Part shown: piece after piece, positions 1 through 64,000 of the stretch
How the letters are laid out: every line of letters starts with the position of its first letter
How positions within the stretch are numbered: the stretch's first letter is position 1
Notes under the pieces: model-generated
Told to the model about the DNA's origin: nothing
Database searches by the model: none
What the model saw: only the letters and a program-made list of their open reading frames with translations
Position numbers and translations under genes: made by a program
Assembly (NCBI GenBank): GCA_964558395.1
Contig: CAZLDS010000003.1
Span: forward strand, 13,830-77,829
Reading direction: 5' to 3'
Length of the DNA stretch: 64,000 nt
Source of the DNA: an uncultured bacterium
GTDB lineage: Bacteria > Methylomirabilota > Methylomirabilia > Methylomirabilales > CSP1-5

Positions 1-92
1 GCGGCTTCACCGATGTCACGGTCGGACGTGATTTGAGGAGTCGGCCGCGGGTGGTGAGCGCTCGCTATATGCATCAGATGGACGGTGCCTAA
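1..92 (+). CDS. 3' end of a PrmC/HemK-like methyltransferase gene (5' part lies outside the window)
   Basis: The frame is open from the window edge to TAA 90-92. The 29 visible codons ([29 protein letters not shown]) resemble the C-terminus of HemK-family enzymes. This is too short to be sure. Confidence 0.3.
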
Positions 93-93
93 G

Positions 94-1350
94 ATGGACC
101 GATTAGTGATTCGCGGTGGGAAGCATTTGCGAGGCCGCGTCACGGTCAGTGGAGCGAAGAATGCTGCCCTGCCGGCCATGGCAGCCGTGCTCCTGACATC
201 TGAAGGACTCGTGTTGGAAAATGTCCCTTCGCTCCAAGATGTGGCGACGATCCAACGACTGTTGGGATTTATGGGGGTGGAGTTGCACTCGACAGCTCCC
301 GGAGAGATCAGCCTCACCTCACGCGAGGTCCGGCGGTTTGAAGCGCCATACGATCTCGTGCGGACCATGCGGGCCTCAGTCTTGGTCCTGGGTCCCCTCC
401 TCGCCAGGTTCGGAAAGGCTCGGGTCTCGCTGCCGGGTGGGTGTGCCATCGGCCCACGCCCCATCAACCTGCACCTGGCCGGCCTGCGTGCGATGGGGGC
501 GGAGATCGACCTGGTCGAGGGATATGTGGTGGCGAAGGCACCGCGTCTCAATGGGGTCCGTTTCGCTTTTGATGTGATCACGGTCACGGGCACCGAAAAT
601 CTCATGATGGCGGCAACCTTAGCAAGGGGGACCATGGTCCTCGAAAATGCCGCCTGCGAGCCGGAGGTTGAAGACTTGGCGCGTCTTCTCCAGAAGATGG
701 GTGCGCGCATTGAGGGGGCGGGGACATCCACGATCACGATCCAGGGGGTAGAGGATCTGAGGGGTACGCCACACCGGATTATCCCGGATCGGATCGAAGC
801 GGGGACCTTTGCCGTGGCGGCGGCTATCACCCAGGGTGATATCTTGATCCAGGGGTGCGTGCCTCAGCACTTCGACGCGGTGAGGACGAAGCTAGAGGCA
901 GCAGGGGCAACCGTGGCGAATGAGGACGAGGGGGTCCGAGTGAGGATGGCGAGCCGGCCCCGGCCGGTGGATATCACAACGGAGCCTTTTCCTGGTTTCG
1001 CCACTGATATGCAGGCCCAGATTATGGCCTTGTTGGCGATTGCCGATGGGAAGTCCGTGATCACCGAGACGGTCTTTGAGAGTCGCTTTACGCACATCCC
1101 TGAGCTCTTGCGCATGGGAGCGGATGTGACGGTCTTAGGTCAGTCGGCCCTCGTCCGAGGGGTCCCCATCCTTCGCGGGGCCCCCGTGATGGCAACGGAT
1201 CTCCGCGCCAGCGCCTCCCTCGTCTTGGCAGGACTCCAGGCTCAGGGGGAGACGGTTGTCCATCGCATCTATCACCTGGATCGAGGCTACGAGAGATTAG
1301 AGGCGAAGCTTCACTCCCTGGGCGGGGAGATTCGGCGGGCGGAGGGCTGA
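94..1350 (+). CDS. murA: UDP-N-acetylglucosamine 1-carboxyvinyltransferase
   Basis: Full-length ORF with the [23 protein letters not shown]-terminus and MurA-type colinearity throughout. ATG 94 is preferred over the GTG 85 of the ORF track. Confidence 0.95.
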
Positions 1351-2007
1351 ATGCGACGGGGACAGATCGCCATTGCTCTCCCGAAGGGGCGGCTTCTCCA
1401 AGAGTCCATCAGGCTCTTCCGGGCGACCGGGATTCATGGGCTCGAAGGGCTCACCGAGTCTCGGCGTCTCATGTGCGAGGATGCGACTGAGGCGTACCGT
1501 TTCCTGGTCCTACGCCCCGCCGATATCCCCACCTACGTGGAGTACGGGGCGACGGATATGGGGGTGGTGGGAAAGGATATTCTGCTCGAGCAGGAGCGGG
1601 ATGTGTACGAACCGCTGGACCTTAGATTTGGGGCGTGCCGCTTGGTGGTGGCTCGACCGACGAACAGGCAAGAGCAAGAGAGACCGGTTGGTTTCTCTGC
1701 CTTGCGCGTGGCCACCAAATACCCCGCGCTCGCCGAACGGCACTTCACCGGGCAAGGGGTGCAGGTGGAGATCATTCGCCTCTCAGGTTCCATCGAGCTG
1801 GCACCATTAGCTGGGCTCTGCGAGCGGATTGTGGATCTGGTTGACACGGGAAAGACCTTGGAGGAAAACGGGTTGGAAGAGGTGGAAGAAATCGCCCCCG
1901 CGACGGCTCGCCTCATCGTCAACCGGGCGGCCTTGAAGACCAAGTACCGGCAGGTCCGTGGCATGATTGACCAACTCACGGTCGTCATTCAAGGAAGAGG
2001 AGCATGA
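1351..2007 (+). CDS. hisG: ATP phosphoribosyltransferase, short form
   Basis: 218 aa with HisG-like sequence (IALPKGRL...TGKTL) and no C-terminal regulatory domain. The ATG directly abuts the murA TGA. Confidence 0.9.
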   Translation: MRRGQIAIALPKGRLLQESIRLFRATGIHGLEGLTESRRLMCEDATEAYRFLVLRPADIPTYVEYGATDMGVVGKDILLEQERDVYEPLDLRFGACRLVVARPTNRQEQERPVGFSALRVATKYPALAERHFTGQGVQVEIIRLSGSIELAPLAGLCERIVDLVDTGKTLEENGLEEVEEIAPATARLIVNRAALKTKYRQVRGMIDQLTVVIQGRGA

Positions 2008-3296
2008 TTCGACGCCTCCATGCCTCTGGGGATGAAGGGATCGCCTTTCTGAAGGACCTCGTGGCGCGACGGGCGACGGTGTCCGCCGAGGCAGAAACGG
2101 CCGTGCGTCCCGTCCTCGCCGAGGTGCGCGAGAAAGGCGATACCGCGCTTATGAAATACGCGCAGCGCTACGACGGGGCCTCCCTGACTCCTGCGACGAT
2201 CGGGGTCACAGCAGAAGAAGTCGCGCGGGCTTTTGATGAGCTTCCCCCCGAGGCGATCGCGGCCTTACAGTTGGCCGCAGCACGGATCGAAGCCTTCCAC
2301 CGACGGCAGCTCCCCCGCTCCTGGTTCTCCAGCGAGGAGGGTGCGGTCCTCGGCCAACTCTGCCGGCCACTGGAGACTGTTGGGATCTACATCCCCGGGG
2401 GGAAAGCCGTGTATCCGTCGACGGTTCTGATGAACGGGGTTCCTGCTGCGGTCGCAGGCGTCAAGCGCCGCGTGATGTGCACCCCCGTCACGTCCGACCT
2501 CACGGTGCATCCGGCGGTCCTCGTCACCGCTTCGCTTGCGGGAATCTCGGAAATCTACAAGGTGGGTGGGGCGCACGCGATTGCGGCGTTAGCGTACGGG
2601 ACTGCTTCTATCCCGCGGGTGGACAAGATCGTCGGTCCAGGCAACGTTTACGTCGCGACCGCCAAGCGCTTGGTGGCGGGGGTGGTGGGGATCGACGCGA
2701 TTGCCGGACCGACCGAGGTGGTTGTGGTAGCGGACGAAGCCGCCGATCCCGCGTACGTCGCTGCCGATCTTCTCGCCCAGGCCGAGCATGATGAAATGGC
2801 TATGAGCCTCTGCATTACAGTCAGCGGACCACTCGCTGACAAGGTGGCGGCCGAGCTTCGACGGCAGCTTAATGACCTTCCGCGGCGCATGATCGCCGAG
2901 GCGAGCCTGGCGAAGAACGGGGCCATCCTCTTGGTCCCAACCCTTGACGCCGCGTTCGGGCTGGTCAACGGTATTGCGCCCGAGCATGTGGAACTCCACT
3001 GCCAGGACCCGTGGTCCCATCTGGATCGCGTCCAGCATGCAGGTGCCGTCTTCCTGGGAGCCTTCTCGCCGGAAGCCTTGGGGGACTATCTGGCTGGCCC
3101 GAACCACGTCCTCCCCACAGGGGGGACGGCGCGATTTGCCTCTCCGCTCTCGGTAGAGGACTTTGTCCGCCGCACGAGCCTACTTCAATTTACCGAGGAT
3201 GGGCTGAAGCGGTTGGGCGATCCGGCCATGACGTTAGCGGTTCTCGAAGGGCTGGATGGCCATGCCCGGGCCGTCCGAATACGGCAACGCTCGTGA
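2004..3296 (+). CDS. hisD: histidinol dehydrogenase
   Basis: 430 aa with HisD hallmarks (IDAIAGPTEVVVVAD, AQAEHD, APEHVEL). There is a 4-nt overlap with hisG. Confidence 0.95.
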   Translation: MIRRLHASGDEGIAFLKDLVARRATVSAEAETAVRPVLAEVREKGDTALMKYAQRYDGASLTPATIGVTAEEVARAFDELPPEAIAALQLAAARIEAFHRRQLPRSWFSSEEGAVLGQLCRPLETVGIYIPGGKAVYPSTVLMNGVPAAVAGVKRRVMCTPVTSDLTVHPAVLVTASLAGISEIYKVGGAHAIAALAYGTASIPRVDKIVGPGNVYVATAKRLVAGVVGIDAIAGPTEVVVVADEAADPAYVAADLLAQAEHDEMAMSLCITVSGPLADKVAAELRRQLNDLPRRMIAEASLAKNGAILLVPTLDAAFGLVNGIAPEHVELHCQDPWSHLDRVQHAGAVFLGAFSPEALGDYLAGPNHVLPTGGTARFASPLSVEDFVRRTSLLQFTEDGLKRLGDPAMTLAVLEGLDGHARAVRIRQRS

Positions 3297-3312
3297 AGGA
3301 GACGCATTGGCG

Positions 3313-3915
3313 GTGAAGACGAAATCGACGCATCGGGAGGCGAAGATCCGTCGCCGGACCACTGAAACCGATGTGACGGTCGAGCTGAAGCTCGACGGGC
3401 AGGGGAGCTATCGCATCACGACGGGTCTGCCCTTCTTTGATCATATGCTGGCCCAACTTGCGAAACACGGGCTCTTCGATCTCACGCTTCGTGCTCAGGG
3501 AGATTTGGAGGTGGATCCCCACCACACCATGGAGGATGTGGGGCTGGCCCTCGGCGAGACCTTTGCCCAGGCATTGGGAAACCGCGCTGGAATTCGGCGC
3601 TACGGTCAGGCCACGGTGCCGATGGACGACGCGTTGGGCTGGGTCGCCGTGGACTTGAGTGGTCGACCCTACCTGGCGTATCGGGCTGACGGGCTGGAAG
3701 GGAAGGTCGGGGAGTTTGACGCCGCCCTTCTGAAAGAGTTTTTCCGGGCCTTCGCCATGGCTCTCAGGGCGAATCTGCACATTGGGATTCCGTACGGTGA
3801 GAACACTCACCATATGGCCGAGGCGGTCTTCAAAGCCGCGGGCCGGGCTCTGGACACGGCGGTCGCCCTCGATCCCCGCGTGAAGGGGATTCCGTCGACC
3901 AAAGGCAAACTCTAA
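3313..3915 (+). CDS. hisB: imidazoleglycerol-phosphate dehydratase
   Basis: IGPD sequence (RRTTETDVTVEL...FFDHML...DPHHTMEDVGLALG...GENTHHMAEAVFKA). The start is moved to GTG 3313, which has AAGGAG at 3296-3301, because the track ORF from 3256 overlaps hisD. Confidence 0.9.
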   Translation: MKTKSTHREAKIRRRTTETDVTVELKLDGQGSYRITTGLPFFDHMLAQLAKHGLFDLTLRAQGDLEVDPHHTMEDVGLALGETFAQALGNRAGIRRYGQATVPMDDALGWVAVDLSGRPYLAYRADGLEGKVGEFDAALLKEFFRAFAMALRANLHIGIPYGENTHHMAEAVFKAAGRALDTAVALDPRVKGIPSTKGKL

Positions 3916-3933
3916 GACCGCCTCGCGGCCCTC

Positions 3934-4068
3934 GTTCAGAGTTCATGGTTCATGGAAGTCAGTCATGCCAAAAAGATCCGTTTTTGTTTTTCTCCCTGAG
4001 CGCTGAACTCCGAACCATGAACGGCTTACGTTTGAGCCCTCAACTCCAGACCCTCAACCCTGAGCCAC
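3934..4068. repeat. composite heptamer-repeat hairpin element (GTTCA/TGAAC family) plus a second CCCT-type heptamer run
   Basis: Left arm is GTTCAGA GTTCATG GTTCATG (3934-3954). The core is T-rich with a CAAAAA/TTTTTG mini-hairpin. Right arm is CTGAACT CCGAACC ATGAAC (4003-4022). A further run GAGCCCT CAACTCC AGACCCT CAACCCT GAGCCAC follows at 4034-4068. Confidence 0.85.
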
Positions 4069-4070
4069 GT

Positions 4071-4715
4071 ATGATTGCCATTATCGACAGTGGGATCGCC
4101 AACCTCCGGAGCGTCGAGAAGGGATTCGAGAGGGTCGGGGTTCCGGCGCGCGTGATCCGGGAGCCTGCCGCGCTGCGCGACGCAGCCGGGATTGTCCTCC
4201 CGGGAGTAGGGGCGTTCTCCGATGGGATCGCCACGCTGGAAGCGGCGGGGTTTATTGATCCTCTGTTCCGGGAAATCGAATCTGGGAAAGCCATCCTGGG
4301 GATTTGTCTGGGCCTGCACTTTCTCTTTTCGGAGAGCGAGGAATTCGGCCTACATAAGGGCCTCGATCTGATCCGCGGCCGGGTCCGTCGCTTCCCCGGA
4401 ACCGCCCCGTCCTCAGTCCTCAGTCCTGAGTCCTCTCTCCTGAAGGTTCCCCACATGGGGTGGAATCAGGTGGTCCTCAAAAGAGAGGCCCCAATCATGA
4501 AAGGGATCCTGGACAACTCGTATTTTTACTTCGTGCACTCCTACTACGTAGAGCCAGAGGAAGAGGGCACCGTTGCCGGTATCACAGAATACGGCATCCC
4601 TTTTACCTCCATGATCTGGAAGGACAACCTCTTCGCGACCCAGTTTCATCCGGAAAAGAGCCAAACCCTGGGCCTCCAGATTCTCGCCAATTTTGGTGCG
4701 CTGGCGCAGAAGTAG
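4071..4715 (+). CDS. hisH: imidazole glycerol phosphate synthase, glutamine amidotransferase subunit
   Basis: MIAIIDSG..., GICLGLHFLF (Cys nucleophile), VPHMGWN and FHPEKS motifs. Start is set at ATG 4071, because the track ORF start at 3945 reads through the repeat element. Confidence 0.9.
   Translation: MIAIIDSGIANLRSVEKGFERVGVPARVIREPAALRDAAGIVLPGVGAFSDGIATLEAAGFIDPLFREIESGKAILGICLGLHFLFSESEEFGLHKGLDLIRGRVRRFPGTAPSSVLSPESSLLKVPHMGWNQVVLKREAPIMKGILDNSYFYFVHSYYVEPEEEGTVAGITEYGIPFTSMIWKDNLFATQFHPEKSQTLGLQILANFGALAQK
4409..4443. repeat. intragenic tandem heptamers GTCCTCA GTCCTCA GTCCTGA GTCCTCT CTCCTGA within hisH
   Basis: Period-7 repeat read directly from the sequence. In the hisH frame it is translated as SSVLSPESSLL. 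Confidence 0.8.
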
Positions 4716-4717
4716 AG

Positions 4718-4818
4718 CTGTCACCAGCCCCCTGTCAGCCGTCAGCATCTATATAATAGTAGTCGACTGTCCGCATGGATAAAGATTCTTAGCTGACTCC
4801 TAATAGCTGATCGCTCAA
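4718..4818. repeat. heptamer-repeat hairpin element, GTCAG(C)/(A)GCTGA family
   Basis: Left arm is CTGTCAC CAGCCCC CTGTCAG CCGTCAG (4718-4745). The core is AT-rich and contains TATAAT (4752-4757). Right arm is AGCTGAC TCCTAAT AGCTGAT CGCTCAA (4791-4818). Confidence 0.8.
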
Positions 4819-4829
4819 GAGATGACGTT

Positions 4830-5567
4830 ATGTTGATTATTCCAGCCGTCGACATAAAAAATGGGAAAGCGGTTCGCCTGACCCAAGGGGATCCGAACCG
4901 AGAAATGGTGTACGGAGATGATCCTGTTGGGGTTGCAGAAGCGTGGGAGGCGAGAGGCGCGCCGCGTCTGCATATCGTCGACCTGGATGGAGCATTCGCA
5001 GGGAGTCCGAAGCAGCTAGGACTGATCAGCGCGGCTGCGCGGGCGGTCAAGATTCCGATTCAGGCGGGGGGTGGGCTCCGAACGCTGGAGTCGGTCACTG
5101 CACTCTTCGATGCCGGCATCGCCACGGCGGCCCTCGGGACCTCTGCTATTATGAACCCGCGTTTTCTGGAAGAGGTGTGCACGGCCTATCCGCGCCGGAT
5201 CATCCTCGCGATTGATGCGAAAGAGGGACGGGTGGCAGTCAAAGGGTGGCGCGAGCTTTTGGATCATTCGGTCGGGGCCGTGGTCGAGCGGGTGGCATCA
5301 CTCGAGCTCGGTGCCATTCTCTACACCGATATCCTGAAGGACGGAACAATGGAAGGACCCGATTTTGAGGGATTGCAAGCCGTAGTCACACAGAGCCGTC
5401 ACCCGGTCCTCGCCTCGGGCGGCATCGCGTCCCTGGAAGATATTCGGCGGCTGTGTGCCATGAAAGGTGTGGCGGGCGCCATCGTCGGCAAGGCCCTGTA
5501 CAGCGGCGCGATCGAGCTCGAGGCGGCGCTCCGCGTCGTGGCCGCGGAAACGGTTCGCCGATGCTAG
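4830..5567 (+). CDS. hisA: ProFAR isomerase (1-(5-phosphoribosyl)-5-[(5-phosphoribosylamino)methylideneamino]imidazole-4-carboxamide isomerase)
   Basis: 245 aa with [25 protein letters not shown] and [11 protein letters not shown] motifs. Confidence 0.92.
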
Positions 5568-6382
5568 CAAAACGGATCATCCCCTGCCTTGATGTGAAAG
5601 ATGGGCGTGTGGTCAAGGGGACTCGGTTCGTAGACCTTCGAGACGCGGGGGATCCAGCGGAGGTTGCGGAGCGGTACGATCGGGAGGGGGCTGATGAGCT
5701 CGTCTTCCTCGACATCACCGCCTCGGCCGAACGGCGAAAGATCATAATCGGGGTCGTGGAGCGGACGGCAGAGCGGGCGTTCACCCCGCTGACCGTGGGC
5801 GGGGGGATCCGGGATTTGGAAGACATCCGGGCCATCCTTCTGGCTGGGGCGGATAAGGTCTCTCTCAACACCGCAGCCGTTCAGAATCCGAAGCTGATAC
5901 GCCAGGCGGCTGAACGGTTCGGCAGCCAATGCATCGTTCTCGCCATCGACGCCAAGCGGAGGGAGTTCAGGGTTCAGAGTTCAGGGTTCAGAGAAATACC
6001 AGACACTGATCCATTAACCATGAACCCTGAACTGTCGTGGGAGGTGTATATTCACGGTGGTCGCACACCGACCGGACTCGAAGCGGTACAGTGGGCTGAG
6101 GCGGGAGTGGCGTCTGGGGCGGGGGAGATCCTCCTGACCAGCATGGATCGTGACGGGACGCGGGACGGGTACGATTTGGAGCTTACTGCAGCGGTTGCCG
6201 AGCGTGTGGGCGTCCCAGTGATCGCCTCGGGGGGTGCCGGGACGATGGCGCATCTCTATGAGGCCTTTGCCTTCGGAAAAGCCGATGCGGCCCTTGCCGC
6301 GTCCATCTTTCACTTCCAGGAAATCTCGGTCCCCGAGGCGAAAGCATATCTCAGTGGGCGGGGCATCGTCGTGCGCCCCTAG
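5561..6382 (+). CDS. hisF: imidazole glycerol phosphate synthase, cyclase subunit (carries a 23-aa repeat-encoded insertion)
   Basis: [37 protein letters not shown] and ASGGAG motifs. ATG 5561 overlaps the hisA stop (ATGCTAG). At 273 aa it exceeds the roughly 250 aa that is typical. Confidence 0.92.
5965..6034. repeat. GTTCA/TGAAC heptamer hairpin element inserted in frame in hisF
   Basis: GTTCAGG GTTCAGA GTTCAGG GTTCAGA lies at 5965-5992, followed by a 28-nt spacer. TGAACCCTGAAC at 6021-6032 is the exact reverse complement of 5965-5976. Confidence 0.9.
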
Positions 6383-6399
6383 GGCCGCAGAGCGGCCCT

Positions 6400-6516
6400 G
6401 GTTCATAGTTCATAGTCCACGGTTGAGAGTGAACGGCTCATGGATCAGGGTTCACGGTGGCGAGTAGGGCCTGGGAGATCCGTTCCTGTTCTTGCTCTGA
6501 ACCCTGAACCCTGAAC
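6400..6516. repeat. GTTCA/TGAAC heptamer hairpin element
   Basis: Eight phased heptamers lie at 6400-6455: GGTTCAT AGTTCAT AGTCCAC GGTTGAG AGTGAAC GGCTCAT GGATCAG GGTTCAC. After a spacer comes CTGAACC CTGAACC CTGAAC at 6497-6516. Confidence 0.9.
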
Positions 6517-6537
6517 GATGACGAAGGGAGGAGGATT

Positions 6538-7251
6538 GTGGCCAAACGCCCAGGTGGCTTGAAGTTTGACAAGAAGGGTCTCATTCTGGCCATCGCCCAA
6601 GATGCCAAGACGGGCCAGGTCTTGATGACGGCCTGTATGACCCGGGAGACCCTTCGGAGGACCGTGGAAACCGGCTTTGTGCACTACTACAGCCGGTCTC
6701 GGCGTCGCATCTGGAGGAAGGGGGAAGAGTCCGGGCACGTGCAGCGGGTCCGAGAGATCCGCCTCGACTGCGACGGCGATGCCCTACTCCTTCAGGTAGA
6801 GCAGGACAAGGCCGCCTGCCATTTGGGCTATCGCACATGCTTCTTCCGGCGCGTCAAGGGGGATCTCAAGGCGTCCGCCCCGGTGTTGCACCAGGTCTTT
6901 CGGCCGGAGGCAGTCTACGGCCCCTCTTCGCAAGTCCTCGATGCCGTGTACCAGACCATTCTAATGCGCAAGAAAAAGCCCCCCGCGGGTTCGTACGTGG
7001 CCTCTCTCCTTCAGGAGGGGAAGGCGAGGATCCTCCGGAAGATCGCTGAGGAGGCCTCTGAAGTCATCCTGAGTGCCGAGAAAGGTCGCCGGCAGGAGAT
7101 CGTTTATGAGGTGGCGGACCTCTGGTTTCACACCTTGGTCCTCCTCGGGGCATCAGGGATACCCTTGGATAGGCTCTGGAGGGAGTTCCAGGGGCGGGTA
7201 GGCAAGAGGAAGGAGGAGTACGGCAAAACGAGGCGGAAGAAAAGGGATTGA
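6538..7251 (+). CDS. hisIE: bifunctional phosphoribosyl-AMP cyclohydrolase / phosphoribosyl-ATP pyrophosphatase
   Basis: The N-terminal half is HisI-like ([18 protein letters not shown]...LDCDGDALL...ACH.GYRTCF). The C-terminal half is HisE-like (GSYVASLL..G...[12 protein letters not shown]...EVADLWFH). GTG 6538 follows GGGAGGAGG. Confidence 0.9.
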
Positions 7252-7276
7252 CATAAGGACAAGAATGAGGTAACAT
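7248..7276 (+). promoter_or_regulatory. sigma70-type promoter candidate for rpsU operon
   Basis: TTGACA (7248-7253), a 17-nt spacer, then TAACAT (7271-7276). The -35 box overlaps the hisIE stop codon. Confidence 0.5.
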
Positions 7277-7349
7277 ACAACGGTACTTTTCTGGAAAGTT
7301 CTGGCATTCCGATAGCTAAAATAGAGACATACGTGGGGGGGTGTCCGCG

Positions 7350-7544
7350 GTGACGACCGTGCTCGTCCGAGAGGATGAGAGCTTCGAGAATGCTCTGAGG
7401 CGCTTCAAGAAGCAGGTAGAGAAGGCTGGCGTGCTTTCAGAGATGCGGAAGCGACAACACTACGAAAAGCCAAGTGTTCGCCGCAAGAAGAAGGCTCTCG
7501 CCGCCCGCAAAAAGATGCTGAAGAAAATGCGTATGTTTGAGTAG
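7350..7544 (+). CDS. rpsU: 30S ribosomal protein S21
   Basis: From GTG 7350, (M)[20 protein letters not shown]... aligns residue for residue with the MPxVxVRExES.D.ALRRFKR pattern of S21. The track start at 7341 leaves no room for an RBS. Confidence 0.9.
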
Positions 7545-7545
7545 G

Positions 7546-7998
7546 ATGGATTGGAAGGCCCGCCTTCATCAGGACCTTCGGGCGGCCGTGAAGGCCGGCG
7601 GGAAAGCAGAGACGTGGACCCTTCGTCTGCTGCTCAACGCTATCAAAACCCGCGAGGTGGAAAAGCGGGGAGAGCTGACCGAGCCCGAGATCCTGCAACT
7701 CATCGTTAAGGAAGGTAACCAGCGGAGAGAAGCCATCCAGCAATTCCGTCACGCCGGGCGAGAGGACCTCGCCCTGAAGGAAGAGACGGAACTCCAGGTC
7801 CTCGAGAAATTCCTGCCCAAGCCGATGACCCCCGAGGAACTTTTGGCCAAGGTAAGGGAGGCGATCGCTGCCACAGGAGCCGCATCAGTGAAGGACGTGG
7901 GAAAGGTGATGGCCTACCTGATGCCTCACGTCTCTGGGCGTGCTGACGGAAAAGAGGTCAGTCAGTTGGTGCGACACGAGCTTTCGGGGAGTGCATGA
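7546..7998 (+). CDS. yqeY: GatB/YqeY domain protein
   Basis: About 150 aa with an A.K....R...LR.L..A.K..E.......L.D.E...V......KQR..S...Y..AGR.DLA..E..E...L..FLP pattern typical of YqeY. Confidence 0.8.
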   Translation: MDWKARLHQDLRAAVKAGGKAETWTLRLLLNAIKTREVEKRGELTEPEILQLIVKEGNQRREAIQQFRHAGREDLALKEETELQVLEKFLPKPMTPEELLAKVREAIAATGAASVKDVGKVMAYLMPHVSGRADGKEVSQLVRHELSGSA

Positions 7999-8082
7999 CG
8001 CGTCCAGGGCCGGGTGTGAGAGTATGGATGACCGAGGGACTCCACAAGGAGTCCCTTGGTTTTCCCCGGAGCACACTGCCGG

Positions 8083-10467
8083 ATGGATGATCGAACACGG
8101 ACCGGGCTAGAATTTGCCGGAATCCTCGATGTGCTCCGGGGAGCAGCGATCACTCCCTTCGGGAAGGAGCGGGCGTCCGCGGTCGGTCCTCTGGAGAGTC
8201 TGGAGCGCATAGAGGAAGCCCTGGCCGAGGCGGGGGAAGCCAAGGAGCTGCTACTCAGGGGTGCGGAGCCGCCTTACGGAGGAGTGACCGATATCCGGCC
8301 CCACCTCAGGCGCGCCAGAATCGAAGGAGCCTCGCTCGACGCAGGCTCGCTCTGGGATATCCATGAGATCTTGGTGACGGGTGGCCGACTCCGAACCTTT
8401 TTCCAACACGCACAGGACGCGTCGCCCCTCGTCTGGAAGCGAGCGAGCGGCATCTGTGTTCCGGAAGCCCTCTGCGCGGCGATCGAAGCGGCCATTACAT
8501 CAGACGGAGAGGTAATCGACGCGGCCAGCCCGAGGTTGCAGGGGGTGCGGCAGAAACTGCGCGCCCTGCGGGTCGCCATCATCGCGAAACTCGAACGGTA
8601 TCTTGTTGCTCCAGGCTACCAATCGGCCCTCGCCGAACCGATTGTCACCGTCCGCAACGACCGATACGTCATTCCGGTCAAGTCGGCTGCCAAGGCCAAG
8701 CTCCGCGGAATCGTCCAGGATCAATCGGGGAGCGGCCTGACCATTTTCCTCGAGCCGACCCCGGTCGTGGAGATGAACAATCGGCTGCGCATGCTGCGCC
8801 GCCAGGAAAAGGAGGAGGTGGCGAGGGTCCTCCGAGCGCTCACCGCACACGTTGGGCGCGAAGCGGAAATCATCGGGGCGCTCCTGGAATTTCTCGGCGA
8901 GTTGGACCTTCTCATGGCGAAGGGGCGTCTCGCGGTCCGCCTGGGGGCTCACCGTCCCCGGGTGACGCAGGATCGCCGGTTCATCCTGCGTCAGGCTCGC
9001 CATCCCTTCCTCGTGTTGGGCGGTGACGCTGGGCTGAGTGGCGAGGCCGGCACGGCGGGACCCGCGGCGGTGCCAATTGATATTGAAGTCGGCGGCGCTT
9101 TCACCGCGGTGGTCATCACCGGGCCGAACACGGGTGGGAAGACGGTGGCGCTCAAGACCGCTGGTCTTCTAACCGTAATGACCCTGTCGGGCCTCCTCAT
9201 TCCGGCCTCTCCGGACAGCCAGGTTCCCCGATACGAGGCGGTCTTCGCCGACATCGGGGATGAGCAAAGTATTGAACAGAGCCTGAGCACCTTCTCTTCC
9301 CATATGAGCCAGGTGGTCAAGATCCTGGCCCACGCGGGCCATGAGACCCTGGTGCTCCTAGATGAACTCGGGGCGGGGACCGACCCGTCGGAAGGGGCGG
9401 CCCTCGGGATGGCCATTCTCGCGAGCCTCAACGGGCGAGGGGCATCGGTGATCGCGACCACGCATCTGGATGCCATTAAGTCCTTTGCGGCCCTCACCCC
9501 TGGCGTGGAAAACGCCAGTGTGGAGTTCGATGTCCACCGTCTGACGCCGGAGTACCAGGTCCGGCTGGGTCTCCCAGGCAAGAGTTACGGGCTGGAGATC
9601 GCGGGGCGTCTCGGGCTGCCGCAACCGGTCTTGGAAAAGGCACGGGCATTCCTCCCCGAGGGACACCGAAAGACGCAGGCCCTCTTGGAGACCCTCGAGG
9701 TGGACCGCCGACAGGTCGATGGTCTCAGGGCAAAGCTTCAGGAAGAGCTCCGGTGGGCCTCGTCCCTCAGCGGGGAAGCGGAGGAGCTTGTTGTGCGGCT
9801 TCGCGCGGGGGTCAAGGACCTCAAGCGTCGCGTCCGAGAAGAGGCGAGGGCGCTCCTTGCCGAATTCCGTCAGCGCGGGGAGGGCCTGATTGGGGTGCTC
9901 CGGGAACGGGGGGTTCGCCCAGAGGAGGTACGAGTCTTTCGACAGGGGCTCGAGGAGCTGGGGGCGAGGGTTGAGGCGGTGGCGGCACCCCGGGCTGACG
10001 CTTCTCCGGGGGACGGCGAGATTGGCCCGGGCCGGTGGGTGTCCGTCGCGGGCCTCGGGCGGCAAGGGCGTGTCCTAACGCCGGTGTCTCAACAGGGAAC
10101 CGTAGAAGTGGAGCTGAGTGTGGGCAGGGTTCATCTGCCCGTATCCGCGCTCAGCCCCGCTTCTGTCCCGAAGCGGCGCCGCGGCGAGATGCCCTTATTC
10201 GTCGAGAAAATCGAGTCCATTTCTGCCGAAATCAACGTGGTTGGGTGCACCGTAGAAGAGGCGACCCGGCGTCTCGAAAAGTACTTGGATACCGCCTTTG
10301 TCGAGGGGTTTCGACGGGTCAGGGTGATCCATGGCAAGGGGACCGGAGCGCTTCGCAAGGGGGTCCACAAATTCTTGACGGACCACCCCATGGTGGAGGG
10401 GTTTCAGCTGGCCGAGATGAGCGAAGGGGGAATCGGCGCCACCATGGTGGTGCTGAGGGAGCGATAG
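8083..10467 (+). CDS. mutS2: endonuclease MutS2 (MutS ATPase plus C-terminal Smr domain)
   Basis: Walker A motif ITGPNTGGKT, DELGAGTDP, and a C-terminal Smr region (INVVGCTVEEA...VIHGKGTGALR). Confidence 0.9.
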   Translation: MDDRTRTGLEFAGILDVLRGAAITPFGKERASAVGPLESLERIEEALAEAGEAKELLLRGAEPPYGGVTDIRPHLRRARIEGASLDAGSLWDIHEILVTGGRLRTFFQHAQDASPLVWKRASGICVPEALCAAIEAAITSDGEVIDAASPRLQGVRQKLRALRVAIIAKLERYLVAPGYQSALAEPIVTVRNDRYVIPVKSAAKAKLRGIVQDQSGSGLTIFLEPTPVVEMNNRLRMLRRQEKEEVARVLRALTAHVGREAEIIGALLEFLGELDLLMAKGRLAVRLGAHRPRVTQDRRFILRQARHPFLVLGGDAGLSGEAGTAGPAAVPIDIEVGGAFTAVVITGPNTGGKTVALKTAGLLTVMTLSGLLIPASPDSQVPRYEAVFADIGDEQSIEQSLSTFSSHMSQVVKILAHAGHETLVLLDELGAGTDPSEGAALGMAILASLNGRGASVIATTHLDAIKSFAALTPGVENASVEFDVHRLTPEYQVRLGLPGKSYGLEIAGRLGLPQPVLEKARAFLPEGHRKTQALLETLEVDRRQVDGLRAKLQEELRWASSLSGEAEELVVRLRAGVKDLKRRVREEARALLAEFRQRGEGLIGVLRERGVRPEEVRVFRQGLEELGARVEAVAAPRADASPGDGEIGPGRWVSVAGLGRQGRVLTPVSQQGTVEVELSVGRVHLPVSALSPASVPKRRRGEMPLFVEKIESISAEINVVGCTVEEATRRLEKYLDTAFVEGFRRVRVIHGKGTGALRKGVHKFLTDHPMVEGFQLAEMSEGGIGATMVVLRER

Positions 10468-10504
10468 GGATGCCCTGCCTCTCCGGCAGGGCGCTGAGGG
10501 TTCC

Positions 10505-12289
10505 ATGGGATTTATCCCAGAGGAAGTGATCGACCAAGTCTTGAGAACCTCGAATATTGTCGAGGTGATTGAGGGATACGTTCCCCTGAAGCAGAGCGGA
10601 AAATATTACCGGACCCTCTGCCCCTTCCACACCGAAAAGACGCCCTCCTTCACCGTCAATGTCGAGCGTCAGATCTTCTACTGCTTCGGGTGTGGCGAAG
10701 GTGGCGATGTCTTTCGCTTCTTGATGCGGCGGGAGGGGTTTACGTTCCCCGAGGCAGTCCGACATCTCGCGCAGCGGGCCGGGATCACGATCCCGGAGAA
10801 GGGGCGCAGTCGTCAGGGGGACGGCCTCCTGAAGGTGTTCGAGCTGCAGCGCGCGGCGTGTGACTACTTTCGGAAGGCACTCGAAAGCCCGGCGGGGAGC
10901 CAGGCGAAGGAAATGCTGAGTCGGCGGGACGTTGGCACGGAGTTGGTTCAACGCTTCCAGCTCGGGTACGCGGGCCCGGACTGGGAGGGACTGCTGCGTG
11001 AACTCACCAAGCGAGGATTCACCCCGGGTCAGATCGAGGCGGCAGGCTTGGCTCTGCCCAGACAGGGGGGACGGGGATATTACGACCGGTTTCGCGATCG
11101 GCTGATGATCCCCATTGCGGATTCCACCGGCAAGATCGTGGGATTCGGCGGCCGGGCTCTGGGTGATCAACAGCCGAAGTATATGAATTCCCCCGAAACG
11201 GCTGTCTATAAGAAAGGGGTACACCTGTACGGTCTCCATTTGGCAGCCCGGGCAATCCGGGAAGCGAAGGTGGGGCTGATCGTCGAGGGTTACTTCGACG
11301 CTATCTCCCTGCACGGCGCCGGCTTTGCGCAGACCGTCGCCTCCCTCGGGACTGCCTTGACGCGGGACCAGGTGGCCCTGCTTCACCGTTATGCGGACAA
11401 GGCGGTCCTTATTTTTGATCCCGATCCGGCAGGGCTCCAAGCAGCCTGGCGCGGTCTCGAGCTCTTGGTGGCTGCGGATATGGGGGTAGCGGTCGTGGTG
11501 CTTCCGCAGGGAAAGGATCCCGACACCTTCGTCCGGGAGAACGGCAGAGAAGCGCTCCTGGCGCGGGTTGAGGCGGCACAAGACCTGGTTGATTTTCTTC
11601 TGAGCCGGGCGGAAGATCAGACAGGACTGAAGGGTGTAGATGACAAGACAGCTGCCGCCCGGCAGATCTTGCGCCTCATCGCCCAAATGCCGGAGGGGGT
11701 GCGGAGGGCAAAATATATTCAGAAGCTGGCGGAGCGTTTGGGGGTAACCGAGGCGGTGGCCCTGGCCGAACTACACCGTCTCGGTTCCGCGGAGCCACCC
11801 CTCACGGCGGGTCCCCCGCCACCACCGGAGCTCCCACCAGTGGAGAAAACCCTCATCCAGATCTGCCTCCTTTTTCCGGACGTTCGCCCGCTGGTGTGGG
11901 GAACCGTCCGGGGCGAAGCGCTTTCGGCGTCCCCCCTGCGATCTATTTACTGGTTCCTACAAGAATACGCGGGGGAGGAGGAGGGTCTCCCGCGGGCCCT
12001 GAGCCACCATCCCGACCCGGTGGTCCGCCAGGTGGGCACGGAACTGTTTGTCCAGGGCGGCGAAGAGTTTGCCGATCCGCAGCGAGCGGTGCAAGACTGC
12101 CTCATCCGGCTGAGGCTCCAGGAAATTCGGTCACAGCTGAAAAGCGCGCGAGAACAGGGGGATCTTCTTCGGGTGAAAAGGCTGTTGGAGCAGAAACAGG
12201 CCCTGCACAGTGGCCGAATTCCCGAAACGGACTATATTAAGAAAACGAGCACGGAAGGCGTCGCAGACCACAGGGATTCTGCGGGATAA
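10505..12289 (+). CDS. dnaG: DNA primase
   Basis: Zinc finger [13 protein letters not shown]....[11 protein letters not shown] and a TOPRIM region (VEGYFD...DPD.AG). Confidence 0.93.
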
Positions 12290-12311
12290 AGCGCGAGGAG
12301 GAACTAGCGAT

Positions 12312-14078
12312 ATGACAGATGAGGGGAGAATCGAAGCGCTCAAGGCCCTCACCACCCTGGGGAAGAAAAAAGGATACTTGACCTACGAGGAGGTCAACAC
12401 CAGTCTCCCAGGAGATATCACCTCCGCCGAACAGATTGATCGGATTCTCGGCTTCTTGGATGAAATGGACATCGAAGTGATCGATGCCCCCCGTGAGGCA
12501 GCAGGATCCGGAACGAAGAAAGTGGCGGAGGCCCCGTTGGGTGGACCCGACGCGGAGGTGGATCTCAGCCCGGCGCCCGTGGGCCGTACCGATGACCCGG
12601 TCCGAATGTATCTCCGGGAGATGGGGAAGACACCACTCCTTTCCCGAGAGGGGGAGATCGGAATTGCCAAACGGATCGAGGAGGGGCGCCGCGAGGTCAG
12701 CGAAGCGGTCTGCCAGGCGGGGATCGCTGTCCGCGAGGTTATCTTCTTGGGGGAACGTCTGATTCAGGGCCGACTTCGGGTCGCGGATCTCGTCGCCCTC
12801 AATGATTTTGACGAGATTTCGGAACAGAAGGAAAAGGAGCTGGTTGGTGAGCTTGCGCCAGCTCTCAAGCAACTCCGGCAGGATCAGGAGAAGATCGAGG
12901 ACCTGACCAAACGGCTCGAGCGGGCTGCAAACCAGGGTAACGTCAGGCGGGAGGAGCGCCTAAGCCATGAGAGCCAGGAGCGAAGGGTCCATCAAGCCGA
13001 CCTCTTGCGGCAACTCAACCTTAACCAACGGGTCATCGAAAGGATTGTTGCCCGCATGAGGAGCATTCTGGAGCGAATTGAGCGGGCCGAGCAGGAGATG
13101 AAAGAGTTCAGGCGCTCCACGCGCTTGAGTGCTCCCAATTTCAAAGTGCTCCGCGATACCGCTTTGGGCAACGGTGTCTCTATGCGGACTCTGGTCCGAC
13201 GGACGAAGTTCTCTCGGGAAAAGCTGGAGGAGCTTTTGCGGCAGATCCAGGTGGTTGGCAGGAAGGTCCAACGGGCAGAGCAAGAAGCTGGCACCAGCTC
13301 GAACGAAATGCGCACCCTGCTCCAGGCCATTGGCCGCGGTGAGCGCAAAGCATTAGGCGCCAAGCGGGAGATGGTGGAAGCTAACCTCCGCCTGGTTATT
13401 TCGATTGCAAAGAAGTACACCAATCGGGGCCTCCAGTTTCTGGATTTGATCCAAGAGGGGAATATTGGTCTCATGCGGGCCGTGGAGAAGTTCGAATACC
13501 AGCGAGGGTATAAGTTCTCCACCTATGCCACCTGGTGGATCCGCCAGGCCATCACCCGGGCCATCGCGGATCAAGCGAGGACGATTCGGATTCCGGTCCA
13601 CATGATCGAAACAATCAATAAGTTGATCCGCGCATCCCGACAACTGGTGCAGGAGTATGGTCGGGAACCAAGCCCGGAGGAGATCGCTCAGAAGATCGAT
13701 CTTCCCGTAGATAAAGTGCGAAAGGTCCTCAAGATTGCTCAGGAGCCAATCTCGTTGGAGACCCCCATTGGAGAGGAGGAGGATTCGCACCTCGGGGATT
13801 TCATCGAGGACAAGGGAGCGATCTCTCCGCTGGGTGCGTTCATTGGCGTCAACCTGGGGCATCAGACTGACGAGGTCCTGAACACCTTGACCGAACGGGA
13901 GAAAAAGGTTCTGCGCCTCCGTTTCGGGATCGGGGACGGCGTGGACCACACCCTGGAAGAAGTCGGGCAGCAGTTCGATGTAACCCGGGAGCGGATCCGG
14001 CAGATTGAGGCCAAGGCATTGCGCAAGCTTCGCCATCCCACTCGAGGCCGGAAGCTCCGAAGCTTTGTGGAATCCTAA
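12312..14078 (+). CDS. rpoD: RNA polymerase primary sigma factor
   Basis: Regions 1.1-4.2 are present ([80 protein letters not shown]). ATG 12312 follows GAGGAGG, and the track start at 12210 overlaps dnaG. Confidence 0.95.
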
Positions 14079-14088
14079 GATCCGCTCT

Positions 14089-14236
14089 CAGCAGTCGGCC
14101 GTCAGCAATTAGAAGAAGCAGTCAGCGGCCAGCCGTCGGGTAGTCAGCTCTATAGCGTAGCGATAGTTGACAGCTGTGGCTGATCGGGGCAGTTTCCCGG
14201 TGCTGATAGCGGACAGGTGATCGCTGATGGCTGCTC
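14089..14236. repeat. GTCAGC/GCTGAT repeat element (degenerate period of about 7, or 21)
   Basis: GTCAGC occurs at 14101, 14121 and 14143 within phased heptamers from 14089. The inverted partners GACAGCTG (14169) and GCTGAT (14179, 14202, 14223) follow. Confidence 0.7.
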
Positions 14237-14240
14237 TTTG

Positions 14241-14316
14241 GGGCCCATAGCTCAGCGGTCAGAGCCACCGGCTCATAACCGGACGGTCCCTGGTTCGAAT
14301 CCAGGTGGGCCCACCA
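14241..14316 (+). tRNA. tRNA with CAU anticodon (elongator Met or lysidine-modified Ile2), CCA encoded
   Basis: Folds by hand as a cloverleaf: acceptor GGGCCCA/TGGGCCC, D-arm GCTC-AGCGGTCA-GAGC, anticodon loop CTCATAA, variable loop CGGTC, T-arm CCTGG-TTCGAAT-CCAGG, discriminator A plus CCA. G1-C72 argues against an initiator tRNA. Confidence 0.9.
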
Positions 14317-14321
14317 CCGAT

Positions 14322-14448
14322 AGTTCAGGATATAGAGTTCAAGGTTCGTCGAGGAAGGGGAAAACCGGATCTTTTTGGTGTTGCTTGTTTGCGCGAACCA
14401 TAAACCCTAGACCCTGAACCGGATGCTATGAACCGTGAAATGTGAACT
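14322..14448. repeat. GTTCA/TGAAC heptamer hairpin element
   Basis: Left arm is AGTTCAG GATATAG AGTTCAA GGTTCGT (14322-14349). The core is T-rich. Right arm is GCGAACC ATAAACC CTAGACC CTGAACC GGATGCT ATGAACC GTGAAAT GTGAACT (14393-14448). Confidence 0.85.
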
Positions 14449-14469
14449 AAACGGAGCCGAGGAAGGGAC

Positions 14470-15174
14470 ATGCGGGAGGACCTGGCCCAGATAGTCGGTT
14501 TGCAAAATCTCGATCTGGAGATCGCCAGGATCCAGAGAGAGGTGGAAGAAATCCCGCGGGAGATCACCGAATTGGAGCAACAACTGCAGACCTCCCGAAG
14601 GGAATGGGATCAGGCCCGTGAGCATCTCGCCAGTCTCGAACAGCTCCGTCGGCGTCACGAGCAAGAGTTGGAGGATGTCACTGCGGAGCAACGGAAACGG
14701 CAGGGGCGTCTCTTCGAGATCAAAACGAATCAGGAGTATACCGCGGTTCTGAAAGAGATCGAGGGGCTGAAGGAGCGCCGCTCGAAACTTGAGGATGAGA
14801 TCCTCGAACTTTTTGATCAGATCGAAGCAGGCCAAGGGGCAGTCCGGAATGAGGAATTCCTCGTTCACGAGCGGGAGAAGACATGCAAACAGGAGCGGAC
14901 GGCTAAAGAGGGAGAGCTTCGGCGACTCCAAGTAGGACTGGATCGCCTTCAGGAAGAGCGTCGCCGTCAAGCAGCCCGCGTGGAGGCCGGACTTCTCCAG
15001 ACCTACCAACGTCTGATGCGCAGCCGGGATGGCATCGCCGTGGTACCGGTGAAAGATGGCTCGTGCCTCGGGTGTTACGTCGGTCTCACTCCCCAGACGT
15101 ACAATGAACTCCGTAAGGGGAACGTCCTCCTCACCTGTGCGAACTGTCAGCGGATCCTCTACTGGAAGGGATGA
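14470..15174 (+). CDS. coiled-coil C4 zinc-ribbon protein (DUF164/COG1579 type)
   Basis: A long heptad-rich region is followed by CLGC...(25 aa)...CANC near the C-terminus. This is the typical DUF164 architecture. Confidence 0.7.
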   Translation: MREDLAQIVGLQNLDLEIARIQREVEEIPREITELEQQLQTSRREWDQAREHLASLEQLRRRHEQELEDVTAEQRKRQGRLFEIKTNQEYTAVLKEIEGLKERRSKLEDEILELFDQIEAGQGAVRNEEFLVHEREKTCKQERTAKEGELRRLQVGLDRLQEERRRQAARVEAGLLQTYQRLMRSRDGIAVVPVKDGSCLGCYVGLTPQTYNELRKGNVLLTCANCQRILYWKG

Positions 15175-15175
15175 A

Positions 15176-15775
15176 ATGAATCCGCGACGGCTCGCGAACA
15201 TCCTCGAGGCGATGGCTCGCGCCGAGGGCCTCGCCGTCCTGAGCGGCGAACTCCCCGATTTTTCCCCCGCTGTGCTGAAGAAGGCTCTGAAGGAAGCCGC
15301 TCACTTGCTCCAGCAGATGGCCACGTCGCGTCGCGCTCGTCAATCGGCCCCGCGATCGCTCATCCTTCACATCGATGGGGCGGCTCGGGGTAATCCGGGT
15401 CCAGCGGGGATCGGGGTGGTCCTCTGGGATGAGGCCGGAACTATCCGGGAAGAGCATCAGGCCTACATCGGGAAGGCCACAAACAACATGGCGGAATACG
15501 AGGCCCTCCTCTTCGGCCTCTGGAAGGCGAGAGAGTTGGGCTATACGGCGGTGAAGGTGTTTTCCGACTCAGAGCTCCTCGTACGTCAGGTCCGCGGAGA
15601 ATACCGTGTCAAGCACCCTCGGCTGCGGAAGGTTTATGACCAGGTGGACCAACTCGTGCGCTCCTTCGACGCCTTCGAGATCGACCATGTCCGTCGTGGG
15701 ATGAATACACGGGCCGATCTCCTTGCGAATCGGGCGATTGAGGCTTTCCTGAGCGAGCGCCAGACGGATAATTAA
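15176..15775 (+). CDS. RNase H (type 1) domain protein with an N-terminal extension
   Basis: HIDGAARGNPGPAGIGVV...NNMAEYEALL.GL....LG...V.V.SDSELLV.Q..G.Y.VK...L...... matches the RNase HI DEDD core. ATG 15176 lies 1 nt after the upstream stop. Confidence 0.8.
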   Translation: MNPRRLANILEAMARAEGLAVLSGELPDFSPAVLKKALKEAAHLLQQMATSRRARQSAPRSLILHIDGAARGNPGPAGIGVVLWDEAGTIREEHQAYIGKATNNMAEYEALLFGLWKARELGYTAVKVFSDSELLVRQVRGEYRVKHPRLRKVYDQVDQLVRSFDAFEIDHVRRGMNTRADLLANRAIEAFLSERQTDN

Positions 15776-15797
15776 GCTCATTAGGGGGGAGACAGGA

Positions 15798-16268
15798 ATG
15801 AGTCAATCGGGCTTTACTCCTCTTGAGAAGGCCGTGGAGTTGACCCTAGACCGGCTCGGGCTGGGGATCGGCGTGGCGAATATTGTCATTCACCGTGTCT
15901 GGTCAGAGGTCGTGGGTGAAGAGGTGGCCCGTCGCAGTCAACCCGGTATGCTCAAGAACGGCCGCCTTCAGGTGACGGTCGTTGATGCAGTCTGGCTCCA
16001 GCAGCTCACCATGTTGAAGCCCAGGATCCTTGCGAGCCTGGGGTCTCACTTGGGGACGAGGATAGTCCGCGACATTTTTTTCACCCTCGGGACGCTCTCC
16101 TTTCCTGTCGATCGACCCAGACGCGCTGCTGCGCGTAACCGCGACGGTCTCTCGCCGCAGATGGAGCAACATGTCCAAGAGATACTCCGACCTGTTCAAG
16201 ATGAGGAATGCCGAAAGGTTCTGGGGCGGATTCTGACCAAGGCATGGGAATCTGACGGATCTGACTGA
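15798..16268 (+). CDS. DUF721/DciA-like protein
   Basis: The pattern W..VVGEEVARRSQP..L.NG.L.V.V.DAVW.QQL..LKP.IL..L resembles the DUF721 family. Confidence 0.55.
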   Translation: MSQSGFTPLEKAVELTLDRLGLGIGVANIVIHRVWSEVVGEEVARRSQPGMLKNGRLQVTVVDAVWLQQLTMLKPRILASLGSHLGTRIVRDIFFTLGTLSFPVDRPRRAAARNRDGLSPQMEQHVQEILRPVQDEECRKVLGRILTKAWESDGSD

Positions 16269-16366
16269 TTGTTTTCGTGTGGTATTGTTTCAACAGGGGG
16301 AATGTGGTACAGTGGCAAGAAGATCACAAGAATTGAAGTGGCTTCTGGCTGCTATGCCATAACCAC

Positions 16367-16396
16367 TTGAATTGGAAGGGCGATTTGTAGTAATAT
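16367..16396 (+). promoter_or_regulatory. sigma70-type promoter candidate for lpxC
   Basis: TTGAAT (16367-16372), an 18-nt spacer, then TAATAT (16391-16396), in an AT-rich gap. Confidence 0.4.
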
Positions 16397-16490
16397 CCCT
16401 TCGACTCTGTTGGTATGGGGCTTGCAATGGTGCTCTAAATTCTCGAGGGCGAATGTCGGCTTTGAACGGCAGGTGACGAAAGGGAAAAAC

Positions 16491-17411
16491 TTGGGCCGTC
16501 AGAAGACGATTCGGAGCCCGATCAGCTGTTCCGGCGTGGGACTCCATACGGGGCAGGAAGTGGCCATGACCCTCTCTCCTTCGCCCCCAAACACCGGAAT
16601 CGTTTTCAAGCGAATTGACCTCTCTAATACCCCTGTCGTCCACGCCTGTCCCGAAAACATTCTGGATGTCCACTATGCGACAACCCTCGGTACGGGGGGG
16701 GTCGAGGTCAAGACGGTCGAGCATCTGCTGGCTGCTGTCGCGGGCCTCGGGATCGACAACCTCATCGTGGAGATTTCGGGACCCGAGGTTCCCGTGATGG
16801 ATGGAAGTGCGGCCCCCTTTGTTGACCTCCTCCTTCGGGCGGGGATCCGGAGGTATTACGTCCCTAAAACCTATATCCTCGTGACCAGGCCACTCGTGAT
16901 CGACATGGGGAATCGGAGTATCCAGATTCTTCCCTCCAAACGGTTCCGGGTTCATTATTCGATGTCCTTCAACCATCCCTGCTTTCCCGAGCAATCCATT
17001 GAGCTCCACGTCTCTCGGCGAAACTTTATCAGAAAGATTGCTCCTTCTCGGACCTATGGTTTTCTGCGGGATGTCGAGTACCTGTGGCGACAAGGCTTGG
17101 CGCTTGGTGGGTCCCTAGAAAACAGTGTGGTGATCGGCGACGAGGGTGCGCTCAATGACCTCCGCTTCGGCGACGAGCTTATTCGGCACAAGGTATTGGA
17201 TCTTATCGGTGACCTATACCTTCTCGGGCGGCCGCTCCAGGGGACCGTCGTAGCGAAAGGGGCAGGTCATCTTCTCCACACCAGTCTGGTGAAGGAAATT
17301 CAGCGCCACCTCGAATCGGACCAGGTCTCCCGATGTGTCGTGACGGCCCCTGAATCTTTCCCCCTCCCCGTGGGTGCCTCCCCGAAACCCGTCGGCTTCC
17401 CCGCCCTCTAG
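16491..17411 (+). CDS. lpxC: UDP-3-O-acyl-N-acetylglucosamine deacetylase
   Basis: (M)GRQKTIRSPISCSGVGLHTGQEV aligns with the E. coli MIKQRTLKRIV..TGVGLHTG N-terminus. MDGSAAPF and HK.LD.IGDL motifs are present. The start is uncertain (TTG 16491 or GTG 16473). Confidence 0.9.
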   Translation: MGRQKTIRSPISCSGVGLHTGQEVAMTLSPSPPNTGIVFKRIDLSNTPVVHACPENILDVHYATTLGTGGVEVKTVEHLLAAVAGLGIDNLIVEISGPEVPVMDGSAAPFVDLLLRAGIRRYYVPKTYILVTRPLVIDMGNRSIQILPSKRFRVHYSMSFNHPCFPEQSIELHVSRRNFIRKIAPSRTYGFLRDVEYLWRQGLALGGSLENSVVIGDEGALNDLRFGDELIRHKVLDLIGDLYLLGRPLQGTVVAKGAGHLLHTSLVKEIQRHLESDQVSRCVVTAPESFPLPVGASPKPVGFPAL

Positions 17412-17530
17412 GCCGTTTCTCCTTGTCAGCCTGTTCCGATTTTGGCTATATTTGGTTTCCGCTCTGGTGATGCCCAACGGTCGTCTCGCCCCTTCTTCGG
17501 CACGGTTGGAGCGACCGAGGATCGACGCGA

Positions 17531-19771
17531 ATGGTGCAGGATCGCGACATCGACAGAGACCAGGGGAGGCAGACGCGGCTGATCATCGCGGTGGCCGCTG
17601 GGCTCGTCGTGGTGCTCACTGCAGCCGAAGTCCTGATCCACCAACTCCGTTTTCCGTCCCCCATTCCGAGTAATATCCTGATCTTTGCCCTGGTTAACGT
17701 AAATCTTATTCTCTTGATCCTCATCATCGTCCTGCTCTTTCGGAATCTCTTTAGGATCTATCTTGAGCGCCGGGATAACCTCTTGGGGTCCAAGTTCCGG
17801 GTGAAGTTGGTGGTGACCTTCTTGAGTCTCGCGCTGTTGCCCGCAGCCCTGCTCTTCCTGGTGGCGTCCAACCTTATCACCACCAGCGTGGACAGTTGGT
17901 TTAACATCCGGGTGGAAGAATCGCTCGAGCGCTCCCTCGAGGTGGCGGAGGCCTATTATCAGGGCGCTCATGACCGATCCCTCTCGACGGCCAGGCAGAT
18001 CGGTCGGCGCATCGCCGTCGAGGGCCTCATGGACGCGAGCGAGCCCTACCTCAATCGGGTCGCCAAGGAGAAGCTCCAAGAATTCCAGCTCGCCATGGTC
18101 CAGGTTTTTGACCGTAAGGGACGACAGCGGCTCCAGATCCGCGGGGAACAGATCACGAAGGGGGAATCGGTCACGCCGGCCTCCCACTTTGTCCATCGGG
18201 CCTTGGAGGGTCACGAGCAGTCCTTCGTTCAAGCGACCTCGACGGGGGACCTCGTTCAGGGGATCGTGCCGATCGTTGTCCCCGCAGGGAAAACCCAGAT
18301 CCTAGGCGCTGCCGCGGTGGGGTATCTCATCCCGGGGGGGATGGCGCACAGGACCACGGACATCGTCACGGGGATCAAAGAATACAAACAACTGAAGTTG
18401 TTGCAGAATCCGATCAAGGGTATTTACGTCATGCTCTTCTTGATGGTCACCTTGGTGATCATCTTTGCTGCCGTCTGGGTAGGCGTGCACATGACCCGGC
18501 GGATTACCGTCCCCATCCAAGAGCTGGCCGAGGGGACCCGGGCCGTGGCAGCCGGGAATTTGGACTATCGGGTGCAGGTAGAGGCCGATGATGAGATTGG
18601 GATCCTGGTGGATTCCTTTAACCGGATGACTGAGGACTTGCGTCGAAGCGATCTGGAGCTCACGGATACGAACCGGGACCTGCAGCGGACCAACGTCGAG
18701 CTGAACCAGCGGCGGGCATATATGGAGACGGTCTTGGAAAGTATTGGGGCCGGCGTCCTTTCCGTGGACGTAGAGGGACGGGTAAACACCCTGAACTACG
18801 CGGCGTCTCGGATGCTGACCCTCGACCCCCCAGAGGCCCTGCAGCGGCACTATCGAATGGTCTTCGCCTCGGAACCCCTGACCCCTCTCTGTCATCTGAT
18901 GGACCGCATGGTCCGTGAGGGCCGGGGGGCCGTGAATGAACAGGTGACCCTCTCCCTCCCCAATCGTTCCGCCACCTTCATGGTGAATGTCTCGAGCCTC
19001 ATGGATCGGGGAGGGCAATATCTCGGGATGGTGGTTGTATTTGATGACGTCACCCAGCTCATCCTGGCCCAGCAGGCCATGGCCTGGGGTGAAGTTGCCC
19101 GGCGAATCGCCCATGAGATCAAAAACCCGTTGACCCCCATCAAGCTCTCTACCCAGCGCCTACGGAAGAAGTTCGCCGAACGGTCTGCGGAGTTTTCAGG
19201 GGTGTTCGACCAGTGTACCCAGACCATCATTCATGAGGTAGATGCGCTGAAGGCCTTGGTGGATGAATTCTCCCGCTACGCGCGCATGCCGACCTCGTCT
19301 CCTCGATCGGGAGATCTTCATGCGCTGATCGACCAAGTCCTCAATCTCTACTCGGGAGTCTCACGCCGTGCACACCTGGCCGCAGTTCTCGATCCCCACG
19401 TGCCTCCCGTGAATCTCGACCCGGATCACATGAAACGAGCACTCATCAATCTGGTTGACAACGCGGTCACGGCGGTGGAAGAGGTAGGGGAAGCAGGAGA
19501 GATCTGCCTGACAACTCGGTACTTCCCGGAGGAGGGAAAGGTTCGGCTGGAGGTGACCGACACGGGCCCCGGCATTCCGCCAGGCGATCGGGAGCGTCTC
19601 TTTCTCCCGTACTTTTCCACCAAGAAGGCCGGGACCGGACTGGGTCTCGCTATTGTATATCGTATTGTCACGGAACATAGTGGAACCATTCGGGTGGAAG
19701 AGAATCGCCCGAGAGGTACCCGGATGGTCATTGAGTTTCCCGCCCTGCCGGTGGTGGCTGAGGTGGTGTGA
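17531..19771 (+). CDS. sensor histidine kinase, NtrY-like (TM-HAMP-PAS-HisKA-HATPase)
   Basis: N-terminal TM helices, HAMP (PIQELAEGTRAVAAGNLDYRV....DEIG.L..SFN.M), a PAS region, H-box AHEIKNPLTPI, and N/G boxes (DNAV..., DTGPGI, GTGLGLAIV). Confidence 0.85.
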   Translation: MVQDRDIDRDQGRQTRLIIAVAAGLVVVLTAAEVLIHQLRFPSPIPSNILIFALVNVNLILLILIIVLLFRNLFRIYLERRDNLLGSKFRVKLVVTFLSLALLPAALLFLVASNLITTSVDSWFNIRVEESLERSLEVAEAYYQGAHDRSLSTARQIGRRIAVEGLMDASEPYLNRVAKEKLQEFQLAMVQVFDRKGRQRLQIRGEQITKGESVTPASHFVHRALEGHEQSFVQATSTGDLVQGIVPIVVPAGKTQILGAAAVGYLIPGGMAHRTTDIVTGIKEYKQLKLLQNPIKGIYVMLFLMVTLVIIFAAVWVGVHMTRRITVPIQELAEGTRAVAAGNLDYRVQVEADDEIGILVDSFNRMTEDLRRSDLELTDTNRDLQRTNVELNQRRAYMETVLESIGAGVLSVDVEGRVNTLNYAASRMLTLDPPEALQRHYRMVFASEPLTPLCHLMDRMVREGRGAVNEQVTLSLPNRSATFMVNVSSLMDRGGQYLGMVVVFDDVTQLILAQQAMAWGEVARRIAHEIKNPLTPIKLSTQRLRKKFAERSAEFSGVFDQCTQTIIHEVDALKALVDEFSRYARMPTSSPRSGDLHALIDQVLNLYSGVSRRAHLAAVLDPHVPPVNLDPDHMKRALINLVDNAVTAVEEVGEAGEICLTTRYFPEEGKVRLEVTDTGPGIPPGDRERLFLPYFSTKKAGTGLGLAIVYRIVTEHSGTIRVEENRPRGTRMVIEFPALPVVAEVV

Positions 19772-21177
19772 GGTTGGCCGTGGCGCGCGCAGACATTCTG
19801 GTCGTGGATGACGAAACCAACATCCTCAGGGTGATTGGGGACATTCTGACCGATGAAGGGTATCGAGTGCGGACTGCCCATAGTGGGGAAGAGGCCGTCG
19901 CGGAAGTCCAGCGCGCGTGTCCCGACCTCGTGATCTTGGATATCTGGCTGCCAGGGATGGATGGACTCCAGGCCCTTGATATCCTCCATGGGATGCTCCC
20001 CGAAATCCCAGTCATCATGATCTCCGGACACGGGAACATCGAGACGGCAGTCCGGGCCATCAAGATGGGAGCGTACGACTTTATCGAAAAACCGCCAACG
20101 ATCGAGCGGACCATCTTGGCGGTCCGGCACGGCTTGGAGCAGCAGCGCCTGGTGCGAGAGAATCGGGCACTACGGCAGACCCTGGAGCGGCAGTATGAGA
20201 TCGTAGGCGAAAGTGCAGCGATCCGCGGGATTTTGCAGCAGGTTGAGTCGGTCGCCCCCAGTCATGGGCGGGTCTTGATCCGAGGGGAGAGTGGAACCGG
20301 CAAGGAACTGATTGCCAGGGCCATTCATTGCGCAAGCCTCCGCCGGGAGGGGCCCTTTGTGGAGGTCAACTGTGCCGCAATTCCCGACGACCTGATCGAG
20401 AGCGAGCTGTTCGGCCATGAGAAAGGGGCCTTCACTGGGGCCCTCACGAGTCGCCGCGGGAAATTCGAGCTGGCCGACGGGGGGACCCTTTTTCTTGACG
20501 AGGTTGGCGACATGAGCCTCAAGACACAGGCCAAGGTCCTTCGCGTGCTTGAGGAGCAGGCCTTTGAACGGGTAGGGGGGGCCGAGGTCATCCGGGTCGA
20601 CGTGCGGGTTATTGCCGCCTCCAATAAGGATTTAGAAGAAGAGACTCGCGCGGGGCGATTCCGGGAGGATCTCTACTACCGCCTAAATGTTGTCCCTGTT
20701 GAGGTTCTGCCCCTCCGGGAGCGCCTGGAAGATATTCCGCTACTCGCCCGACACTTCCTCAAGGGCTTCTGTACGGAGTACGGGAAGAAGGAAAAAAGCC
20801 TGTCCCCGGACGCGGTGGAACTGTTCTTGCGCCATCCTTGGCCGGGGAACGTTCGGGAGCTCAGGAACGTGATTGAGCGCCTCGTGATCATGGTTCCTGG
20901 GGAGGTCATTCAGCGCTTCCACGTGGAGCCAGCCTTGCACGCGCGGCCGATCCGGGAGGAGGAAATCTCGTTCGTCCCCGACGTTTCGGGGGCGGCGTCG
21001 CTCCGGGAAGCACGAAACCGATTCGAACGGGAGTATATCCTGATGCACCTGCGAGAAAATCAGTGGAACGTCACGCGGACGGCTGAGCGGCTCAAGATCG
21101 AGCGGTCAAACCTCCACCGGAAGCTGAAAGCATACGGCATCGAAGGCCCGCCCGAACAGGAGACCCATTCATCATGA
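19768..21177 (+). CDS. sigma54-dependent response regulator (REC-AAA+-HTH; NtrX/NtrC-like)
   Basis: REC domain (ILVVDDE...DLVILDIWLPGMDG), AAA+ domain (GESGTGKE, GAFTGA, loop region ESELFGHEKGAFTG) and a C-terminal Fis-type HTH. Confidence 0.9.
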   Translation: MRLAVARADILVVDDETNILRVIGDILTDEGYRVRTAHSGEEAVAEVQRACPDLVILDIWLPGMDGLQALDILHGMLPEIPVIMISGHGNIETAVRAIKMGAYDFIEKPPTIERTILAVRHGLEQQRLVRENRALRQTLERQYEIVGESAAIRGILQQVESVAPSHGRVLIRGESGTGKELIARAIHCASLRREGPFVEVNCAAIPDDLIESELFGHEKGAFTGALTSRRGKFELADGGTLFLDEVGDMSLKTQAKVLRVLEEQAFERVGGAEVIRVDVRVIAASNKDLEEETRAGRFREDLYYRLNVVPVEVLPLRERLEDIPLLARHFLKGFCTEYGKKEKSLSPDAVELFLRHPWPGNVRELRNVIERLVIMVPGEVIQRFHVEPALHARPIREEEISFVPDVSGAASLREARNRFEREYILMHLRENQWNVTRTAERLKIERSNLHRKLKAYGIEGPPEQETHSS

Positions 21178-21247
21178 GGTCGTCATTCCGTGAGGCAGGC
21201 GGCAGGGGTATTGACCGTTTGGAAGGACCCTTGGCAGAGATGGTGAT

Positions 21248-21700
21248 ATGAGTCGACCACCGATTCGACGGCGCCGATTCTACATCCATGGGATTCAGCG
21301 GAAGTATTTATTCCTTTCGCTCGTCCCTATCATTATCTCCTCTTTCTTGATCATTGCTTTCCTCTTCCTCCCGCTGGATACACTCCTGTTCTCCTCGGCC
21401 TCCCCCGCTGCGAAGCAGGCCATCATGCAGGATCTTCGGGGCCTGGGGTTTCGGATCTGGCCAGCCATTTTTATCGCCATGCTTGTGTCGGGTTGCTTGA
21501 GCGTTTTCGTCACCCACCCCTTTGCCGGGCCGATTTACCGGTTCCACCGGTTGGTGGATCAGATGGCGGAGGGCGATCTCTCTGCCCGATTCAAGCTGGG
21601 GAAAGGCGATGATCTCACGGACTTAGAGACCGCCGTGAACCGTGCGCTCGCAAGTCTGGCCGGAACCGTCCAGGACACCAGCGCCCCCTGGGAGATCTGA
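21248..21700 (+). CDS. small two-TM HAMP-domain protein (possibly truncated by a frameshift; see findings)
   Basis: Two hydrophobic helices are followed by P.AGPIYRF.RLVDQMAEGDLSARF.LGKGDDL.DLE.A.N, a HAMP-like region. Confidence 0.6.
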   Translation: MSRPPIRRRRFYIHGIQRKYLFLSLVPIIISSFLIIAFLFLPLDTLLFSSASPAAKQAIMQDLRGLGFRIWPAIFIAMLVSGCLSVFVTHPFAGPIYRFHRLVDQMAEGDLSARFKLGKGDDLTDLETAVNRALASLAGTVQDTSAPWEI

Positions 21701-21860
21701 CCCAGCGGCTCGAAAGGATCCTTTCGGGGGGCTGGGAAGGGCCGGACCTCTTCCCCAAAGAGGATCTCGCTGAACTCCTCGGGAAGGCCCGGGAGGCGCA
21801 GACGGTTCTGGTGCGGCTAAAGGTCGCAGAGGCAAAGACCGGCTGATCCCCTCCCAAAAA

Positions 21861-21902
21861 CCGATAACCGACCACCGACGACCCACGACCCACGACCGCA
21901 AG
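21861..21902. repeat. tandem heptamers CCGATAA CCGACCA CCGACGA CCCACGA CCCACGA CCGCAAG
   Basis: Six phased units read directly from the sequence. Confidence 0.8.
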
Positions 21903-22073
21903 AAGCCCCTGTGATCCCTGCTACGGTTGTTGTTGAATGACGGCCATCGGCCGTCGAAAAGCGGGCATCGGCCTTCGGCGGAATGCCCAGAGGCTGAATC
22001 CCTTGGTGGAAGGCCAGCCTTAGTGATAAAATAACGATGGAAGCTTTCTCCGGGTGAGATAAGCCATGTTGTC

Positions 22074-23189
22074 GTGCGGCAGTCGATGGAGAGGCGGACA
22101 GCGATGATGACCTGCATGGGCTGTACTAAGATAAACAGGCGAGGGTTTCTTCGGAGCGCGGTGCTGCTTGGTGGAGGCATGATCGGGTATCTGCTCCGAG
22201 GCCACCTGCCGGCGTGGGCCTTCTCGGTGATTTCCGAGGAACAGGAAGAAGCCATGGGGAGGAAGGCCCATCAGCAGGTCCTCGCCCAGTTTGGCTATTA
22301 CAACGATGCGAGCCTTCAGGCCTTTGTGACCCAGGTGGGCCAGCGAGTCCTACGGGAGGCGGAATCCAGCCCTTTCAAATTTCAGTTCACCGTCGTCGAC
22401 GATCCCATGGTCAACGCCTTCGCTGTGCCCGGCGGCTATGTCTACGTCACACGCGGAATCTTGGCCGAGCTCAATAGCGAGGCAGAGCTCGCGACAATCC
22501 TGGGACATGAGATCGCTCATGTCACCTCCCATCATTCGGCCCAACAGATGACCCGAGCGATGGGCGCCCAGCTCTTGGCGTTGGGCCTGGCCGTCGTGAG
22601 TCCGGGAGGGGAGCAGAACAGGGCGGGGTGGACTGCGATCTCCAATGAGATCGCTACCCAAATCCTGCTGGGGTACGGTCGCGATGCGGAGAACGAAGCA
22701 GATGAAAAGGGGCTCAAGTGGGCGGTAAAGGCGGGCTACGATCCGCGGGGGATGCTCGGCTTCTTGCGGAACCTGCAGATTAAATATCGGTTGAGCGGCA
22801 TCGGATATCATCCCCTCCGCGCGACACACCCGGAAATTCTCGAGCGGATCGACCGAGACCGGGTCATGATCGAGGTCCTGACCGAGGAGGCCAAGGAACC
22901 CTTTGAGGTGAAAGCCGATGAGTACAAGGCCCGCCTGGATGGGATGGTCTATGGCAAGCGCGGCGAAAAGAAAGAGGTACGGGTCATTGCGGCGCCGGGT
23001 GGTGGGAGCGTGAAGGACATCACCAAGGCCCTCTGGGGTACGGAGAATCGGGCTTGGGAGCTGGCCATGCTCAACGGTATCCGGGATCAGGACCGCCCCC
23101 TACATCCAGGCGAGAAGATCAAGATGATCTACGACCCCTCCGAAGAACCCCCGCCGAGATTTCAAGATCTCTCGCTGTCGATCCACTAG
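22074..23189 (+). CDS. M48-family Zn metallopeptidase with a Tat-type signal and a C-terminal LysM-like domain
   Basis: HEIAHVTSHH contains HExxH. The N-terminus has RRGFLRSAVLLGGG (twin-arginine). The C-terminal roughly 50 aa resemble LysM. The exact start is uncertain. Confidence 0.75.
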   Translation: MRQSMERRTAMMTCMGCTKINRRGFLRSAVLLGGGMIGYLLRGHLPAWAFSVISEEQEEAMGRKAHQQVLAQFGYYNDASLQAFVTQVGQRVLREAESSPFKFQFTVVDDPMVNAFAVPGGYVYVTRGILAELNSEAELATILGHEIAHVTSHHSAQQMTRAMGAQLLALGLAVVSPGGEQNRAGWTAISNEIATQILLGYGRDAENEADEKGLKWAVKAGYDPRGMLGFLRNLQIKYRLSGIGYHPLRATHPEILERIDRDRVMIEVLTEEAKEPFEVKADEYKARLDGMVYGKRGEKKEVRVIAAPGGGSVKDITKALWGTENRAWELAMLNGIRDQDRPLHPGEKIKMIYDPSEEPPPRFQDLSLSIH

Positions 23190-23249
23190 CACTCGGATGC
23201 CCGTTCGTCCGATTTCCGGGGAAGAGCCAGCATTGCAGAAGGAGGCGCG

Positions 23250-23483
23250 ATGATAAAGGGGTACGTCCTGGTCCGGTTGGTCCCGGGGTTTGAGTCACCC
23301 GCGATTTCTCACATCAGTGTGATTCCTGGGGTGAAGGATATTATTGCGGTTTTTGGCCGATGGGATGCGATCATCCACGTGGAAGCGAAAAACCTCACCT
23401 CACTCTCCCGCCTCGTCATCGGCCAGATTCGAGGCATCCAGGGTGTGCAGGCCACCGAGACGTTGGTGGCGGCGGGCCCGTGA
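23250..23483 (+). CDS. stand-alone Lrp/AsnC ligand-binding (RAM) domain protein
   Basis: 77 aa. The pattern YVL....G.......I..IPGV.....V.G.WD.I..VEA.....L..LV...I..I.GV..T.T matches AsnC-type small proteins. AAGGAGG precedes the ATG. Confidence 0.7.
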   Translation: MIKGYVLVRLVPGFESPAISHISVIPGVKDIIAVFGRWDAIIHVEAKNLTSLSRLVIGQIRGIQGVQATETLVAAGP

Positions 23484-23494
23484 CCGAGGGGACT

Positions 23495-23934
23495 ATGGGA
23501 GTTGAGATTGGCAGCAAAAGCCGCGCGAAGCAGGATCGGAATACAGGAGGTGTCTTCCGGAGGGGGGCCGTGCAAAGGGTGGTGTGGCATATCCTATGCA
23601 TGCTCCTGCTGTTGCTGGCGGTCGCCGCCGAGGCGTCGGAGTTTCCGGCACGGACGAAGGCTCAAGCCCGCGTGACCTTAGAGCTTCATGCGGTGGAAAT
23701 CGAGCACCTGATTGCGGTCATCGGGCGGGCGAGTGGATTGAACATCGTCGTCGGGAACCCGGTCCAGGGGCGCGTCACGGTGTACCTCAAGGATGTCCCA
23801 TGGCAGCAGGCGCTCGAGCCCATCCTGCGGGCAAACGGCTATGGCTACATCCGCCAGGGAACGTTATTCGCATCGATACGCTGAACATCTTGCGGAGGGA
23901 ACGCGAGCGCCGGCTGGCTCGACGAGGTTGTTGA
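23495..23934 (+). pseudogene. orphan secretin-type N-terminal (N0/NolW-like) domain fragment, frameshifted near 23857-23860
   Basis: Signal-like VVWHILCMLLLLLAVAAEA, then VTLELHAVEIEHLIAVIGRASGLNIVVGNPVQGRVTVYLKDVPWQQALEPILRANGY. The motif continues in another frame as GNVIRIDTLN. No secretin C-domain follows. Confidence 0.5.
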
Positions 23935-24002
23935 GCCTGGGGAAATATGCACCCCGTTCGGCGATGACGAACGCGGCTCGTGATCTCGCCGCGCGGGAAT
24001 AG

Positions 24003-24149
24003 GTGGGTGCCGTGGCGCAGGAGCCGGATATTCGTTTTTGTCCGTACTGTTCCCTGATGGAGTTCAATATGGCGACGGTGGAGAACAATGTCCACTGTGA
24101 ACTCTGCGGCGTTGACGTGCCAGTCGAGGAGCTGGTGACGGCCATCTAG
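24003..24149 (+). CDS. hypothetical 48-aa zinc-ribbon micro-protein
   Basis: An unlisted ORF (GTG 24003 or 24012 to TAG 24147-24149) encodes ...FCPYCSLMEFNMATVENNVHCELCGVDV..., a CxxC-N17-CxxC pattern. Third codon positions are GC-rich. The RBS is weak. Confidence 0.35.
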   Translation: MGAVAQEPDIRFCPYCSLMEFNMATVENNVHCELCGVDVPVEELVTAI

Positions 24150-24217
24150 GCGAGGCCGTTACCGTGTGAGCTGGGCGCGGTTCTCGGGGACCGTGCCTTT
24201 TTGTTTTCGGGCCCCCG

Positions 24218-25339
24218 ATGAAGAAGAAGATGCGAAACGCTCTCCTGACTATGCTCCTCGTCACTTCTGTCGTCGTGGGTGGAATCCTCCTCACTCCATG
24301 GGGGCAAGATGCCCTCCTGGCCGGCCTGCTCCTGCAAGAGATGACCTCGGGAGGCGAAGGGTTCTTGTCCACTTTGACGGAGTTGCCCAGGCGAGAAACG
24401 GTGACCCTGAGAACGCCTGGGCGGGAGTTTTACGCCGACCTCTACCTGCCATCCGAAGCCGAAGGCCGGGGAGGAATCCTTCTCCTGCACGGGCTCGATC
24501 CCGAGGGGAGACGGCACCCCCAACTCGTACACTTGGCCTACGCCCTGGCGCGGGCCCGAAGGGTGATCCTCGTGCCAGATCTCCATGGTCTCAAGGGCCT
24601 ACGCATGCGCGTGGAGGACACGCGGGATGTGATACGGAGCTTTCAGTATCTGGAAGGGCGACCCGAGGTTGCTCCGGATGCGATAGGGATAGCGGGCATT
24701 AGCATGGCGGCGGGTCCTGGACTGATCGCCGCCGCAGACGCTGCGATCCGGGAACGGGTGCGCGTTGTGGTGTCCTTTGGCGGGTATGCCGATTTACGAT
24801 CCGTTATCACGTTCGTTACCACGGGGTATTATGGCTTCAAAGAGGTCACCGGCTACGTCCCTCCCCGCGATGTCGTCCGGTCCCTGTTTCTTCAATCCAA
24901 CATGGATATGCTTCCCGAAGAGGATCGAAAAGAGGTTGAAGCGCTGCTCGGGAGCGGGCCACTCCCATCGGCTCCGCCGCACGCGCTGAGCCGTGAGGCG
25001 AACGCCCTGTATCGCGTCGTCGTCAATCGAGACCAAGCGGCGAGTCCGGCTCTCCTTGCCGCCTTGCCTGATCCAATTCGTCGAGAGATCGAGGGCCTCT
25101 CTCCCATCAGCCAGCTTCACAACTTACGGGCAGAGGTCTTCCTCGTGCATAGCATTCCCGATCCTTTCGTCCCCCACACCGAGAGTCTGAAGCTGTACGA
25201 GGCGCTCCGGGAGCGGGGAAAGGTGCATCTCGTTCTGGTCCGACTGTTTCAGCATGTGGAGCCGGTGAGTAGCATTCCGGTCACGGAGGCCTTCGCATTT
25301 TATGGGTTCCTCTTTCAGGTACTCAGGCAGTTGTCCTGA
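24218..25339 (+). CDS. membrane-anchored alpha/beta-hydrolase-fold protein
   Basis: N-terminal TM helix, an HG-type oxyanion motif (LLLHGL), a nucleophile elbow GISMAAG, and a C-terminal His (LFQHVEP). Family not assigned. Confidence 0.5.
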   Translation: MKKKMRNALLTMLLVTSVVVGGILLTPWGQDALLAGLLLQEMTSGGEGFLSTLTELPRRETVTLRTPGREFYADLYLPSEAEGRGGILLLHGLDPEGRRHPQLVHLAYALARARRVILVPDLHGLKGLRMRVEDTRDVIRSFQYLEGRPEVAPDAIGIAGISMAAGPGLIAAADAAIRERVRVVVSFGGYADLRSVITFVTTGYYGFKEVTGYVPPRDVVRSLFLQSNMDMLPEEDRKEVEALLGSGPLPSAPPHALSREANALYRVVVNRDQAASPALLAALPDPIRREIEGLSPISQLHNLRAEVFLVHSIPDPFVPHTESLKLYEALRERGKVHLVLVRLFQHVEPVSSIPVTEAFAFYGFLFQVLRQLS

Positions 25340-25380
25340 TGTCCGCCTGGGCGATTCCGTCCGGAGGCTTGGTGAAGTGT

Positions 25381-25421
25381 TCCGAAAAGAAAGAAAGGCT
25401 CGGGATATTCTGGACCTTTCT
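25381..25421 (-). terminator. candidate intrinsic terminator of the cold-shock gene
   Basis: On the minus strand the stem is AGAAAGG (rc of 25415-25421) / CCTTTCT (rc of 25392-25398) with a 16-nt loop, followed by TTCTTTTCGG. The stem is AT-rich. Confidence 0.35.
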
Positions 25422-25438
25422 GAAAGACAGGGGGGAAA

Positions 25439-25648
25439 TTACAGCTTGGTCACGTTGGTGGCCTGCTTACCCTTCGGGCCGTCAACGATGTCAAACTCTA
25501 CTTCCTGGCCCTCCGTAAGCGACCGGAAGCCGGTCCCTGCGATGGCCGTATAGTGCACAAAGACATCATCCCCATCGGAGCGCTCGATAAAGCCGAATCC
25601 CTTTGAGTCATTGAACCACTTCACCTTGCCTGTGACCCGCACTTCCAT
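25439..25648 (-). CDS. cold-shock protein (CspA family)
   Basis: 69 aa: [36 protein letters not shown]...G.R.L.EGQ.VEFDIV.G.KG.QA.NV, with RNP1/RNP2 motifs. The track ORF extension upstream is treated as leader. Confidence 0.95.
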
Positions 25649-25832
25649 TCCTCCTTTCCCTCCATCATTCCAGGAGTAGGAACCCTGGCCCAGTGGAGTG
25701 GTGCGATGCAGAAAAACCACGAGGGCTCTGGACATTCCCTCCGCGGTCAGACGGACCAAGGCCATCAAAAACGACTCGGCACACCACGGATGCCGAGTAA
25801 CATTCCAGGTCCCTGTCCTAAAAAGCAGGCGA

Positions 25833-25861
25833 AATCTAGGGAATTTCCAAAATGTTGTCAA
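25833..25861 (-). promoter_or_regulatory. sigma70-type promoter candidate for the cold-shock gene
   Basis: On the minus strand: TTGACA (25861-25856), a 17-nt spacer, then TAGATT (25838-25833). This implies a leader of about 178 nt. Confidence 0.45.
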
Positions 25862-25882
25862 GTCTTTTTTGCCCAGGTGATA

Positions 25883-25909
25883 TTGACTTTCGCGGATTGG
25901 TTCTATAAT
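25883..25909 (+). promoter_or_regulatory. promoter candidate for galU (divergent from the csp promoter)
   Basis: TTGACT (25883-25888), a 15-nt spacer (short), then TATAAT (25904-25909). Confidence 0.35.
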
Positions 25910-25967
25910 CTTGATTTCGTGGACGTGAGGCGTGGGCGATGATGGAGGATGAGGTGAGAGGAGCCCG

Positions 25968-26867
25968 ATGAAGGTCAGGAAAGCGGTGTTTCCGGTTGCG
26001 GGCTGGGGAACCCGATTTTTGCCGGCGACAAAGGCTCAGCCCAAAGAGATGCTCCCCATTGTGGATAAGCCGGCGATTCAGTATGTGGTAGAGGAAGCGC
26101 TCGCGGCCGGGATTGAATACATTGTCATGGTGACCGGTCGGGGAAAAGACGCAATCGAGAATCACTTTGACCGGTCCGTGGAGCTTGAGCAGGCCTTGGC
26201 CGCTCAGGGAAAGGAGGACCTCCTCCAGGAGGTGCAGAGAATCTCGGAACTCGCTACCTTCGCTTATATTCGTCAGAAGTCCCCGCTAGGTCTCGGTCAC
26301 GCGATCCTTGTGGCCGGGGACGTGGTCGGCGAGGAGCCCTTTGCCGTCATGTTACCTGATGACCTCATCGATTCCCCGGTCCCGGCTATTCAGCAGATCC
26401 TGCGGGTCTTTGATCAATATCGCGCGTCCGTCATTGCCGTGACCCCGGTTTCACGGGAAGAGATTAGCAGCTACGGGGTCATTGAAGGGCGTCAGGTCGC
26501 CGAGGGAATCTATCAGGTGACCGATCTGGTGGAGAAGCCCGCGCCCGAGGAGGCTCCCTCCAACTTGGGCATTGTTGGCCGCTATGTCCTGACCCCTCAG
26601 ATCTTTGAAGAGCTCAAGGAGACGTCATCCGACACGAGAGGAGAAATTCAGCTGACCAACGGGCTCAGGGGGCTCTTGCGGCGCCAAGCGATTTACGCTT
26701 GCGAGGTGAAGGGTCGGCGGCACGATACCGGGAGCAAGCTGGGATTTTTGCAGGCAACGGTGGAGTTGGCGCTCAGCCGATCAGACATTGGAAAGGACTT
26801 TCGGGAGTACCTGAAAGGGTTGGGCATCGATGCGGGCGCCTCGGGAGCCGATGATCGAGGACGCTAA
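25968..26867 (+). CDS. galU: UTP--glucose-1-phosphate uridylyltransferase
   Basis: [40 protein letters not shown] is a canonical GalU N-terminus. 299 aa. Confidence 0.93.
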
Positions 26868-26927
26868 CCCCCGAGGACCCATCGACGTGTCGAGAAGAAA
26901 GCAACTCTGACCAGAGCGGGAGGTGCC

Positions 26928-29390
26928 TTGGTTAAGCGGCGCACGAAAGAAGGGAAGACCGTGACCGGCGTGACATTTGAGGGGCAGGGGCCCCTGGGAT
27001 CAGAGAGAAAATTACCCAAGGCTGTCCCTGTCCTTCCTGTGCGGGATATGGTCGTCTACCCATTTATGATCCTTCCGCTCTTCGTGGGGAGGGAAAAGTC
27101 GATTCGGGCGGTGGAGGAGGCACTCAGCCGGGATCGCCTCATTCTCCTGGTCGCCCAGAAGGACGCCGAGGTGGAGGATCCGAGTCCCCGAGAAATCTAC
27201 CCGGTCGGCACGGTGGTCATGATCATGCGGGTTCTCAAGATGCCGGATGGTCGCGTGAAGGTCCTGGCGCAAGGGCTTGCGCGGACCCGGATCATGGAAT
27301 TCCTCCGGCAAGAACCCTACTATGAGGCCCGGATCGCTGAGATCCTCGATGATGAAGTGCCAGCAATGGGGACAGAACTCGAGGCGCTGATTCGGAGTGT
27401 CAAAGAACAGGTCTCCCGAAGTGCCTCCCTGGGCAAGCAGATATCCCCCGATATTCTGGTGATCATCAACAACCTGGATCACCCTGGACGTCTGGCCGAT
27501 CTGGTCGCCTCTCATCTCGAGCTCAAGGTGGAGCAGGCGGTCGAGATCCTAGAGATAACCAATCCCGAGGAGCGCCTGCGCCGCATCGGCGACTTCCTCG
27601 GAAAGGAACTCGAGCTCTTGGAGGTGCAACAGCGGATCCAGGTCCAGGCCAAGGAGGAAATCGATAAGACACAGCGGGAGTATTACCTCCGCGAACAACT
27701 CCGGGCTATTCAAAAGGAGTTGGGGGAAACCGACGAACGCCAACAGGAGATCGAGGAGTTTTCGACGAAGATCGAAAAAGCCAAGATGCCGCCACAGGTG
27801 GCCGCCGAGGCGAAAGGCCAGCTCAATCGTCTCGCGCGGATGCACCCGGACGCCGCGGAGGCGTCAGTGGTTCGGACGTACCTGGAATGGCTCATCGAGC
27901 TCCCTTGGAGGAAGCAGACCAAGGATAAGATCGAAATCGAGCGGGCCGGGAAGATTCTGGATGAAGACCATTACAATCTGGAAAAGGTCAAGGAACGGAT
28001 TCTGGAGTATTTGGCCGTTCGAAAGCTGAAGAAGAAAATGAAAGGCCCCATCCTGTGCTTTGTGGGACCGCCGGGGGTCGGCAAGACATCCCTCGGACGC
28101 TCCATTGCCCGGGCACTCGGTCGGAAGTTCATCCGGATCTCGCTTGGGGGCGTCCGGGATGAAGCGGAGATCCGGGGCCACCGCCGGACATACATAGGGG
28201 CTCTCCCTGGTAAGATCGTCCAGGGGATCAAGACCGCAGGGACCAATAACCCTGTCTTCATGATCGATGAAGTTGATAAGGTTGGGGCAGATTTCCGGGG
28301 GGATCCCTCGGCAGCCCTCCTGGAGGTCTTGGATCCAGAACAGAACGTGTCCTTCACCGATCATTACCTCGGCGTGCCATTCGACCTCTCGAATGTCATG
28401 TTCATCACGACGGGGAACATGGCCGATCCGATCATTCCTGCGCTGAAGGATCGGATGGAGATCATCGAGATTTCGGGGTACACCGAAGAAGAAAAACTCC
28501 ACATTGCCCGAAGGTATCTGATCCGCCGGCAGCTCAAAGAGCACGGCATCACCGAGCGGCATTTGCAACTCACGGACGAAGCCGTACTCAAGATCATCCG
28601 CGGGTACACCCGGGAGGCGGGACTCAGGAATCTGGAAAGGGAGATCGCCACGGTCTGCCGGAAAATCGCCAGGGAGATCGCAGGCGGGAGGACGGAAATC
28701 ACCAAGGTCACTGGCCAGAATCTGCACCGCTTTCTGAAAGCGCCCAGGTATCTCCCGGAACCTGAACAGGAACGGGACGAGGTCGGTGTAACTTCTGGGC
28801 TCGCCTGGACTCAGGCGGGCGGGGATATTATGTACGTCGAAGCGACAGTGATGAAAGGGAAAGGACAGCTGTCCCTCACGGGTCATCTGGGCGAGGTGAT
28901 GAAGGAGTCGGCCCAAGCAGCCTTGAGCTATGCGAGGGCCCGGGCCCCGGAGCTGCGGATCAAAGAGGACATCTTCGGCAAGGTGGATATCCACATCCAT
29001 GTGCCCGCAGGGGCGATCCCAAAGGACGGACCCTCGGCTGGGATAACCATGGCCACGGCGCTCGTGTCTGCCCTCACTAAAGTTCCTGTCAAGAGAAGCG
29101 TTTCCATGACCGGCGAGCTGACGTTGCGTGGTAAGGTCCTGGCCGTCGGAGGGATCAAGGAGAAGGTGTTAGCCGCCCGTCGCGGTGGGATCACGACGGT
29201 GATCCTCCCAAGGAAGAACGAGAAGGATGTGAAGGAGCTCCCCAAAACCATCAGGCGCGGCATGCACTTTGTCTTTGTCGAGAACGTGGATCAGGTACTG
29301 GAGGTGGCCCTGGTCAAGCCGGTGAGAGAGAAGAGCCAGATCAGGGTTGCTGGCCCAAGGCGGGCGACGCAGCCCGTGACCGTACACTAG
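26928..29390 (+). CDS. lon: ATP-dependent Lon protease
   Basis: LON N-domain, Walker A GPPGVGKTS and catalytic PKDGPSAG. 820 aa. TTG start after GGGAGG. Confidence 0.95.
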   Translation: MVKRRTKEGKTVTGVTFEGQGPLGSERKLPKAVPVLPVRDMVVYPFMILPLFVGREKSIRAVEEALSRDRLILLVAQKDAEVEDPSPREIYPVGTVVMIMRVLKMPDGRVKVLAQGLARTRIMEFLRQEPYYEARIAEILDDEVPAMGTELEALIRSVKEQVSRSASLGKQISPDILVIINNLDHPGRLADLVASHLELKVEQAVEILEITNPEERLRRIGDFLGKELELLEVQQRIQVQAKEEIDKTQREYYLREQLRAIQKELGETDERQQEIEEFSTKIEKAKMPPQVAAEAKGQLNRLARMHPDAAEASVVRTYLEWLIELPWRKQTKDKIEIERAGKILDEDHYNLEKVKERILEYLAVRKLKKKMKGPILCFVGPPGVGKTSLGRSIARALGRKFIRISLGGVRDEAEIRGHRRTYIGALPGKIVQGIKTAGTNNPVFMIDEVDKVGADFRGDPSAALLEVLDPEQNVSFTDHYLGVPFDLSNVMFITTGNMADPIIPALKDRMEIIEISGYTEEEKLHIARRYLIRRQLKEHGITERHLQLTDEAVLKIIRGYTREAGLRNLEREIATVCRKIAREIAGGRTEITKVTGQNLHRFLKAPRYLPEPEQERDEVGVTSGLAWTQAGGDIMYVEATVMKGKGQLSLTGHLGEVMKESAQAALSYARARAPELRIKEDIFGKVDIHIHVPAGAIPKDGPSAGITMATALVSALTKVPVKRSVSMTGELTLRGKVLAVGGIKEKVLAARRGGITTVILPRKNEKDVKELPKTIRRGMHFVFVENVDQVLEVALVKPVREKSQIRVAGPRRATQPVTVH

Positions 29391-29406
29391 TTGCAGCCAG
29401 AGGCGG

Positions 29407-29512
29407 GAGACCAGAGACTGAGACTGGAGACTAGAGACTGGACCAGGAAGAGACGATCGTGCTTTCCCGTCTCCGGTCTCCTGGCCCTCGTCTCATTGCT
29501 TTAGCTGGTCTC
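29407..29512. repeat. GAGACTG/GTCTC heptamer hairpin element
   Basis: GAGACCA GAGACTG AGACTG GAGACTA GAGACTG GACCAGG lies at 29407-29447. The complementary arm CGTCTCC GGTCTCC TGGCCCT CGTCTCA ... GGTCTCC lies at 29468-29512. Confidence 0.85.
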
Positions 29513-29553
29513 CGATTGCCGATCGCTGTGCGAGAGATTGGAGGTGGCGCAGG

Positions 29554-31260
29554 TTGCCACAAAGTGAGTGGGTCCGAATCATTTCCCTCGGTGGCCTGGG
29601 GGAAATCGGGATGAACATGTTCGTGGTCGAGACGGCCGATGACATGGTTGTCATCGACGCCGGGTTGATGTTTCCCGATGAGGAAATGCTGGGGATTGAT
29701 GTTGTGATCCCCGACTTCACCTATCTGCTGGAGCACCGCGAGAAGGTTCGTGGACTCATTCTTACCCACGGGCACGAGGACCACACGGGTTCTCTTCCTT
29801 TTGTCCTGAAGGAAATGCCGATCCCCATATACGGGACACCCCTGTCCCTGGGCCTGGCGGCGGAGAAGATCCGGGAGCACGATCTTGAACCTGACCTCCG
29901 GCCGGTCGTTCCCCGGGAGAGGTTTACTTTGGGTCACCTGCGGGCGGAGTGTATGCGCGTTTGCCACAGCATTCCAGATGGCGTGGGCGTTGCCCTGGAG
30001 ACACCGGCAGGGCTCGTTGTCCACGCCGGGGATTTCAAGTTTGATCCCACGCCGGTGGATGGGGAGCTCACCGACTACCACAAGTTTGCCGAATTGGGAG
30101 ACCGCGGGGTTCTGGTGCTCCTCTCCGACTCGACGAATGCTCTGCGGCCTGGGTTTACCCCGTCTGAGCGGACCGTTGGTCAGGCCTTGGAAGAGATCTT
30201 TCGAGCGGCCAGACGGCGGATCATCGTTGCTTGCTTTGCCAGCCACATTCACCGGATCCAACAGATCCTAGACGTCGCGGCGAGGATGGGACGAAGGGTT
30301 GCCGTCCACGGCAAGAGCATGGTCGCGAACACCCGGGTTGCTGCGGATACCGGATACCTGAAAGTTCCCGCTGGTGTCCTCGTTCGCCTGGACGAACTGA
30401 GGCAGCTGTCCCCAGGCGAGACGGTGATCATTGCCACGGGCTCGCAGGGCGAGCCGCTGTCCGCGATCGCTCGGATAGCAGCGGGAGAGCATAGGCAGAT
30501 TGAGGTCACCCCGGGAGACACGGTGATCTTCTCCGCCCGGGTGATTCCGGGAAACGAGAAGTCCATCGCGCGGACCATCAACCAGCTCTTCAAGCGGGGG
30601 GCGGAGGTCATTACCGAGGAACACGCCCCTGTGCATGTGTCGGGCCACCCGTGCCAAGAAGAACTCAAACTCATGCTGAATCTAACCCGACCGAAGTTCT
30701 TTGTCCCAATCCACGGGGAGTACCGACACCGCCATCACCATGCGCGGCTGGCGGCAGCTCTCGGGATTGCCCGGGACCATATTTGTCTGGCGGAGAATGG
30801 GGATATCCTAGAGTTTGCGCCCGACAAGGGAGGAATCGTTGGCAAGGTAGGAGCGGGGCGGGTCTTCGTGGATGGGAAGGGCGTGGGTGATGTGGGGGAT
30901 GCCGTGCTGCGTGAGAGACAGCATCTGGCGAGGGATGGGATGGTGGTGGTCGTGATAGGTCTCCAGACGCAAACCGGAGCGGTGGTGGCAGGACCTGATA
31001 TCATCAGTCGAGGGTTCGCGCATCTACCGGATCAAGAGGTGCTCTTTGATGCGGCTAAGCGGTTGGTGAATGAGATCCTGGCCGGCTCGCCGGAGGAGGA
31101 ACGAAGGGATGCGGCGATCCTGAAGGAGCACGTGAGGGCAGCCGTGCGAAAGTACATTCAGAAAACCTTTGATCGACGACCGATGGTCGTGCCGGTCATC
31201 CTCGAATTGGGGGGGGAGGAGAATGATCGTTCAGAGTTCATGCTTCAACGTGGGGGGTGA
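29554..31260 (+). CDS. rnj: ribonuclease J
   Basis: Metallo-beta-lactamase HGHEDHTG, beta-CASP and C-terminal domains. 568 aa. TTG start after GGAGG. Confidence 0.9.
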   Translation: MPQSEWVRIISLGGLGEIGMNMFVVETADDMVVIDAGLMFPDEEMLGIDVVIPDFTYLLEHREKVRGLILTHGHEDHTGSLPFVLKEMPIPIYGTPLSLGLAAEKIREHDLEPDLRPVVPRERFTLGHLRAECMRVCHSIPDGVGVALETPAGLVVHAGDFKFDPTPVDGELTDYHKFAELGDRGVLVLLSDSTNALRPGFTPSERTVGQALEEIFRAARRRIIVACFASHIHRIQQILDVAARMGRRVAVHGKSMVANTRVAADTGYLKVPAGVLVRLDELRQLSPGETVIIATGSQGEPLSAIARIAAGEHRQIEVTPGDTVIFSARVIPGNEKSIARTINQLFKRGAEVITEEHAPVHVSGHPCQEELKLMLNLTRPKFFVPIHGEYRHRHHHARLAAALGIARDHICLAENGDILEFAPDKGGIVGKVGAGRVFVDGKGVGDVGDAVLRERQHLARDGMVVVVIGLQTQTGAVVAGPDIISRGFAHLPDQEVLFDAAKRLVNEILAGSPEEERRDAAILKEHVRAAVRKYIQKTFDRRPMVVPVILELGGEENDRSEFMLQRGG

Positions 31261-31270
31261 ACTGTGAACC
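31229..31270. repeat. compact GTTCA/TGAAC heptamer hairpin spanning the rnj-ftsK junction
   Basis: Units are GTTCAGA GTTCATG CTTCAAC GTGGGGG GTGAACT GTGAACC. GTTCAGAGTTCA (31229-31240) against TGAACTGTGAAC (31258-31269) is an 11/12 inverted repeat. Confidence 0.85.
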
Positions 31271-33501
31271 GTCCAAGGGGGCTCACGAAGCACACTCGAG
31301 CTTTATCCACACTGTTGCGCCATCCGAAATCGAGAGAGGTCGTAGGGCTTCTCGTGATGGCCTTCGCTCTTCTCTCCCTGGTAAGTCTGATCTCCTTCAG
31401 CCCGTACGATCCCTCGTTTTTCCACTACACCTCGCAGAAGGGGGCGGCGCGCAACTTCGGAGGACTGGTAGGAGCCCACCTAGCTGGAGATCTGCTCGGC
31501 GTCGTGGGGATCGCCGCCTTCTTGCTCCCTCCGGCGCTCTTCTGGGTTGGCTTCGCCCTTGTCAGTGGGGGAAAGCTCCAGCTCCGGACCGTCGGGGTTG
31601 TCGGCTTTGGGCTCCTCCTGACGTCAACCTGTCTCCTACTCACCCTGCTCGAGCATGAGAGCTTCGAACTCGCGTGGCGCGGCGTGGAGCCTGGGGGGTT
31701 TCTGGGCGTCCTGCTTTTCGATGCGCTTCGCCCTGCACTCGGTCGCTTCGGGATGTACCTGACGACACTAACCGGGATACTGCTCTTCGGGGTTTTGGTG
31801 TCGCAGGGTTCCTTGGTTGGGCTTATCCGTTCCCTTCGGGAGATCATCGCGTGGCTCGGTCGTCACCTCGCTAGGATTTTTGCGGCGACCCGGCGATGGG
31901 TCGCTGCGGCGTCCATGCAGGAGGCGATCGTCCCAGCGCGGAAAGCGCCACGCCCTGAAAGGCCGGTGCGGAGCCCTCCTCCGAAGAGAGTCCAGGAAAG
32001 TGCCGAAGAGGCGCCGGTGACGATGCGAAGGGTCCCGAAGGCCAGAGAAGACCATACATTGCCTCCCCTCGCCCTTCTCGATGGCTCATCCGCAGCTTCC
32101 TACGGACCCTTGGATCACGAGCGCGAGGAGAACAAACAGACACTGGAAAGAACCTTGGGAGATTTCGGGGTTGAGGGGCGGGTCACGGAAACCCAATCAG
32201 GACCGGTGATTACCCGGTATGAGATTGAGCCCGCCCCAGGGGTGAAGGTCAACCGGATCGTCGGTTTGGCGGATGACCTGGCGTTGACCCTCAAGGCCTT
32301 GAGCGTTCGAATCGTTGCTCCCATTCCCGGGAAGGCAGCGGTTGGCGTAGAGATTCCCAACAAGAATCGGGCGATGGTCCAGCTCAGGGATGTGCTGGCT
32401 TCTGAGGCGTATGAAGAATGTGCGTCTCCCCTACCGATCGCGCTGGGGAAAGATACGTCGGGCGATCCCTTCGTGACAGACCTCGTTCAGATGCCGCACA
32501 TCCTGATAGCGGGAGCCACCGGGAGCGGGAAGAGCGTCTGTATTCACAGTATCATTCTTAGCGTGCTGTATCGGTCCACGCCCCAGGCCGTGCGATTACT
32601 GTTAATCGATCCCAAACGGGTCGAGCTCTCTGTCTACAACAATATTCCACACCTGGTGGATAATCCCCTTATCCCCGAGACGAATGGAAGAGAAAAGGCC
32701 TGGCAGGTTGTGACGGACGCCCGGCAAGCCGCGAAATGTTTACAGCTGATCGTGAAACACATGGAAGCACGATACAAGCTCTTTGCAGAGGTCGGTGCGC
32801 GCTCGATTGAGGCCTATAACAACGCCCGGCCCGAGGAAAGGCCCCAGCTCGCGCATCTCGTGGTGATCATCGATGAGCTTGCCGATTTGATGCTTTCGGA
32901 GTCCTCCGTGGTGGAAAATGCCATCGCGCGGTTGGCCCAGATGGCGCGAGCGGTGGGAATTCATCTTGTGCTCGCCACACAAAGGCCTTCCGTGGATGTG
33001 ATCACCGGGGTGATTAAAGCGAATTTTCCCGCGAGAATTTCCTTTCAGGTGTCCTCGAAGGTCGATTCTCGCACGATTCTCGACACCAACGGGGCGGAAC
33101 AATTACTCGGCGGCGGTGATATGCTGTTTCTGCCTCCCGTAAGTTCGAAGCCCACGCGGATTCACGGGTGCTACGTATCGGATCAGGAGATTGACCGCGT
33201 GGTCGATTTCCTGAAGGCGAAGGACGCCTTGGAGCCATTTCCGTGGGTGCTTGAGATCACTGAGGAGCGGATGAGCGACGCCCTGGACATCCCCGATGAA
33301 GAAGAGGCCTTGTACCAAGAGGCCGAGCGGATCGTTCGCCAGACGGGTCAACCCTCAATCTCGCTGCTCCAGAGGCGACTCCGGATTGGGTTCAACAGGG
33401 CGGGTCGCATGATTGATCGCATGGAACGTGAAGGCATCGTGAGTCATACCGATGCACGGGGGCACCGGATGGTCCTCAAGCCCTGGTCGCCTGGCGCCTA
33501 A
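31264..33501 (+). CDS. ftsK: DNA translocase FtsK/SpoIIIE
   Basis: N-terminal TM helices, Walker A GATGSGKS, and a C-terminal gamma winged-helix (PSISLLQRRLRIGFNRAGRMID.ME..GIV). Confidence 0.93.
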   Translation: MNRPRGLTKHTRALSTLLRHPKSREVVGLLVMAFALLSLVSLISFSPYDPSFFHYTSQKGAARNFGGLVGAHLAGDLLGVVGIAAFLLPPALFWVGFALVSGGKLQLRTVGVVGFGLLLTSTCLLLTLLEHESFELAWRGVEPGGFLGVLLFDALRPALGRFGMYLTTLTGILLFGVLVSQGSLVGLIRSLREIIAWLGRHLARIFAATRRWVAAASMQEAIVPARKAPRPERPVRSPPPKRVQESAEEAPVTMRRVPKAREDHTLPPLALLDGSSAASYGPLDHEREENKQTLERTLGDFGVEGRVTETQSGPVITRYEIEPAPGVKVNRIVGLADDLALTLKALSVRIVAPIPGKAAVGVEIPNKNRAMVQLRDVLASEAYEECASPLPIALGKDTSGDPFVTDLVQMPHILIAGATGSGKSVCIHSIILSVLYRSTPQAVRLLLIDPKRVELSVYNNIPHLVDNPLIPETNGREKAWQVVTDARQAAKCLQLIVKHMEARYKLFAEVGARSIEAYNNARPEERPQLAHLVVIIDELADLMLSESSVVENAIARLAQMARAVGIHLVLATQRPSVDVITGVIKANFPARISFQVSSKVDSRTILDTNGAEQLLGGGDMLFLPPVSSKPTRIHGCYVSDQEIDRVVDFLKAKDALEPFPWVLEITEERMSDALDIPDEEEALYQEAERIVRQTGQPSISLLQRRLRIGFNRAGRMIDRMEREGIVSHTDARGHRMVLKPWSPGA

Positions 33502-33530
33502 CGGCAACGACCCTCTGTCGGGGGATCGGC

Positions 33531-34172
33531 GTGAAGCTTAGCAGACGGTTCCTGACTCTCAGTCTTGTTGCCGTCGTACTGACTCCTCAGGCGCAAGGGG
33601 TGGTCGAACGGATTCAGAGCTTTTATGGGGGAACCAAAGATATCGAAGGTCGGTTTTCCCAGCGGGTCGAGCTGGCGATGGGACAAGTCGAGAACGCCCG
33701 GGGGTCTTTTTACCTGAAACGGCCTGGGATGATGCGCTGGGAGTATGAGCGACCTGAACGACGCTTGCTCGTGACCGACGGGTCCACGATGTGGGCCTAC
33801 ACCCCGGCAGATCGGCAGGTCATTGTCCAGGACCTGAAGTCGGCACTGGCTTCCGTTCCCTTCGACTTCTTGGTGGGGGCGGGGAAGTTGACCGACCATT
33901 TCATCGTGCAACGGGTCACGAAGCACGGAGATTGTTACCGTATGGTGCTGACGCCGCAACGTCCTGATCCCCAGGTGCGCGAGTTGGAGATGGAGGTGGA
34001 AGCGACCACGTTGCATATCCGGTCCCTGGCCCTCCAAGACCCGTACGATAATCGGACGCTCATGCACTTTTCAGATCTCCAGGTCAATAGCGATCTCCCT
34101 GCCGATCTCTTCTCCTTTGTCCCGCCGCCCGGGGTCAAGACACTCCGCGCAGAGGATCTGTATCCCCACTGA
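33531..34172 (+). CDS. lolA: outer-membrane lipoprotein carrier protein LolA
   Basis: Signal peptide, then F.Q........G.FYLKRPG.MRWEY..P.....V.DG...W.Y.P....V, a LolA pattern. Confidence 0.8.
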   Translation: MKLSRRFLTLSLVAVVLTPQAQGVVERIQSFYGGTKDIEGRFSQRVELAMGQVENARGSFYLKRPGMMRWEYERPERRLLVTDGSTMWAYTPADRQVIVQDLKSALASVPFDFLVGAGKLTDHFIVQRVTKHGDCYRMVLTPQRPDPQVRELEMEVEATTLHIRSLALQDPYDNRTLMHFSDLQVNSDLPADLFSFVPPPGVKTLRAEDLYPH

Positions 34173-34342
34173 GGGCCTCCCAGGGGGGTGGAGCTTTCCC
34201 TGACCATTTTGGCTAGCTGAAAGAGCAACAACGACACAAGAGTGATGAGGCATCCGTATCCAGGCATGGTCTTTGCAACCAGTATAAAGGAACCCCGGCC
34301 TGCGAGCCAGGTCCAGACCCTCGGTCAGTTGAGACCTCCGTC

Positions 34343-36313
34343 GTGATTGTTCCCCCGGTAAGAGACTATGTTATGTGGGACATAGTGAAACGGTTCATGG
34401 AGGCCATGCCCGTGGACCGCTGCGCGATCACCCTGTGTACCCCCGACGCCGCCACGGGCCTCGTTGTCATTGGATATGACCGGTGCAAGGAAGATCCCTG
34501 GGTTGAAGGGTTCAATCTGTCCATGGACCGGTACCCAGAGATTCGCCGAGTCCTCGAGACGCGGCAGCCTCTCGTGGTGCCGAACGTCGCCGAGGAACCC
34601 GTGCTTTCTGACATCAAGGATCTGCTGATCGCTCTTCCGGTTCGCTCGATGTTGGTGGTCCCGCTCTTCAGACAGGAGCGTAGCGTAGGCGTCGTGAGCG
34701 TGAGCAGTCGGGATCCGGTTCAAGCCTTCACCCAAGATCAAATTGAGTTGTGTCAGAGTTTGGCGAATCAGGCGGCCCTTGCGCTTGACAAGAATGTTCT
34801 CTTTCAGGAGGCTCAGCAGCGGGCGAATAAGCTCCAGGCGCTCATCCATGTGTCAAAGCGGATGACCGCCTCTTTGAACCTCCAGGACGTCTACGACTTT
34901 GCGGTAAAGGCAGCCGCGGAGTTCTTGGAGGTCCCATGCGTGTGGCTCTGGGTGCCAGACGAGGAGACGCGCGAATTACACGTTCGGGCCCGGTGCGGCC
35001 TGGAAGAGCTTGCTGGGTTGATGGGAGACCGGGTCCCGTATGATCGGGGGGTCTTTGGAAAAATCGTGGAGCGCGGGGAACCTCAGTACATCGCCGACGT
35101 AAAGCAGGAGTCGCTCTGGCTGAGCAAACGGTTCTTGGAACAGGCAGAGATCATCTCCTTCGCCGGTATTCCACTGATGAGCGAGGGTCGCGTCCTCGGG
35201 ATCCTCTCAGTTTTCACTCGCCGCCGGCGTCTCTTCGGTCCAGATGAGCGGAGCTTGATGAGTGTCTTTGCCAGCCAGGCGGCCATCGCTATTGTCAATG
35301 CCAGGGCATACCAGCAGATCCAGTGGTATGCTTCCACGGTGGCAGAGTTGTACGAGGCCGCCACGCAGGTGAGTGGTTCTCTCGACTTGGACGAAACCCT
35401 TCAAAAGATCGCTCGGGGTGCCGCGGCCTCAATGGACGCGGTCTCGAGCACCATCATCCTGTTCGATGAGTTTGGCGAGGTGACGCATGTCGTTGACTGG
35501 GAGGTTGGACAGATCGAGGTGCGGAAGGATGGCATCTCGCGCCAGGTGTGGGGGACCGGGCGCCCCGTTGTTCTGCCCGATTTCGCGAAAACTCCTAGTG
35601 GGATGGTCAATCCCCGGCTGTTGGCGCTTGGGCGGGCAGCTGGGGTCTGTCTCCCGTTGCAGGTCCGAGAGCGGATCCGGGGAGTGATGTGGGTCCACTA
35701 CAATGAACCACGCCGGATCGTCGAGGAAGACCTACACCTCCTCGCCTCCTTTGGCAACCAGGCTGCCATGGCGATCGAGAACGCTCGCCTGTTTACGGAG
35801 ACGCGCCGGCTCGCCAACACTGATGCATTGACTGGACTGTACAATCACCGGTATTTCTATCATCTCCTCGATGCAGAGGTGAAGCGCGCTCGTCGCTACG
35901 GCCGCTCCCTTTCCCTGATCATGCTGGACATAGACGAGTTCAAGGAGTTCAATGACCGATACGGGCATCTCGCGGGCGATGAGGCCTTGCGTTCTCTTTC
36001 GCAGATCCTTCGGAAGAATTCCCGGCGGGTCGATACCGTCGCGCGCTATGGCGGGGAGGAGTTTGCGATAATCCTCCCGGAAACCGACCTCGCCCAAGCT
36101 GGTGTCCAAGCGGAGCGACTTCGTGTATCGGCCGAAGAACATCAGTGGCCGGAAGGTCATCTCACGATTAGTCTCGGGGTGGCCGCCCTGACGCCCGAAA
36201 TGACCAAGGTGGAAGATTTGGTCCGAGATGCGGACCGGCCCCTGTACCACGCCAAGGCGGCCGGGCGCAACCAGGTATGCCTCAGTTCACCTCTTCCCCG
36301 TGAACCCCATTGA
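34343..36313 (+). CDS. GAF-GAF-GAF-GGDEF diguanylate cyclase
   Basis: Three GAF-like blocks are followed by DALTGLYNHRYF...RYGGEEFAIILPE. An RxxD (RRVD) lies 5 residues before GGEEF, where an I-site sits. Start is GTG 34343 or ATG 34373. Confidence 0.88.
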   Translation: MIVPPVRDYVMWDIVKRFMEAMPVDRCAITLCTPDAATGLVVIGYDRCKEDPWVEGFNLSMDRYPEIRRVLETRQPLVVPNVAEEPVLSDIKDLLIALPVRSMLVVPLFRQERSVGVVSVSSRDPVQAFTQDQIELCQSLANQAALALDKNVLFQEAQQRANKLQALIHVSKRMTASLNLQDVYDFAVKAAAEFLEVPCVWLWVPDEETRELHVRARCGLEELAGLMGDRVPYDRGVFGKIVERGEPQYIADVKQESLWLSKRFLEQAEIISFAGIPLMSEGRVLGILSVFTRRRRLFGPDERSLMSVFASQAAIAIVNARAYQQIQWYASTVAELYEAATQVSGSLDLDETLQKIARGAAASMDAVSSTIILFDEFGEVTHVVDWEVGQIEVRKDGISRQVWGTGRPVVLPDFAKTPSGMVNPRLLALGRAAGVCLPLQVRERIRGVMWVHYNEPRRIVEEDLHLLASFGNQAAMAIENARLFTETRRLANTDALTGLYNHRYFYHLLDAEVKRARRYGRSLSLIMLDIDEFKEFNDRYGHLAGDEALRSLSQILRKNSRRVDTVARYGGEEFAIILPETDLAQAGVQAERLRVSAEEHQWPEGHLTISLGVAALTPEMTKVEDLVRDADRPLYHAKAAGRNQVCLSSPLPREPH

Positions 36314-36333
36314 TTCCCCGTGAACCCCATTGA
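36294..36333. repeat. perfect 20-bp tandem duplication TTCCCCGTGAACCCCATTGA x2
   Basis: Copy 1 (36294-36313) ends with the cyclase TGA stop. Copy 2 (36314-36333) is identical. Confidence 0.95.
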
Positions 36334-36364
36334 CAGACCGCGCCGCAGCATCTACGCTCACGAG

Positions 36365-36820
36365 ATGAAACACCCTTTTTCAGACAGGCTTGTCGTGGCG
36401 ATGGCGACTGCCGCCTACCTGGGCTACCTGCCTCCGGCCCCCGGTACCCTCGGAAGCGTTCTTGGGCTCCTTCTCCTGTGGCCCTTGGGCGCCGGCACGG
36501 CCCAAGTCCTGGTGACGCTTTGCCTCATTGGCGTAGGGATCGCGGTCGCCGACCGGGCGGCGAAGATCCTGGAGGAGCAAGACCCTTCCGCCATCATTAT
36601 TGATGAAATCGCCGGGATCGCGGTAGCGACGATGCTCCTGCCGCCTCACGTTCTGGAGCGGGGGATGGCGTTTGTCCTCTTTCGGCTTTTCGATGTGCTC
36701 AAGCCCTTCCCCGCGCGGCATGCCGAGCGTCTCTCCGGAGGGTGGGGGATCGTTGCCGATGATCTGATCGCCGGGCTGTACGCCAACGTGTTGGTCCAGG
36801 TGTGGCTCCTCATCTCATGA
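36365..36820 (+). CDS. pgpA: phosphatidylglycerophosphatase A
   Basis: GYLP.APGT.GS, IIDEIAG, FR.FD..KP.P and GG.GI..DD..AG.YA motifs. ATG 36365 is chosen because the track start at 36320 lies in the duplicated 20-mer. Confidence 0.85.
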   Translation: MKHPFSDRLVVAMATAAYLGYLPPAPGTLGSVLGLLLLWPLGAGTAQVLVTLCLIGVGIAVADRAAKILEEQDPSAIIIDEIAGIAVATMLLPPHVLERGMAFVLFRLFDVLKPFPARHAERLSGGWGIVADDLIAGLYANVLVQVWLLIS

Positions 36821-38076
36821 ACGCACAGAATGCCGAGATCGTCAGTGTCGGAACGGAGCTCCTCCAGGGAGGGCTGGTCGATAGGAATAGTGTGTTCCTC
36901 ACTCAGAGGCTCCACGAGATCGGGATTGAAGTTTCGTACCGGACAACGGTCGGGGATGACCGGGGGCAGATCCGTGACGTCCTTCGACAGGCCCTAAGCC
37001 GGGCCACCGTCGTGGTGGTCACCGGTGGGCTGGGTCCTACCGCCGATGATCTCACACGGGATGCGTTGGGGGATGTCAGCGGGAGGCCCCTGGTGCTGCA
37101 CGGTGAGACCCTGAGGATGATCGAAGACCGATTCGCCGAGCGCGGGGTTCCCATACCGGAACTCGTCAAGCGTCAGGCCTGGGTCCCGGAGGGTTTTGTC
37201 GTGATGCGAAATCGTCACGGAACGGCGCCAGGCTTGCTTTGGGAGAGGGGCGAGGGTTTCCTCGTCGCCCTCCCCGGCCCGCCCCGGGAGATGCAACCGC
37301 TTTTTACCGAGCAGGTCCTGCCGGTCCTGCTGAAGGGAGCCAGGAGCAAGCGGCGGATCCGGAGCCGGACCATGAGAGTCTGTGGACTCCGCGAGGCGCA
37401 GGTGGAGGAGCAGATCAGTGATCTGCTCCACGGCGACTATCCCCCTGTCAGCATCCTGGCGAGGGCGGGAGAGGTCCACGTCCGGATCACGATTGCGGGA
37501 ACGGAGGAGGAGGTAGAGTCCCAGCTGGAGTTGTGGGAGGCAAAGCTGCGGGACCGTTTGGGAGATCGGGTCTTCGGCGTTGATGAAGAGCGCCTGGAGG
37601 AGGCGGTGGGACGCCTGCTCCGCATGCAGGGAAAGACCGTGGCTGTCGCCGAGTCCTGCACGGGCGGTCTGGTGGCTCATCGGATCACGAACATTCCCGG
37701 GAGCTCGGACTATTTCGAACGGGGGGTTGTGTCGTACAGCAATCGGGCCAAGGTGGAACTGCTGGGCGTTCCCGTCTCCCTGATCGAACAGCATGGCGCG
37801 GTGAGTCCGGAGGTGGCCGTGGCGATGGCGACGGGGGTTCGGCATCTCGCGGGAACGGATCTCGGCATTGGGCTCACCGGGATCGCCGGTCCCGGGGGGG
37901 GGACCGAGGCCAAGCCGGTCGGGCTCACCTACATTGCTCTGGCCGACGCGCATGGGGGGGAGTGGTGTGAGTATCGATTTCAGTTCGATCGGGAGGAGAA
38001 CAAGGTGTGGGCCACGCAGACGGCCCTGGAGATGCTGCGCCAGTACCTCCTCAAGACGAGCGCTGGGGCTTCGTGA
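36817..38076 (+). CDS. cinA: CinA family protein (MoCF-binding domain plus nicotinamide-nucleotide amidase PncC domain)
   Basis: AEIVSVGTELL.G...D.N...L, ...TGGLGPT.DD.T, and a C-terminal ESCTGG...ITN.PGSS. There is an ATGA overlap with pgpA. Confidence 0.88.
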   Translation: MNAQNAEIVSVGTELLQGGLVDRNSVFLTQRLHEIGIEVSYRTTVGDDRGQIRDVLRQALSRATVVVVTGGLGPTADDLTRDALGDVSGRPLVLHGETLRMIEDRFAERGVPIPELVKRQAWVPEGFVVMRNRHGTAPGLLWERGEGFLVALPGPPREMQPLFTEQVLPVLLKGARSKRRIRSRTMRVCGLREAQVEEQISDLLHGDYPPVSILARAGEVHVRITIAGTEEEVESQLELWEAKLRDRLGDRVFGVDEERLEEAVGRLLRMQGKTVAVAESCTGGLVAHRITNIPGSSDYFERGVVSYSNRAKVELLGVPVSLIEQHGAVSPEVAVAMATGVRHLAGTDLGIGLTGIAGPGGGTEAKPVGLTYIALADAHGGEWCEYRFQFDREENKVWATQTALEMLRQYLLKTSAGAS

Positions 38077-38106
38077 GGTTTGACCGTCGGTTCACACGTA
38101 CGGCGC

Positions 38107-38673
38107 ATGAGGCTGTTTATTGCCATCAATGTGGATCCTTCCCTGAGGCCTCCCCTGATTGAGATCCAGGGAACGCTCAAGGCGACTCGGGCACCGGTCA
38201 GCTGGGTCAAGCCGGAGAACCTTCACTTCACTCTGAAGTTCCTGGGGGAAATATCCGAGGCTCACCTGCCGGCCGTTCGTGAGGCCTTGCGCGGCTCCCT
38301 GGCCGGGATGCAGTCCTTTCTGGTGTCATTGGCGGGCGTGGGGACCTTCCCCCCGAAGGGGAGGCCGCGAGTCGTCTGGGTTGGGGTAGAGCGGGGTGCC
38401 GATGAGATGACAGCGCTCCGGGAGCGGATCGACACAAGCCTCCTGCCGCTCGGGTTTCCGCGCGAGCAGCGGCCTTTTCAGCCGCATCTGACCCTGGGCC
38501 GGGTCAAGAGTGGCGGGCGACTCGATCCGCTGCTCGATGGTCTCCACAGTGCCGCGGTTGGTCAGGTGGGACAGATGCAGGTGGCATGCGTCGACCTAAT
38601 GCAGAGCCAGCTCCACCCCGCGGGGGCGATCTACACCTCTGTGGAAGCGGTTCCGTTGGAAGAGGGGACGTAA
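38107..38673 (+). CDS. thpR: RNA 2',3'-cyclic phosphodiesterase (2'-5' RNA ligase family)
   Basis: MRLFIAI... with two H-x-T/S-x motifs, HFTLKFLG and HLTLGR. Confidence 0.85.
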   Translation: MRLFIAINVDPSLRPPLIEIQGTLKATRAPVSWVKPENLHFTLKFLGEISEAHLPAVREALRGSLAGMQSFLVSLAGVGTFPPKGRPRVVWVGVERGADEMTALRERIDTSLLPLGFPREQRPFQPHLTLGRVKSGGRLDPLLDGLHSAAVGQVGQMQVACVDLMQSQLHPAGAIYTSVEAVPLEEGT

Positions 38674-40010
38674 TGGTCGGCCGGAAGGGGACCGCCCAGT
38701 TGCGGAAAGCGGCCGGGGAGATCTTCCAGGCGGCATTGGAAGCGGCGAATCCCCGCGCTTCGATCCACCGCCATCTGCGCCGTGATGGAGAGAACCTCCT
38801 GGTGAATGGAGGCGTGTACGATCTCGGCCAGGGCAAAATCTATGTGGTGGGTGCCGGGAAGGCCGCGGCGGCGATGGCAGGCGCCGTGGAAGAGCTCCTC
38901 GGGGATCGCGTGAGCGACGGCGTGGTTGTGGTGAAGGACGGCCACGGCGTTCCTTTACGGCGCATTCGCACCCACGAGGCGAGTCATCCGCTCCCCGATG
39001 CGCGAGGGGTTGAAGGGACCGCGGCAATTCTCGCCCTGCTTGCCCAGACTCGCCCGGAGGATCTGGTGATAGTCCTGATCTCCGGCGGGGGTTCGGCCCT
39101 GGTGCCGGCTCCCGTCGCAGGCATAGCGCTCCGCGAGAAGCAAACCGTTACGCGCGAGCTTCTCGCCTCCGGGGCCACCATTGAAGAAATCAATGCGGTC
39201 AGGAAACACTGCTCCCGACTCAAGGGGGGGCAGATGGCACGGGCAGTCCAGCCGGCTTCGTGCCTCACGTTGGTGCTCTCGGATGTCATCGACGACCCGT
39301 TGGATGTCATCGCCTCCGGTCCCACAGTCCCGGACCCGACCACGTACGAGGATGCCTTGCGGGTCCTTTCTCGCTACGCGCTGCATGATCGAATGCCCGC
39401 GAGCATTGGGCGGCATCTGGAAAAAGGGGCGCGGGGAGAAGTATCGGAAACCCCGAAAACCGGCGATCCCTGCTTCGAAAAATCGCGGCATGTCATCGTG
39501 GGGAATAACCTGGAGTCCCTCCTGGCGGCCCGAGATCGGGCGGCACGGCTGGGATTTCATACCCTGCTCCTGACCAGAGGCCTGCGCGGAGAGAGTCGGG
39601 AGGTAGCCAGGGTATTAGCCGCCTTTCTTCTGGAGACCCGGCGGTCCGGCCACCCCATTCCGCCCCCGGCCTGCCTGCTCCTGGGGGGAGAGACCACCGT
39701 CACGATCCGTGGGAAAGGCAAGGGGGGGCGAAGTCAAGAACTGGCACTGGCCGTGGCGATCGACATCGCCGGCGCAGAGGGTTGCGTCATTTTCAGTGCC
39801 GGAACCGATGGAAGCGATGGGCCTACCGACGCGGCCGGGGCGGTGGCGGACGGTGAGACCTACCCTCGGGCCAAAGCGGCGGGGTCGGATCCACTCCGCG
39901 CCTTGGAGGACAACGATGCGTATCACTTTTTTCAAAATCTGGGAGACCTGATCCAGACCGGTCCCACCCTGACGAACGTGATGGATGTCACCCTACTCCT
40001 TGTGGGCTAG
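38673..40010 (+). CDS. glycerate 2-kinase / hydroxypyruvate-reductase-like protein (DUF4147 plus MOFRL)
   Basis: About 445 aa. GAGKAA..MA, LISGGGSAL, HCS.LKGG, GGETTV...G.GKGGR.QE.AL and GTDG.DGPTDAAGA are typical of the MOFRL family. The start overlaps the thpR TAA (TAATG). Confidence 0.8.
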   Translation: MVGRKGTAQLRKAAGEIFQAALEAANPRASIHRHLRRDGENLLVNGGVYDLGQGKIYVVGAGKAAAAMAGAVEELLGDRVSDGVVVVKDGHGVPLRRIRTHEASHPLPDARGVEGTAAILALLAQTRPEDLVIVLISGGGSALVPAPVAGIALREKQTVTRELLASGATIEEINAVRKHCSRLKGGQMARAVQPASCLTLVLSDVIDDPLDVIASGPTVPDPTTYEDALRVLSRYALHDRMPASIGRHLEKGARGEVSETPKTGDPCFEKSRHVIVGNNLESLLAARDRAARLGFHTLLLTRGLRGESREVARVLAAFLLETRRSGHPIPPPACLLLGGETTVTIRGKGKGGRSQELALAVAIDIAGAEGCVIFSAGTDGSDGPTDAAGAVADGETYPRAKAAGSDPLRALEDNDAYHFFQNLGDLIQTGPTLTNVMDVTLLLVG

Positions 40011-40065
40011 TCCTGAGTAGATCGAAGAACTAGTCCTGAGCACATCGGAGGGTTAGTGCTTCGAT
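40008..40065. repeat. direct TAGTCCTGAG repeats plus a 7-bp inverted repeat
   Basis: TAGTCCTGAG occurs at 40008-40017 (including the TAG stop) and again at 40031-40040. ATCGAAG (40021-40027) pairs with CTTCGAT (40059-40065). Confidence 0.75.
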
Positions 40066-40151
40066 TGGCACATACAATTACGTATTCCTGTGAATCACAT
40101 CAGAGATATTGTTTACGTAGCACAAGTGTCTTGTTTCGAAGAAAACGCTTG

Positions 40152-40180
40152 TTGACAGGAACCATAACATTGCATAAGAT
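40152..40180 (+). promoter_or_regulatory. sigma70-type promoter candidate for the ffh-rpsP-rimM-trmD-rplS cluster
   Basis: TTGACA (40152-40157), a 17-nt spacer, then TAAGAT (40175-40180), in a markedly AT-rich 130-nt spacer. Confidence 0.5.
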
Positions 40181-40204
40181 AATGGTTCATCGCTAACGCG
40201 CGCT

Positions 40205-41530
40205 ATGTTTCATCGATTATCCGATCGGCTTCAAGCGATTTTTAAGAAGCTCCGCGGCCACGGGACGCTGACCGAAGAGCAGATTACCTCGGCCCTCCGG
40301 GAGGTCCGGTTGGCGCTGCTCGAGGCGGATGTCCACTATGGCGTGGTCAGGGACTTTCTGGACCGGGTGCGCGAGCGGGCTGTCGGGCGTGAGGTTCTGC
40401 AGTCTCTCACGCCGGGACAGCAAGTAGTCAAGATCGTTTTTGAAGAACTCACCCTGCTCTTGGGTGGAACGGGAACCGGCTTGGCCTCGGGTGGCCGCAC
40501 CCCTTCGGTGATCCTGCTGGTGGGGCTTCAGGGATCTGGGAAGACCACCACGACCGCAAAGCTGGCCACGTTGCTCAAGCGACAGGGCCGGATGCCTCTC
40601 ATGGTGGCGGCGGATACGCGTCGTCCCGCCGCGGCAGAACAGCTTCGTATTCTGGGGGTGAAAGCCGGGATCGAGGTCTTCACCGATCCCAGGGCATCGG
40701 CGTTGCGCGTATCCCAAGAGGCGCTGGAGTACGCCGGGGCCAAGGGTTTTGAGCCGGTGCTCGTGGACACCGGGGGGAGGCTCCATATCGATGATGACCT
40801 CATGGCAGAGCTCGGGGCCGTCAAGGATGCAGTCCGTCCTCTGGAGACCCTGCTCGTCCTCGACGCCATGATCGGTCAGGATGTGCTCGGAGTGGCCACC
40901 GCCTTTCACAGCGCGCTGGACTTGAGCGGCTTCATTTTGACAAAACTGGAGGGGGATGCCCGAGGAGGGGCAGCCCTCTCTGTTCGGGCGGTGACAGGAC
41001 GTCCCATCAAGTTTATCGGCCTCGGAGAAGGGCTGGACGCGCTCGAGCCGTTTCATCCAGAGCGGATGGCCTCTCGCATTCTCGGGATGGGCGATGTCCT
41101 TTCATTGGTGGAGCGGGCGGAAGCCGCGGTGGACAGGGCGAGAGCCGAGGAGATGGCTCGGAGGATCCACCGGAACGCGTACACACTGGAGGACTTTCGA
41201 GAACAGCTTACCCAGGTCCGACAGATGGGGTCGATTGAGGAACTCATGGGGATGATTCCCGGTCTCCCAGCAGGGAGCGGCAACCCACAGGTGGACGCAA
41301 AAGCCCTCACGCGGACGGAGGCCATTCTGAGTTCCATGACCAAGGAAGAGCGACGGAACCCAGGGATCTTGAACGGGAGCCGGCGTCAACGGATCGCCAA
41401 AGGTTCCGGGACCTCTGTTGCCGCCGTCAACCAGCTGTTGCGACAGTTTCAGCAAACGCAGCGAGTCATGCGACAGATGCTCCTGGCAGCGAAGAAAAAC
41501 CGAACGCGAAGCATCTTTCCTCTGGGGTAA
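40205..41530 (+). CDS. ffh: signal recognition particle protein
   Basis: N-domain, G-domain (GLQGSGKTTT, DTGGRL) and an M-domain rich in Met. 441 aa. Confidence 0.95.
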   Translation: MFHRLSDRLQAIFKKLRGHGTLTEEQITSALREVRLALLEADVHYGVVRDFLDRVRERAVGREVLQSLTPGQQVVKIVFEELTLLLGGTGTGLASGGRTPSVILLVGLQGSGKTTTTAKLATLLKRQGRMPLMVAADTRRPAAAEQLRILGVKAGIEVFTDPRASALRVSQEALEYAGAKGFEPVLVDTGGRLHIDDDLMAELGAVKDAVRPLETLLVLDAMIGQDVLGVATAFHSALDLSGFILTKLEGDARGGAALSVRAVTGRPIKFIGLGEGLDALEPFHPERMASRILGMGDVLSLVERAEAAVDRARAEEMARRIHRNAYTLEDFREQLTQVRQMGSIEELMGMIPGLPAGSGNPQVDAKALTRTEAILSSMTKEERRNPGILNGSRRQRIAKGSGTSVAAVNQLLRQFQQTQRVMRQMLLAAKKNRTRSIFPLG

Positions 41531-41563
41531 TATGCGGGTGTATGTGGAATGGGAGGTGATTCA

Positions 41564-41845
41564 ATGGCCGTACGGCTTAGGCTAAAGCGCATCGGCGCAA
41601 AGAAGATGCCCGTGTACCGGGTGGTCGTGATGGATGCCCGATCTCCCCGGGACGGCCGCATCATCGAAAGCATCGGGGTCTACAATCCCCTCCAAGAGCC
41701 AGCAGCGTTGACCGTTGATGAGGAGAAGGCCCTCTCCTGGCTTCAAAAGGGCGCGCGGCCGACGGCGACCGTACGCGAGCTTCTCTCGACTGCGGGGGTC
41801 TTGGAGCGTTTTGCTGACCTGAGAAGGTCTGGGAAAACTGCGTGA
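41564..41845 (+). CDS. rpsP: 30S ribosomal protein S16
   Basis: [41 protein letters not shown] 41564 follows GGGAGG. Confidence 0.93.
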
Positions 41846-41918
41846 TCGTCAGTGGCTTGTCGATCGGAATCCCTGAGGGGTTTCTGCCGAGAACCGCGAC
41901 GGCATTGGGGAGGCAGAG

Positions 41919-42152
41919 GTGTTGAAGGAACTTGTGGAGTACATTGCGAAGGCCTTAGTGGACAACCCCGATGCGGTGGTCGTTGAAGCGATCGAGGACG
42001 AGAAAACGATGATGTTACGGCTCAAGGTAGCCCAGTCGGATTTGGGCCGGGTGATCGGGAAGCAGGGGCGGACAGCCCGAGCGATGCGTACCCTGCTCCA
42101 CGCTACAGCAGCGAAATCTCGGCGGCGGGCGGTCTTGGAAATCGTTGAGTAG
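41919..42152 (+). CDS. KH-domain RNA-binding protein (YlqC/UPF0109 type)
   Basis: 77 aa with LV..IAKALVD.PD.V.V and GRVIGKQGRTARAMRTLL (a GxxG KH motif). It sits in the conserved position between rpsP and rimM. Confidence 0.8.
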   Translation: MLKELVEYIAKALVDNPDAVVVEAIEDEKTMMLRLKVAQSDLGRVIGKQGRTARAMRTLLHATAAKSRRRAVLEIVE

Positions 42153-42158
42153 GGGCCG

Positions 42159-42683
42159 GTGGCGTCTCAGAGGTTATTGGTCCTGGGACGGGTCCTGGGG
42201 GCTTGGGGTCTTCGGGGGGCCGTGAAGGTACAATCCTTTGCTGATCCCCCTACGCTTGTCCCCCCGGGGAGATCGGTGGTCCTTCGGGGACGTCGAGGGG
42301 AATCAGAATTACGCGTCGGGACGATTCGACCTTTACGGCATCTGTTTGTGGCGACCTTTCAGGGTATTGACAATCGGGAGGCGGCTGAAGCGGTGCGGGG
42401 CTACGATATCTGTGTTCCGCGGGGGTCGGCCCCGCCGCTACCGGAGGCGTCGTATTATCAATACGACATCCTTGGCCTCGCCGTGGAGGCGGAGACAGGC
42501 GAGGAGTTCGGCGAGATCGTGGACATCTGGCCCTCGCGTGCTCACGACTTGTATGTCGTCCGGAGGGGGGCTGAGGAGTGGCTCCTTCCCGCCGTTCAGG
42601 CCTTTATTCTCCGGGTCGACCTGGCACGGCGGGTGATGGTCGTGCGTCCGATAGAAGGGTTGGTCGACGCTGAGACGGTATGA
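42159..42683 (+). CDS. rimM: 16S rRNA processing protein RimM
   Basis: 174 aa with G.V...G..G.VKV and a PRC-barrel C-terminus, in the conserved rpsP-rimM-trmD context. Confidence 0.85.
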   Translation: MASQRLLVLGRVLGAWGLRGAVKVQSFADPPTLVPPGRSVVLRGRRGESELRVGTIRPLRHLFVATFQGIDNREAAEAVRGYDICVPRGSAPPLPEASYYQYDILGLAVEAETGEEFGEIVDIWPSRAHDLYVVRRGAEEWLLPAVQAFILRVDLARRVMVVRPIEGLVDAETV

Positions 42684-43428
42684 CATCGTTACCCTCTTTC
42701 GAGGGATGTTCTCCGGGCCCCTACATGAGAGCATTCTGAAGCGCGCCCAGGAGAAGGGACTAGTGGAGATTCGGGTGCACGATCTGAGAGAGTGGACCCA
42801 CGACCGACATCGAGTGGTGGATGACGTCCCCTATGGCGGCGAGCCGGGGATGGTGCTCAAGCCGGAGCCATTCTTTGAAGCCGTGGACGCGCTACGGAGG
42901 CCAGAGAGCGAGGTGCTTCTTCTTACCCCCCAAGGGGAGCGATTCGATCACGCCATGGCGTGTCGCCTGGTGGACGCACGACATCTCGTCTTCCTCTGCG
43001 GCCGATACGAGGGCTTCGATGAGCGGGTTCGAACATTGGCGGACCGCGAGATCTCCATTGGCGACTACGTCTTGAGCGGCGGGGAGCTGCCGGCCCTCGT
43101 CGTGATTGATGCCCTCGTGCGACTGATCCGCGGGGCGCTGGGAGGTACGAATTCGGCGACGCAAGATTCTTTTGTGGGCCGTGTGCTTGATCATCCCCAG
43201 TATACTCGGCCTCCCGTGTATCTTGGGATGCAGGTTCCGGAGGTCCTGCTCTCGGGGGATCACGAGCGCATTCGCCGCTGGCGCCGAAAAGAAGCGTTGC
43301 GCCGTACGCTCCTCCGTCGACCGGACCTGTTGCAGCACGCGGGACTGACCGCCGAGGATCAATCGCTGCTTTCTGAGATCCGAGCAGAAGATGAAGGTGT
43401 GAGGGACCAACACACGGAGAAGCTATGA
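42670..43428 (+). CDS. trmD: tRNA (guanine37-N1)-methyltransferase; start assigned to a non-canonical CTG
   Basis: [11 protein letters not shown] (equivalent to the E. coli N-terminal IISLFPEMF) is encoded in frame upstream of the first ATG (42706). The only start-like codon after the in-frame TAG (42652) is CTG 42670. The rest is canonical TrmD ([32 protein letters not shown]). Confidence 0.85.
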
Positions 43429-43781
43429 ATATCGACAGCCATTTGAAGTCTGTAGAAGCCCCCCACCTCCGGACCGATCTGACCCCTTTTGGGCCTGGCG
43501 ACACCGTCCGAGTCTATGTCAAGGTCCGGGAGGGGGAGAAGGAACGGATCCAGGCCTTTGAGGGAGTGGTCCTCCGACGGCGGAAGGCGGGCACCGGGTC
43601 CACCTTTACTGTTCGCAAAGTCAGCTACGGTGTTGGGGTGGAACGTACCTTCCCCCTCCACTCCCCCTTGATCGAGCGGATCGAGCGCCAACGGGTTGGC
43701 CGCGTGCGGCGGGCCAAGCTCTATTTTCTGCGAGAGCGACGGGGGAAGGCCGCGCGCATTCGGGAGAAGCGGAGCACGTGA
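43425..43781 (+). CDS. rplS: 50S ribosomal protein L19
   Basis: [24 protein letters not shown]......G....FTVRK.S.GVGVER.FP.HSP.I. There is an ATGA overlap with trmD. Confidence 0.93.
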
Positions 43782-43974
43782 CTCAGGCCTGGCGGTTTTG
43801 CGTTTGCACGGGTTCCCTTCCGATGACAATGCCCGGGCGATCTCTCCCTTTCGGGCCCGAAGCACTTTCCCTGTGTATTGGCATAATGAGGCACGCAGCC
43901 GGTCGGCCGATGACGGTGGGCGTCTCGGCCGTCAGAACGGGAGTCCGGCCTGGAACCGGTGGAGACGTGCAGGG

Positions 43975-44595
43975 ATGAGGGGAATCGAACAGGCGATCCG
44001 CCGAAAAGGATTTCAACGGCTGGCGGGGGTGGATGAGGCTGGGCGAGGGGCGCTCGCAGGGCCGGTGGTGGCGGCGGCGGTCATGTTCACTGATGGCCAG
44101 CCAATCGTCGGGGTCAACGATTCAAAGCGGCTGAGCCAGCAGCGGCGCGAGGTGTTGTACCGACGGATTCGGGAAGATGCATTAGCGGTCGGAGTGGGGG
44201 TGGTGAACGTCCCGACCATTGAGGCGCGGAATATCCTCCGAGCCACCCTCTTGGCCATGGCGCGGGCCGTCGTGGACCTGCAGGTGTCACTCGATGGGAT
44301 CCTCGTGGACGGACTGGCGGTCCCTGACGTTGACATCCCCGTTTTTCCCGTGGCCGGGGGGGATCGTCATTGTTCTTCCGTCGCTGCTGCCTCCATCGTC
44401 GCCAAGGTGACCCGGGATCGGATCATGGCGGACTACCATAAGAGGTATCCGGTCTACGGTTTCGATCAGCACAAGGGATATGGGACGGAGGCGCATCTTC
44501 AGGCCATCGCCGCACATGGGATAAGTCCCATTCATCGGAGGACTTTCAGTCCCGTCCGGCAGATACGGTTACCGCTGGCCCTCGTAGGGAGGTGA
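43975..44595 (+). CDS. rnhB: ribonuclease HII
   Basis: GVDEAGRGALAGPVVAAAV, DSK.L, ASI.AKV.RD and GYG motifs. ATG 43975 is chosen because the track start at 43696 overlaps rplS. Confidence 0.9.
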   Translation: MRGIEQAIRRKGFQRLAGVDEAGRGALAGPVVAAAVMFTDGQPIVGVNDSKRLSQQRREVLYRRIREDALAVGVGVVNVPTIEARNILRATLLAMARAVVDLQVSLDGILVDGLAVPDVDIPVFPVAGGDRHCSSVAAASIVAKVTRDRIMADYHKRYPVYGFDQHKGYGTEAHLQAIAAHGISPIHRRTFSPVRQIRLPLALVGR

Positions 44596-44972
44596 GTGTG
44601 CCGGACCGGCGAAGGGTAGGGGTCGAAGGGGAGACGGTGGCCCGCCGCTTCCTCGAGAGGCTCGGATTTCGGATCGTGGAGGGAAACTTCGCGTGTCCAC
44701 TGGGGGAGATTGATCTCATCGCGCAGGACGGAGAGGTGCTGGTCTTTGTCGAGGTGAAGGCTCGCCGCTCGACGCGATTCGGCGCCCCCGCGGAGGCAGT
44801 GCATGGGAGAAAGCAACGGCAGATCCTCCGTGTCGCTGAGGCCTATATGCGAGAACGCCGGCTGCGGGTTCCGTGTCGCGTGGATGTGGTGGCGGTGGAG
44901 TTTCCGGCGCAGGGTGCCGAACCGAAGATCGAGCTGATTCGGAACGCAGTACACCAAAGCGGGTTCCCCTAG
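44592..44972 (+). CDS. yraN: YraN family (UPF0102) endonuclease-like protein
   Basis: G...A..FL...G..I...N......GEIDLIA.DG..LVFVEVKAR......G.P.EAV...K. There is a GTGA overlap with rnhB. Confidence 0.85.
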   Translation: MSVPDRRRVGVEGETVARRFLERLGFRIVEGNFACPLGEIDLIAQDGEVLVFVEVKARRSTRFGAPAEAVHGRKQRQILRVAEAYMRERRLRVPCRVDVVAVEFPAQGAEPKIELIRNAVHQSGFP

Positions 44973-45008
44973 AAGCGGCGCTTGAGCCCGGTGGGCGCGG
45001 GAGGGATT

Positions 45009-45167
45009 ATGGAGGAGAGGGAAAGGATCATCGCGTACGCATGTCACGCCTGTGGGAGTCGGGGGGTCGATCCCCCAAAGAGCAAAAAGGGAAATTACAT
45101 GTGCCCAGAGTGCGGAGATCAGGTCGAGATCAGCGAGAAACGGGTCGTCAAAAAGAAAGAGAAATAG
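45009..45167 (+). CDS. hypothetical 52-aa zinc-ribbon protein with a lysine-rich tail
   Basis: CHAC-N19-CPEC. GGGAGGG lies 4 nt upstream of ATG 45009. A terminator-like hairpin follows. Confidence 0.45.
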   Translation: MEERERIIAYACHACGSRGVDPPKSKKGNYMCPECGDQVEISEKRVVKKKEK

Positions 45168-45202
45168 GGGCACTTGACGGCGACCGTCCTCAGTGGTATG
45201 TT

Positions 45203-45234
45203 AAAAACACCGCCTAGAAGGCGGGTTAATTTTT
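45203..45234 (+). terminator. candidate intrinsic (bidirectional-type) terminator
   Basis: A-tract at 45203-45209, stem CCGCCT (45210-45215) / AGGCGG (45219-45224), then GTTAATTTTT. Confidence 0.5.
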
Positions 45235-45243
45235 GGGGCGGGA

Positions 45244-45265
45244 ATTTACCTACCGGTAGGTAAAT
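45244..45265. promoter_or_regulatory. 22-bp perfect palindrome, probable TetR operator
   Basis: ATTTACCTACC|GGTAGGTAAAT. Its last two nucleotides are the first two of the tetR-family ATG (45264). Confidence 0.6.
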
Positions 45266-45842
45266 GACAACGAAGGGGCGTATCGAACGGGTCGCGAGGC
45301 GGGTCTTTGCCCGGAACGGGTTCGACGGGGCGTCGATTCGGCAAATTGTCACCGAGGCCCGGGTCACCAAACCGGTCCTCTACTACTACTTCAAGAACAA
45401 GCGGGACCTCTTCCTGATCCTCCTCGAGGAGGCCGTGGCCCCCCTCTGCGATGAGCTGGAGCAGGTTGCCAGGGGGGACGGCACCCCACGCGATCGGATG
45501 AGCCGGATCATTGCAGCCGTCCACCGGTTTGTGGAGGAGAGGCCCGACGAATTCAGGCTTCTGCACCGCGCGGTGGAGCGCCGTGAGCCGGAAGTACAGG
45601 TCCTTGCCCAGAAATACTTCCGACGGAACTTCCGAGCCATCTCGGGCGTCCTGCAGGAAGGCGTGAAGCGGGGGGACTTTCGCTCGGTCAATGTTCCTCA
45701 GGCCACCTTCAGCGTTATGGCGATCCTGGTCTACTTCCTGACCCGCGAGCATGTCATCGATGAGGTTCTTGGAAAGAAGCGGGGGGCGGAGGATCTCAGG
45801 AGAAGCCTCGCCCACCATATCCTGAGTCTCCTGCGCGCCTGA
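45264..45842 (+). CDS. TetR/AcrR family transcriptional regulator
   Basis: N-terminal HTH (ARRVFARNGFDGASIRQIVTEARVTKPVLYYYFKNKRDLF). 192 aa. Confidence 0.9.
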   Translation: MTTKGRIERVARRVFARNGFDGASIRQIVTEARVTKPVLYYYFKNKRDLFLILLEEAVAPLCDELEQVARGDGTPRDRMSRIIAAVHRFVEERPDEFRLLHRAVERREPEVQVLAQKYFRRNFRAISGVLQEGVKRGDFRSVNVPQATFSVMAILVYFLTREHVIDEVLGKKRGAEDLRRSLAHHILSLLRA

Positions 45843-45851
45843 AGAGAAGAG

Positions 45852-46940
45852 ATGAAGAAGCAGTCCACTCTCGTCCGAAATATCGCGGTTCTGATTCTGG
45901 TGGCGGTCTTCTCGCCGGCCTTCGCCCAGGGACCACCCCCGGTGCCGGTCGAAGTGGCGCCGGTGGTGGAGCGGACGGTCGAGCGGGAAATCCACGCGGT
46001 CGGAACCGTGGAAGCCAATTTGTACACCACCGTGAGTGCTGAGGTAGAGGGAGCGGTAGCGCGGTTTGATCTCCGGGAAGGCGACCGGGTAGAAAAAGGG
46101 CAAGTCCTTGCCCACCTGCAGCGATCCGACCTGAAAATCGGGCTCAAAGAAGCCAAGGCGAATCTTCAGGAAAAGCAGGCGCTCTTCATCAGGGCGAAGC
46201 AAGATTATAAGCGGTTCAAGGAACTTTTCGACGAGGGGGCCGTCAGTGCGGCCGAGCTCGATCGGGTTAAGTCTGTTGCGGATGCTGCCAAAGCACAAAA
46301 GAAATCGGCCGAGGAAGCGTTTGAGAAGGTCGCTGATCAGCTTCGCCGAACGACCGTCGTTGCTCCCTTCAGCGGCTATATGGTGAAAAAGCATGTCGAG
46401 GTTGGCCAGTGGGTCGAGGAAGGCGGCGAGGTGGCGGACCTGGTGGACATCGATACCATCTATGTCGTGATCCCCGTGAACGAGCGCGACGTTGGGAAGA
46501 TCCGCAAGGGAGACGCGGCGACGGTAACCGTGGACGCGTATCCCGGACGCGCCTTCGAGGGACGGATCGCCTACATCGTTCCCCAGGCCGATGTCAGTAG
46601 CCGGAACTTTCCGGTTAAGGTCCGCGTGGACAACGCCCGTGAGCATCTCCTGAAGGCAGGCATGTTCGCGCGCGTGAGCATTCAGTACGGGGAACCACGC
46701 CGCGCCGTCTTCGTCCCCAAGGACGCCATCGTCCTGCGGGGCAAGGAGCAGCTCGTTTTCGTCTTGGACACGGCGCGCGTTCAGGCGAGGCGCGTCGAGA
46801 CGGGACAGGCCCTGGGGGAGCTGGTCGAGGTGGTGCAGGGAGACCTGCAGCCCCGGCAGGAGGTCGTGGTAGCCGGCAACGAGATCTTGCGGGACGGTGC
46901 ACCCGTTGAAGTCCGGCGGAAGGGGGAGGGGCAGCGGTGA
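45852..46940 (+). CDS. RND efflux periplasmic adaptor (membrane fusion protein)
   Basis: Signal peptide, alpha-hairpin region, and lipoyl/beta-barrel motifs (APFSGYM..K.V.VGQWV..G). There is a 4-nt overlap with the RND pump gene. Confidence 0.9.
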   Translation: MKKQSTLVRNIAVLILVAVFSPAFAQGPPPVPVEVAPVVERTVEREIHAVGTVEANLYTTVSAEVEGAVARFDLREGDRVEKGQVLAHLQRSDLKIGLKEAKANLQEKQALFIRAKQDYKRFKELFDEGAVSAAELDRVKSVADAAKAQKKSAEEAFEKVADQLRRTTVVAPFSGYMVKKHVEVGQWVEEGGEVADLVDIDTIYVVIPVNERDVGKIRKGDAATVTVDAYPGRAFEGRIAYIVPQADVSSRNFPVKVRVDNAREHLLKAGMFARVSIQYGEPRRAVFVPKDAIVLRGKEQLVFVLDTARVQARRVETGQALGELVEVVQGDLQPRQEVVVAGNEILRDGAPVEVRRKGEGQR

Positions 46941-49900
46941 AGCTGATCGAGGCCTGCATCAAATACCCGGTCACCGTTCTGGTGGCGGTCCTCCTGGCCA
47001 TCCTCTTCGGTGGGATCGCGCTCCTCCGCCTGCCGTGGCAGATGACCCCGACCATCGACCGTCCGGAGGTCAGCGTGGAGACCGAGTACAAGGGGGCGGC
47101 GCCGCTCGAGGTGGAACAGGAGATCACCGACCGGATCGAGGAGAAGCTCAACTCGGTGGAGAATCTCAACGAGATGACGTCTACGTCCTTCGAGGGAAAC
47201 AGCCGGATCGTCCTCAAATTCGACTGGGGTATCAACAAGGATGTGGCCCGCCTCGATGTTTCGGAGAAACTGGGACTGGTCAAGGATATCCCCCCGGATG
47301 CGGAGGAGTCCATCATCCGGGCGGTCAACACGGACGAGGAAACCCCGATTGCCTGGGTGATCATCAAGACGAACCGTCCCATCAACGAGGTGTGGGAAGA
47401 GGCGGATGATGTGATCCGGCCGCGGCTGGAGCGGGTGCCGGGGGTGGCCACCGTCTGGATGTTCGGCGGAGAGGACCGCGAGGTCCATGTGATCCTCGAC
47501 CCCGAGGCGATGAGTGCGCGTCAGATCTCCGTGGCCCAGGTGCGAGACGCCTTGCTTGGCGAGAACCGGAACGTGAAGGGGGGAAAAATCGACGAGGGGA
47601 AGCGCCAGTACGCGGTCCGGACTCTAGGGCAGTTTACCGATATCCGGCAGATCCCGGACGTGATCATCCGGCAGGATGCGCGCGGTCCCGTCTATCTTCG
47701 CGACATCGCCCAGGTCCGGTTCGGTTACGAGGAGAAGGAACGAGTGGTCCGCGTCTGGGGGAAGCCGACCATCGGCTTCGGCGTGCTGCGTCGGACGGGG
47801 GCCAATACCCTGGAAGTGATGGGGGGCGTCAAGAAGGAGCTTCGGTATCTGAATGATCTATATCAAGGCAAGGACATCGAACTCATCCAGGTCTACGACG
47901 AGACCGAATACATCCATGAGTCGGTGGGCCTCGTGACGACCAACCTCCTCTACGGTTCCTTACTGGCCGTGGCGGTCCTGCTCCTCTTCCTTCGCAGTCC
48001 CTCCAGTATCTTCATCATTGGTTTTGCGATTCCCATCTCTCTCGTGGCGACCTTCGTCGTCCTGGACATGCTGGGGCGCAGCCTCAACATCGTCATGCTG
48101 GCGGGACTGGCCTTCGCCTCGGGCATGGTCGTGGACAACTCCATCGTGATCCTGGAAAACATCTATCGCCACCGGCAGATGGGGAAGGGACGGGTTCAGG
48201 CCGCCTATGATGCCGCTGTCGAAGTATGGGGAGCCGTGCTGGCTTCCACATTAACAACGATGTTCGTCTTCGTGCCGATCCTCTTTGTCAAGGAGGAAGC
48301 CGGGCAGCTCTTTCGCGATATCGCCATCGCGATTTCCACGGCCGTCGCCCTATCGCTCCTCGTTTCTCTGACGGTCGTCCCAATGCTGAGTTCGCGTCTC
48401 CTCGCGGTGAACCGACGCGCGCACAATCCGGCATCGCGTCGGTCTCTGTGGGGATTTTTCGACAGAATCGGGGTGGACCGGTTCGGGGCGAACACGGTTC
48501 AGTACGTCGTCGGGAGTCTGGACTGGCTCCGGCGTGGGGTGCGGCGCCGGGTCGTCGTGGCCGTGACTATCATCCTTGGCGCAGTAGCGCTGAGCTTTCT
48601 CTTCATGCCCCCCATCGATTACCTTCCCCAGGGCAACCGCAATTTGATCTTTGTTCTCATTCGGACCACGCCGGGGCTTAATATCGACCAGCGGGAGGAG
48701 CTGCTCACGGAATTCGAGCGGCGGTTTACCTTGCCCGAAATCTACCGGATGTTCGCGGTAGCCCGGGTGGAGAATACCCTCATGGGCGTCATCGTGAAAC
48801 CCGAGTATCACACCCTGCCGGGGATGCGACGGGTCATCGCCGAGATGCGGGGTCGCGCCCAAGGGGTGCCGGGAACTGAGGGAGTCTTCGTCACCCAGTC
48901 CCCTCTCTTCCGGCGCCGGGGAGCCTTTATCGGGGGGGTGAACCTCGAGGTCCAGGTAAAAGGGGACAACTTGGAGCAGATCCGGGCGATCAGTGACTCG
49001 ATACGGGAGAAGCTCGGTCCCTTTCCCGAGGTCAACTTTGTGAACACCAGCTTCGAAGCGGGCAATCCGGAGCTGCAAGTCCGGATCGACCGCGCCAAGG
49101 CGGCCCAGCTTGGGCTGAGCGCCCGCGAGGTGGGATACGTGATCGAGACCATGGTACACGGGACCGAGGCCGGGCGCTTTCGCGAGGGAGGTAAGGAGCT
49201 GGATATCATCCTCAAGGGCGCGGCGGTAGATCTGCGGCGGACGCAAGATCTGGACGCGATCGTCTTCTTCACCCCGGCCGGGCGTCTGGTGAAGCTCTCG
49301 GACATCGCGACCGCGAGTCTCGATACCGGACCCACCAAGGTTGAGCACATCGACCGCGATCGGGCCGTAACGCTCACGGTGAACTTAAAGGGGGAGGTCC
49401 CCCTGGAGGACGCGATCCGTTTGGTGGAACGAGTCGTCAGCCCGGTTCGAACGGCCCTCCCGTTGGGTTACACCATCGATGTGGCCGGCCAGGCGAAGGA
49501 CCTGAGCATTGCGTGGAACTCGATCAAGTGGTCCTTCCTCCTGGCGCTTGTCGTCATCTACCTACTGATGTGTTCCCTCTTTGAATCCTGGACCTATCCG
49601 CTGATCATCATGTTCTCGGTGCCGTTGGCCGCCACCGGAGGCATCCTAGCTGTCCGGCTGGCGAACTTCTTTGAGCCGGCCATCAAAATGGATGTGATCA
49701 CCATGCTGGGCTTCGTGATCCTGGCAGGGATCGTGGTCAATAACGCCATCCTCATCGTGCACCAGGCGCTGAACAACATGCGCGAGGGATCGGAGGCCCA
49801 AGAGGCGATTCTGGAGAGCGTCCGGACACGGATCCGCCCGATCTTTATGACGACCGCGACCACCGTCTTTGGGATGCTGCCGCTGGTCTTTGCCCGCGGA

Positions 49901-50089
49901 TCAGGGTCGGAGCTATACCGTGGCTTGGGAGCGGCGGTCCTCGGCGGGCTAGTCGTCTCAACCCTTTTCACGCTGATACTCATCCCCGTCCTCTTTTCCC
50001 TTTGGATGGATACCAAACATGTTCTAGCTGCGCGACTCGAAGGGAAGCCCATCGGGCCCGTCGCCCGTGAGGCAGAGAAGTATCCCTAG
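46937..50089 (+). CDS. RND-type efflux transporter (AcrB/HAE family)
   Basis: 1050 aa with a 12-TM AcrB-like layout (MLAGLAFASGMVVDNSIV, GIVVNNAILIV). Confidence 0.93.
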   Translation: MKLIEACIKYPVTVLVAVLLAILFGGIALLRLPWQMTPTIDRPEVSVETEYKGAAPLEVEQEITDRIEEKLNSVENLNEMTSTSFEGNSRIVLKFDWGINKDVARLDVSEKLGLVKDIPPDAEESIIRAVNTDEETPIAWVIIKTNRPINEVWEEADDVIRPRLERVPGVATVWMFGGEDREVHVILDPEAMSARQISVAQVRDALLGENRNVKGGKIDEGKRQYAVRTLGQFTDIRQIPDVIIRQDARGPVYLRDIAQVRFGYEEKERVVRVWGKPTIGFGVLRRTGANTLEVMGGVKKELRYLNDLYQGKDIELIQVYDETEYIHESVGLVTTNLLYGSLLAVAVLLLFLRSPSSIFIIGFAIPISLVATFVVLDMLGRSLNIVMLAGLAFASGMVVDNSIVILENIYRHRQMGKGRVQAAYDAAVEVWGAVLASTLTTMFVFVPILFVKEEAGQLFRDIAIAISTAVALSLLVSLTVVPMLSSRLLAVNRRAHNPASRRSLWGFFDRIGVDRFGANTVQYVVGSLDWLRRGVRRRVVVAVTIILGAVALSFLFMPPIDYLPQGNRNLIFVLIRTTPGLNIDQREELLTEFERRFTLPEIYRMFAVARVENTLMGVIVKPEYHTLPGMRRVIAEMRGRAQGVPGTEGVFVTQSPLFRRRGAFIGGVNLEVQVKGDNLEQIRAISDSIREKLGPFPEVNFVNTSFEAGNPELQVRIDRAKAAQLGLSAREVGYVIETMVHGTEAGRFREGGKELDIILKGAAVDLRRTQDLDAIVFFTPAGRLVKLSDIATASLDTGPTKVEHIDRDRAVTLTVNLKGEVPLEDAIRLVERVVSPVRTALPLGYTIDVAGQAKDLSIAWNSIKWSFLLALVVIYLLMCSLFESWTYPLIIMFSVPLAATGGILAVRLANFFEPAIKMDVITMLGFVILAGIVVNNAILIVHQALNNMREGSEAQEAILESVRTRIRPIFMTTATTVFGMLPLVFARGSGSELYRGLGAAVLGGLVVSTLFTLILIPVLFSLWMDTKHVLAARLEGKPIGPVAREAEKYP

Positions 50090-50175
50090 CAGGCCAGCTT
50101 GCCGCTATCAGCAATCAAGTACTTGAGCCGTTCAAATCGGAGCGTGTCTGACTATCAAGATTCCCGGAGTTTTCC

Positions 50176-50205
50176 TTGACAACGTGACAATGCAAATGTA
50201 AAAAT
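50176..50205 (+). promoter_or_regulatory. strong sigma70-type promoter candidate
   Basis: TTGACA (50176-50181), a 17-nt spacer ending in TG, then TAAAAAT (50199-50205). Confidence 0.5.
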
Positions 50206-50252
50206 TCCACGCCGGGAACGGTCATCGCCTAGGTATATGAAAGGAGGAACAC

Positions 50253-50534
50253 GTGGCAAAAAGGCTAGAAAACCTGGCCAAGACGGTTGGCGTTGTTCTT
50301 GGCGAACGAAGAAAAGTGGAGAGAGTCGAGAAGAGGCTTGTTGAGACTCTCAATAGAGCGCTGGCCAAAATCGGCTATAGAGTAGTTCCCGTAAAGGGTG
50401 TCGCGCCGACGCGGCGCCGGCGTCGCCGGGCCCGTCGGGCAAAGCCGGCAGGGCGTCCTCGCCGTCGGACACCTGCGCGGCGGCGCGCACGGACTGCGAC
50501 ACGGCGGCGGCGCGCTCGGGCCAAGCGACGGTAA
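50253..50534 (+). CDS. hypothetical 93-aa protein: helical N-terminal half plus poly-arginine C-terminal tail
   Basis: GTG 50253 lies 5 nt after AAGGAGG. The protein reads MAKRLENLAKTVGVVLGERRKVERVEKRLVETLNRALAKIGYRVVPVKGVAP, then TRRRRRRARRAKPAGRPRRRTPARRRARTATRRRRARAKRR. The unit is flanked by a promoter and a terminator. Confidence 0.6.
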   Translation: MAKRLENLAKTVGVVLGERRKVERVEKRLVETLNRALAKIGYRVVPVKGVAPTRRRRRRARRAKPAGRPRRRTPARRRARTATRRRRARAKRR

Positions 50535-50567
50535 GACCAAGTCCCATTCTATTTTTGGGTGCGATCG

Positions 50568-50600
50568 GGGTCACCATTGAGGTGACCCTGTTCTTTTCTC
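50568..50600 (+). terminator. intrinsic terminator
   Basis: Stem GGGTCACC (50568-50575) / GGTGACCC (50581-50588) with a 5-nt loop, then TGTTCTTTTCTC. Confidence 0.75.
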
Positions 50601-50617
50601 AAAATGAAGTCTGTCAA

Positions 50618-50803
50618 TTATCCCGGGCTTTCACGAAATCGTTTATGCCTTCTTGATTGCCAAAATAGCAATATACATATCCAGTGTTCTTTGATGTCGA
50701 CCGTGAAGTTCTCGTCTGCGAGGAGGCGGATCATCTCCTCCATACTCTTCTGCCTTTCTGCTTGCGAGGTGCCCGGAAATGCGGTAAATGTATCGAGCGT
50801 CAT
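50618..50803 (-). pseudogene. unidentified gene remnant in AT-rich DNA (shares a roughly 45-nt segment with 55596-55639)
   Basis: 61-aa minus ORF. The first 40 aa look protein-like (MTLDTFTAFPGTSQAERQKSMEEMIRLLADENFTVDIKEH). The remainder is AT-rich and codes nonsense. No family recognised. Confidence 0.3.
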
Positions 50804-50889
50804 GCCCTGCGACTGTTTCCCCCTGGAAGTGCCGAATTCGGCTCTTCTCCAATGCGATTCTAGTTACAGTCCAAAAAGGAGACGCCACC

Positions 50890-51759
50890 ATGCGACACAG
50901 GCCCGTCAGCATCCTGGCCAGTATCGTTCTCGCCACATATGCCCTGCTCGTTCTTCTGCCGGGGATAGTCGCGGCCGAGCCGGTTTTACAAAAGATTAAC
51001 CGCACCGGAAAATTTACGGCGGGGACCCGGACATCCTCGATTCCGTTTGCGTATATTAATGACAAGAAAGAGTGGGTCGGCTTCTCGGTAGATCTCATCA
51101 ATGAGATCCACCGGCGGCTCGAACGGAACTTTGGAAAGAAAATCAAGCTGGAGCTGAAAGAGGTTACCCCGGAGAATCGGATCCAGATGGTGGCCGACGG
51201 TACTGTCGATATCGAATGCGGCTCTACCACATATACGCGGTCCCGAGATGAGACCGTGGACTTCAGCATCAATTTCTTCTTCTCCAGCGCCCAACTCCTC
51301 ATCAAAGCAGACGGCCCGATCAAGGGACCCCAAGACATCCAGGGCAAGCGCATCGGTGTGGCTCGAGGAACCACCACGGAGAAGCTCATACGGACAAAGC
51401 TGCCCCAGACGAATGTGGTCTTAGTTCAAGACCACAGCGAGGGCTTCGAGGCCCTCCAGGAGGGCAAGATCGATGCGTATGCCAGTGACGGGATTCTGCT
51501 CGCTGGCCTTGCCATTGAGACCGGCAAGAAAGAGACCTTCAAGATTGTGGGGGCCTTCAGCTTCGAGCCGTACTCGTGCATCCTACCGGAGAACGACTCA
51601 AAGTGGCGGGATCTTGTTAACCACACCTTCATGGAAATGATCGAGAACGGCACGTACTTTGAGCTGTACGACAAATGGTTCGGAAAAAATGGGGTGGTCC
51701 CCTACCAGATGCCGCCCGAGGCCAAATTCCTGACATTGATGCAGGTGATGCCCCGGTAG
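50890..51759 (+). CDS. periplasmic solute-binding protein, family 3 (amino-acid-type), orphan
   Basis: Signal peptide, then GKFTAGTRTSSIPFAYI.....W.GFSVDL...I........K.....V....RI..V..G.VD.......T..R....DFS. ATG 50890 follows AAGGAG. No permease or ATPase gene is adjacent. Confidence 0.85.
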   Translation: MRHRPVSILASIVLATYALLVLLPGIVAAEPVLQKINRTGKFTAGTRTSSIPFAYINDKKEWVGFSVDLINEIHRRLERNFGKKIKLELKEVTPENRIQMVADGTVDIECGSTTYTRSRDETVDFSINFFFSSAQLLIKADGPIKGPQDIQGKRIGVARGTTTEKLIRTKLPQTNVVLVQDHSEGFEALQEGKIDAYASDGILLAGLAIETGKKETFKIVGAFSFEPYSCILPENDSKWRDLVNHTFMEMIENGTYFELYDKWFGKNGVVPYQMPPEAKFLTLMQVMPR

Positions 51760-51774
51760 CTGTAGTGCATGGAC

Positions 51775-52215
51775 TCATTGCATCCTGGCGAATTCCTGGA
51801 TAAAGAGCTGCCGCGCAAATCCCTTGCTGGGGGAGGGCTGCAGGAGGACCCCGATCTGCGCCTGGTCGGGACCGACCCTCCGACTCCAGACCACCTCTCC
51901 CTCCAGTGAGAGCTTCCCGTCGCTGGACGCGACGAAAAGTGCCAGTGAGGTCCCCGGCAACAAGGGTTCTGCTGCTCTCAGCATGAGCCCGGTATCACTG
52001 AGATTTTCAATCGTGCCGCCCTGGATGTGACTCGAGCCGTCGATCTGCTGGAAGGTGACGGGCAGATCGAGGGGAAGCCGGAGGTGACGTCGGCGGCATT
52101 CCACGATGACGCCGGTTTCCTCGGCCGCCCACGCTGTCATCTTTTCCAATCCAGCCACCTCGCTTTCTTCTTTGGAGTTGTCCTTGGGCCTTTTGGAGAG
52201 CATATTCCGGGCCAA
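51775..52215 (-). CDS. PilZ domain protein (c-di-GMP receptor type)
   Basis: RRRHLRLPL contains RxxxR, and GTIENLSDTGL contains (D/N)xSxxG. The start is ambiguous (TTG 52215, ATG 52203 or ATG 52140). Confidence 0.8.
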   Translation of the reverse strand: MARNMLSKRPKDNSKEESEVAGLEKMTAWAAEETGVIVECRRRHLRLPLDLPVTFQQIDGSSHIQGGTIENLSDTGLMLRAAEPLLPGTSLALFVASSDGKLSLEGEVVWSRRVGPDQAQIGVLLQPSPSKGFARQLFIQEFARMQ

Positions 52216-52726
52216 TCAAGAATCCAAGGCTAACTCCGCAATATATAGAGCCTCCCTCAGAGAGAGAGGGGGGGTCGGGTGGGGAATTTGAGCGCCGGCG
52301 GTGAAAATCCCCCCACATAGAATCTGATTCGGCCCGGTTTCGGACCAACCCCCTGAAAGCCGACGGTCTCAGAGCTAGATAAGAGGCGTTGAGCGTCGCC
52401 TTTCGGCTCTCAGGTGAGCAGGACCTGAATCAGGTGCGTCCACAAAGATCGCACATTTTTGTTTCGGATTTTGGTGGGGGTATCTGGCGAAGGCGTTCTG
52501 GTGTTCACCCTCTCCCTGCATCTGATATACGATCTCTTCTGCAAGAATTTCCCCAGGTTTACAGAGCAGTTCTCACGGCCGACGCTCATCTATGATCTCA
52601 AGGAAGGCTCCTGTCTAGATTTTGCGACGCGCTAGACAGCGCCTCAAGCCATCCCGTTGGTGTTCCTGGACGGCGGCATGGCGGAAGTGGATTTAGCGTA
52701 GCGCGTCGTGCCGCTGCTGTTCCACC

Positions 52727-52755
52727 TTGCATACCTACCACCCACAGTCTAACAT
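52727..52755 (+). promoter_or_regulatory. promoter candidate for glgA
   Basis: TTGCAT (52727-52732), a 17-nt spacer, then TAACAT (52750-52755). Confidence 0.4.
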
Positions 52756-52788
52756 CGGGCGAACCTCACCGAGTTATCGCGAGGCAGC

Positions 52789-54252
52789 ATGCGAATTGCC
52801 TTTGCCGTTTCAGAGATGACACCCTTTGCTAAGACGGGGGGGTTGGGCGATGTGGCCGGGGTCCTTCCACTGGTCCTGGCGGGGATGGGCCACCAGATCA
52901 CTGCCTTCCTCCCCAAGTATCGCGGCATCGACACTGAGCAGCACCACTTGATCAAGAGGCCGGGGGAGATTCGAGTTCCCATAGGGGGTCGGATACAGGC
53001 AGCATCTCTCTGGGAGGGACAGAATGGGGCTGTCCGTATCCTCCTGCTCGATCACGCAGGGTTTTACGACCGCGAAGGTCTCTACCAGGAAACTGGGGCG
53101 GATTATCCCGATAACGCGGAGCGATTCATCTTTTTCTCCCGGGGCATCCTGGACGCCCTCGGGGTCCTCGACTGGAGGCCCGACGTCATCCATTGCCATG
53201 ACTGGCAGAGTAGTCTGATTCCGGCTTATCTGAAGACCGTGTACCGCCACGACCCCTTTTTTGCAGACGTGGCCAGCCTGCTTACGATACACAACCTGGC
53301 CTATCAGGGAATCTTTCCAGCCGAGGTGTTTCCCCTCACCGGTCTCCCGGACGAGATATTCACCCCTGCGGGAATGGAGTTTTGGGGGAAGGTGAATTGC
53401 CTCAAGGCCGGCCTGGTATACGCCGACCTCCTGACCACCGTGAGTTCGACGTACACGCACGAGATCCAAACGCCGGAGCGCGGCTGCGGTTTGGACGCGG
53501 TGCTCCGACAGCGAACGGCAGATCTCTATGGTGTGCTGAACGGCGTGGATTACCAAGAATGGAATCCCCGCACCGATCCCTATCTTGTGGCCACATATTC
53601 TGCCGAGGATCTGACAGGCAAGACAGCCTGCAAGCGGGATCTTCAGGAAATGATGAGGCTGCCGACCCGACCCGATGTTCCCCTGCTCGGCGTGATTTCG
53701 CGGCTTGTGCACCAGAAGGGCATCGACCTCATTGCCGAACTTGCACCGCATTTCCTGAGGAATGATGTGCAGCTGGTCCTGCTAGGGACGGGAGACGTGG
53801 AGTTGGAACGGACCTTCCTCAGCGTGCAGCAGCAATTTCCCCATAAGTTGGCGGTGCGGATCGGGTTTGACGTGGCCCTGAGTCATAAGATCGAGGCCGG
53901 GGCCGATATCTTTCTGATGCCCTCCCGAGAAGAGCCCTGCGGCCTGAACCAGATGTACAGCCTCGCTTACGGGACTATTCCTGTCGTCCGCGCCATAGGA
54001 GGATTGGTTGATACCATTGCCCCTTTTGACCCGGTGACAGGTGCAGGAAACGGATTCATCTTCCACGAGCCCAGCGCGGACGCACTTCTCCGGACCGTCC
54101 TCCAAGCGATGAGCTTTTTCCGGCAGACCGAGGCGTGGCGCCGGCTCGTGCAGAATGCCATGGCGGCCGATTACTCGTGGGCGCGGTCCGCCAGGGAGTA
54201 TGGGCGGCTCTACCGGCTGACTCTGGAGCGCCGGAAGGAAAGCGGACCTTGA
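52789..54252 (+). CDS. glgA: glycogen synthase (ADP-glucose type)
   Basis: MRIAFAVSEMTPFAKTGGLGDV N-terminus, with SREEPCGL.QMY...GT.PVV...GGL.DT. 487 aa. Confidence 0.95.
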   Translation: MRIAFAVSEMTPFAKTGGLGDVAGVLPLVLAGMGHQITAFLPKYRGIDTEQHHLIKRPGEIRVPIGGRIQAASLWEGQNGAVRILLLDHAGFYDREGLYQETGADYPDNAERFIFFSRGILDALGVLDWRPDVIHCHDWQSSLIPAYLKTVYRHDPFFADVASLLTIHNLAYQGIFPAEVFPLTGLPDEIFTPAGMEFWGKVNCLKAGLVYADLLTTVSSTYTHEIQTPERGCGLDAVLRQRTADLYGVLNGVDYQEWNPRTDPYLVATYSAEDLTGKTACKRDLQEMMRLPTRPDVPLLGVISRLVHQKGIDLIAELAPHFLRNDVQLVLLGTGDVELERTFLSVQQQFPHKLAVRIGFDVALSHKIEAGADIFLMPSREEPCGLNQMYSLAYGTIPVVRAIGGLVDTIAPFDPVTGAGNGFIFHEPSADALLRTVLQAMSFFRQTEAWRRLVQNAMAADYSWARSAREYGRLYRLTLERRKESGP

Positions 54253-54298
54253 CTCTGCCCCGACGCAAGCATATGTTGTCGTATGGGGAGGTCAGCTG

Positions 54299-55558
54299 AT
54301 GGAAGTCCTGGCGATGGTCCTCGCGGGCGGGCGGGGAGAACGGCTCTATCCGTTGACCAAAGACCGGGCAAAGCCCGCGGTCCCCTTCGGCGGTAAGTAT
54401 CGCATCATCGACTTCGTCCTCTCAAACCTTATCAACTCCGGCATTTACTCCATCTACGTGCTCACCCAGTTCAAGGCCCAGTCGCTGATGGAGCACCTCC
54501 GGGAGGCCTGGCGTCTCTCGAGCGTTCTCCGGGACAACTTCATCATTCCGGTTCCGGCCCAGATGCAGACGGGGGCCGACTGGTACCGGGGGACGGCCGA
54601 TGCCGTCTATCAGAACCTGAATCTAATCCAGCGGGCCAACCCCCAGACCGTTGCCATTTTCGGGGCTGACCACATCTACAAGATGAACATCCGCCAGATG
54701 ATCGAGTACCACCGGGCGAATCAAGTGGAGGGGACGGTGGCGGTCGTCCCAGTGCGGATTGCGGAGGCCTCGAAGTTCGGGGTGCTCGAGGTCGATTCCA
54801 CGTGGCGGATCCAGGGGTTCGAAGAAAAACCACTTCACCCGAAGTCTCTCCCGGATGAGCCCGAGTACGCACTGGTCTCCATGGGGAACTATCTCTTCGA
54901 GACGGAAGTCCTCATTAAGACTCTGGAAGATGACGCGCACCATACTGCAAGTACGCACGATTTCGGTCGCAACGTCCTTCCCAGTCTGGTGAAGGCTGGA
55001 CGAAAGATCTACGCCTACGATTTCAGGAGGAATCGAATCCCCACGCCCCTGAAGGGGGAGGAAGCGAGCTACTGGCGAGATGTGGGAACCATCGACGACT
55101 ACTACGACGCAAACATGAACCTCCGCGCCGTCGATCCTTCTTTGAACCTGTACAACGAAAGCTGGCCCATCCGAGCCGTGAGCTATGGGGATCCCCCCGC
55201 AAAGTTCGTCTTCGACGAGGAGGGGCGCCGGGGGACGGCTCTCAATTCCATTGTGGCCGAGGGGACCGTCATCAGCGGGAGCTTGGTTCGCAATTCGGTC
55301 ATTAGCTCGAACGTGCGGATCCACAGCTTTTGCCTCATCGAGGACTCGGTCATCATGAATCGGGCGGAGGTGGGACGGGGCTGCCGGATCCGAAGGGCCA
55401 TCATCGATAAGAACGTCTCTGTCCAGCCCGGGACCGAGATCGGCTACGACCCGGAAAAGGATCGAGAGCGATATTTTGTCACGGAAAGTGGGATTGTTGT
55501 CATCCCCCGGGAAGAGCCAAAGCCCCCCTGGTCCCACAGACCGAACCTCTATTCGTGA
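54299..55558 (+). CDS. glgC: glucose-1-phosphate adenylyltransferase
   Basis: LAGGRGERLYPLTKDRAKPAVPFGGKYRIIDF.LSN..NSGI and FEEKP motifs, plus a C-terminal left-handed beta-helix region. Confidence 0.95.
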   Translation: MEVLAMVLAGGRGERLYPLTKDRAKPAVPFGGKYRIIDFVLSNLINSGIYSIYVLTQFKAQSLMEHLREAWRLSSVLRDNFIIPVPAQMQTGADWYRGTADAVYQNLNLIQRANPQTVAIFGADHIYKMNIRQMIEYHRANQVEGTVAVVPVRIAEASKFGVLEVDSTWRIQGFEEKPLHPKSLPDEPEYALVSMGNYLFETEVLIKTLEDDAHHTASTHDFGRNVLPSLVKAGRKIYAYDFRRNRIPTPLKGEEASYWRDVGTIDDYYDANMNLRAVDPSLNLYNESWPIRAVSYGDPPAKFVFDEEGRRGTALNSIVAEGTVISGSLVRNSVISSNVRIHSFCLIEDSVIMNRAEVGRGCRIRRAIIDKNVSVQPGTEIGYDPEKDRERYFVTESGIVVIPREEPKPPWSHRPNLYS

Positions 55559-55595
55559 AACCCACCAGTGTGAGGACGTGTCCACCGGCGACCCT

Positions 55596-55639
55596 TGCCT
55601 TTCTGCTTGCGAGAACCTGCCAAATCAGGTAAGACTATC
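55596..55639. repeat. second copy of the TGCCTTTCTGCTTGCGAG-containing segment
   Basis: An 18/18 identity with 50751-50768 is followed by about 14/26 matches (hand alignment). The orientation is the same. Confidence 0.7.
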
Positions 55640-55736
55640 ATCCCTGCTCGCCCTGAGCTCGGGCCGAAGGCTCAGTTGAGCCGCGGAGTCGCTCCGGGCT
55701 ATTCGAAGAGCGAGATCCCTGCCGCGAGAGCACACC

Positions 55737-57272
55737 ATGTTAGCGAAGGTCCTGAGTAGCGCTGTCCTCGGCGTGGATGGCTACCTGGTCGACGTCGAGG
55801 TGGATATCGCCCTGGGGCTTCCTTCCTTTTCCACGGTCGGGTTGCCCGATGTGGCTGTCAAAGAAAGCCGTGATCGCGTCAAGGCGGCCATTAAGAACTG
55901 TGGCTTCGACATTCCTCCTCGGCGAATCACCGTCAATTTGGCCCCAGCGGACATCAAGAAGGAAGGGGCTGCCTTTGACCTACCGATGGCTATTGGGGTA
56001 CTGGCCGCCCAAGGGATCGTGAAGCCGGACCGGCTCTCGGAGATCCTCGTCCTGGGTGAACTGGCCCTCGACGGGATCGTCCGCCCCATCCGCGGTGCCC
56101 TCCCGATGGCTGTGGCCGGGGCGGAGGCTGGGCTCAAAGGCATCGTGCTCCCGGCCGACAATGCTCCTGAAGCGGCCGTGGTGAACGGGATCGACGTTTA
56201 CGGCGTCCACAGCCTGGCACAGACCGTCGGCATGCTCAATGGAGAGCTCACTCTGAAGCCCACCACGATTGATCTTCACGCCGCCTTCGCCCATTCCGCC
56301 CATTACCCCGTCGATTTTACCGATGTACGGGGCCAAGAGCATGCGAAGCGTGCCCTCGAGGTCGCCGCCGCGGGGGGCCATAATATCTTGCTCATCGGTC
56401 CCCCAGGGTCGGGGAAGACCATGCTGGCCAAACGCCTCCCGACGATTCTCCCGCCTCTCGCCCTGGAAGAAGCAATTCAGACGACGAAGATCCATAGTGT
56501 CTCAGGTCTCCTTCCCGCTCGAACCCCCGTCATTGCCATCCGGCCCTTCCGGGCCCCTCACCACACCATTTCCGATGCCGGCCTGATCGGCGGTGGGAAC
56601 ATTCCCCGGCCGGGTGAGGTCAGTTTGGCGCATCACGGCGTGCTCTTTTTGGACGAGCTGCCGGAGTTCAAGCGAAACGTGTTAGAGGTACTCCGCCAGC
56701 CGCTCGAAGACGGCCAGGTCACCATAGCGCGGGCTCTCACCTCCCTGACCTATGCGGCCTCGTTCATGCTGGCCGCAGCCATGAACCCGTGCCCCTGCGG
56801 GTACATGACCGATCCCCAAAAGGAATGTGGCTGTGGTCCGGGAGAGATCCAGCGCTATCTCAGCCGGATATCGGGTCCCCTGTTGGACCGCATCGATATC
56901 CACATCGAGGTACCTCCCCTTCGTTATCGGGACATGACAGCGGAGGGAGCCGGAGAACCGTCGAGCGCGATCCGGGAGCGGGTGAAACAAGCCCGGGACG
57001 TCCAGGCTGATCGCTTCAAAAAGAGTAAGATCTTCTGCAACGCTGCCATGAGCCCAAGACAGGTTCGTCGCTATTGTCAGGTGGCAGAAGGGGGGCAGCG
57101 TCTCTTAGAAACCGCGATGGAACGTTTTGGGCTAAGCGCCCGCGCGTACGATCGAATCCTGAAAGTGGCGCGGACCAGTGCCGATCTGGCTGAAGAGGAA
57201 ACTATTCGCCCGGAACACATTGCTGAGGCGATCCAGTACCGCAGCCTGGATCGCGGATTTTGGGGGAGTTAA
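55737..57272 (+). CDS. comM: YifB/ComM family Mg-chelatase-like ATPase
   Basis: Lon-like N-domain (GLP.F..VGLPD.AV.ES..RV), AAA+ Walker [10 protein letters not shown], and LFLDELPEF. 511 aa. Confidence 0.9.
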
Positions 57273-57274
57273 TT

Positions 57275-57520
57275 ATGGGTGCCGTTCCAGCCAAGTGCCT
57301 TCACTGTAAGCAAGACCTCCGTTACGACCTCGCCAATCTGCGATACCGCTGTCCGACGTGCGAAGCAGGTGAGGCCCCAAAAACGAGTGCAACAGGCGTA
57401 GAAGGTACGGCACGCGAAGGGACCGGTCCTCCGGCGGATATTTTGCGCGAGCGGGCTGAGACGTTCGGGCGCGGCGCGGCCCGCCTCCTTCACCGGCTCG
57501 AGCAGTGGCTCAGCAAGTGA
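57275..57520 (+). CDS. hypothetical 81-aa zinc-ribbon protein
   Basis: CLHC-N14-CPTC at the N-terminus. GGGGGAG lies 5 nt before ATG 57275. Confidence 0.4.
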   Translation: MGAVPAKCLHCKQDLRYDLANLRYRCPTCEAGEAPKTSATGVEGTAREGTGPPADILRERAETFGRGAARLLHRLEQWLSK

Positions 57521-57739
57521 AGCGGGGTCCCCGAGGAGCGCATCTCAGGGGATTCCCGGACGACACCCGACTCGAAAGTATCGAAGGACCCCCAGACGGC
57601 CGCATTGGCCCCCCACGGACCGGTCGTCTTCCATCAGTGCTGGACCCACGGATTAAGCAGCCTTACCTCTGCAGGGTCGCGGTCATCTTGCCGATGGTTG
57701 CCAACTGAAGGCTTTCCTGATCACACCCCAACCCCCGTT

Positions 57740-57830
57740 GGTTCATGGTTTGTGGTTCATAGTTCATGGGGTAAGGTAAAACCCGGACTCGGACTCCCTC
57801 TCATGAACCCTGAACCTTGAATCATGAACG
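57740..57830. repeat. GTTCA/TGAAC heptamer hairpin element
   Basis: Left arm is GGTTCAT GGTTTGT GGTTCAT AGTTCAT (57740-57767). After a spacer comes ATGAACC CTGAACC TTGAATC ATGAACG (57803-57830). Confidence 0.85.
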
Positions 57831-57912
57831 GCAGGTTCGCTATGCTAGGCTCAAAGCGGAGGCACGTCGACATGCATATCCTCATGCGACGCCTTGTCCC
57901 ACTGGGCATCGC

Positions 57913-58236
57913 TGGGCCTTAGGAGGAAAGGACCTGCGAGTGATGCTCAGGCATCTACTGCCGAATATCCTTGGACCCATTCTGGTCGAGGCCAGCTTTG
58001 GATTCGCGACGGTGATCATCGCCGAGGCGAGTTTGAGCTTCCTCGGGCTAGGAACCCAGCCCCCCACTCCCAGTTGGGGCCAGATGCTCAACGAAGCGCG
58101 GCAGTATCTCTTGGTCGCTCCGCATCTGACGCTCTTCCCCGGTCTCGCCATCGTGGTGACCGTCATGGGCTTTAACTTCCTGGGGGATAGCCTCAGGGAT
58201 CTCTGGGATCCGAGGGGCAGGCAGTCACCCCTCTGA
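57913..58236 (+). pseudogene. 3' fragment of an oligopeptide/dipeptide ABC permease (DppC/OppC type)
   Basis: WALGGKDLRVMLRHLLPNILGPILVEASFGFATVIIAEASLSFLGLG.QPP.PSWG.ML...R.Y....P....FPGLAI....MGFN.LGD.LRD..DPR matches only the last roughly 100 aa of such permeases. No N-terminal two-thirds, partner permease, ATPase or SBP gene is nearby. Confidence 0.7.
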
Positions 58237-58345
58237 CAGCGGGAGGATTCGCGACTGGCTGCGAAGAAAAAAGTCCAGAAGGAAAAGCAAAAGAGAAAGA
58301 AGAAACCCTCGGTCCGGTTGCCGGTGGCACCGCCGTCCCGCCCTC

Positions 58346-58582
58346 ATGAGCCAAAAACGGCGTATCGGCGACCGCGGGAGAAAGAGCGCTTTCGTCGAGA
58401 ACCAGAAGAAGAGGAAGAAGGTGGCACCGGCCGAGGTGAAAAACAAGAGGCCTGATCCGCGAGACGTCCATGGCGGCACCACCAGACATGTCCTCGAAGC
58501 CCTGGCTCGGGAGCATTTCGCTGCTGGACTGGAGCGGTTAGGCTCTATAAAATCGGCGAGCCACGAAGAGGATTACGGATGA
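58346..58582 (+). CDS. hypothetical basic protein (doubtful)
   Basis: 78-aa ORF in purine-rich DNA. A second overlapping frame (58237-58455) is also open. No motif recognised. Confidence 0.2.
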   Translation: MSQKRRIGDRGRKSAFVENQKKRKKVAPAEVKNKRPDPRDVHGGTTRHVLEALAREHFAAGLERLGSIKSASHEEDYG

Positions 58583-58603
58583 CCGGTCGGGGAGAGGACG
58601 TCG

Positions 58604-59110
58604 ATGGCGAAAGCAGGAAGAAAGGGGTTAGAGTTTGTGGTGCACGAGCACCAGGCCACCCGTCTCCATTACGATTTCCGGCTGGAAATTGGTGGGGTCC
58701 TCAAGTCCTGGGCGATTCCGAAGGGCCCCTCTATGAATCCCGCTGAGAAGCGCCTCGCGGTGATGGTTTCCGATCATCCCCTGCTCTATGCCGACTTTGA
58801 AGGGATTATCCCCGAGGGGAGCTATGGGGCAGGGCCGGTCGTGGTGTGGGACGAGGGAATCTTTGTCCCAGTGGACAAGGACCCACTTCAGGGGATTCAG
58901 GCTGGGAAGCTCGCCTTTGAACTGCGGGGGAAGAAGCTCAAGGGAGCCTTTGCCTTAGCGCTCATGAAGGACCGGGGAACTGGAAAGGAGTGGCTGTTGA
59001 TGAAAAAGAAGGATGCCCATGCCGACCCGAAATGGAAACTCGTGACCGCCTTGACGCCCCAAAAACTCAAACGTCTCAAGGTTCGGGTCCCCCCCTGCGA
59101 TACCGAATGA
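58604..59110 (+). CDS. stand-alone DNA ligase D 3'-phosphoesterase (PE) domain protein
   Basis: FVVHEHQATRLHYDFRLE.GGVLKSWAIPKGPS..P..KRLAV.V.DHPL.YADFEG.IP.G.YGAG.VVVWD.G matches the LigD PE domain. 168 aa. No ligase, polymerase or Ku gene is adjacent. Confidence 0.85.
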   Translation: MAKAGRKGLEFVVHEHQATRLHYDFRLEIGGVLKSWAIPKGPSMNPAEKRLAVMVSDHPLLYADFEGIIPEGSYGAGPVVVWDEGIFVPVDKDPLQGIQAGKLAFELRGKKLKGAFALALMKDRGTGKEWLLMKKKDAHADPKWKLVTALTPQKLKRLKVRVPPCDTE

Positions 59111-59159
59111 GGACTTGCACAGAACGCGTGAAATCCTGAGGGTGGCGGAGTAGACTGGA

Positions 59160-60017
59160 GTGAGAGTGGACTTTCGTATCGATCACGTGGTCATTCGCGT
59201 GGACGACCTTGCTACGGGCATAGCGGACTACACTGCGCTGGGGTTCACGGTCATTGCCGGGGGCGAGCATCCCCGTGTGGGAAGCCATAACGCCCTCATT
59301 GCGTTCGCGGATGGCAGCTATCTCGAATTGATTGCGTTCAAATGCCGGTCCTCCCCACCGCATGCTGAAATTCCAAAGCAGGCCCGCGCCGAAGAGTTGA
59401 GGGCCGAGCACATTCCGCCGGCCGAGCGCCACATGCGGTCCTGGGAAGCGGTCGGTGAAGGATTGGTGGACTTTGCGCTGGTTCCTGCGGCGATCGAGGA
59501 CGCGATCGCCGAAGCGAAGCGACGCGGGCTCACCATTGAAGGCCCGCTGCCCGGTGGCCGGGTCCGGCCGGACGGCCGGCAGGTGTCGTGGCAGTTCGGG
59601 ATTCCCGATGCCTTCGACCTCCCCTTTCTCTGTGCGGATGTGACGCCGAGGGCATTGCGCGTCCCTGAGGGGGCTGCCAGGGACCACGCCAATGGGGTGA
59701 CGGGGATCACGGGAATTCTGGTTTTGGTGACGGCCCTTGGTATCAGTGTCCCCCGATATCGGGCACTTCTGGATGTCAATCCAGGCCACGGATTGGCCTT
59801 CCCTTGGCCAGAAGCACAGATCGTGGACATTCCCCTCGGGAGCACGGTCATTTCATTGGCCGAGCCAGTCAGGCAACGCGGTCCCCTGTGGGACCACTTG
59901 AATCGGTCTGGAGAGGGCCCGTATGCTTTGAAGTTACGGACCAACGATGGGGCAAGCGTAGGCTTGCTCGACCTTACCCGCACTCACGGTGCCCAGGTCG
60001 AGATGGTGTTCGGATGA
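59160..60017 (+). CDS. glyoxalase-like (VOC superfamily) domain protein
   Basis: IDHVVIRVDDL......Y..LGF.V..GG.H...G..N.LI.F.DGSYLELIAF is typical of the Glyoxalase-like domain family. The start may be GTG 59166, with GGAG 5 nt upstream. Confidence 0.65.
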   Translation: MRVDFRIDHVVIRVDDLATGIADYTALGFTVIAGGEHPRVGSHNALIAFADGSYLELIAFKCRSSPPHAEIPKQARAEELRAEHIPPAERHMRSWEAVGEGLVDFALVPAAIEDAIAEAKRRGLTIEGPLPGGRVRPDGRQVSWQFGIPDAFDLPFLCADVTPRALRVPEGAARDHANGVTGITGILVLVTALGISVPRYRALLDVNPGHGLAFPWPEAQIVDIPLGSTVISLAEPVRQRGPLWDHLNRSGEGPYALKLRTNDGASVGLLDLTRTHGAQVEMVFG

Positions 60018-61441
60018 GTGCCCGCGTCGAGAAAGCCCCACCCGGCCCTCGTGGTTATCCCGTCCTTGGCCTGCTGCATAAAGCGTGGCAGAACCCGCCC
60101 GAGTTCTTCCTCAACGCTGCCCTTCAATATGGCCGCGTCGTCTGCCTACGGTTGGGTTTCCATCGTGCGTATCTGATCAGCCACCCAGAGCACATCAAAC
60201 ACGTGTTGCAAGATAATTTCCTGAACTACGTCAAGAGCCCCCCAAGGATTGAAAAAATCAAACCGTTATTCGGTGAGGGACTTACCACGAGCGAGGGAGA
60301 GGCATGGCGTCGACAGCGTCACTTAATCCAGCCAGCCTTTGCCCGCGAGCGGATCGCGGGACTGGACTGTATCATCACCGATGCGACGACGGCGATGTTG
60401 GAACGCTGGTTCAGCGTCGCCGCAAACGGCCAGGCGCTCGATATTGCAGCAGAGATGTTGCAGCTGACGCAGCACATCGCCCTGGAAATGCTCTTTAGCG
60501 ACGATGTTGCGGACGAGGCGGACGCGATAGACCGCGCCTTGGCCACCGTGCTCGACCACATCAACCAGTCAACGTGGGCCTGGTTCAGCGTGCCTCAGCG
60601 TGTGCCGACGCCACGCAACCGCCGGCTTCACCACGCCTTGGCCGTGCTGGACTCGTTTGTCTATCGCATGATCGACCACCGGCGCCGTAGTCGGCAGACC
60701 AAGGGTGACCTCCTTTCCTTCCTCCTGAGTGTACGAGATGAGGAGACAGGCGAGGGGATGAGCGATAGGCAATTACGCGACGAGCTGATGACGATGTTCG
60801 TCGCAGGCCACCAGACGACAGCAAACGCCCTGGCGTGGACCTGGTACTTGCTCTCCAAGAATCCTGACACGGAACAGCGTCTCCAGGTAGAACTCTCCAG
60901 TGCGCTGGCGGGGCGTTCCCCGTCCTCTCCCGATCTCCCCAAGCTGACGTACACCCGGATGGTGATTGAAGAGGCGATGCGGCTGTACCCGCCCACCTGG
61001 ATCACGGCGCGCAGACCGATTGAGGAAGACAAGATCGGCGGTTACTGTATCCCGGCGAACTCGGCGGTTCTTTTGAGCCCGTACGTGACTCACCACCACC
61101 CGGCTTTTTGGAAGAATCCTGACACGTTTGATCCCGAGCGCTTTTTGTCGGAGCACGTCGCCGAGCGCCCGCGCTACGCGTACTTCCCATTCGGTGGTGG
61201 ACCGCGGGTATGCATCGGCAGGAGCTTCGCACTCATGGAGGCGCAATTGATCGTTGCCACGGTCGCGCAGCGGTACCGTCTGCAACTTGTGCCCGGATAC
61301 CCGGTCGAGCCGCTCGCGATGATGACGCTGCAACCACGCCACGGAGTCATGATGACACTGCACAGCCAACCCGCTCAAGGAGAAGGGCTGGATCGCAGCA
61401 TGTGGGAGCGACAGTCGAGGTGTTTTGGAGACCGCCCATAA
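60014..61441 (+). CDS. cytochrome P450
   Basis: I-helix FVAGHQTT, K-helix EAMRLYPP, and Cys-ligand loop FPFGGGPRVCIGRSFA. The ATGA overlap with the upstream gene implies translational coupling. Confidence 0.92.
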   Translation: MSARVEKAPPGPRGYPVLGLLHKAWQNPPEFFLNAALQYGRVVCLRLGFHRAYLISHPEHIKHVLQDNFLNYVKSPPRIEKIKPLFGEGLTTSEGEAWRRQRHLIQPAFARERIAGLDCIITDATTAMLERWFSVAANGQALDIAAEMLQLTQHIALEMLFSDDVADEADAIDRALATVLDHINQSTWAWFSVPQRVPTPRNRRLHHALAVLDSFVYRMIDHRRRSRQTKGDLLSFLLSVRDEETGEGMSDRQLRDELMTMFVAGHQTTANALAWTWYLLSKNPDTEQRLQVELSSALAGRSPSSPDLPKLTYTRMVIEEAMRLYPPTWITARRPIEEDKIGGYCIPANSAVLLSPYVTHHHPAFWKNPDTFDPERFLSEHVAERPRYAYFPFGGGPRVCIGRSFALMEAQLIVATVAQRYRLQLVPGYPVEPLAMMTLQPRHGVMMTLHSQPAQGEGLDRSMWERQSRCFGDRP

Positions 61442-61498
61442 GGGAATTGGCTGAGAAGAGAGCGTGAGACGACGAGGTGGCATAGCTTGGAGGAGAAC

Positions 61499-61900
61499 AT
61501 GAGAACGCCGCTGAGAAAGCCTGCAAAGACAGGGGCAAGGAGAATCCAGCAGTTTTTTCAGTCCCTCGGGGAGCGCCTACAAAGTAGTGCCAGTGTGAAG
61601 AGGGTATATGGGGAGCCCATCGTCGTTAAGGAAAAGACGATCATTCCCGTCGCCCGCGTTGCGTATGGTTTTGGCGGGGGCTTGAGATCGCGCAAGGAGG
61701 GCGAGGGGGGAAAAGAACAGAAGGATGGGGAACAGGAGGGTGGAGGTGCGGGGTTGGCGGCCAGTCCCGTCGGCGTCGTGGAGATAACTCAGGAAGATAC
61801 CCGATTCATTTCCATCGGTGAAGAAAGGAAATTAGCCGGGGCCCTGATCATTGGTCTTTTCCTCGGTGTTTTCATAGGGGGAAGGCGGTCAAGAACGTAA
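61499..61900 (+). CDS. GerW/YtfJ-family protein with a C-terminal TM helix
   Basis: VYGEPIVVKEKTIIPVARVAYGFGGG...(gly/glu-rich)...GGGAGLAASPVGVVEITQEDTRFI is the GerW pattern. ATG 61499 follows GGAGGAG. Confidence 0.6.
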   Translation: MRTPLRKPAKTGARRIQQFFQSLGERLQSSASVKRVYGEPIVVKEKTIIPVARVAYGFGGGLRSRKEGEGGKEQKDGEQEGGGAGLAASPVGVVEITQEDTRFISIGEERKLAGALIIGLFLGVFIGGRRSRT

Positions 61901-61958
61901 GCCACTCTCGGCTCTGACGTGAAAATCGTGCAGAAAGAGGCGAGCCATAGCACGTGAG

Positions 61959-64000
61959 ATGCAACCAAAGAATTGGGCGCCCAATGTGTTCTTAGGGCTC
62001 AGCTCTGGAGCCCTGACAGTTGTGCAGAGTATCACAATGGCCGCCCTTATCTTTTCCGGCGAGCAGTCAGCTCATCTCGCCGCCGGCATCGGCATGGCTC
62101 TCATTGGTGCGTGTCTCGTTGGCGGAATCGTCGCATTGAAAGCGTCCTCTCCTCTGACCATCGCCGGTCCCCAATCGGCATCCTCGGTTATTATTGCCCT
62201 GAGCGTCTCGGTGATAGCCACGAGCCTTTCGTCCGTCGGCTCATCCGAGCAGATCTTTCCGACGGTCTTCGTGTTCATCGTTCTCACATCATTTCTTGTC
62301 GGACTATTTCTCTTTATCCTGGGGCGCTTTCGCCTGGGCAGCCTGATTCGCTTTGTCCCCTATCCGGTCGTAGGCGGCTTTCTGGCAGGTACCGGCTGGC
62401 TGCTGTGTGCTGGCTCGATAAGGGTTATGACCGGAGAAGCGTTACCTCTCGAAAAATTGCCGCGGCTTTTTCAATCTGATTGGCTCGTGCTCTGGCTCCC
62501 GGGTCTGATCTTTGGCTTCGTGTTGTTAGTAACGTTGCGGCTCTCGGACAGAATATGGGTAATGCCGTCGCTTCTACTGGGAGCTATCGTTCTGTTCTAT
62601 CTCACATTGTGGATAGGGAATATCTCCCTCGATCAAGCGAGCTCCCTGGGTATTGTCTTGGGCCCTTTTCCAGAAGGAGGACTGTGGCAGCCACCCAGTC
62701 TTTCCGCCCTGACTCAGGCGAACTGGGCTCTCTTGCTCGGGCAAACGGTGAGTGTCATGACCATCATGTTCGTCGTCGCTATTTCTCTGCTGCTTAATGC
62801 CACTGGGCTGGAGCTTGCCACCCAGAGTGATATCGATCTGGATCGGGAACTGCGTGCTGCGGGCATCGGAAATATCGCTGCAAGTCTCGGCGGTGGGCTG
62901 GTGGGTTTCCAATTCCTTGGGTTTTCGGTCTTGAACAGTAAGGCTGGCGCCAGCAGCCGACTTGTGGGCCTGTTGTCTGCCGCACTTTGCCCAGCGGCTC
63001 TCGTTTTAGGTGCTCCCCTCGTATCTTATTTCCCAAAGCCTGTTGTCGGAGGCATACTGTTATTTGTTGGTCTTTCCTTACTCATGGAATGGCTCTATGA
63101 CGGATGGGCGAAACTTCAACGTCCGGATTACTTCCTCGTCGTAACAATTCTTTTATTCATTGCGACTGTCGGATTTCTTGAAGGAGTGGGAATTGGTGTC
63201 CTGATCGCTACGGTTCTTTTTGCCGTGAATTACTCTCGTGTCGATGTGATGAAACACGTGCTTTCAGGTGAAACCCACCGCAGCAATGTGGAACGCCCCG
63301 AAAGTCAGCAAGAATTGCTCCAGAAAAAGGGAGGACAGATATTCATCCTCAGGCTGTACGGGTTCCTCTTCTTTGGAAGTGCCAACACGCTTTTCGAAAA
63401 AATACGCCAGCACATAGATGCGCGTAGGCGGGGGGAGGAACCGGTTCGATACATCGTGCTGGATTTTCAATTGGTCAAAGGCCTGGATTCTTCGGCTGTC
63501 CTCAGCTTTACGAAGCTGGAACAACTGGCGCAAGCCAAACATATGGCTTTAGTGTTTACGAATACGTCCGGGAATGTCCATCGCCGACTGGTGCAGGCAG
63601 GGTTTTTTGAGGCCGTCGACGGCGTCTCATATTCCTTTCCGGATCTTGATCGAGGGGTGGAATGGTGTGAGGACAAAATTCTAGAATCTCAAGATGTGAC
63701 GAAAGCGGGACCACCTTCCTTTTCAACGCTGCTCAGTGAGATCTTTCCGGGACGGGAAGATCGTGCCACGCACTTTGTCTCGTTCCTTGACAAAATGGAA
63801 GTACCATCCGGACATTTTGTTTTTCACCAGGGAGAGCCAGCGGGGGATCTCTACTTCATTGCGTCGGGGCAGCTGTCGGCTCTGCTAGAATCTGGAGGGG
63901 GAGAACCTATCCGATTGCGTACGATGGGGAGTGGCGTCCTGGTGGGCGAAATGGGCCTCTATACCGCTGCGGCCCGCTCCGCATCCGTCAGGGCCGAGGA
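61959..64000 (+). CDS. SulP-family anion transporter fused to STAS and cyclic-nucleotide-binding domains (3' end outside the window)
   Basis: The frame from ATG 61959 is open to the window end (680 codons) and is therefore absent from the ORF track. It has TM-rich SulP core motifs (RFVPYPVVGGFLAGTG, GNIAASLGGG), a STAS domain (IFILRLYGFLFFGSAN...VLDF..V.G.DSSA) and a cNMP domain (GEPAGDLYFIASGQ......G.LVGEMGL......RSASVRA). Confidence 0.85.
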   Translation, partial: MQPKNWAPNVFLGLSSGALTVVQSITMAALIFSGEQSAHLAAGIGMALIGACLVGGIVALKASSPLTIAGPQSASSVIIALSVSVIATSLSSVGSSEQIFPTVFVFIVLTSFLVGLFLFILGRFRLGSLIRFVPYPVVGGFLAGTGWLLCAGSIRVMTGEALPLEKLPRLFQSDWLVLWLPGLIFGFVLLVTLRLSDRIWVMPSLLLGAIVLFYLTLWIGNISLDQASSLGIVLGPFPEGGLWQPPSLSALTQANWALLLGQTVSVMTIMFVVAISLLLNATGLELATQSDIDLDRELRAAGIGNIAASLGGGLVGFQFLGFSVLNSKAGASSRLVGLLSAALCPAALVLGAPLVSYFPKPVVGGILLFVGLSLLMEWLYDGWAKLQRPDYFLVVTILLFIATVGFLEGVGIGVLIATVLFAVNYSRVDVMKHVLSGETHRSNVERPESQQELLQKKGGQIFILRLYGFLFFGSANTLFEKIRQHIDARRRGEEPVRYIVLDFQLVKGLDSSAVLSFTKLEQLAQAKHMALVFTNTSGNVHRRLVQAGFFEAVDGVSYSFPDLDRGVEWCEDKILESQDVTKAGPPSFSTLLSEIFPGREDRATHFVSFLDKMEVPSGHFVFHQGEPAGDLYFIASGQLSALLESGGGEPIRLRTMGSGVLVGEMGLYTAAARSASVRAE

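Follow-up and report, generated by a model that had tools for sequence, protein, structure and literature searches.

The window, by which we mean the whole 64-kb stretch of DNA analyzed here, encodes in its bases 1-7300 a his operon on the + strand with the gene order murA-hisG-hisD-hisB-hisH-hisA-hisF-hisIE. The syntenic contig L204 has a matching gene order, and the Pfam labels are concordant. Three features in hisH are at the center of this analysis:

4071 to 4715, + strand: hisH coding sequence (214 aa), the glutaminase subunit of imidazole glycerol phosphate synthase
4395 to 4448, + strand: codons of the 18-residue loop P109-V126, flanked by F108 and by P127 of the PHMGWN motif
4409 to 4443, + strand: five phased heptamers inside hisH, GTCCTCA GTCCTCA GTCCTGA GTCCTCT CTCCTGA

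The window HisH scored 204.4 bits against the TIGR01855 equivalog model (cutoff 105.4; 207 residues on 195 profile positions), and HisF scored 382 bits against TIGR00735 (cutoff 294.55; 272 residues on 254 profile positions). The closest database matches of HisH were named HisH and were affiliated with candidate division NC10 / Methylomirabilales. Residues C79, H193, and E195 were invariant across 50 HisH relatives and, by way of the conserved GICLG and HPE motifs, are read as the putative class I amidotransferase catalytic triad. An AF2 model of HisH with 50 relatives as input (pLDDT 87.6, pTM 0.86) recovered solved HisH structures as the top matches in Foldseek (TM ~0.8), with the class I fold. 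In Thermotoga HisH, W123 makes a hinge contact with HisF R249 (PMC12828452). The counterpart of this residue in the window HisH is W131, and the extended loop lies directly N-terminal of it; an influence of the loop on the HisH-HisF complex is possible.

The array was detected by TRF as a repeat of period 7 with 3.9 copies and 90% matches, and five units can be counted by eye. Identity at lag 7 is 22/28 (P = 4e-8, binomial, background 0.28). The sequence, TRF, and the lag-7 identity thus concur with the claim of an earlier, sequence-only reading of this DNA that five phased heptamers occupy positions 4409-4443. The array starts at codon position 3 of P113 and ends at codon position 1 of K125; its translation is (P)SSVLSPESSLL(K), that is, S114-L124, which is the peptide that the same reading had assigned to the hisH frame; its linker of 17 residues between the conserved RF and VPHMGWN (PGTAPSSVLSPESSLLK) is also what we count. 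A separately assembled metagenome contig (L206), encoding a HisH that is 95% identical, carries an array identical to that of the window, and the window array is therefore not an assembly artifact. No significant RNA fold was detected for the array (z = -0.79; 37/200 shuffles fold equally well), no inverted partner for it and no further GTCCTCA array were found within the 64-kb window, and no target-site duplication was seen by eye at the array. A 6-bp inverted repeat (GGAACC/GGTTCC) flanks the array in the fold, and we rejected this hairpin as a feature of the array: of the relatives with loop DNA examined here, L206 (95% identical) alone retains it.

Alignment of the window HisH with HMMER to the Thermotoga (1gpw_B) and Thermus (1ka9_H) proteins opened a 13-residue gap opposite the loop (vklrs-------------rrlphmgwn). 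The interval in Thermotoga is 5 residues, in keeping with the linker of about 4 residues that the sequence-only reading had given for it. As a cross-phylum baseline, we used 80 HisH loci among the matches listed in a genome contig search with the window HisH; among these listed matches the best was 59% identical, none was from an NC10 genome, and KVPHMGWN was a universal pattern. The loop comprised 8 residues in 34 of these 80 HisH from other phyla, 6 in 14, and 13 in 10, with a range of 5-25. Loop length is thus variable by nature across HisH, and the window loop is ~10 residues longer than the mode (8). Given that the heptamers are in frame and that the loop exceeds both this mode and the Thermotoga interval, the proposal that they are translated as a loop extension stands. 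The same reading had held that the periodicity would be coincidental if unrelated phyla showed the same linker length and sequence; a few loci from other phyla (L006 and L041) have 18-residue loops, and the sequences of these loops are unrelated to that of the window, so this refuting pattern was not encountered. In the AF2 model the loop is a low-confidence stretch (pLDDT block means of 60 and 71) in which no structural element of at least 3 residues was predicted, the model placing two isolated strand-type spots there (111-112 and 124-125).

The best 120 HisH relatives were all at least 65% identical and NC10-type, and the named ones were almost all NC10/Methylomirabilales. Among the 62 closest relatives, the loop comprised 18 residues in 50, 25 residues (+7) in four, and 11 residues (-7) in one, while a few had larger loop inserts. 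Identity among relatives was 45% (0.45) in the loop as compared to 85% (0.85) in the remainder of HisH. The loop DNA in these relatives is as follows:

Window and L206: HisH of 214 aa, GTCCTCA type, 5 units
L141: loop of 18 residues, GTCCTCA TCCCTCA GTCCTCA GTCCTCA GTCCTGA
L204 and L205 (214 aa) and L142: GCCCTCA, four units, codon columns as in the window
L089, L110, and L124: loop of 18 residues, GTCATCG, three to four units
L201: HisH of 221 aa, eight GTCTCCA-type units
L202: HisH of 207 aa, equal to L124 with exactly three units removed, from GTCATCG to GTCATCG
L210: HisH 70% identical, CAGCCAT, five units, shifted by one base

Across 14 NC10 loop DNAs, mean identity at lags 7 and 14 was 0.52 and 0.46, respectively, and elsewhere it ranged from 0.20 to 0.28. 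No period-7 peak was detected in pooled non-NC10 linkers (37 other HisH loops), where the profile was flat at ~0.34. Because the units differ among relatives (GCCCTCA, GTCATCG, GTCTCCA), so does the loop peptide; the peptides differ entirely by lineage (LSPE, IGHR, LSPQ, AISR), yet the period and the codon phase persist. Successive heptamers are read in three phases and yield different residues, so the 7-nt period cannot have resulted from selection on the peptide. This, and the divergence of the peptides between lineages, indicates that the period is a property of the DNA. That the loops of relatives have other heptamer units with the codon phase kept indicates, in turn, that the copies changed in concert in each lineage.

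The sequence-only reading had also proposed that heptamer copy number be compared among related strains and that length changes be checked for multiples of 3. Copy number does vary, with 2 units in L202, 5 in L124, and 8 in L201. The steps are exactly 21 nt and account for HisH lengths of 207 and 221 aa relative to 214 aa; both repeat-bounded changes thus comprise three units and keep the frame. No one- or two-unit variants were found among NC10-type metagenome loci and 12 contigs of named relatives. Three metagenome loci from which the motif could not be extracted were considered as frameshifted one-unit alleles and rejected: two of them are contig ends, and the other is a gene from outside NC10 in which a stop codon falls prematurely, past the loop.

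Several NC10 lineages have a loop without heptamers. The Methylomirabilis-like L212 (67% identical) has an 18-residue loop without heptamer signal, and its hisF carries a heptamer hairpin. A class of NC10 HisH of 211 aa has a 16-residue loop without heptamers, in which 15-nt tandem duplications are translated as PGTRL. L211, a further NC10 genome whose his operon is intact, has a loop of 11 residues, a hisF of 251 aa without insertion, short spacers, and almost no array. Since L212 and the 211-aa class have loops of 16-18 residues without heptamers, the long loop may predate the hisH array. The description of the loop as a repeat-derived insertion is accordingly apt for its present content and its length polymorphisms and does not extend to the origin of the long loop.

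Variants of HisH with 222-236 aa have small palindromic inserts nested within the array. In L203, L207, and L208 these inserts are of the form ACTTCGGCGAGC...GTCGAGCC (24-51 nt), and in L209 a palindrome-like insert of 39 nt lies within the hisH array. Nitrospira-like HisH (62-71% identical to L009 and L006), L087, L116, and L179 among them, have perfect palindromes in the corresponding loop, the largest of which (L179) folds as a hairpin of ~130 nt at -127 kcal/mol. The presence of heptamers in NC10 HisH and of palindromes in Nitrospira-like HisH shows this loop to be a site where repeat DNA recurs in frame across more than one lineage.

The hisH array is one of several heptamer elements in the window. 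A strict tandem scan of the 64 kb identified 4 arrays of period 7 as compared to 0.07 expected from 30 Markov shuffles, and the same scan identified no arrays in the window at periods of 6 or 8-15; 11 of the 31 TRF rows for the window have a period of 7. Five of about nine elements in the 64 kb are within 2.7 kb between hisB and hisI (P ~1e-5, calculated post hoc). The clustering of heptamer elements in the his region is likewise seen in L204, where a period-7 excess was also detected. Other than the hisH array, the elements with resolved units or folds are:

3934 to 4022, + strand: hisB-hisH intergenic element, inverted arms GTTCAGA GTTCATG GTTCATG ... CTGAACT CCGAACC ATGAAC with a 47-nt loop
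4034 to 4066, + strand: array just upstream of the hisH start, degenerate CCCTCAA/CCCTGAG heptamers
4732 to 4810, + strand: hisH-hisA intergenic element, inverted arms TGTCAGC CGTCAGC ... TAGCTGA ... TAGCTGA
5963 to 6034, + strand: in-frame hisF element, GAGTTCA GGGTTCA GGGTTCA ... TTAACCA TGAACCC TGAACTG, 24 residues translated
6400 to 6516, + strand: hisF-hisI intergenic arrays, GGTTCAT AGTTCAT ... CTGAACC CTGAACC CTGAAC
57738 to 57829: intergenic heptamer element, RNA fold z of -4.1

Lone period-7 arrays at 21867 and 29406 are both intergenic. Most arrays in the window are inverted pairs with a 30-60-nt spacer and fold as hairpins, the hisH array being the exception in form. The hisB-hisH element is syntenic in L209 and has an RNA fold z of -2.61, while the fold of the hisH-hisA element is not significant (z = -0.75); in the elements of L204 and L209 that are syntenic with the latter, the units are different and both arms have been altered together. 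The array just upstream of the hisH start is on the same strand as the hisH array and is only loosely similar to it, whereas the syntenic upstream array of L204 (CCCTCAA, TRF 9967-9991) has a unit in common with the hisH array of that contig. A scan of the window against Rfam identified only a tRNA and no family at the arrays.

The hisF element confirms that a second his gene carries a coding insertion built of heptamers and read in frame, as the sequence-only reading had surmised. It folds as an RNA hairpin (z = -4.58). The insertion follows what we take to be the catalytic Asp, presumably on the face opposite HisH as judged by the Thermotoga complex. In L204, L209, and L212 the element is built of different units, and its arms are not complementary in L204 and L209; the 251-aa hisF product of L211 lacks it. 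Arrays of a single genome share units: CCCTCA(N) is common to the spacer before hisH, hisH, and hisF in L204, GTCCTCA is in both hisH and hisF in L209, and GGTGCGA is in both a spacer and hisF in L212. From this sharing we infer short-tract conversion, or local copying, between nearby arrays.

The core of the hisH array had also been reported to recur in an intergenic repeat at 40008-40040. The core AGTCCTGAG is indeed present twice, at 40009-40017 and 40032-40040, and both matches are copies of one 23-nt tandem duplication that lies directly after a stop codon. With the duplication counted once, 0.71 matches are expected by chance, and the link between the hisH array and the 40-kb repeat is therefore not significant. 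The CTGAGC....TCGAAG motif of the 40-kb repeat shows no enrichment across the window, with 14 matches as compared to 9 expected. We therefore retain the recurrence as an observation and reject kinship, since the shared 9-mer is within chance.

We consider it probable that the hisH array is a slippage-prone simple-sequence heptamer array that a permissive loop tolerates and in which only changes that keep the reading frame persist. The array would then be one member of a class of heptanucleotide repeats that recurs in the window and in two related NC10 loci, and it would be translated as a flexible loop extension rich in Ser, Pro, and Leu whose peptide sequence is unconstrained. Turnover would proceed via slipped-strand mispairing and short-tract conversion between nearby arrays, as judged from the end states, and selection would purge changes that break the frame or create stops such that steps of 21 nt remain; short forms of the loop, as in L202, would arise via deletion of three units. 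HisH would tolerate the loop rather than use it. The loop was probably already 16-18 residues long in the NC10 ancestor, and the array would fill or have overwritten an extended loop rather than have created the whole of it; the loops that are now free of heptamers could conceivably hold older arrays that have decayed past recognition. Slippage is not fast, since the closest relative (L206, 95% identical) has no change in copy number. Against pure tolerance stands the constancy of loop length (18 residues in 50/62 relatives) while the sequence varies. This constancy could reflect selection on length, perhaps mild, and, hence, some protein-level role, but it would be equally expected if three-unit slips are rare. 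No evidence for a function of the loop or the array was found in this analysis. The array reveals no new mechanism or function; it cleanly exemplifies a type of event that is already known.

Other explanations differ in which level, protein or nucleic acid, they place selection on. The long loop could be ancient in NC10 HisH and kept at the protein level by selection on how long it is, with the heptamer period a secondary overlay or a coincidence. The 16-18-residue loops of the heptamer-free lineages (L212 and the 211-aa class), the length of 18 in 50/62 close relatives despite sequence turnover, and the loops of 13-25 residues without period 7 in other phyla are all consistent with this. However, a 7-nt DNA period that is read in three phases cannot arise from selection on the peptide, the period and codon phase persist while peptides are wholly different between lineages, and both repeat-bounded length changes are exact three-unit steps. 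As a full account this is unlikely, and it complements the slippage explanation more than it replaces it because it explains the age of the loop and not its content. Selection could instead act on nucleic acid, if the arrays constitute a system of the his operon (protein binding, or mRNA processing or stability) and the coding arrays are kept by selection on RNA or DNA. The crowding of five elements, out of about nine, into the 2.7 kb between hisB and hisI, with clusters in L204 too, would fit such a system, as would the hairpin folds of intergenic and hisF elements (z of -2.6 to -4.6) and the joint switch of the unit on both arms of syntenic intergenic elements. However, the hisH array itself is unfolded (z = -0.79), no Rfam family was matched, the hisF arms are non-complementary in L204 and L209, and unit turnover with constant period is also typical of simple-sequence repeats that have no function. 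The heptamer elements are, moreover, dispensable, since L211 keeps an intact his operon with almost no array and no hisF insertion, that is, without most of the elements. We thus regard a dedicated nucleic-acid system of the operon as improbable.

The palindromic inserts nested in the arrays of L203, L207, L208, and L209, and the perfect palindromes of up to ~130 nt in Nitrospira-like loops, raise the alternative that the array is a footprint, or a favored target, of tiny mobile elements (resembling MITEs or small dispersed repeats), for which Rickettsia palindromic elements that are in frame in metabolic genes provide a precedent (PMC10969869). The window array, however, has no inverted partner, no target-site duplication by eye, and no second GTCCTCA array in the window, and, of the relatives' loops read, that of L206 alone retains GGAACC/GGTTCC; a mobile origin is accordingly highly improbable. 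The unit length, which is no multiple of three, would also allow the array to act as a phase-variation switch, in which the addition or removal of a single 7-nt unit would put hisH out of frame and so silence it reversibly, and simple-sequence repeats in coding DNA elsewhere are able to drive phase variation (PMC3315296). Yet the array has only two perfect units, the five-unit array being imperfect, and hisH, as part of a biosynthetic operon, is a housekeeping gene. Because, in addition, no one- or two-unit alleles were found in any NC10-type metagenome locus or in any of the 12 contigs from named relatives, phase variation is very unlikely, to the point of being negligible.

Slippage in a tolerant loop as the preferred explanation leaves the following context in known repeat systems. 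Heptameric repeats are over-represented in the genomes of many bacteria, to a strong degree between genes in Xanthomonas and Nostoc, are under-represented within coding sequence, and show a preference for about four units; published units include GGGAATC and GGGGA(C/T)T (PMC4692102). The NC10 arrays resemble the STRR of Nostoc/Calothrix and the GGGAATC repeats of Xanthomonas in their 7-nt unit, in forming short arrays with about four units preferred, in the number of arrays and their location mostly between co-oriented genes near gene ends, and in having several units per genome with variable copy number. Like STRR, they comprise at least three tandem 7-nt units, show an excess of period 7 (in the 64-kb window), and vary in copy number by unit steps. 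To our knowledge, the NC10 units are unrelated in sequence to the STRR and Xanthomonas consensus sequences. On inspection, GTCCTCA differs from GGGAATC and GGGGA(C/T)T, such that the likeness is one of kind and not homology. Unlike the Nostoc and Xanthomonas heptamers, the NC10 units are not G-rich and cannot form quadruplexes, and most NC10 arrays are inverted pairs with hairpin folds. Moreover, while the published heptamers are under-represented in coding DNA, two NC10 arrays lie within the genes of conserved enzymes and are translated. The heptamer description (PMC4692102) does not include NC10, and full-text literature searches found, among the papers listed, none that joins heptanucleotide or heptamer with Methylomirabilis.

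Two types of coding repeats also invite comparison. Rickettsia palindromic elements are palindromes of ~150 bp that encode a conserved peptide and are in frame in unrelated metabolic genes at sites compatible with fold and function (PMC10969869). The NC10 case resembles these and intragenic MITEs in having in-frame repeat DNA at a HisH loop and a HisF turn. However, the hisH array is 35 nt long, is not palindromic, has no conserved peptide, and alters by unit steps. As for a hairpin like those of such elements, none is formed by the hisH array (z = -0.79) and one is formed by the hisF element (z = -4.58); dispersed copies with a conserved peptide were not found, there being no second GTCCTCA array in the window and a loop identity of 0.45. 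With intragenic and contingency-locus repeats, the array shares that it is a coding tandem repeat that changes copy number, presumably by slippage. In contrast to contingency loci, only frame-preserving three-unit steps are seen here, the gene is a housekeeping gene, and no off-state alleles were found. The relatives examined have three-unit steps or larger in-frame inserts, and none of them has a single-unit, frame-switching allele.

Elhai and colleagues reportedly described, in 2008, small dispersed repeats nested in the heptamer arrays of Nostoc, sometimes within genes. The palindromic inserts inside the heptamer arrays of L203, L207, L208, and L209 are similar in this regard. However, they belong to another phylum and have other sequences, and the window array is without a nested insert; the apparent resemblance is therefore offered as a lead only.

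A bolder possibility is that a period-specific, sequence-independent process in NC10 makes and homogenizes 7-nt arrays, usually as inverted pairs, concentrated in the his operon and acting at the level of RNA or DNA. We regard such a process as decidedly unlikely. If it does exist, the arrays might segment the polycistronic message or bind a protein, the coding arrays of hisH and hisF would be kept by selection at the nucleic-acid level, and the HisH loop would be a place where structured repeat DNA lands again and again in more than one phylum, as heptamers in NC10 and as perfect palindromes of up to ~130 nt in Nitrospira-like HisH.

HisH is a much-used model for allostery and enzyme design. 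The case described here shows repeat-driven change at the DNA level in a core enzyme, in which unit and peptide turn over against a constant period and codon phase. The loop site is a natural marker of the tolerance of HisH to insertion, with 7 to about 40 extra residues accommodated beside the hinge tryptophan. With these arrays, NC10 joins the few groups (Nostoc, Xanthomonas) that have prominent heptamer repeats, and this bears on the question of why such units are seven nucleotides long.

The spacers of the operon from hisB to hisI each contained one pair of inverted heptamer arrays, and an element with inverted heptamer arms was identified in frame within hisF. These are listed below by window position, together with further repeat features of the window.

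3934-4022, inverted pair of heptamer arrays in a spacer
4732-4810, inverted pair of heptamer arrays in a spacer
6400-6516, inverted pair of heptamer arrays in a spacer
5963-6034, in-frame coding element of hisF with inverted heptamer arms, just 3' of the AIDAKRR motif
21867-21898, lone intergenic heptamer array, unit ACCGACG
29406-29442, lone intergenic heptamer array, unit GGAGACT
57738-57829, intergenic heptamer element with TGGTTCA/TGAACC arms forming a strong hairpin (RNA fold z = -4.1)
40004-40057, 23-nt tandem repeat GGGCTAGTCCTGAGCACATCGAA, 2.3 copies, beginning at the stop codon that closes ORF 38406..40010

The heptamer unit of the spacer arrays varied from spacer to spacer and from relative to relative, and the two heptamer arms of the hisH-hisA spacer varied jointly from genome to genome. 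The hisF element had an RNA fold z of -4.58, and counterparts with different units were identified in three relatives (L204, L209, and the Methylomirabilis-like L212). In an NC10 genome with an intact his operon (L211), the his spacers were short (47 and 9 nt) and carried no arrays there, and hisF (251 aa) was without the heptamer element. The reverse complement of the GGAGACT unit at 29406-29442, GTCTCCA, is the unit in the hisH loop of a 221-aa HisH relative (L201). The motif of the 40004-40057 repeat was not enriched in the rest of the window.

No obvious Shine-Dalgarno sequence preceded the hisH ATG at 4071 (window 4060-4075), because the heptamer array extends to 4 nt 5' of this codon. 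An alternative in-frame ATG upstream at 3945 would add 42 residues; however, most close HisH relatives are annotated as 214 aa with a MIAIID start.

Perfect in-frame palindromes occupied the HisH loop on five metagenome contigs (L087, L116, L123, L179, and L180), whose HisH were nearest to Nitrospira and shared 62-71% identity with loci L009 and L006. The L179 palindrome encodes 49 loop residues and forms a hairpin of ~130 nt (-127 kcal/mol).

Genes of the NC10 211-aa HisH class (L099, L108, L129, L139, L161, and L082) carried one or two additional 15-nt tandem copies in the loop, encoding PGTRL-like pentapeptides. Among longer HisH variants (L203, L207, L208, and L209), the heptamer array contained small nested palindromic inserts of 24-51 nt. 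Heptamer arrays of Nostoc reportedly have small dispersed repeats nested inside them, and the inserts in these HisH variants appear to resemble those repeats.

Follow-up and report, generated by a model that had tools for sequence, protein, structure and literature searches.

The units of the cyanobacterial repeats STRR1-3 are CCCCAGT, TTGGTCA and CAACAGT. In heterocystous cyanobacteria, STRR heptamers reportedly also occur within a functional gene, namely that for RNase P RNA (Vioque 1997). The Rickettsia palindromic elements (RPEs) are dispersed palindromes found also in frame inside unrelated housekeeping genes, and the extra peptide that they encode lies at positions compatible with the protein fold (PMC10969869). 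Heptanucleotide tandem repeats are plentiful in certain phyla, where most of them are intergenic (Mrazek et al. 2007, summarised in PMC4679880). The TAACTGA repeats of Beggiatoaceae consist of tandem 7-nt units, and polymerase slippage is the sole proposal for the origin of heptanucleotide repeats in the same published work (PMC4679880).

In this study, we analysed a stretch of 64,000 nucleotides from an uncultured bacterium of the order Methylomirabilales (phylum Methylomirabilota, NC10), referred to below as the window, in which two inverted arrays of heptamers lie in frame within hisF. The HisF protein is a model for TIM-barrel evolution and for allostery. Here we describe the structure of this block, its occurrence in related and unrelated genomes, and its unusual turnover.

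Results

The gene bearing the block belongs to a cluster of the order hisH-hisA-hisF-hisIE (Table 1). Its product scored 382.1 bits with the TIGR00735 profile (cut-off 294.55), covering profile positions 1-254 of 254, and matched HisF structures in the PDB with E values from 4e-102 to 1e-79. The catalytic residues D11 and D130 are invariant in an alignment of 70 sequences. An AlphaFold2 model of the window HisF, built on 70 homologues, had a barrel with pLDDT above 90 (pLDDT of 90 or more in 175 residues), and TM scores against 1THF, 1KA9 and 1GPW were 0.90-0.96, normalised to the target. HisF structures align on either side of the block, which is flanked by A-I-D130-A-K-R and W-E-V-Y, and the alignments are interrupted from query residue 135 to 160, where the T. 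maritima or T. thermophilus protein has 4 residues. The 23 residues of the block are read in the hisF frame, as stated in the initial annotation, with the codon TTC at 5966 specifying residue 136. The net gain over solved HisF structures is 22 residues, compared with about 23 in the initial annotation, and starts four residues past the catalytic Asp130. The insert (residues 136-155) lies between strands 125-133 and 160-164 and has pLDDT below 50 in the model. The extra loop is predicted to be a disordered segment on an intact barrel; the barrel is modelled with confidence and the added residues follow strand β5, in agreement with the earlier view of a loop extension in an otherwise intact hisF. 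The site of the insert is the β-hairpin of the β5-α5 loop, on the catalytic face and away from the face to which HisH docks. A mini-intein or another protein-splicing insert was considered and rejected, the segment being about 23 aa long, starting with E-F-R, ending with P-E-L and having no HN motif; such inserts have at least about 130 aa, Cys, Ser or Thr at either splice junction and a His-Asn at the end.

Table 1. Coordinates of hisF, of its heptamer block and of related elements in the window
Feature	Position	Strand	Remarks
hisF, imidazole glycerol phosphate synthase cyclase subunit	5561..6382	+	273 aa + stop; TIGR00735
Extra loop relative to other HisF proteins	5963..6037	+	residues 135-159/160; PDB alignment break at 134/161
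Arm 1 of hisF block	5965..5992	+	GTTCAGG GTTCAGA GTTCAGG GTTCAGA, 4 tandem heptamers
Hairpin loop/spacer of hisF block	5993..6005	+	sequence GAAATACCAGACA
Arm 2 of hisF block	6006..6033	+	4 inverted heptamers, CTGATCC ATTAACC ATGAACC CTGAACT
GTTCA-family heptamer hairpin, intergenic, upstream of hisH	3934..4065	+	motif matches
Second in-frame array, inside hisH (4071-4715)	4405..4441	+	about five CCTCAGT/CCTGAGT units
GTTCA-family heptamer hairpin, intergenic, hisF-hisIE	6399..6521	+	every TGAAC unit keeps TGA
Array of arm-2 type only	14395-14447		
Spacer element with array architecture	21859-21975		ACCGACG unit
Spacer element with array architecture	29406-29510		GAGACTR unit
GTTCA-family element	31229-31270		partly overlaps 3' end of RNase J gene
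GTTCA-family heptamer element in spacer	57739-57829		

At the DNA level, the four GTTCAGR heptamers at 5965-5992 are base for base those that had been reported, and 6021-6032 (TGAACCCTGAAC) is indeed the exact reverse complement of 5965-5976 across a 28-nt gap (5993-6020). A repeat search returned a 14-nt unit in two copies of 100% identity within the block, as well as inverted arms of 28 nt (5964-5991 and 6006-6033) that are 82% complementary and enclose a 14-nt loop, and TRF assigned to the block period 7 with 3.9 copies. The 7-nt unit thus occurs in at least three head-to-tail copies, beyond chance, as in heptanucleotide tandem repeats. The folding energy of the 91-nt stretch was -35 kcal/mol for RNA (z = -3.6) and -17 kcal/mol for DNA (z = -3.7); none of 200 shuffled sequences folded as well as the hairpin. 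An Rfam 15 scan of 3800-6700 gave only two chance-level matches, neither of them at the hisF block. An intrinsic terminator was rejected, the stem being followed by GTCGTGGGAGG, with no U-run.

Elements of the general form (GTTCAnn)n - spacer - (nnTGAAC)n recur in the window. The motif GTTCAGGGTTCAG, with at most 2 mismatches, had 18 matches in the window against 1.7 expected, and GTTCANNGTTCANNGTTCA occurred 11 times against 0 expected; a scan at lag 7 found 4 strong arrays, against 0 in each of 10 shuffles. The assignment of the hisF block and the spacers at 3934-4022, 6399-6521, 31229-31270 and 57739-57829 to one common family of GTTCAnn/nnTGAAC heptamer hairpins therefore holds, far above chance. 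The notion of a 'master' spacer common to the hisF block and the intergenic copies was rejected, as the spacer of the hisF block occurs once in the window; it is homologous to the spacers of class I blocks of other species. The array inside hisH lies immediately upstream of the KVPHMGWN motif, and its unit varies from genome to genome. The hisH loop that bears it has 20 aa in all NC10 loci, 8-10 aa in Rokuibacteriota, Baikal Nitrospirae and Omnitrophota loci (L016, L005 and L009), and 14-21 aa in two Nitrospirales loci.

How widely the hisF site is occupied was assessed in the 120 closest HisF proteins (93-69% identity), in 118 of which the loop could be delimited. These cover the Methylomirabilales down to 69% identity, and the names attached to the closest of them and to locus L001 agree with a Methylomirabilota (NC10) host. 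All 118 carry an insert at exactly the site of the block, 8-51 aa long, and the insert peptides (among them FRVQGSG, PKSEVQSPKSE, PESRVESPESP, AESREPRAESREP and FEFRVSS) are heptamers read in three frames. Period-7 arrays at this site were confirmed in the DNA of 16 loci, mostly with inverted arms and z of about -4. Their units (GTTCAGR, GTTCACR, AGTCCAR, GAAGTCC, GAGAGTC, AGTTTCG and GCCGAGA) are one or two substitutions apart after rotation into register. Blocks of class III (L001 and L173) form no hairpin, and their second arm consists of CCCTCAG, the heptamer that in L001 also makes up the array in hisH of the same locus. A search of metagenome contigs for related loci returned mostly distant HisF sequences, with only two loci at 75% identity.

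The suggestion that the element had inserted or expanded in this particular genome could not be upheld, a period-7 block being present in all 118 delimitable homologues down to 69% identity. To judge from these sequences, the site is occupied since before the Methylomirabilales radiation. A recent jump of an intergenic GTTCA element into the hisF gene of this genome, in the manner of a MITE, might be suspected from the unit family, which is that of the neighbouring spacers, and from a perfect GTTCAGGGTTCAGGGTTCAG located 480 nt downstream. It is, however, very improbable in view of the filled site in all these relatives and of the homology of the spacer to class I spacers of other species; moreover, the block has inverted arms, and no direct target-site duplication is visible at its borders (AGGGAG and CTGTCG).

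Each heptamer shifts the frame in which the next one is read, 7 not being divisible by 3, and in an array of nnTGAAC units a TGA codon falls in frame in every third unit. In arm 1 of the window block, successive units are accordingly read in all three frames, giving the peptide FRVQSSGFR. The second unit of arm 2, the sole one in which TGA would potentially be in frame, has TTA where the family has TGA. The same frame-critical unit bears TTA, TCA, TCC or CCA in 10 out of 10 sequences of classes I and I', and TGA in none of the 10, whereas TGA is kept in 29 of the 30 out-of-frame units of arm 2 in these classes and in every unit of the intergenic copies. Column pair 23-56 is the sole pair of the hairpin never formed (0 of 8 sequences). 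Lengths of the insert in close homologues often lie 7 aa apart, that is 21 nt or three units (26/33/40/19, 29/22/15 and 34/27); such a difference was found in 28 of 98 nearest-neighbour pairs of unequal insert length, next to other steps. In the array of the hisH-hisA spacer, L172 is shorter than L171 by exactly one 7-nt unit, while the hisF cores of the two loci are 99.7% identical. These patterns indicate, at the level of sequence comparison, that the hisF block is translated and that selection keeps its frame and excludes stops.

A unit of 7 nt, not being a multiple of 3, could in principle serve as a contingency device in which slippage by one or two heptamers switches hisF off and on, and slippage by one unit is seen in the intergenic array just mentioned. 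We nevertheless consider phase variation of this kind extremely unlikely: none of the 120 homologues is truncated or out of frame (called proteins would hide frameshifted alleles), the length changes often come in 21-nt steps, an array comprises only some four imperfect units, and shutting off histidine synthesis brings no obvious benefit.

The block changes independently of the gene around it. Between the window and L165, the core is 95.3% identical (third codon positions 88%) and the block 69%; conversely, L167 and L082 share 71% of the core and 86% of the block. L170 and L162 are 99-100% identical across 3.2 kb except for the stretch from GACGCCAAA to TGGGA, which holds a class I block in one and a class II block in the other. 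Three different blocks are found in L171/L172, L173 and L174, whose cores are 98.6-99.7% identical, and L174 differs from L171 in the hisH array as well, with an identical element in the hisH-hisA spacer. At least 11 protein clusters with core identity of at least 97% include 2-3 block classes each, in a protein database whose clustering at 90% identity favours the listing of proteins with the same core and different inserts. Intergenic arrays at orthologous sites also switch unit family (L167 versus L171). Block and gene thus turn over separately, and blocks are replaced like cassettes on near-identical backgrounds.

Several simple routes to the different blocks were rejected. Frameshifting with subsequent compensation does not account for the peptides, as arm 1 can be aligned between L171 and L173 without any gap, the differences being substitutions at two positions that recur in each unit. 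Nor does inversion of the whole element, the reverse complement of class I giving neither class II nor class III. An apparently swapped spacer 3' of hisF in L174 reflects only the loss of synteny of the contig at that point.

Between species, class I blocks are about 85% identical, the non-repeat spacer included, with cores 79-87% identical. Such identity across species indicates that the block classes are old, an age that is easier to reconcile with recombination between long-standing alleles than with continual rewriting at the site. A few synonymous differences are concentrated in the 2-4 codons adjoining the block, which a purely array-internal process would not predict.

Repeats and hairpins are prone to assembly errors; an artefact of assembly is nonetheless hardly conceivable here. 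A like architecture appears in many independent assemblies obtained with different assemblers (NCBI MAGs, JGI, ENA and Logan), two Logan samples have identical class I' blocks (L165 and L166), and the protein P0062 occurs in 61 data blocks.

The coexistence of 2-3 classes in clusters with near-identical cores, and the sharing of classes by several species, could also mean that the loop is functional and evolves fast. Diversifying or balancing selection on the loops of HisF and HisH would then maintain divergent alleles, with heptamers as raw material. A variable in-frame array in both subunits of the synthase, each differing between L174 and L171, is in line with this possibility, and sharp periodicity throughout the order together with divergent classes within species-level clusters would be expected under such selection, too. 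Against it, disorder is predicted for the insert, the peptides are no more than heptamers in three frames, with a composition that tracks the DNA unit, and the unit families are swapped at orthologous intergenic sites as well. Alleles with 8-9 aa (P0056, P0069 and P0093) also exist, which argues that the loop is dispensable. HisF and HisH are cytoplasmic biosynthetic enzymes, and we know of no reason for diversifying selection to act on them. We therefore hold a functional, fast-evolving loop to be quite improbable.

Another possibility is that the hairpin itself is selected as a cis-acting RNA or DNA element of the his operon, in mRNA stability or processing, ribosome pausing for the folding of HisF or protein binding, its coding being incidental. 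It is stable in most alleles, with z between -3.6 and -4.6, paired cells make up 77.7% compared with 21-39% in slid controls, and the spacers of the his operon are dotted with like elements. On the other hand, the blocks of L001 and L173 (class III), L163 and L161 are no more stable than their shuffles (z between +1.0 and -1.2), several of the foreign arrays described below are direct repeats only, and the stem, whose sequence is not conserved, has neither a match in Rfam nor a U-run behind it. Covariation between the arms is weak in the 8 sequences of classes I and I': two pairs changed on both sides, and the score was equalled in 10 of 500 shuffles. Since compensatory covariation is so weak, we do not claim selection for maintenance of the hairpin, and a cis-acting role for it seems quite improbable to us.

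Other lineages use the same loop in various ways. Period-7 arrays of unrelated units occupy the HisF loop in an Omnitrophota MAG (L009), in L083 and L085, whose HisF is closest to Nitrospirales, in L090, closest to Binatia, and in the contigs L106, L115 and L159. Altogether, 6-7 unrelated lineages have other heptamer arrays there. In six non-NC10 loci, the hisF loop holds the sole arrays found in 1.5-7 kb, against about 0.7 loop arrays expected among about 145 loci, and the density of arrays is 0.047 per kb in non-NC10 loci compared with 0.82 per kb in NC10 loci.

In Nitrospirota, HisF has an insert of similar length (25-35 aa) in the same loop after β5. This insert, however, is a conserved and non-periodic protein segment (...GEDWFDDPSLKDV...TWAISTH), with lag-7 identity of 0.21-0.28 as opposed to 0.43-0.61 in NC10 blocks. 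Same-site loops devoid of period-7 DNA, a possibility raised in the initial annotation, do therefore exist, but they are unrelated in sequence to the block. The Nitrospirota insert and the foreign heptamer arrays together indicate that the loop is generally permissive, and heptamer arrays seem to recur in the β5 loop of HisF.

Discussion

We consider it likely that the block is a repeat at the DNA level, accommodated by a permissive loop and translated as a disordered segment, that selection for frame and against stop codons acts on it as a filter, and that processes acting on arrays renew it. The pair of inverted arrays, built of 7-nt units of the GTTCAnn family, occupies the tip of the β-hairpin that follows strand β5 of HisF, adding a probably disordered, low-complexity loop of roughly 22 residues, most likely with no effect on the enzyme. 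The content of the site could be renewed by gain and loss of units, by copying between arrays or arms, by short-patch recombination, or by a combination of these, and selection would let through only renewed blocks with an intact frame and no stop codon. At the level of the protein, the block may thus be neutral.

Three candidate routes of replacement may be envisaged at the molecular level. Short-patch homologous recombination of old alleles would fit both the fact that the classes are old and the synonymous changes linked to the block in its flanks. Copying between arrays or arms would fit the second arm of class III, identical with the hisH unit, and also the observation that all units have changed in concert at one and the same position while the length stayed constant. 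The third route would be a dedicated rewriting process. For the latter, break-induced healing or templated synthesis might be a candidate, in which an identical 7-nt unit would be added onto both 3' ends of a break; this would generate the architecture of an array, a spacer and an inverted array. That a dedicated, array-directed mechanism rewrites heptamer arrays in place appears unlikely to us. If it did exist, fixed sites, the interiors of hisF and hisH included, would be hypervariable cassettes, and the presence of heptamer arrays of unrelated phyla in the same HisF loop would be explained.

With the block read as a tolerated and renewed DNA repeat, the locus is of interest in several respects. 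Repeat DNA serves as translated sequence in an essential HisF protein throughout an order, with families swapped among genomes that are 99-100% identical, so that a housekeeping enzyme contains an unusually fast-changing cassette. The site may be regarded as a natural test of the amount of arbitrary sequence that the β5 loop of HisF can accommodate. It also offers a clean readout of the conflict between repeat and reading frame, in the avoidance of stops in one unit out of three and in the 21-nt steps of the gene set against the 7-nt step of the spacer. Finally, it provides a tractable locus for the question of what generates and renews bacterial heptanucleotide repeats.

Among known systems, REP, BIME and REPIN sequences and other MITE-like hairpins resemble the block in being short imperfect palindromes scattered in operon spacers. 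The hisF block differs from them in that no target-site duplication is visible and that it has no terminal inverted repeats apart from the array itself; to our knowledge, period 7 is not a feature of REP sequences. The STRR repeats of cyanobacteria and the repeats of Beggiatoaceae are direct arrays situated mostly upstream of genes or at protein termini, and TAACTGA in forward orientation has stops in all three frames. In contrast, the hisF block consists of inverted arms inside a conserved enzyme, its unit families are swapped, and both its phylum and its units are different; the units of the NC10 window (GTTCAGR, CCTCAGT, ACCGACG and GAGACTR) are unlike STRR1-3.

The likeness to RPEs consists in a palindromic dispersed repeat placed in frame at a structurally tolerant position. 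RPEs, however, are about 100-150 bp long, are not composed of tandem heptamers and are confined to Rickettsia, and each of their families encodes one conserved peptide, whereas the hisF block has 69-72 nt, is built of 7-nt units and resides in an NC10 host, and so is not a member of an RPE family. The swapping of unit families at the hisF site between near-identical genomes and the stop-avoidance footprint arising from the phase of 7 against 3 set it further apart. Our literature search found no paper linking Methylomirabilis with heptamer repeats. Relative to the literature searched, the heptamer hairpins of NC10 and the arrays inside both genes of the imidazole glycerol phosphate synthase are new, as are the footprint of the 7-versus-3 conflict, the replacement of blocks on near-identical backgrounds, and the recurrence of heptamer arrays in one HisF loop across phyla. 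The hisF block is closest to RPEs with respect to function and to the cyanobacterial and Beggiatoaceae heptamers with respect to composition, and it belongs to neither family, because its units, its length and its host are different.

Repeat-encoded segments of HisH and the RNase J-like protein

A second heptamer array lies in frame within hisH, where it encodes the peptide PSSVLSPESSLL immediately ahead of KVPHMGWN (see the table). The loop that bears this array has a constant length of 20 aa in all NC10 loci; despite this fixed length, the repeated unit varies by genome (GTCATCG, GACTTCG, CAGCCCT), and it likewise varies between contigs L174 and L171, the flanks of which are ~99% identical. 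The same loop comprises 8-10 aa in L016 (Rokuibacteriota), L005 (Baikal Nitrospirae) and L009 (Omnitrophota), and 14-21 aa in two Nitrospirales loci. The RNase J-like ORF ends within a GTTCA-family element, and its C-terminal tail, ...DRSEFMLQRGG, is therefore repeat-encoded.

Coordinates of heptamer arrays, hairpins and the stem-loop in the window and in comparison loci
Feature	Sequence	Positions	Location and units
In-frame heptamer array	window	4405-4441	in hisH (4071-4715); ~5 CCTCAGT/CCTGAGT units
GC-rich stem-loop (GGGCCGCAGAGCGGCCC)	window	6383-6400	directly 3' of hisF stop, upstream of heptamer element
Intergenic hairpin	window	21859-21975	3' of ORF ending at 21700; ACCGACG units
Intergenic hairpin	window	29406-29510	between lon and RNase J gene; GAGACTR/GTCTCCN units
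GTTCA-family element	window	31229-31270	final codons and stop of RNase J-like ORF (29554-31260)
hisF-loop period-7 array	L009	2328-2435	
hisF-loop period-7 array	L083	657-731	
hisF-loop period-7 array	L085	1674-1787	
hisF-loop period-7 array	L090	3397-3543	
hisF-loop period-7 array	L106	3397-3483	
hisF-loop period-7 array	L115	1838-1921	
hisF-loop period-7 array	L159	3397-3480	

Intergenic elements and contig structure

The two intergenic hairpins of the window share the architecture of the GTTCA-family elements and are built of other heptamer units. The ACCGACG/CGGTCAT family also occupies the hisF-hisI spacer in L162, L167 and L001. L171 and L172, at 99.7% identity between their hisF cores (the gene without its block), carry GAGAC-type heptamer hairpins in the hisH-hisA spacer (1551-1675 and 850-967, respectively). 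The L172 hairpin is shorter by exactly one 7-nt unit (CGGAGAC), which is direct evidence of single-unit slippage in noncoding sequence. The stem-loop that follows hisF is conserved in L165, L167 and L171-L173, its sequence changes compensating one another, and no T-run follows it. Two further tandem repeats were detected in the window by TRF: a perfect 20-nt duplication (TTCCCCGTGAACCCCATTGA, two copies, GTGAAC within) at 36294-36333, and a 23-nt repeat of 2.3 copies at 40004-40057.

On L174, which bears a hisF allele of block class II', synteny is lost immediately after hisF (2336-2690) and hisIE is absent there; this could reflect a rearrangement or a chimeric contig.

HisF length variants and the HisF loop in other lineages

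Among HisF homologues, P0111 (300 aa) carries a block of 51 aa and P0078 one of 34 aa, their cores being identical. The protein P0080, at 446 aa, much exceeds other HisF proteins. In six non-NC10 loci (L039, L043, L132, L133, L141, L150) the tblastn matches span ~1150-1190 nt, and these may represent joins with hisA or other insertions.

Period-7 arrays of unrelated units were found at the same HisF loop in seven loci of other lineages, including an Omnitrophota MAG and contigs closest to Nitrospirales or Binatia, and in all but one of the seven this array is the sole heptamer array of the locus. Nitrospirota-type HisF (L035, L042, L099, L102, L108, L117, L124) carries at this loop a conserved, non-periodic insert of 25-35 aa, ...GEDWFDDPSLKDV.L...TWAISTH, which has the look of a genuine protein loop rather than of repeat DNA.

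Follow-up and report, generated by a model that had tools for sequence, protein, structure and literature searches.

The 42 nt at positions 31229-31270 of a 64,000-nucleotide stretch of Methylomirabilota DNA (the whole stretch is called the window here) are probably a miniaturised and partly decayed hairpin of a genome-wide heptamer repeat family, one that has remodelled the end of rnj (RNase J) and the start of ftsK and likely couples the translation of the two genes. Comparison with related loci shows that the remodelling came about through the later decay of an old element and not through its insertion. We regard the locus as a clear, though not unprecedented, case of a repeat built into gene ends.

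Anatomy of the rnj-ftsK Junction

The rnj product matches the Pfam families RNase_J_b_CASP (1e-49) and RNase_J_C (2e-27) and is identical to the database protein P0274. The ftsK product carries the FtsK_4TM, FtsK_alpha, FtsK_SpoIIIE, and FtsK_gamma domains. Both genes are presumably essential. The two coding sequences, identified from the list of open reading frames, their translations, and Pfam, and the features of their junction are the following:

29554-31260, plus strand: rnj (RNase J) coding sequence, 568 aa, TTG start
31210-31257, plus strand: derived C-terminal extension of RNase J, 16 codons, GGEENDRSEFMLQRGG, beyond the ancestral end ...PVI[IL]E[VL]
31229-31242, plus strand: left arm, GTTCAGA GTTCATG, read as (R)SEFM in rnj (GAG TTC ATG = EFM)
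31243-31249, plus strand: third left-arm heptamer, CTTCAAC, decayed; forms an inner G-U-rich stem with the G-run in the predicted fold
31250-31256, plus strand: loop heptamer, GTGGGGG, with a Shine-Dalgarno-like G-run
31257-31270, plus strand: right arm, GTGAACT GTGAACC, from inverted-repeat pairing and motif match
31258-31260, plus strand: rnj stop codon TGA, within the first right-arm heptamer
31264-31266, plus strand: putative ftsK start codon GTG, within the second right-arm heptamer
31264-33501, plus strand: ftsK coding sequence, 745 aa
31275-31281, plus strand: AAGGGGG, remnant of the ribosome-binding site of the codon-8 ATG of relatives, from comparison with them
31285-31287, plus strand: ACG, codon 8 of ftsK; ATG in each of the 13 relatives compared at this site

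Inspection of the sequence bears out the original prediction that 31229-31270 consist of six phased heptamers (GTTCAGA GTTCATG CTTCAAC GTGGGGG GTGAACT GTGAACC), but only heptamers 1, 2, 5, and 6 are good units of the family. The fourth is the loop and ribosome-binding site, and the third is a decayed GTTCAGA, the homologous position being GTTCAGA in L089 and GCTCAGA in L093. The predicted inverted repeat was also recovered: GTTCAGAGTTCA (31229-31240) and TGAACTGTGAAC (31258-31269), formed by the outer four heptamers, are complementary at 11 of 12 positions.

The rnj open reading frame ends in ...DRSEFMLQRGG followed by the TGA at 31258-31260, and the Pfam RNase_J_C match reaches residue 552 of the protein and no further. 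The Shine-Dalgarno-like G-run (31252-31257), located 6 nt upstream of the GTG, also provides the last two Gly codons of rnj. This GTG follows the rnj stop by 3 nt and shares its frame, the junction reading GGGGGG TGA ACT GTG. With stop and start codons a few nucleotides apart and the downstream ribosome-binding site within the upstream open reading frame, rnj and ftsK have the layout of a translationally coupled pair. Given the shared frame, UGA readthrough producing an RNase J-FtsK fusion is conceivable; nothing points to a leaky context.

A Family of Heptamer Hairpins in the Window

In this family each arm is a short tandem array of heptamers, in the layout (GTTCANN)n, loop, (NNTGAAC)n. The element at 31229-31270 has at least two tandem GTTCANN units and, within about 120 nt, an inverted NNTGAAC array with which they can form a hairpin. 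The motif GTTCANNGTTCA occurs 13 times in the window versus 0.04 expected, and both arms match it exactly, 31258-31269 doing so on the minus strand. When up to two mismatches are allowed, GTTCAGAGTTCA has 19 matches in the window versus 4.3 expected; unrelated control loci gave 3 matches in 979 kb. Four larger hairpins of the GTTCANN/NNTGAAC family are found elsewhere in the window:

3934-4023, unstranded: family copy A, (GTTCAKR)3 ... (TGAACNN)3-4 hairpin, between hisB and hisH
5963-6032, unstranded: family copy B, (GTTCAGR)4 ... (TGAACNN)2, in frame and translated inside hisF
6399-6517, unstranded: family copy C, hairpin located past the hisF stop and ahead of the following gene
57739-57829, unstranded: family copy D, (GTTCATR)4 ... 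(TGAACNN)4 hairpin

Tandem Repeats Finder reported period-7 arrays at 3941, 5965, 6007, 6401, 6497, 57739, and 57802. Copy B adds 25 residues that are missing from solved HisF structures, and its right arm is read as ATG AAC C.. ("MN"), the same reading as in the FtsK "MNR", which makes it a parallel case. Heptamer hairpins are present inside both hisF and hisH, and the spacer hairpins are hypervariable. We found no description of heptamer repeats in the literature on Methylomirabilis. A transcription-factor or LexA-like GTTC box was set aside as an identity for these sequences, as the same heptamers fill the spacers of the his operon and are translated inside hisF.

The arms of the junction hairpin are short (12 nt) and its middle two heptamers are degenerate, as might be expected if the inverted repeat had arisen by chance or through faulty assembly and belonged to no repeat family. 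Such an origin is almost certainly wrong. The enrichment of GTTCANNGTTCA, the control loci, and a predicted fold more stable than 199 of 200 shuffled sequences rule out chance; the same 42 nt occur in two independent assemblies, L091 and L101, which eliminates an artefact, and a full-size ortholog is present in L086.

Origin of the RNase J C-Terminus

To follow the junction through related genomes, fourteen related Methylomirabilota loci were compared. A genome-contig search with RNase J returned mostly Clostridia matches and one useful locus, L001, and a protein search with the FtsK N-terminus gave few close matches. The RNase J proteins of L100, L086, the outgroup L098, and many further homologues end in PVIIEV*. 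The tail of the window's protein is encoded by the element and derived, as had been proposed: relatives without the repeat lack it, so there is no tail conserved independently of the repeat. The stop codon likewise comes from the element, the TGA at 31258-31260 being that of the right arm. Every right-arm TGAAC heptamer carries a TGA and, because heptamers shift the frame by one, two right-arm units close two reading frames.

The original prediction took insertion of the element to be the remodelling event, a view that the L086 locus contradicts. There, a full-size hairpin at the rnj-ftsK junction, built of 4 left and about 6 right units, lies downstream of an intact ancestral rnj stop, PVIIEV*; the insertion was therefore not the remodelling event, and the tail arose later. 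The outer ends of the L086 element are those of the window element, the first 14 nt and the last 16 nt (GGTGAACTGTGAACCG) being identical. L095 and L097 carry intermediates, distinguished by deletions that fall between heptamers, and right-arm remnants are kept in L085, L090, and L001. The L086 ortholog and the two intermediates indicate descent of 31229-31270 from a full-size copy. The distribution of these forms shows that the element is old and occupied the spacer before this Methylomirabilota group diverged.

The rnj genes with an extended tail form a monophyletic clade. In the sister lineage L092/L102 the same DNA is read in the +1 frame (..RMIVQSSCVNVEGEL*), with the TGA of the next heptamer as stop; this +1-frame tail was found in seven cluster members (five of them full-length) from JGI and Logan assemblies. 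In L093 a TAA occupies the position of the window's rnj TGA. The +1-frame reading in the sister lineage shows that no constraint acts on the peptide sequence of the tail, and the tail is probably functionally neutral.

Proposed Capture of the ftsK Start Codon

The claim that ftsK starts at the GTG of the last heptamer survived in part. In the window, no canonical start other than this GTG lies in the interval from the in-frame stop at 31258 to the invariant L14-S15-T16...RHPK block (residues 14-26 of the FtsK N-terminus are conserved across relatives), but relatives also have an ATG at codon 8. That codon is ACG in the window and in the 96%-identical L091, an independent assembly, and ATG in the 94% relative L101. 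It is the only possible ftsK start in L090 and L100, and relatives have CGAGGGG, GGAGGG, or CGGGGG just 5' of it. The change from ATG to ACG in the window and L091 thus leaves the heptamer GTG as the only plausible start. As the ATG is the sole start in L090 and L100 and is kept in L101, obligatory use of the heptamer GTG would be very recent and confined to the window and L091. In L091, L101, L102, and L095, gene callers had placed the start at the equivalent heptamer codon, and at the position of the G-run relatives have a canonical GGAGG 7 nt 5' of the GTG (GAGGAGG in L089; GTGGAGG in L092/L102 and L093). Together, the sequences point to GTG 31264 as the putative start of ftsK.

The hairpin would have no role in initiation, and would amount to a structured 3' tail of rnj or to ftsK leader, if ftsK started instead at codon 8, with the near-cognate ACG behind AAGGGGG, or at the TTG of codon 18. 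The AAGGGGG is indeed kept 3 nt upstream of the ACG, the codon-8 ATG serves alone in two relatives, and the GTG is largely sequestered by pairing, together with its ribosome-binding site. However, ACG is a very poor initiator in the bacteria studied, and a start at codon 18 would drop the invariant L14-S15-T16. In addition, GTG 31264 has a G-run at the optimal 6-nt spacing, a motif that is a canonical GGAGG in sister genomes, and loss of the ATG is most tolerable if an upstream start was already in use. We therefore judge a start at codon 8 or 18 to be very improbable.

It could also be argued that GTGAACC is native leader or coding sequence of ftsK and that the hairpin grew beside it, through insertion next to a look-alike target or through slippage and inverted duplication seeded there, so that the repeat abuts the start rather than supplying it. 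This account shares its anatomy with the one that we prefer and differs in the direction of descent alone. Hairpin-less relatives carry GGGTGAACCGT (L001 and L081), GGAACCGT (L090), or GGTAATCGG (L100) at the homologous position; GTGAACCGT-like sequence is retained without a hairpin in L001, L090, and L100; and each spacer has its own heptamer unit (GAGACNN, CAGACCA, AAACCCNNN), a hint of local array generation. A native origin of GTGAACC nevertheless seems unlikely to us. The start in L095 is an ATG within ..AACCATGAACC, as in internal units of the L086 array (TGAACCATGAACC), which means that the base completing the start codon is set by the array. Two or three right-arm units are present here in L085; in the outgroup L098, GTGAACC is missing and FtsK begins quite differently; and ATG AAC C is also the reading of the hisF copy.

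On the account that we favor, in which the repeat supplied the start codon, comparison of the relatives shows the following course. RNase J ancestrally ended at ...PVIIEV*, upstream of an element already in the rnj-ftsK spacer. In the window's clade this stop was lost and the element shrank through deletions between repeat units, with rnj then reading through the left arm and the loop to end on the right-arm TGA. The loop heptamer turned into a Shine-Dalgarno site, and the GTG of the last heptamer lies in frame with ftsK, seven codons 5' of the older ATG. In the window's own lineage, the older ATG finally became ACG, making the heptamer GTG the likely start.

Predicted Fold and Probable Translational Coupling

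The RNA of 31220-31280 has a predicted folding energy of -24 kcal/mol (z = -3.3), with 1 of 200 shuffles as stable. The expectation that the hairpin would occlude the ftsK start region is upheld by this fold, in which the ribosome-binding site and the GTG are paired, with unpaired probabilities of 0.15 and 0.33, respectively, in a 220-nt context. Since the stem buries both, translation of ftsK is likely coupled to that of rnj: ribosomes finishing rnj would melt the predicted stem and then translate ftsK, and coupling or reinitiation is the most likely outcome of such a model. Classic cases in which coupling works through the unmasking of a structured start site are the coat-replicase pair of phage MS2 and rpmI-rplT of E. 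coli. As at the rnj-ftsK junction, the downstream ribosome-binding site lies there in the upstream open reading frame, and coding sequence further upstream pairs with the start region. The masking structure of those systems is gene-specific, whereas the one proposed here is a hairpin of a repeat family.

None of the 20 pairs of the stem showed compensatory base changes in the 5 sequences compared, and 89% of cells were paired by plain sequence conservation. Substitutions weaken the stem in L092 and L093, where the minimum-energy structure predicted for the short junction segment lacks it; the hairpin is therefore not clearly under selection. Over 200 nt, the window's mini-hairpin region shows 2 differences from that of the 96% relative, versus 3.6% across rnj, a weakly significant deficit (about P = 0.03, Poisson estimate) in a region that is coding anyway; the hairpin of the neighbouring lon-rnj spacer is fully replaced between the same two genomes. 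No intrinsic terminator, with its GC-rich stem and T-run, was found at 31200-31300, where the stem is followed by GTCCAAGGGGG, and no promoter was detected at the rnj-ftsK junction. Rfam 15 covariance models gave no match with E <= 1 in 29000-33600.

Wider Meaning and Comparison with Known Repeats

The locus shows the stepwise entry of a selfish or structural repeat into two core genes: the C-terminus of RNase J was replaced, fail-safe stops were provided in two frames, the loop became a ribosome-binding site, and the ftsK start would have been captured after loss of the ATG. If the coupling is real, a repeat-derived hairpin ties ftsK expression to rnj translation in this lineage. For the annotation of Methylomirabilota genomes, this means that gene ends beside these repeats are labile and that start codons may fall inside repeats.

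A broader reading, which we put forward as possible though doubtful, is that the heptamer-array hairpins of Methylomirabilota form an undescribed, phylum-wide class of repeats with long-fixed positions, rapid turnover, readthrough by ribosomes, and dedicated upkeep. The fixed positions may include the rnj-ftsK junction, the lon-rnj spacer, and one HisF loop in nearly all homologues, while unit sequence and copy number may change fast, even between 96%-identical genomes. The hairpins may be routinely traversed by ribosomes. Their upkeep may involve a hairpin-targeting recombinase or protein binding with heptamer periodicity. The geometry of the heptamer (7 = 1 mod 3, a TGA within one of the arms, and ATG or GTG where units meet) may make such arrays ready donors of stops, starts, and ribosome-binding sites.

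Several known repeats resemble this family. REP, BIME, and REPIN elements are likewise short, abundant, imperfect palindromes between co-transcribed genes, often just 3' of stop codons and fast-evolving (PMC3333891, PMC3116915, PMC3733652). REPs, however, are single palindromes of 20-40 nt with a GTAG or CGTC tag and a link to RAYT transposases, whereas the rnj-ftsK element has arms of tandem 7-mers, and neither tag was found at the ends of 31229-31270.

Rickettsia palindromic elements (RPEs) and other intragenic MITEs (ERIC, BOX, Anabaena MITEs), reviewed in PMC10969869, are hairpin palindromes translated as in-frame additions that housekeeping proteins survive. The RNase J tail and the hisF copy are translated in frame within their host genes in the same way. 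RPEs differ in being about 150 bp long, with a family consensus, a conserved encoded peptide, and no heptamer substructure, and they are not reported to supply the stop, ribosome-binding site, and start of an adjoining gene pair. MITEs are also marked by terminal inverted repeats flanked by a target-site duplication; the arms of the rnj-ftsK element are inverted repeats, no clean empty site was found among close relatives, and L001 (TCACGG|GTGAACCGT), set against L086, might be an empty site with no evident duplication.

Heptamer tandem repeats are also known as STRR in cyanobacteria and, with the unit TAACTGA, as direct repeats in Beggiatoaceae and Cyanobacteria. PMC4679880 describes 7-nt units in sets of 2-6 tandem copies, mostly intergenic and near gene ends, as in the family described here. 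Apart from a single inverted case that has been reported, the TAACTGA sets are direct repeats, whereas ours are inverted hairpin pairs. The unit (GTTCANN, neither TAACTGA nor the cyanobacterial STRR units) and the host (Methylomirabilota) also differ. In contrast to both, copies of the present family are translated in frame inside genes, and one of them apparently supplies a start codon.

The rnj-ftsK Junction Lies within a Heptamer Hairpin

The original prediction that a heptamer hairpin supplies both the stop codon of rnj and the start region of ftsK was confirmed by our analysis. Six heptamers at 31229-31270 (GTTCAGA GTTCATG CTTCAAC GTGGGGG GTGAACT GTGAACC) carry the TGA and the GTG in units 5 and 6, the 12-mers at its two ends (31229-31240, 31258-31269) complement each other at 11 of 12 positions, and the 31220-31280 RNA folds into a single hairpin of -24 kcal/mol (z = -3.3), with an equally good fold in 1 of 200 shuffles. 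Both genes share one frame at the junction (TGA ACT GTG).

Features of the junction
29554..31260: rnj (RNase J), with beta-CASP, RMMBL and RNase_J_C domains, the last ending at residue 552 of 568
31258-31260: rnj stop TGA, in heptamer 5
31264-31266: ftsK GTG, in heptamer 6
31264..33501: ftsK, with 4TM, alpha, motor and gamma domains

No Rfam family matched the hairpin region, and neither a terminator-like T-run nor a promoter was found in a scan of the junction. UGA readthrough at 31258-31266 would yield an RNase J-FtsK fusion, just TGA ACT lying between the two genes; the same-frame arrangement is found in relative L089 and, with TAA, in L093.

In the 64-kb window the GTTCANNGTTCA motif has 13 matches where 0.04 would be expected; 79 unrelated control loci, 979 kb in all, gave 3. 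The 13 window matches group into five loci, the rnj-ftsK copy being the fifth and smallest. In each of the four larger hairpins, 2-4 GTTCANN units in tandem are followed by a loop and then by 2-4 NNTGAAC units.

Larger hairpins of the GTTCA-type family
3934-4023: hisB-hisH spacer
5963-6032: inside hisF (ORF 5453..6382)
6399-6517: after hisF
57739-57829: hairpin D

Hairpins of other heptamers occupy other spacers; the one between lon and rnj, for instance, has GAGACNN units at 29406-29485. We found no account of GTTCA-type heptamer repeats in Methylomirabilota in the literature, and this wider phenomenon is a more novel lead than the rnj-ftsK case.

Evolution of the rnj 3' End

The window comes from a Methylomirabilota (NC10) bacterium, and its junction was compared in 14 relatives. 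The gene order lon-rnj-ftsK-lolA is kept out to the 68%-identical outgroup L098 wherever the flanks recovered were long enough. In a neighbor-joining tree of the RNase J core with L098 as outgroup, the window forms a monophyletic clade with L095, L093, L097, L089, L092 and L091, and L086, L001/L082, L100, L085 and L090 fall outside it. L101 and L102, fetched after the tree, were placed by RNase J identity beside the window and L092, respectively.

RNase J ends in PVIIEV at 552 aa in L098, L100, L086 and many database homologues; this is the ancestral C-terminus. In L086 a full-size GTTCA-type hairpin lies 17 nt 3' of this stop, and it matches the two ends of the window's element exactly, over 14 nt at the start (GTTCAGAGTTCATG) and 16 nt at the finish (GGTGAACTGTGAACCG), so the window copy is an internally deleted orthologue; elements of intermediate size are found in L095 and L097. 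Throughout the window clade this stop has been lost and rnj runs into the element, with the new stop in the loop or the right arm.

RNase J tails in the window clade (each followed by the stop)
Window: ..SEFMLQRGG
L089: ..TEFMVQRGG
L093: ..SEFMAQSGG (TAA where the window has TGA)
L095: ..AEFMVPSE
L097: ..AQFTVHGPA

In the sister lineage L092/L102 the upstream G-run is one G shorter and rnj is translated from this DNA in the +1 frame (..RMIVQSSCVNVEGEL, then stop); its stop is the TGA in right-arm heptamer 2, which overlaps the ftsK GTG as GTGA. This tail was found in all seven members of the lineage's 90% protein cluster, of which five are full-length and two are fragments (JGI and Logan assemblies). 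It follows that the tail is not preserved at the peptide level and, since 7 = 1 mod 3, that the right arm works as a stop independent of frame. The G-run itself (31210-31224, just 5' of the element) differs in length among close relatives, the frameshift being compensated in L101 (GGRTND against GGEEND) and uncompensated in L092/L102; it resembles a hot spot of slippage, with effects that the element's two-frame stops would buffer.

In L098 the spacer directly 3' of the rnj stop (4670-4730) holds a GCTCATG/CATGAGC heptamer-like hairpin, and a GGTTCTTGG..AGGAGC motif is common to L098, L100 and L001. The junction may have held a repeat hairpin before the GTTCA-type unit arose.

The ftsK Start Codon

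ATG stands at codon 8 (31285-31287 in the window) in 13 of 13 relatives examined there, preceded by a purine-rich motif (e.g., CGAGGGG, GGAGGG); in L090 and L100 it must be the start, because no in-frame start lies further upstream. Most other relatives have also retained a GTG or ATG in frame, inside ..TGAACC and seven codons 5' of codon 8, and in the window clade a canonical GGAGG lies 7 nt from this upstream codon, the loop heptamer being GAGGAGG or GTGGAGG. Codon 8 is ACG in the window and the 96%-identical L091; the 94%-identical L101 has ATG there, yet its 42-nt hairpin is identical to the window's. Conservation of FtsK residues 14-26 (LST..RHPK.REV) across all relatives makes TTG codon 18 an unlikely start. 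With ACG at codon 8, codon 18 improbable and a GGGGGG run 6 nt 5' of GTG 31264, we infer that this heptamer GTG is the sole plausible canonical start in this genome.

Alternatively, GTGAACC could be the original ftsK leader, beside which the array grew, as GTGAACCGT-like sequence occurs without a hairpin in L001, L090 and L100. The upstream ATG of L095, however, stands in ..AACCATGAACC, the same as internal units of the L086 array, and the hisF right arm is also read ATG AAC C..; both observations point to a start codon that is part of the heptamer array. The earlier claim that insertion of the element remodelled both genes is largely right in that the rnj end and the ftsK start lie in the element, but insertion itself was not the cause: an old element, full-size in L086, was followed by stop loss, shrinkage and a very recent ATG to ACG change.

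Proposed Translational Coupling

In a 220-nt context the unpaired probability is 0.15 for the ribosome-binding site and 0.33 for the GTG, and the stem is predicted to occlude the ftsK start region. Because the rnj stop lies just 3 nt 5' of the GTG, a ribosome completing rnj would melt the stem and, on terminating, would be positioned over the GTG. Most likely, ftsK translation would be coupled to, or reinitiated from, that of rnj.

Three results temper this proposal. None of 20 stem pairs had compensatory changes, and the stem is weakened in L092 and L093. The junction has 2 differences in 200 nt from L091 versus 3.6% over rnj, a modest conservation excess, whereas the freely intergenic lon-rnj hairpin has 88 of 100 nt changed in this same relative. 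This contrast argues that the mini-hairpin is constrained, at least through its coding, ribosome-binding and start roles.

Likeness to Known Systems and Other Repeat Sites

Events of this sort are already known, and the rnj-ftsK case adds a variant. The GTTCA-type family shares tandem heptamer units with STRR and TAACTGA repeats (PMC4679880) but has another unit and inverted hairpins. Like RPE and other intragenic MITEs (PMC10969869) it is translated in frame within housekeeping genes, but it lacks the RPE size and consensus, and no target duplication was definable in the comparison with MITEs. REP/REPIN sequences are likewise short palindromes separating co-transcribed genes, but the element has no GTAG or CGTC tag. 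The mechanism predicted for rnj-ftsK would resemble classic translational coupling by unmasking.

Read in frame, the hisF hairpin encodes 25 residues that solved HisF structures lack. Nearly all Methylomirabilota homologues have an insert of variable length at this site (proteins of 257-285 aa); in some the heptamer unit is another one (CPKSEVQSPKSES...RTSDLGL), and some retain just the left-arm or the right-arm peptide. In hisH (ORF 3945..4715), GTCCTSA heptamers at 4407-4443 are translated in frame (PSSVLSPESSLL); the 3934-4023 hairpin upstream of it has no stop in the hisH frame, and its last right-arm heptamer holds an in-frame ATG.

The lon-rnj spacer has a tandem-repeat hairpin in every relative (window 29406-29485; L091 1-135; L092, L093, L097, L001, L098), its units differing by relative (GAGACNN, CAGACCA, AAACCCNNN, 8-mers); its position is stable and its sequence fluid. 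Adjoining hairpin D, ORF 57817-58236 covers no more than the C-terminal third of an ABC-transporter permease-like protein, and the repeat may mark the point of truncation of this gene. Finally, a perfect 20-nt tandem duplication (TTCCCCGTGAACCCCATTGA twice) lies at 36294-36333 across the stop of ORF 34343..36313.

Follow-up and report, generated by a model that had tools for sequence, protein, structure and literature searches.

A candidate nucleoid-associated protein of Methylomirabilota with a predicted coiled-coil module and an arginine-rich tail

What does a bacterium do with a 93-residue protein whose C-terminal tail consists mostly of arginine? Such a protein is encoded in the 64-kb stretch of Methylomirabilota DNA analysed here (the window). 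Methylomirabilota include nitrite-dependent methane oxidisers as well as the abundant soil Rokubacteria. To our knowledge, only a few bacterial phyla have known chromatin proteins, and none has been described for this one. The reading that we favour, with modest confidence, is that the window protein is a small, probably abundant nucleoid-associated protein, a coiled-coil oligomer whose polycationic tails neutralise and bridge DNA.

The coding sequence in the open-reading-frame listing (50253..50534, + strand) has a GTG start and a TAA stop and specifies 93 amino acids. Upstream lie a -35 hexamer, TTGACA (50176..50181, +), with a conserved T-tract (TTTnC) just before it, and an extended -10 element, TG-T-AAAAAT (50197..50205, +); the former is invariant in five orthologous upstream regions, and GTAnnAAT is kept in five orthologues. 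The first-pass annotation had read this promoter as TTGACA, a 17-nt spacer and TAAAAAT at 50199-50205, and the promoter scan reads it as an 18-nt spacer and AAAAAT with a TG upstream (10 of 12 matches). A Shine-Dalgarno sequence, AAGGAGG (50241..50247, +), stands 5 nt before the GTG at 50253, with AAAGGAGG invariant in the orthologues. Downstream, an intrinsic terminator (50566..50600, +) consists of the stem GGGGTCACC-loop-GGTGACCC(T) followed by a T-run. Its hairpin (50566-50590) has a 10-bp stem with seven G-C pairs and a 5-nt loop, after which comes TTCTTTTCT; the stem GGGTCACC/GGTGACCC and the T-run are kept at the orthologous loci L001, L002, L005, L008 and L009. The surrounding 2-kb region holds four promoter-like sites versus 0.6 expected, and seven terminator-like sites versus 1.7 expected. 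Across five orthologous loci, upstream invariance was limited to the -35, the extended -10, the Shine-Dalgarno sequence and the GTG, and the other intergenic DNA was not conserved. The near-consensus promoter, AAGGAGG ribosome-binding site, reading frame and clean terminator that the first-pass annotation had described were each found where it had placed them, and are footprinted in five orthologous loci. The strength and conservation of the promoter, ribosome-binding site and terminator suggest that the small gene is an independent unit with high expression.

Judged by sequence conservation, the small gene genuinely codes for a protein and is under purifying selection. Thirteen homologues, at 58-77% identity, keep the frame and the C-terminus; N-terminal identity among the NC10 orthologues was ~60-75%, and the dN/dS of the N-terminal domain was 0.07-0.43 (43 codons, seven loci). 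K/R replacements proceed via AAR/AGR transitions, and the C-termini of the orthologues converge on RRRARAKK-stop, with frame and stop held despite indels. The window protein itself was absent from public assemblies in an exact look-up of its 93 residues. One could argue that there is no genuine protein, and that GC-rich (CGN)n DNA yields an arginine tract when read in the wrong frame, or that the region acts as an RNA: the tail DNA is 71-72% GC, and the antisense frame at 50375-50524 is likewise arginine-rich. However, the dN/dS values, the frame, stop and terminal RRRARAKK conserved despite indels, the conserved Shine-Dalgarno sequence and GTG, and the ~75 homologue clusters with the same N-terminal domain all stand against this, as does an Rfam scan of the whole 64-kb window, which returned one distant tRNA alone and no RNA element at the small gene. 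We regard this reading as hardly conceivable, and the frame artefact in particular as effectively refuted by the conservation pattern (dN/dS, conserved frame). The first-pass annotation had itself raised the prospect of an out-of-frame tract and of missing homologues; conserved-frame homologues were found, and the tract is in frame and conserved to RRRARAKK-stop.

The neighbourhood check that it had proposed showed the small gene to be syntenic with an RND efflux operon among NC10 bacteria, and to have variable neighbours in the wider family. Orthologues in NC10/Methylomirabilales metagenomes keep their position after this operon, which comprises TetR-like/HlyD/AcrB genes, and SBP_bac_3 and PilZ genes lie downstream. 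In the window, L001 and L002 the RND pump is followed by the small gene, SBP_bac_3 and PilZ, in this order; the operon lies directly upstream of the small gene in L008 and L009, and the synteny persists with an inserted MTHFR gene in L005-L007, while L011 is without an RND neighbour. The chromosomal position of the small gene is conserved, among housekeeping genes. The RND-operon synteny in the NC10 clade could indicate a local role instead of a nucleoid one. A link to the adjacent glycogen genes (glgA/glgC) was rejected, as these are not conserved beside homologues.

The polycationic tail (aa 53-93; 50409..50531, +) is predicted to be disordered. Its length of 41 residues and its lack of Asp and Glu agree with the first-pass annotation, and the 25 Arg counted there are in fact 23 Arg and 2 Lys, or 25 basic residues. 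Arginine makes up 56% of the tail, in runs of 3-6 broken by Ala, Thr or Pro, and all of its arginine codons are CGN; the terminal RRRRARAKRR is conserved within the clade. The whole 93-aa protein has a mass of ~11 kDa, a pI of ~12 and a net charge of ~+32. When all six frames of the 64-kb window were scanned, 23 Arg per 41 aa was reached solely by this tract and its antisense mirror, all other stop-free 41-aa windows holding at most 16 Arg. Disorder is predicted at aa 48-93, a low-complexity segment without a folded domain (AF2 pLDDT 53-64), and AF2 weakly predicts an Arg-rich C-terminal helix at residues 74-92. A motif count also picked out an AT-hook-like remnant, G67-R68-P69 in KPAGRPRRR (50451..50459, +), as a single GRP core with basic flanks. 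An AT-hook is a GRP core flanked by K/R, often with a proximal Pro (PMC11354804); the core in the window protein, KPA-GRP-RRR (aa 64-72), has the basic flank and the proximal Pro, but Ala before Gly instead of R/P. A GRP core was found in 6 of 14 close homologues, and the Pfam AT_hook HMM (PF02178) did not match the window protein even at E<=10.

The N-terminal module (aa 1-47; 50253..50393, +) is a predicted self-association (coiled-coil) domain, as judged from AF2 and hydrophobic periodicity. One amphipathic helix (aa 2-38/40) comes first, and then an invariant extended segment, G41-Y42-x-V-V; given a 60-sequence alignment, AF2 models residues 2-38 as a single helix (pLDDT 90). The hydrophobic periodicity of this helix peaks at 3.5 residues, with three apolar positions per heptad, and the core register of the heptads takes in the conserved K/R19 and E26. 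Near-invariant residues of the module are E26, L33, N34, L37, G41 and Y42. The predicted single helix and its periodicity are in line with the amphipathic N-terminal half described in the first-pass annotation. From the monomer model and the heptad periodicity we infer that the helix oligomerises. A PDB sequence-profile search with the 60-sequence N-terminal alignment found no chain at E<0.6, and a Foldseek search of the PDB with the helix model gave insignificant matches alone (E>4), which a single helix would lead one to expect.

That the protein belongs to no recognised family holds for curated libraries, as searches of Pfam, NCBIfam, PHROG and PADLOC with the window protein gave no significant family. 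An uncurated homologous family nevertheless emerged from the N-terminal profile search that the first-pass annotation had proposed: the exhaustive search with the N-terminal 52 aa yielded 78 clusters, 75 of them genuine. A word-indexed search with the 60-sequence alignment retrieved far fewer than the exhaustive search (160 candidates, six matches). Nearly all family clusters are 70-140 aa long with the shared module at the N-terminus, and the module of distant relatives is 31-50% identical to that of the window protein. On these sequence comparisons, the family is an undescribed one, found in Methylomirabilota (NC10, Rokubacteria) and in comparable GC-rich bacteria of soil and groundwater; all family loci are GC-rich (50-79%). 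For distant members, the assignment to Rokubacteria comes from a neighbouring threonine synthase that clusters there. Several hundred proteins annotated as 'hypothetical', or in some cases wrongly as 'colicin import membrane protein', belong to the family. AbiJ_NTD3 (PF18860) weakly matched the window protein (16 bits) and four relatives (12-18 bits; gathering score 32.5), always on profile positions ~97-133, and is a lead at most.

The C-termini on the shared module are of several types, namely poly-Arg tails, canonical AT-hook arrays (RGRPPK) or a C2H2 zinc finger, and tail length and sequence vary widely across the family. GRP cores occur in the tails of 55 of 86 family members and number at least two in 27 of the 86, for example as RRGRPPK four times over; distant relatives carry canonical RGRPPK/RGRPPG, up to five per protein. 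The best AT_hook match among the relatives (P0045) scored 13.9 bits versus the Pfam cut-off of 17.4. Seven members have C-x2-C-x3-F-x5-L-x2-H-x4-H instead of hooks, and some zinc-finger relatives add a Lys/Ala H1-like tail. All six finger relatives scanned against Pfam matched zf-C2H2 (E 1e-4 to 8e-3), with scores of 17-22.5 bits that lie under the gathering score of 25.2. The tail in the window's own NC10 clade is almost pure poly-Arg. Genes of the wider family are stand-alone, with variable, unrelated neighbours: L012 lies near IS21 and recombinases, L035 near a MobA/VirD2 relaxase, L013 has a second, weak copy of the family gene, and the L013/L014 member sits among toxin-antitoxin genes. 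A scan of viral contigs found no relatives, leaving a phage-borne status without support.

The chief argument that the family binds DNA is this exchange of tails: known DNA-binding modules are swapped on a constant N-terminal module, and the tail position would therefore be the DNA-binding position. The polyanion- or nucleic-acid-binding function proposed in the first-pass annotation is supported, and the replacement of poly-Arg by AT-hook arrays or a C2H2 finger in distant homologues lends specific support to its nucleoid candidate. Nucleoid-associated proteins are operationally defined as small, abundant and binding genome-wide with low specificity (PMC11894785), and the window protein is both small and basic, at 93 aa, ~11 kDa and a pI of ~12. 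In the mechanism that we propose, the N-terminal amphipathic helix of ~40 residues, with three positions per heptad forming its hydrophobic stripe, would self-associate into a coiled-coil dimer or tetramer, from which each subunit would project an intrinsically disordered tail of ~+25 charge. Through one degenerate AT-hook (GRP) and poly-Arg, these tails would make electrostatic contacts with the backbone and the minor groove of DNA. Because the oligomer would be multivalent, it could neutralise, bridge and compact DNA, and possibly damp transcription of bound regions. We infer that the ligand is DNA rather than RNA, that the protein is abundant and that it has a bridging or compacting role; a sequence preference and the choice of DNA over RNA are extrapolated from the distant relatives, since the tail in the window clade is near-pure poly-Arg with GRP in 6 of 14. 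An AT-rich minor-groove binder can be discriminating here because the family genomes are GC-rich.

More tentatively, the family may be a convergent H-NS-like bridger or xenogeneic silencer of Methylomirabilota (NC10 and Rokubacteria), in which a minimal coiled-coil oligomeriser of ~45 aa is combined with a fully disordered tail bearing true AT-hooks of the eukaryotic type or a classical C2H2 finger, and the tail of NC10 methanotrophs has degenerated to a bacterial 'protamine' that neutralises charge and so condenses the nucleoid; we consider this possible and somewhat doubtful. Should the family supply Methylomirabilota with their H-NS-like or HMGA-like architectural protein, the pairing of an oligomeriser with a minor-groove or basic tail would have been invented independently once more. 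Canonical AT-hooks and classical C2H2 fingers would then be interchangeable bacterial chromatin modules, DNA bridging and condensation would gain an extremely small (~45 aa plus tail), easily synthesised model, and several hundred 'hypothetical' proteins in soil and groundwater metagenomes would acquire a testable function.

The extreme basicity (pI ~12) and small size of the protein, and the very strong promoter, ribosome-binding site and terminator of its monocistronic gene, would also suit an RNA- or ribosome-associated protein, be it a lineage-specific ribosomal protein, a hibernation factor or an RNA chaperone, with a tail that binds structured RNA. The weakly predicted C-terminal helix (74-92) and terminal RRRARAKK resemble arginine-rich RNA-binding motifs, Arg-rich motifs are classical RNA binders as well, and small, basic, lineage-specific ribosomal proteins are known in other phyla (bTHX, bS22). 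However, no ribosomal or RNA-binding family in Pfam or NCBIfam matched, ribosomal protein models included, and Foldseek against the PDB was insignificant (E>4). Furthermore, the swaps to AT-hook, C2H2 and H1-like tails and the varying tails set the family apart from ribosomal proteins, mobile elements form the context of some family genes and L013 has its second, weak copy, and the N-terminal identity of the NC10 orthologues is only ~60-75%. We consider an RNA-associated role rather unlikely. A regulator acting locally on the neighbouring RND efflux operon or SBP_bac_3/PilZ genes, as opposed to a chromatin protein acting globally, would fit the RND/SBP_bac_3/PilZ order kept in the window, L001 and L002 and the RND genes near L005-L009, yet vertical inheritance accounts for synteny within one order. 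The small gene has its own promoter and terminator, its wider-family relatives have unrelated neighbours and L011 no RND genes, and specific regulators do not typically combine a net charge of +32 with the lack of a folded domain that reads sequence, which makes local regulation improbable.

An acid-free poly-Arg tail on an oligomerising helix would condense any polyanion, and granule proteins with basic tails are known (AlgP, PhaM/PhaF); the protein could accordingly be a scaffold for a non-nucleic-acid polyanion, such as polyphosphate granules or coacervates. This we find quite improbable, as the conserved neighbourhood is without ppk, CHAD or phasin genes, the nearby glgA/glgC act on a neutral polymer, and the relatives bear the nucleic-acid-specific AT-hook and zinc-finger modules. 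The first-pass annotation had also entertained a toxic or antimicrobial-like cationic peptide on a tight leash, to which a toxin-antitoxin toxin may be added. Peptides rich in Arg can act on membranes or be toxic in general, and toxin-antitoxin genes surround one distant relative (L013/L014). Against tight control stands a conserved, near-consensus and constitutive-looking promoter; there is no conserved partner gene, no match to a toxin, defence or phage family (PADLOC, PHROG), and the chromosomal position among housekeeping genes is conserved. The protein sequence lacks a signal peptide and a hydrophobic segment, and a secreted antimicrobial peptide was rejected on both counts. A toxin is, in our view, very improbable.

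Our preferred reading, a nucleoid-associated protein, places the window protein beside several known systems to which it would be analogous, not homologous: H-NS-like bridgers, HMGA-like CarD tails and HbhA. The H-NS-like bridgers (H-NS, MvaT, Lsr2, Rok and the convergent MucR) are likewise small, with an N-terminal helical self-association module (predicted here) and a basic flexible segment, and are likewise encoded by stand-alone genes, some on mobile elements, in GC-rich hosts; PMC7074111 places paralogues of H-NS-like proteins on mobile elements too. The H-NS/Lsr2/MvaT architecture is experimentally validated, and the C-terminal DNA-binding part of H-NS/Lsr2 engages the minor groove with a Q/RGR motif that resembles an AT-hook (PMC6936261). 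MucR joins a zinc finger to an oligomerisation domain (PMC7710501, PMC9410896), and the finger relatives of our family similarly combine a finger with the N-terminal module. In contrast to these bridgers, the window protein shows no sequence similarity to them (Pfam and NCBIfam at E<=10; PDB at E<0.6) and has no folded C-terminal DNA-binding domain, its tail being predicted fully disordered and consisting of poly-Arg with one GRP core at most. Its single helix of ~40 aa also differs from their demonstrated two-site head-head/tail-tail oligomerisation domain.

In myxobacterial CarD, an experimentally validated analogue (PMC4374960), the HMGA-like tail is functionally equivalent to an H1-like domain, as worded in a paper title cited there, and this equivalence parallels the AT-hook, poly-Arg and Lys/Ala variants of the family. 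Unlike HMGA/CarD, the window protein has no acidic segment or CarD_CdnL_TRCF N-terminal domain (no Pfam match), its partner module is a short predicted coiled-coil helix, and it carries one degenerate hook versus three or four canonical ones. Mycobacterial HbhA (heparin-binding haemagglutinin), another experimentally validated analogue, is nucleoid-associated and joins a coiled coil, predicted for the window protein, to a basic tail that HbhA needs, and that suffices, for binding DNA irrespective of sequence (PMC10665949). However, HbhA is 199 aa long, with a tail of Lys, Pro and Ala (AKKA repeats) rather than Arg, an N-proximal hydrophobic segment and a surface-adhesin role, and it shares no detected similarity in sequence with the window protein. 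Eukaryotic protamines and protamine-like sperm nuclear basic proteins differ in that the window tail belongs to a bacterium, is fused to a conserved helical module and has no Cys for disulphide locking, and no Pfam protamine model matched the window protein. The likeness lies in a tail that is 56% Arg, in runs, with no acidic residue, and by analogy such a protamine-like tail would be expected to condense DNA by charge neutralisation.

The small gene (ORF 50253-50534, +, 93 aa) lies between conserved expression signals. The first-pass annotation had described promoter, ribosome-binding site (RBS), ORF and terminator as one independent unit, and each element was found exactly as described. A -35 hexamer TTGACA (50176-50181, +) is situated 17 nt before TAAAAAT in the -10 region (50199-50205, +), the RBS AAGGAGG (50241-50247, +) lies 5 nt before the GTG start at 50253, and a terminator stem (50566-50590, +) of 10 bp, with 7 G-C pairs and a 5-nt loop, is followed by TTCTTTTCT. 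A promoter consensus scan placed the promoter as TTGACA-18 nt-AAAAAT with an upstream TG (extended -10) and 10/12 matches. When five orthologous upstream regions were aligned, the sole invariant blocks were TTTnCTTGACA, GTAnnAAT, AAAGGAGG and CGTG, the remainder having diverged; the terminator stem GGGTCACC/GGTGACCC and its T-run were likewise kept among orthologues. Rfam contained no RNA family matching this region. Because a conserved near-consensus promoter with an extended -10 is combined with a strong SD and a tight terminator, these signals suggest high constitutive expression. The GTG start is common to the window and five orthologues (L001, L002, L005, L008 and L009) despite otherwise optimal expression signals, and may temper or tune translation.

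A word-indexed search returned 13 homologues of 70-105 aa, two of them labelled Methylomirabilales or NC10. Aligned with these, the N-terminal ~50 aa are conserved (invariant L5, G17, E18, R19, E26, L33, N34, A36, L37, G41, Y42 and V44), while the Arg-rich tail varies in length and ends in a conserved RRRARAKK before the stop. The first-pass annotation had named homologues with a conserved frame as a check, and all tail indels among the 13 preserve it. Furthermore, dN/dS was 0.07-0.43 for pairs with unsaturated dS (Nei-Gojobori; 43 ungapped N-terminal codons, seven loci). AGA/AGG codons specify six of the seven Arg residues in the N-terminal part but are rare in 11 neighbouring genes (42 of 423 Arg codons); CGN encodes all 23 Arg residues of the tail, and GC content is ~50% in the first half of 50253-50531 versus ~72% in the tail. 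Since four of the six AGR codons (tabulated positions 20, 28, 35 and 43) occur where most orthologues have Lys AAA/AAG, they represent recent conservative K-to-R transitions, which explain the codon split within the gene. Together, these sequence comparisons identify the small gene as a real gene.

The 41-aa tail consists of 23 Arg, 2 Lys, 8 Ala, 4 Thr, 3 Pro and 1 Gly. The lack of acidic residues claimed previously was borne out by this count, whereas the reported 25 Arg was a miscount of 25 basic residues. The whole protein has a computed mass of ~11 kDa, a pI of ~12 and a net charge of ~+32. In a six-frame scan of stop-free 41-residue windows across the 64-kb window, 23 Arg were reached only by the tail tract and its antisense mirror (50378-50548, -); elsewhere the count never exceeded 16, and a by-product of GC-rich DNA was therefore rejected as the origin of the tract. 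The antisense of the tail is also an Arg-rich ORF (50375-50524, -, 49 aa, TTG start), with no Pfam match and no conserved N-terminal part; we took it as non-coding, its Arg-richness reflecting the mirror symmetry of (CGN)n DNA.

The window belongs to a housekeeping part of the chromosome and encodes ffh, trmD, RNase HII and a HlyD/AcrB RND pump, then the single-copy small gene, SBP_bac_3 and PilZ proteins, glgA, glgC and an Mg-chelatase-like ATPase. L001 and L002 share the gene order of the window (RND pump, small gene, SBP_bac_3, PilZ), and L005-L007 have an additional MTHFR gene inserted. Across NC10 genomes a three-gene RND efflux unit (192-aa ORF, HlyD-type adaptor, AcrB-type pump) lies immediately upstream of the small gene, at 45852-50089 in the window, 1017-5848 in L008 (Ca. 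Methylomirabilis sp.) and 1003-5855 in L009; no outer-membrane factor gene was seen adjoining the unit at these three sites. From this setting the host was placed among the NC10/Methylomirabilales bacteria; its GC content is 60%. In one NC10 lineage an 80-aa PrmA-type methyltransferase fragment (Pfam E 1.5e-19, profile positions 110-187 of 296) separates the small gene from the SBP gene (L002 1193-1435, L003 866-1108 and L004 1062-1304, all -). The corresponding window ORF (50618-50803, -) had no PrmA-type match in Pfam.

The N-terminal module is a helix. AF2 with a 14-sequence full-length alignment modelled residues 2-40 as helical (pLDDT ~84) with a low-confidence tail, and with a 60-sequence domain alignment returned a single helix over residues 2-38 (mean pLDDT 90) followed by an extended G-Y-x-V-V-P segment. 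Column hydrophobicity in the family alignment shows its strongest periodicity at 3.5 residues, with apolar positions 8/9, 12, 15/16, 22/23, 29/30, 33, 36/37 and 40 giving three per heptad, and the remaining core-register positions taken by conserved K/R19 and near-invariant E26. A heptad pattern of this kind typifies coiled coils and would fit an oligomer, possibly one higher than a dimer. A Foldseek search of the PDB with the helix model returned nothing informative, an outcome to be expected of an isolated helix.

The first-pass annotation had recognised no family. This held for curated libraries, as the window protein had no significant match in Pfam, NCBIfam, PHROGs, PADLOC or PDB sequences, but profile searching uncovered a large uncurated family. 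We searched 1.84 billion representative proteins exhaustively with HMMER, using a profile restricted to the N-terminal 52 aa, and obtained 78 clusters at E<=1e-3; three were repeat-protein artefacts, and nearly all of the remaining 75 measure 70-140 aa and carry the module N-terminally. Their consensus is L-x-K-S-V-E-x-L-L-x-E-K-x-A-x-A-x-K-E-K-x-L-V-x-x-L-N-x-x-L-x-x-x-G-Y-x-V-V, with G41 and Y42 invariant family-wide and E26, L33, N34 and L37 in at least 90% of sequences. A search seeded with the distant member P0080 brought in no fewer than 156 additional clusters at 90% identity, every one 'hypothetical' or mislabelled; three members (P0167, P0185 and P0224) are called 'colicin import membrane protein' in JGI annotations, presumably a low-complexity-driven mis-annotation. 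The P0080 locus was assigned to Rokubacteria because its threonine synthase clusters with a Rokubacteria protein at 90% identity, and one 1-kb contig with a member is labelled Nitrospirales. GC content is 50-79% across all loci, and the viral contigs scanned contained no relative. Distant members are stand-alone genes with unrelated neighbours: one lies between IS21-type genes and serine recombinases (L012, 7599-17543), others amid toxin-antitoxin and IS elements (L013/L014), and one adjoins a MobA/VirD2 relaxase (L035, 8535-10070). From this small sample, some copies seem to move with mobile elements. The contig of P0039 carries a second, weak N-terminal-profile match (L013 3422-3790, E 1e-5) overlapping a called 49-aa gene, which may be a paralogue or remnant. 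A sub-threshold match to PF18860 (AbiJ N-terminal domain 3; 12-18 bits versus a cut-off of 32.5, profile positions ~97-133) recurs in the window protein (aa 20-86), P0039, P0044, P0070 and P0081; either a helix-strand element in common or a coincidence of composition could account for it.

The tails are interchangeable. At least one GRP core is present in the tail of 55 of 86 family members and at least two in 27, often as perfect AT-hooks (RRGRPPK, GRPPGS), up to five per protein. Seven members (P0044, P0058, P0060, P0064, P0067, P0070 and P0078) instead carry, on the same N-terminal helix, a textbook eukaryote-type C2H2 finger, C-P-x-C-x-R-R-F-x-x-P-x-H-L-G-R-H-x4-H, which is not of Ros/MucR type and in some is followed by a Lys/Ala-rich H1-like tail. 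All six scanned matched Pfam zf-C2H2 (E 1e-4 to 8e-3; 17-22.5 bits, below the 25.2 cut-off). Because the constant N-terminal module pairs with alternative recognised DNA-binding modules, the C-terminal position is indicated to be the nucleic-acid-binding part, the N-terminus having another role. The window protein has one GRP core (KPAGRPRRR, aa 64-72); since the core is kept in only 6 of 14 NC10-clade proteins, the tail of this clade amounts to little more than a generic polycation ending in the conserved RRRARAKK.

The swapping of DNA-binding modules onto a constant N-terminus thus supports, at the level of sequence, the earlier proposal of a nucleic-acid or nucleoid binder, and the proteins make up a lineage-restricted, previously undescribed family whose members are probably nucleoid-associated. 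The protein may be abundant. A coiled-coil oligomer would display at least two disordered tails, each of ~+25 charge, which would contact the DNA backbone, with minor-groove insertion where GRP cores exist; such multivalency could bridge, stiffen or condense DNA. AT-hook-rich relatives plausibly prefer AT-rich DNA, which in GC-rich genomes is often foreign, and binding in the window clade is probably less specific and protamine-like. Among the alternatives, an RNA- or ribosome-binding protein retains a small share of our expectation. Local regulation of the syntenic RND or SBP/PilZ genes is improbable, and a scaffold for polyP or condensates less probable still. We consider a toxin or antimicrobial peptide, also raised in the first-pass annotation, very improbable, and it is scarcely credible that the ORF is an artefact and encodes no genuine protein.

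The functional kind is already known, and the family is homologous to no described one. In the literature searched, we found no mention of AT-hooks together with NC10, Methylomirabilota or Rokubacteria. In the H-NS/MvaT/Lsr2/Rok/MucR class, an oligomerising N-terminus is combined with a basic linker and a C-terminal DNA-binding part that bears an AT-hook-like motif (PMC6936261). We propose that the window protein would work by analogy with this class, although it is not a member, having neither a sequence match nor a folded DNA-binding domain. The mobile or accessory location of several distant members, in our small sample, resembles the occurrence of H-NS-family paralogues on plasmids and islands (PMC7074111). 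Unlike CarD, the window protein has no acidic segment and no CarD N-terminal domain. Architecturally, the nearest analogue backed by experiments is HbhA, whose coiled coil leads into a Lys/Pro/Ala tail; this tail is both required and sufficient for binding DNA irrespective of sequence (PMC10665949).
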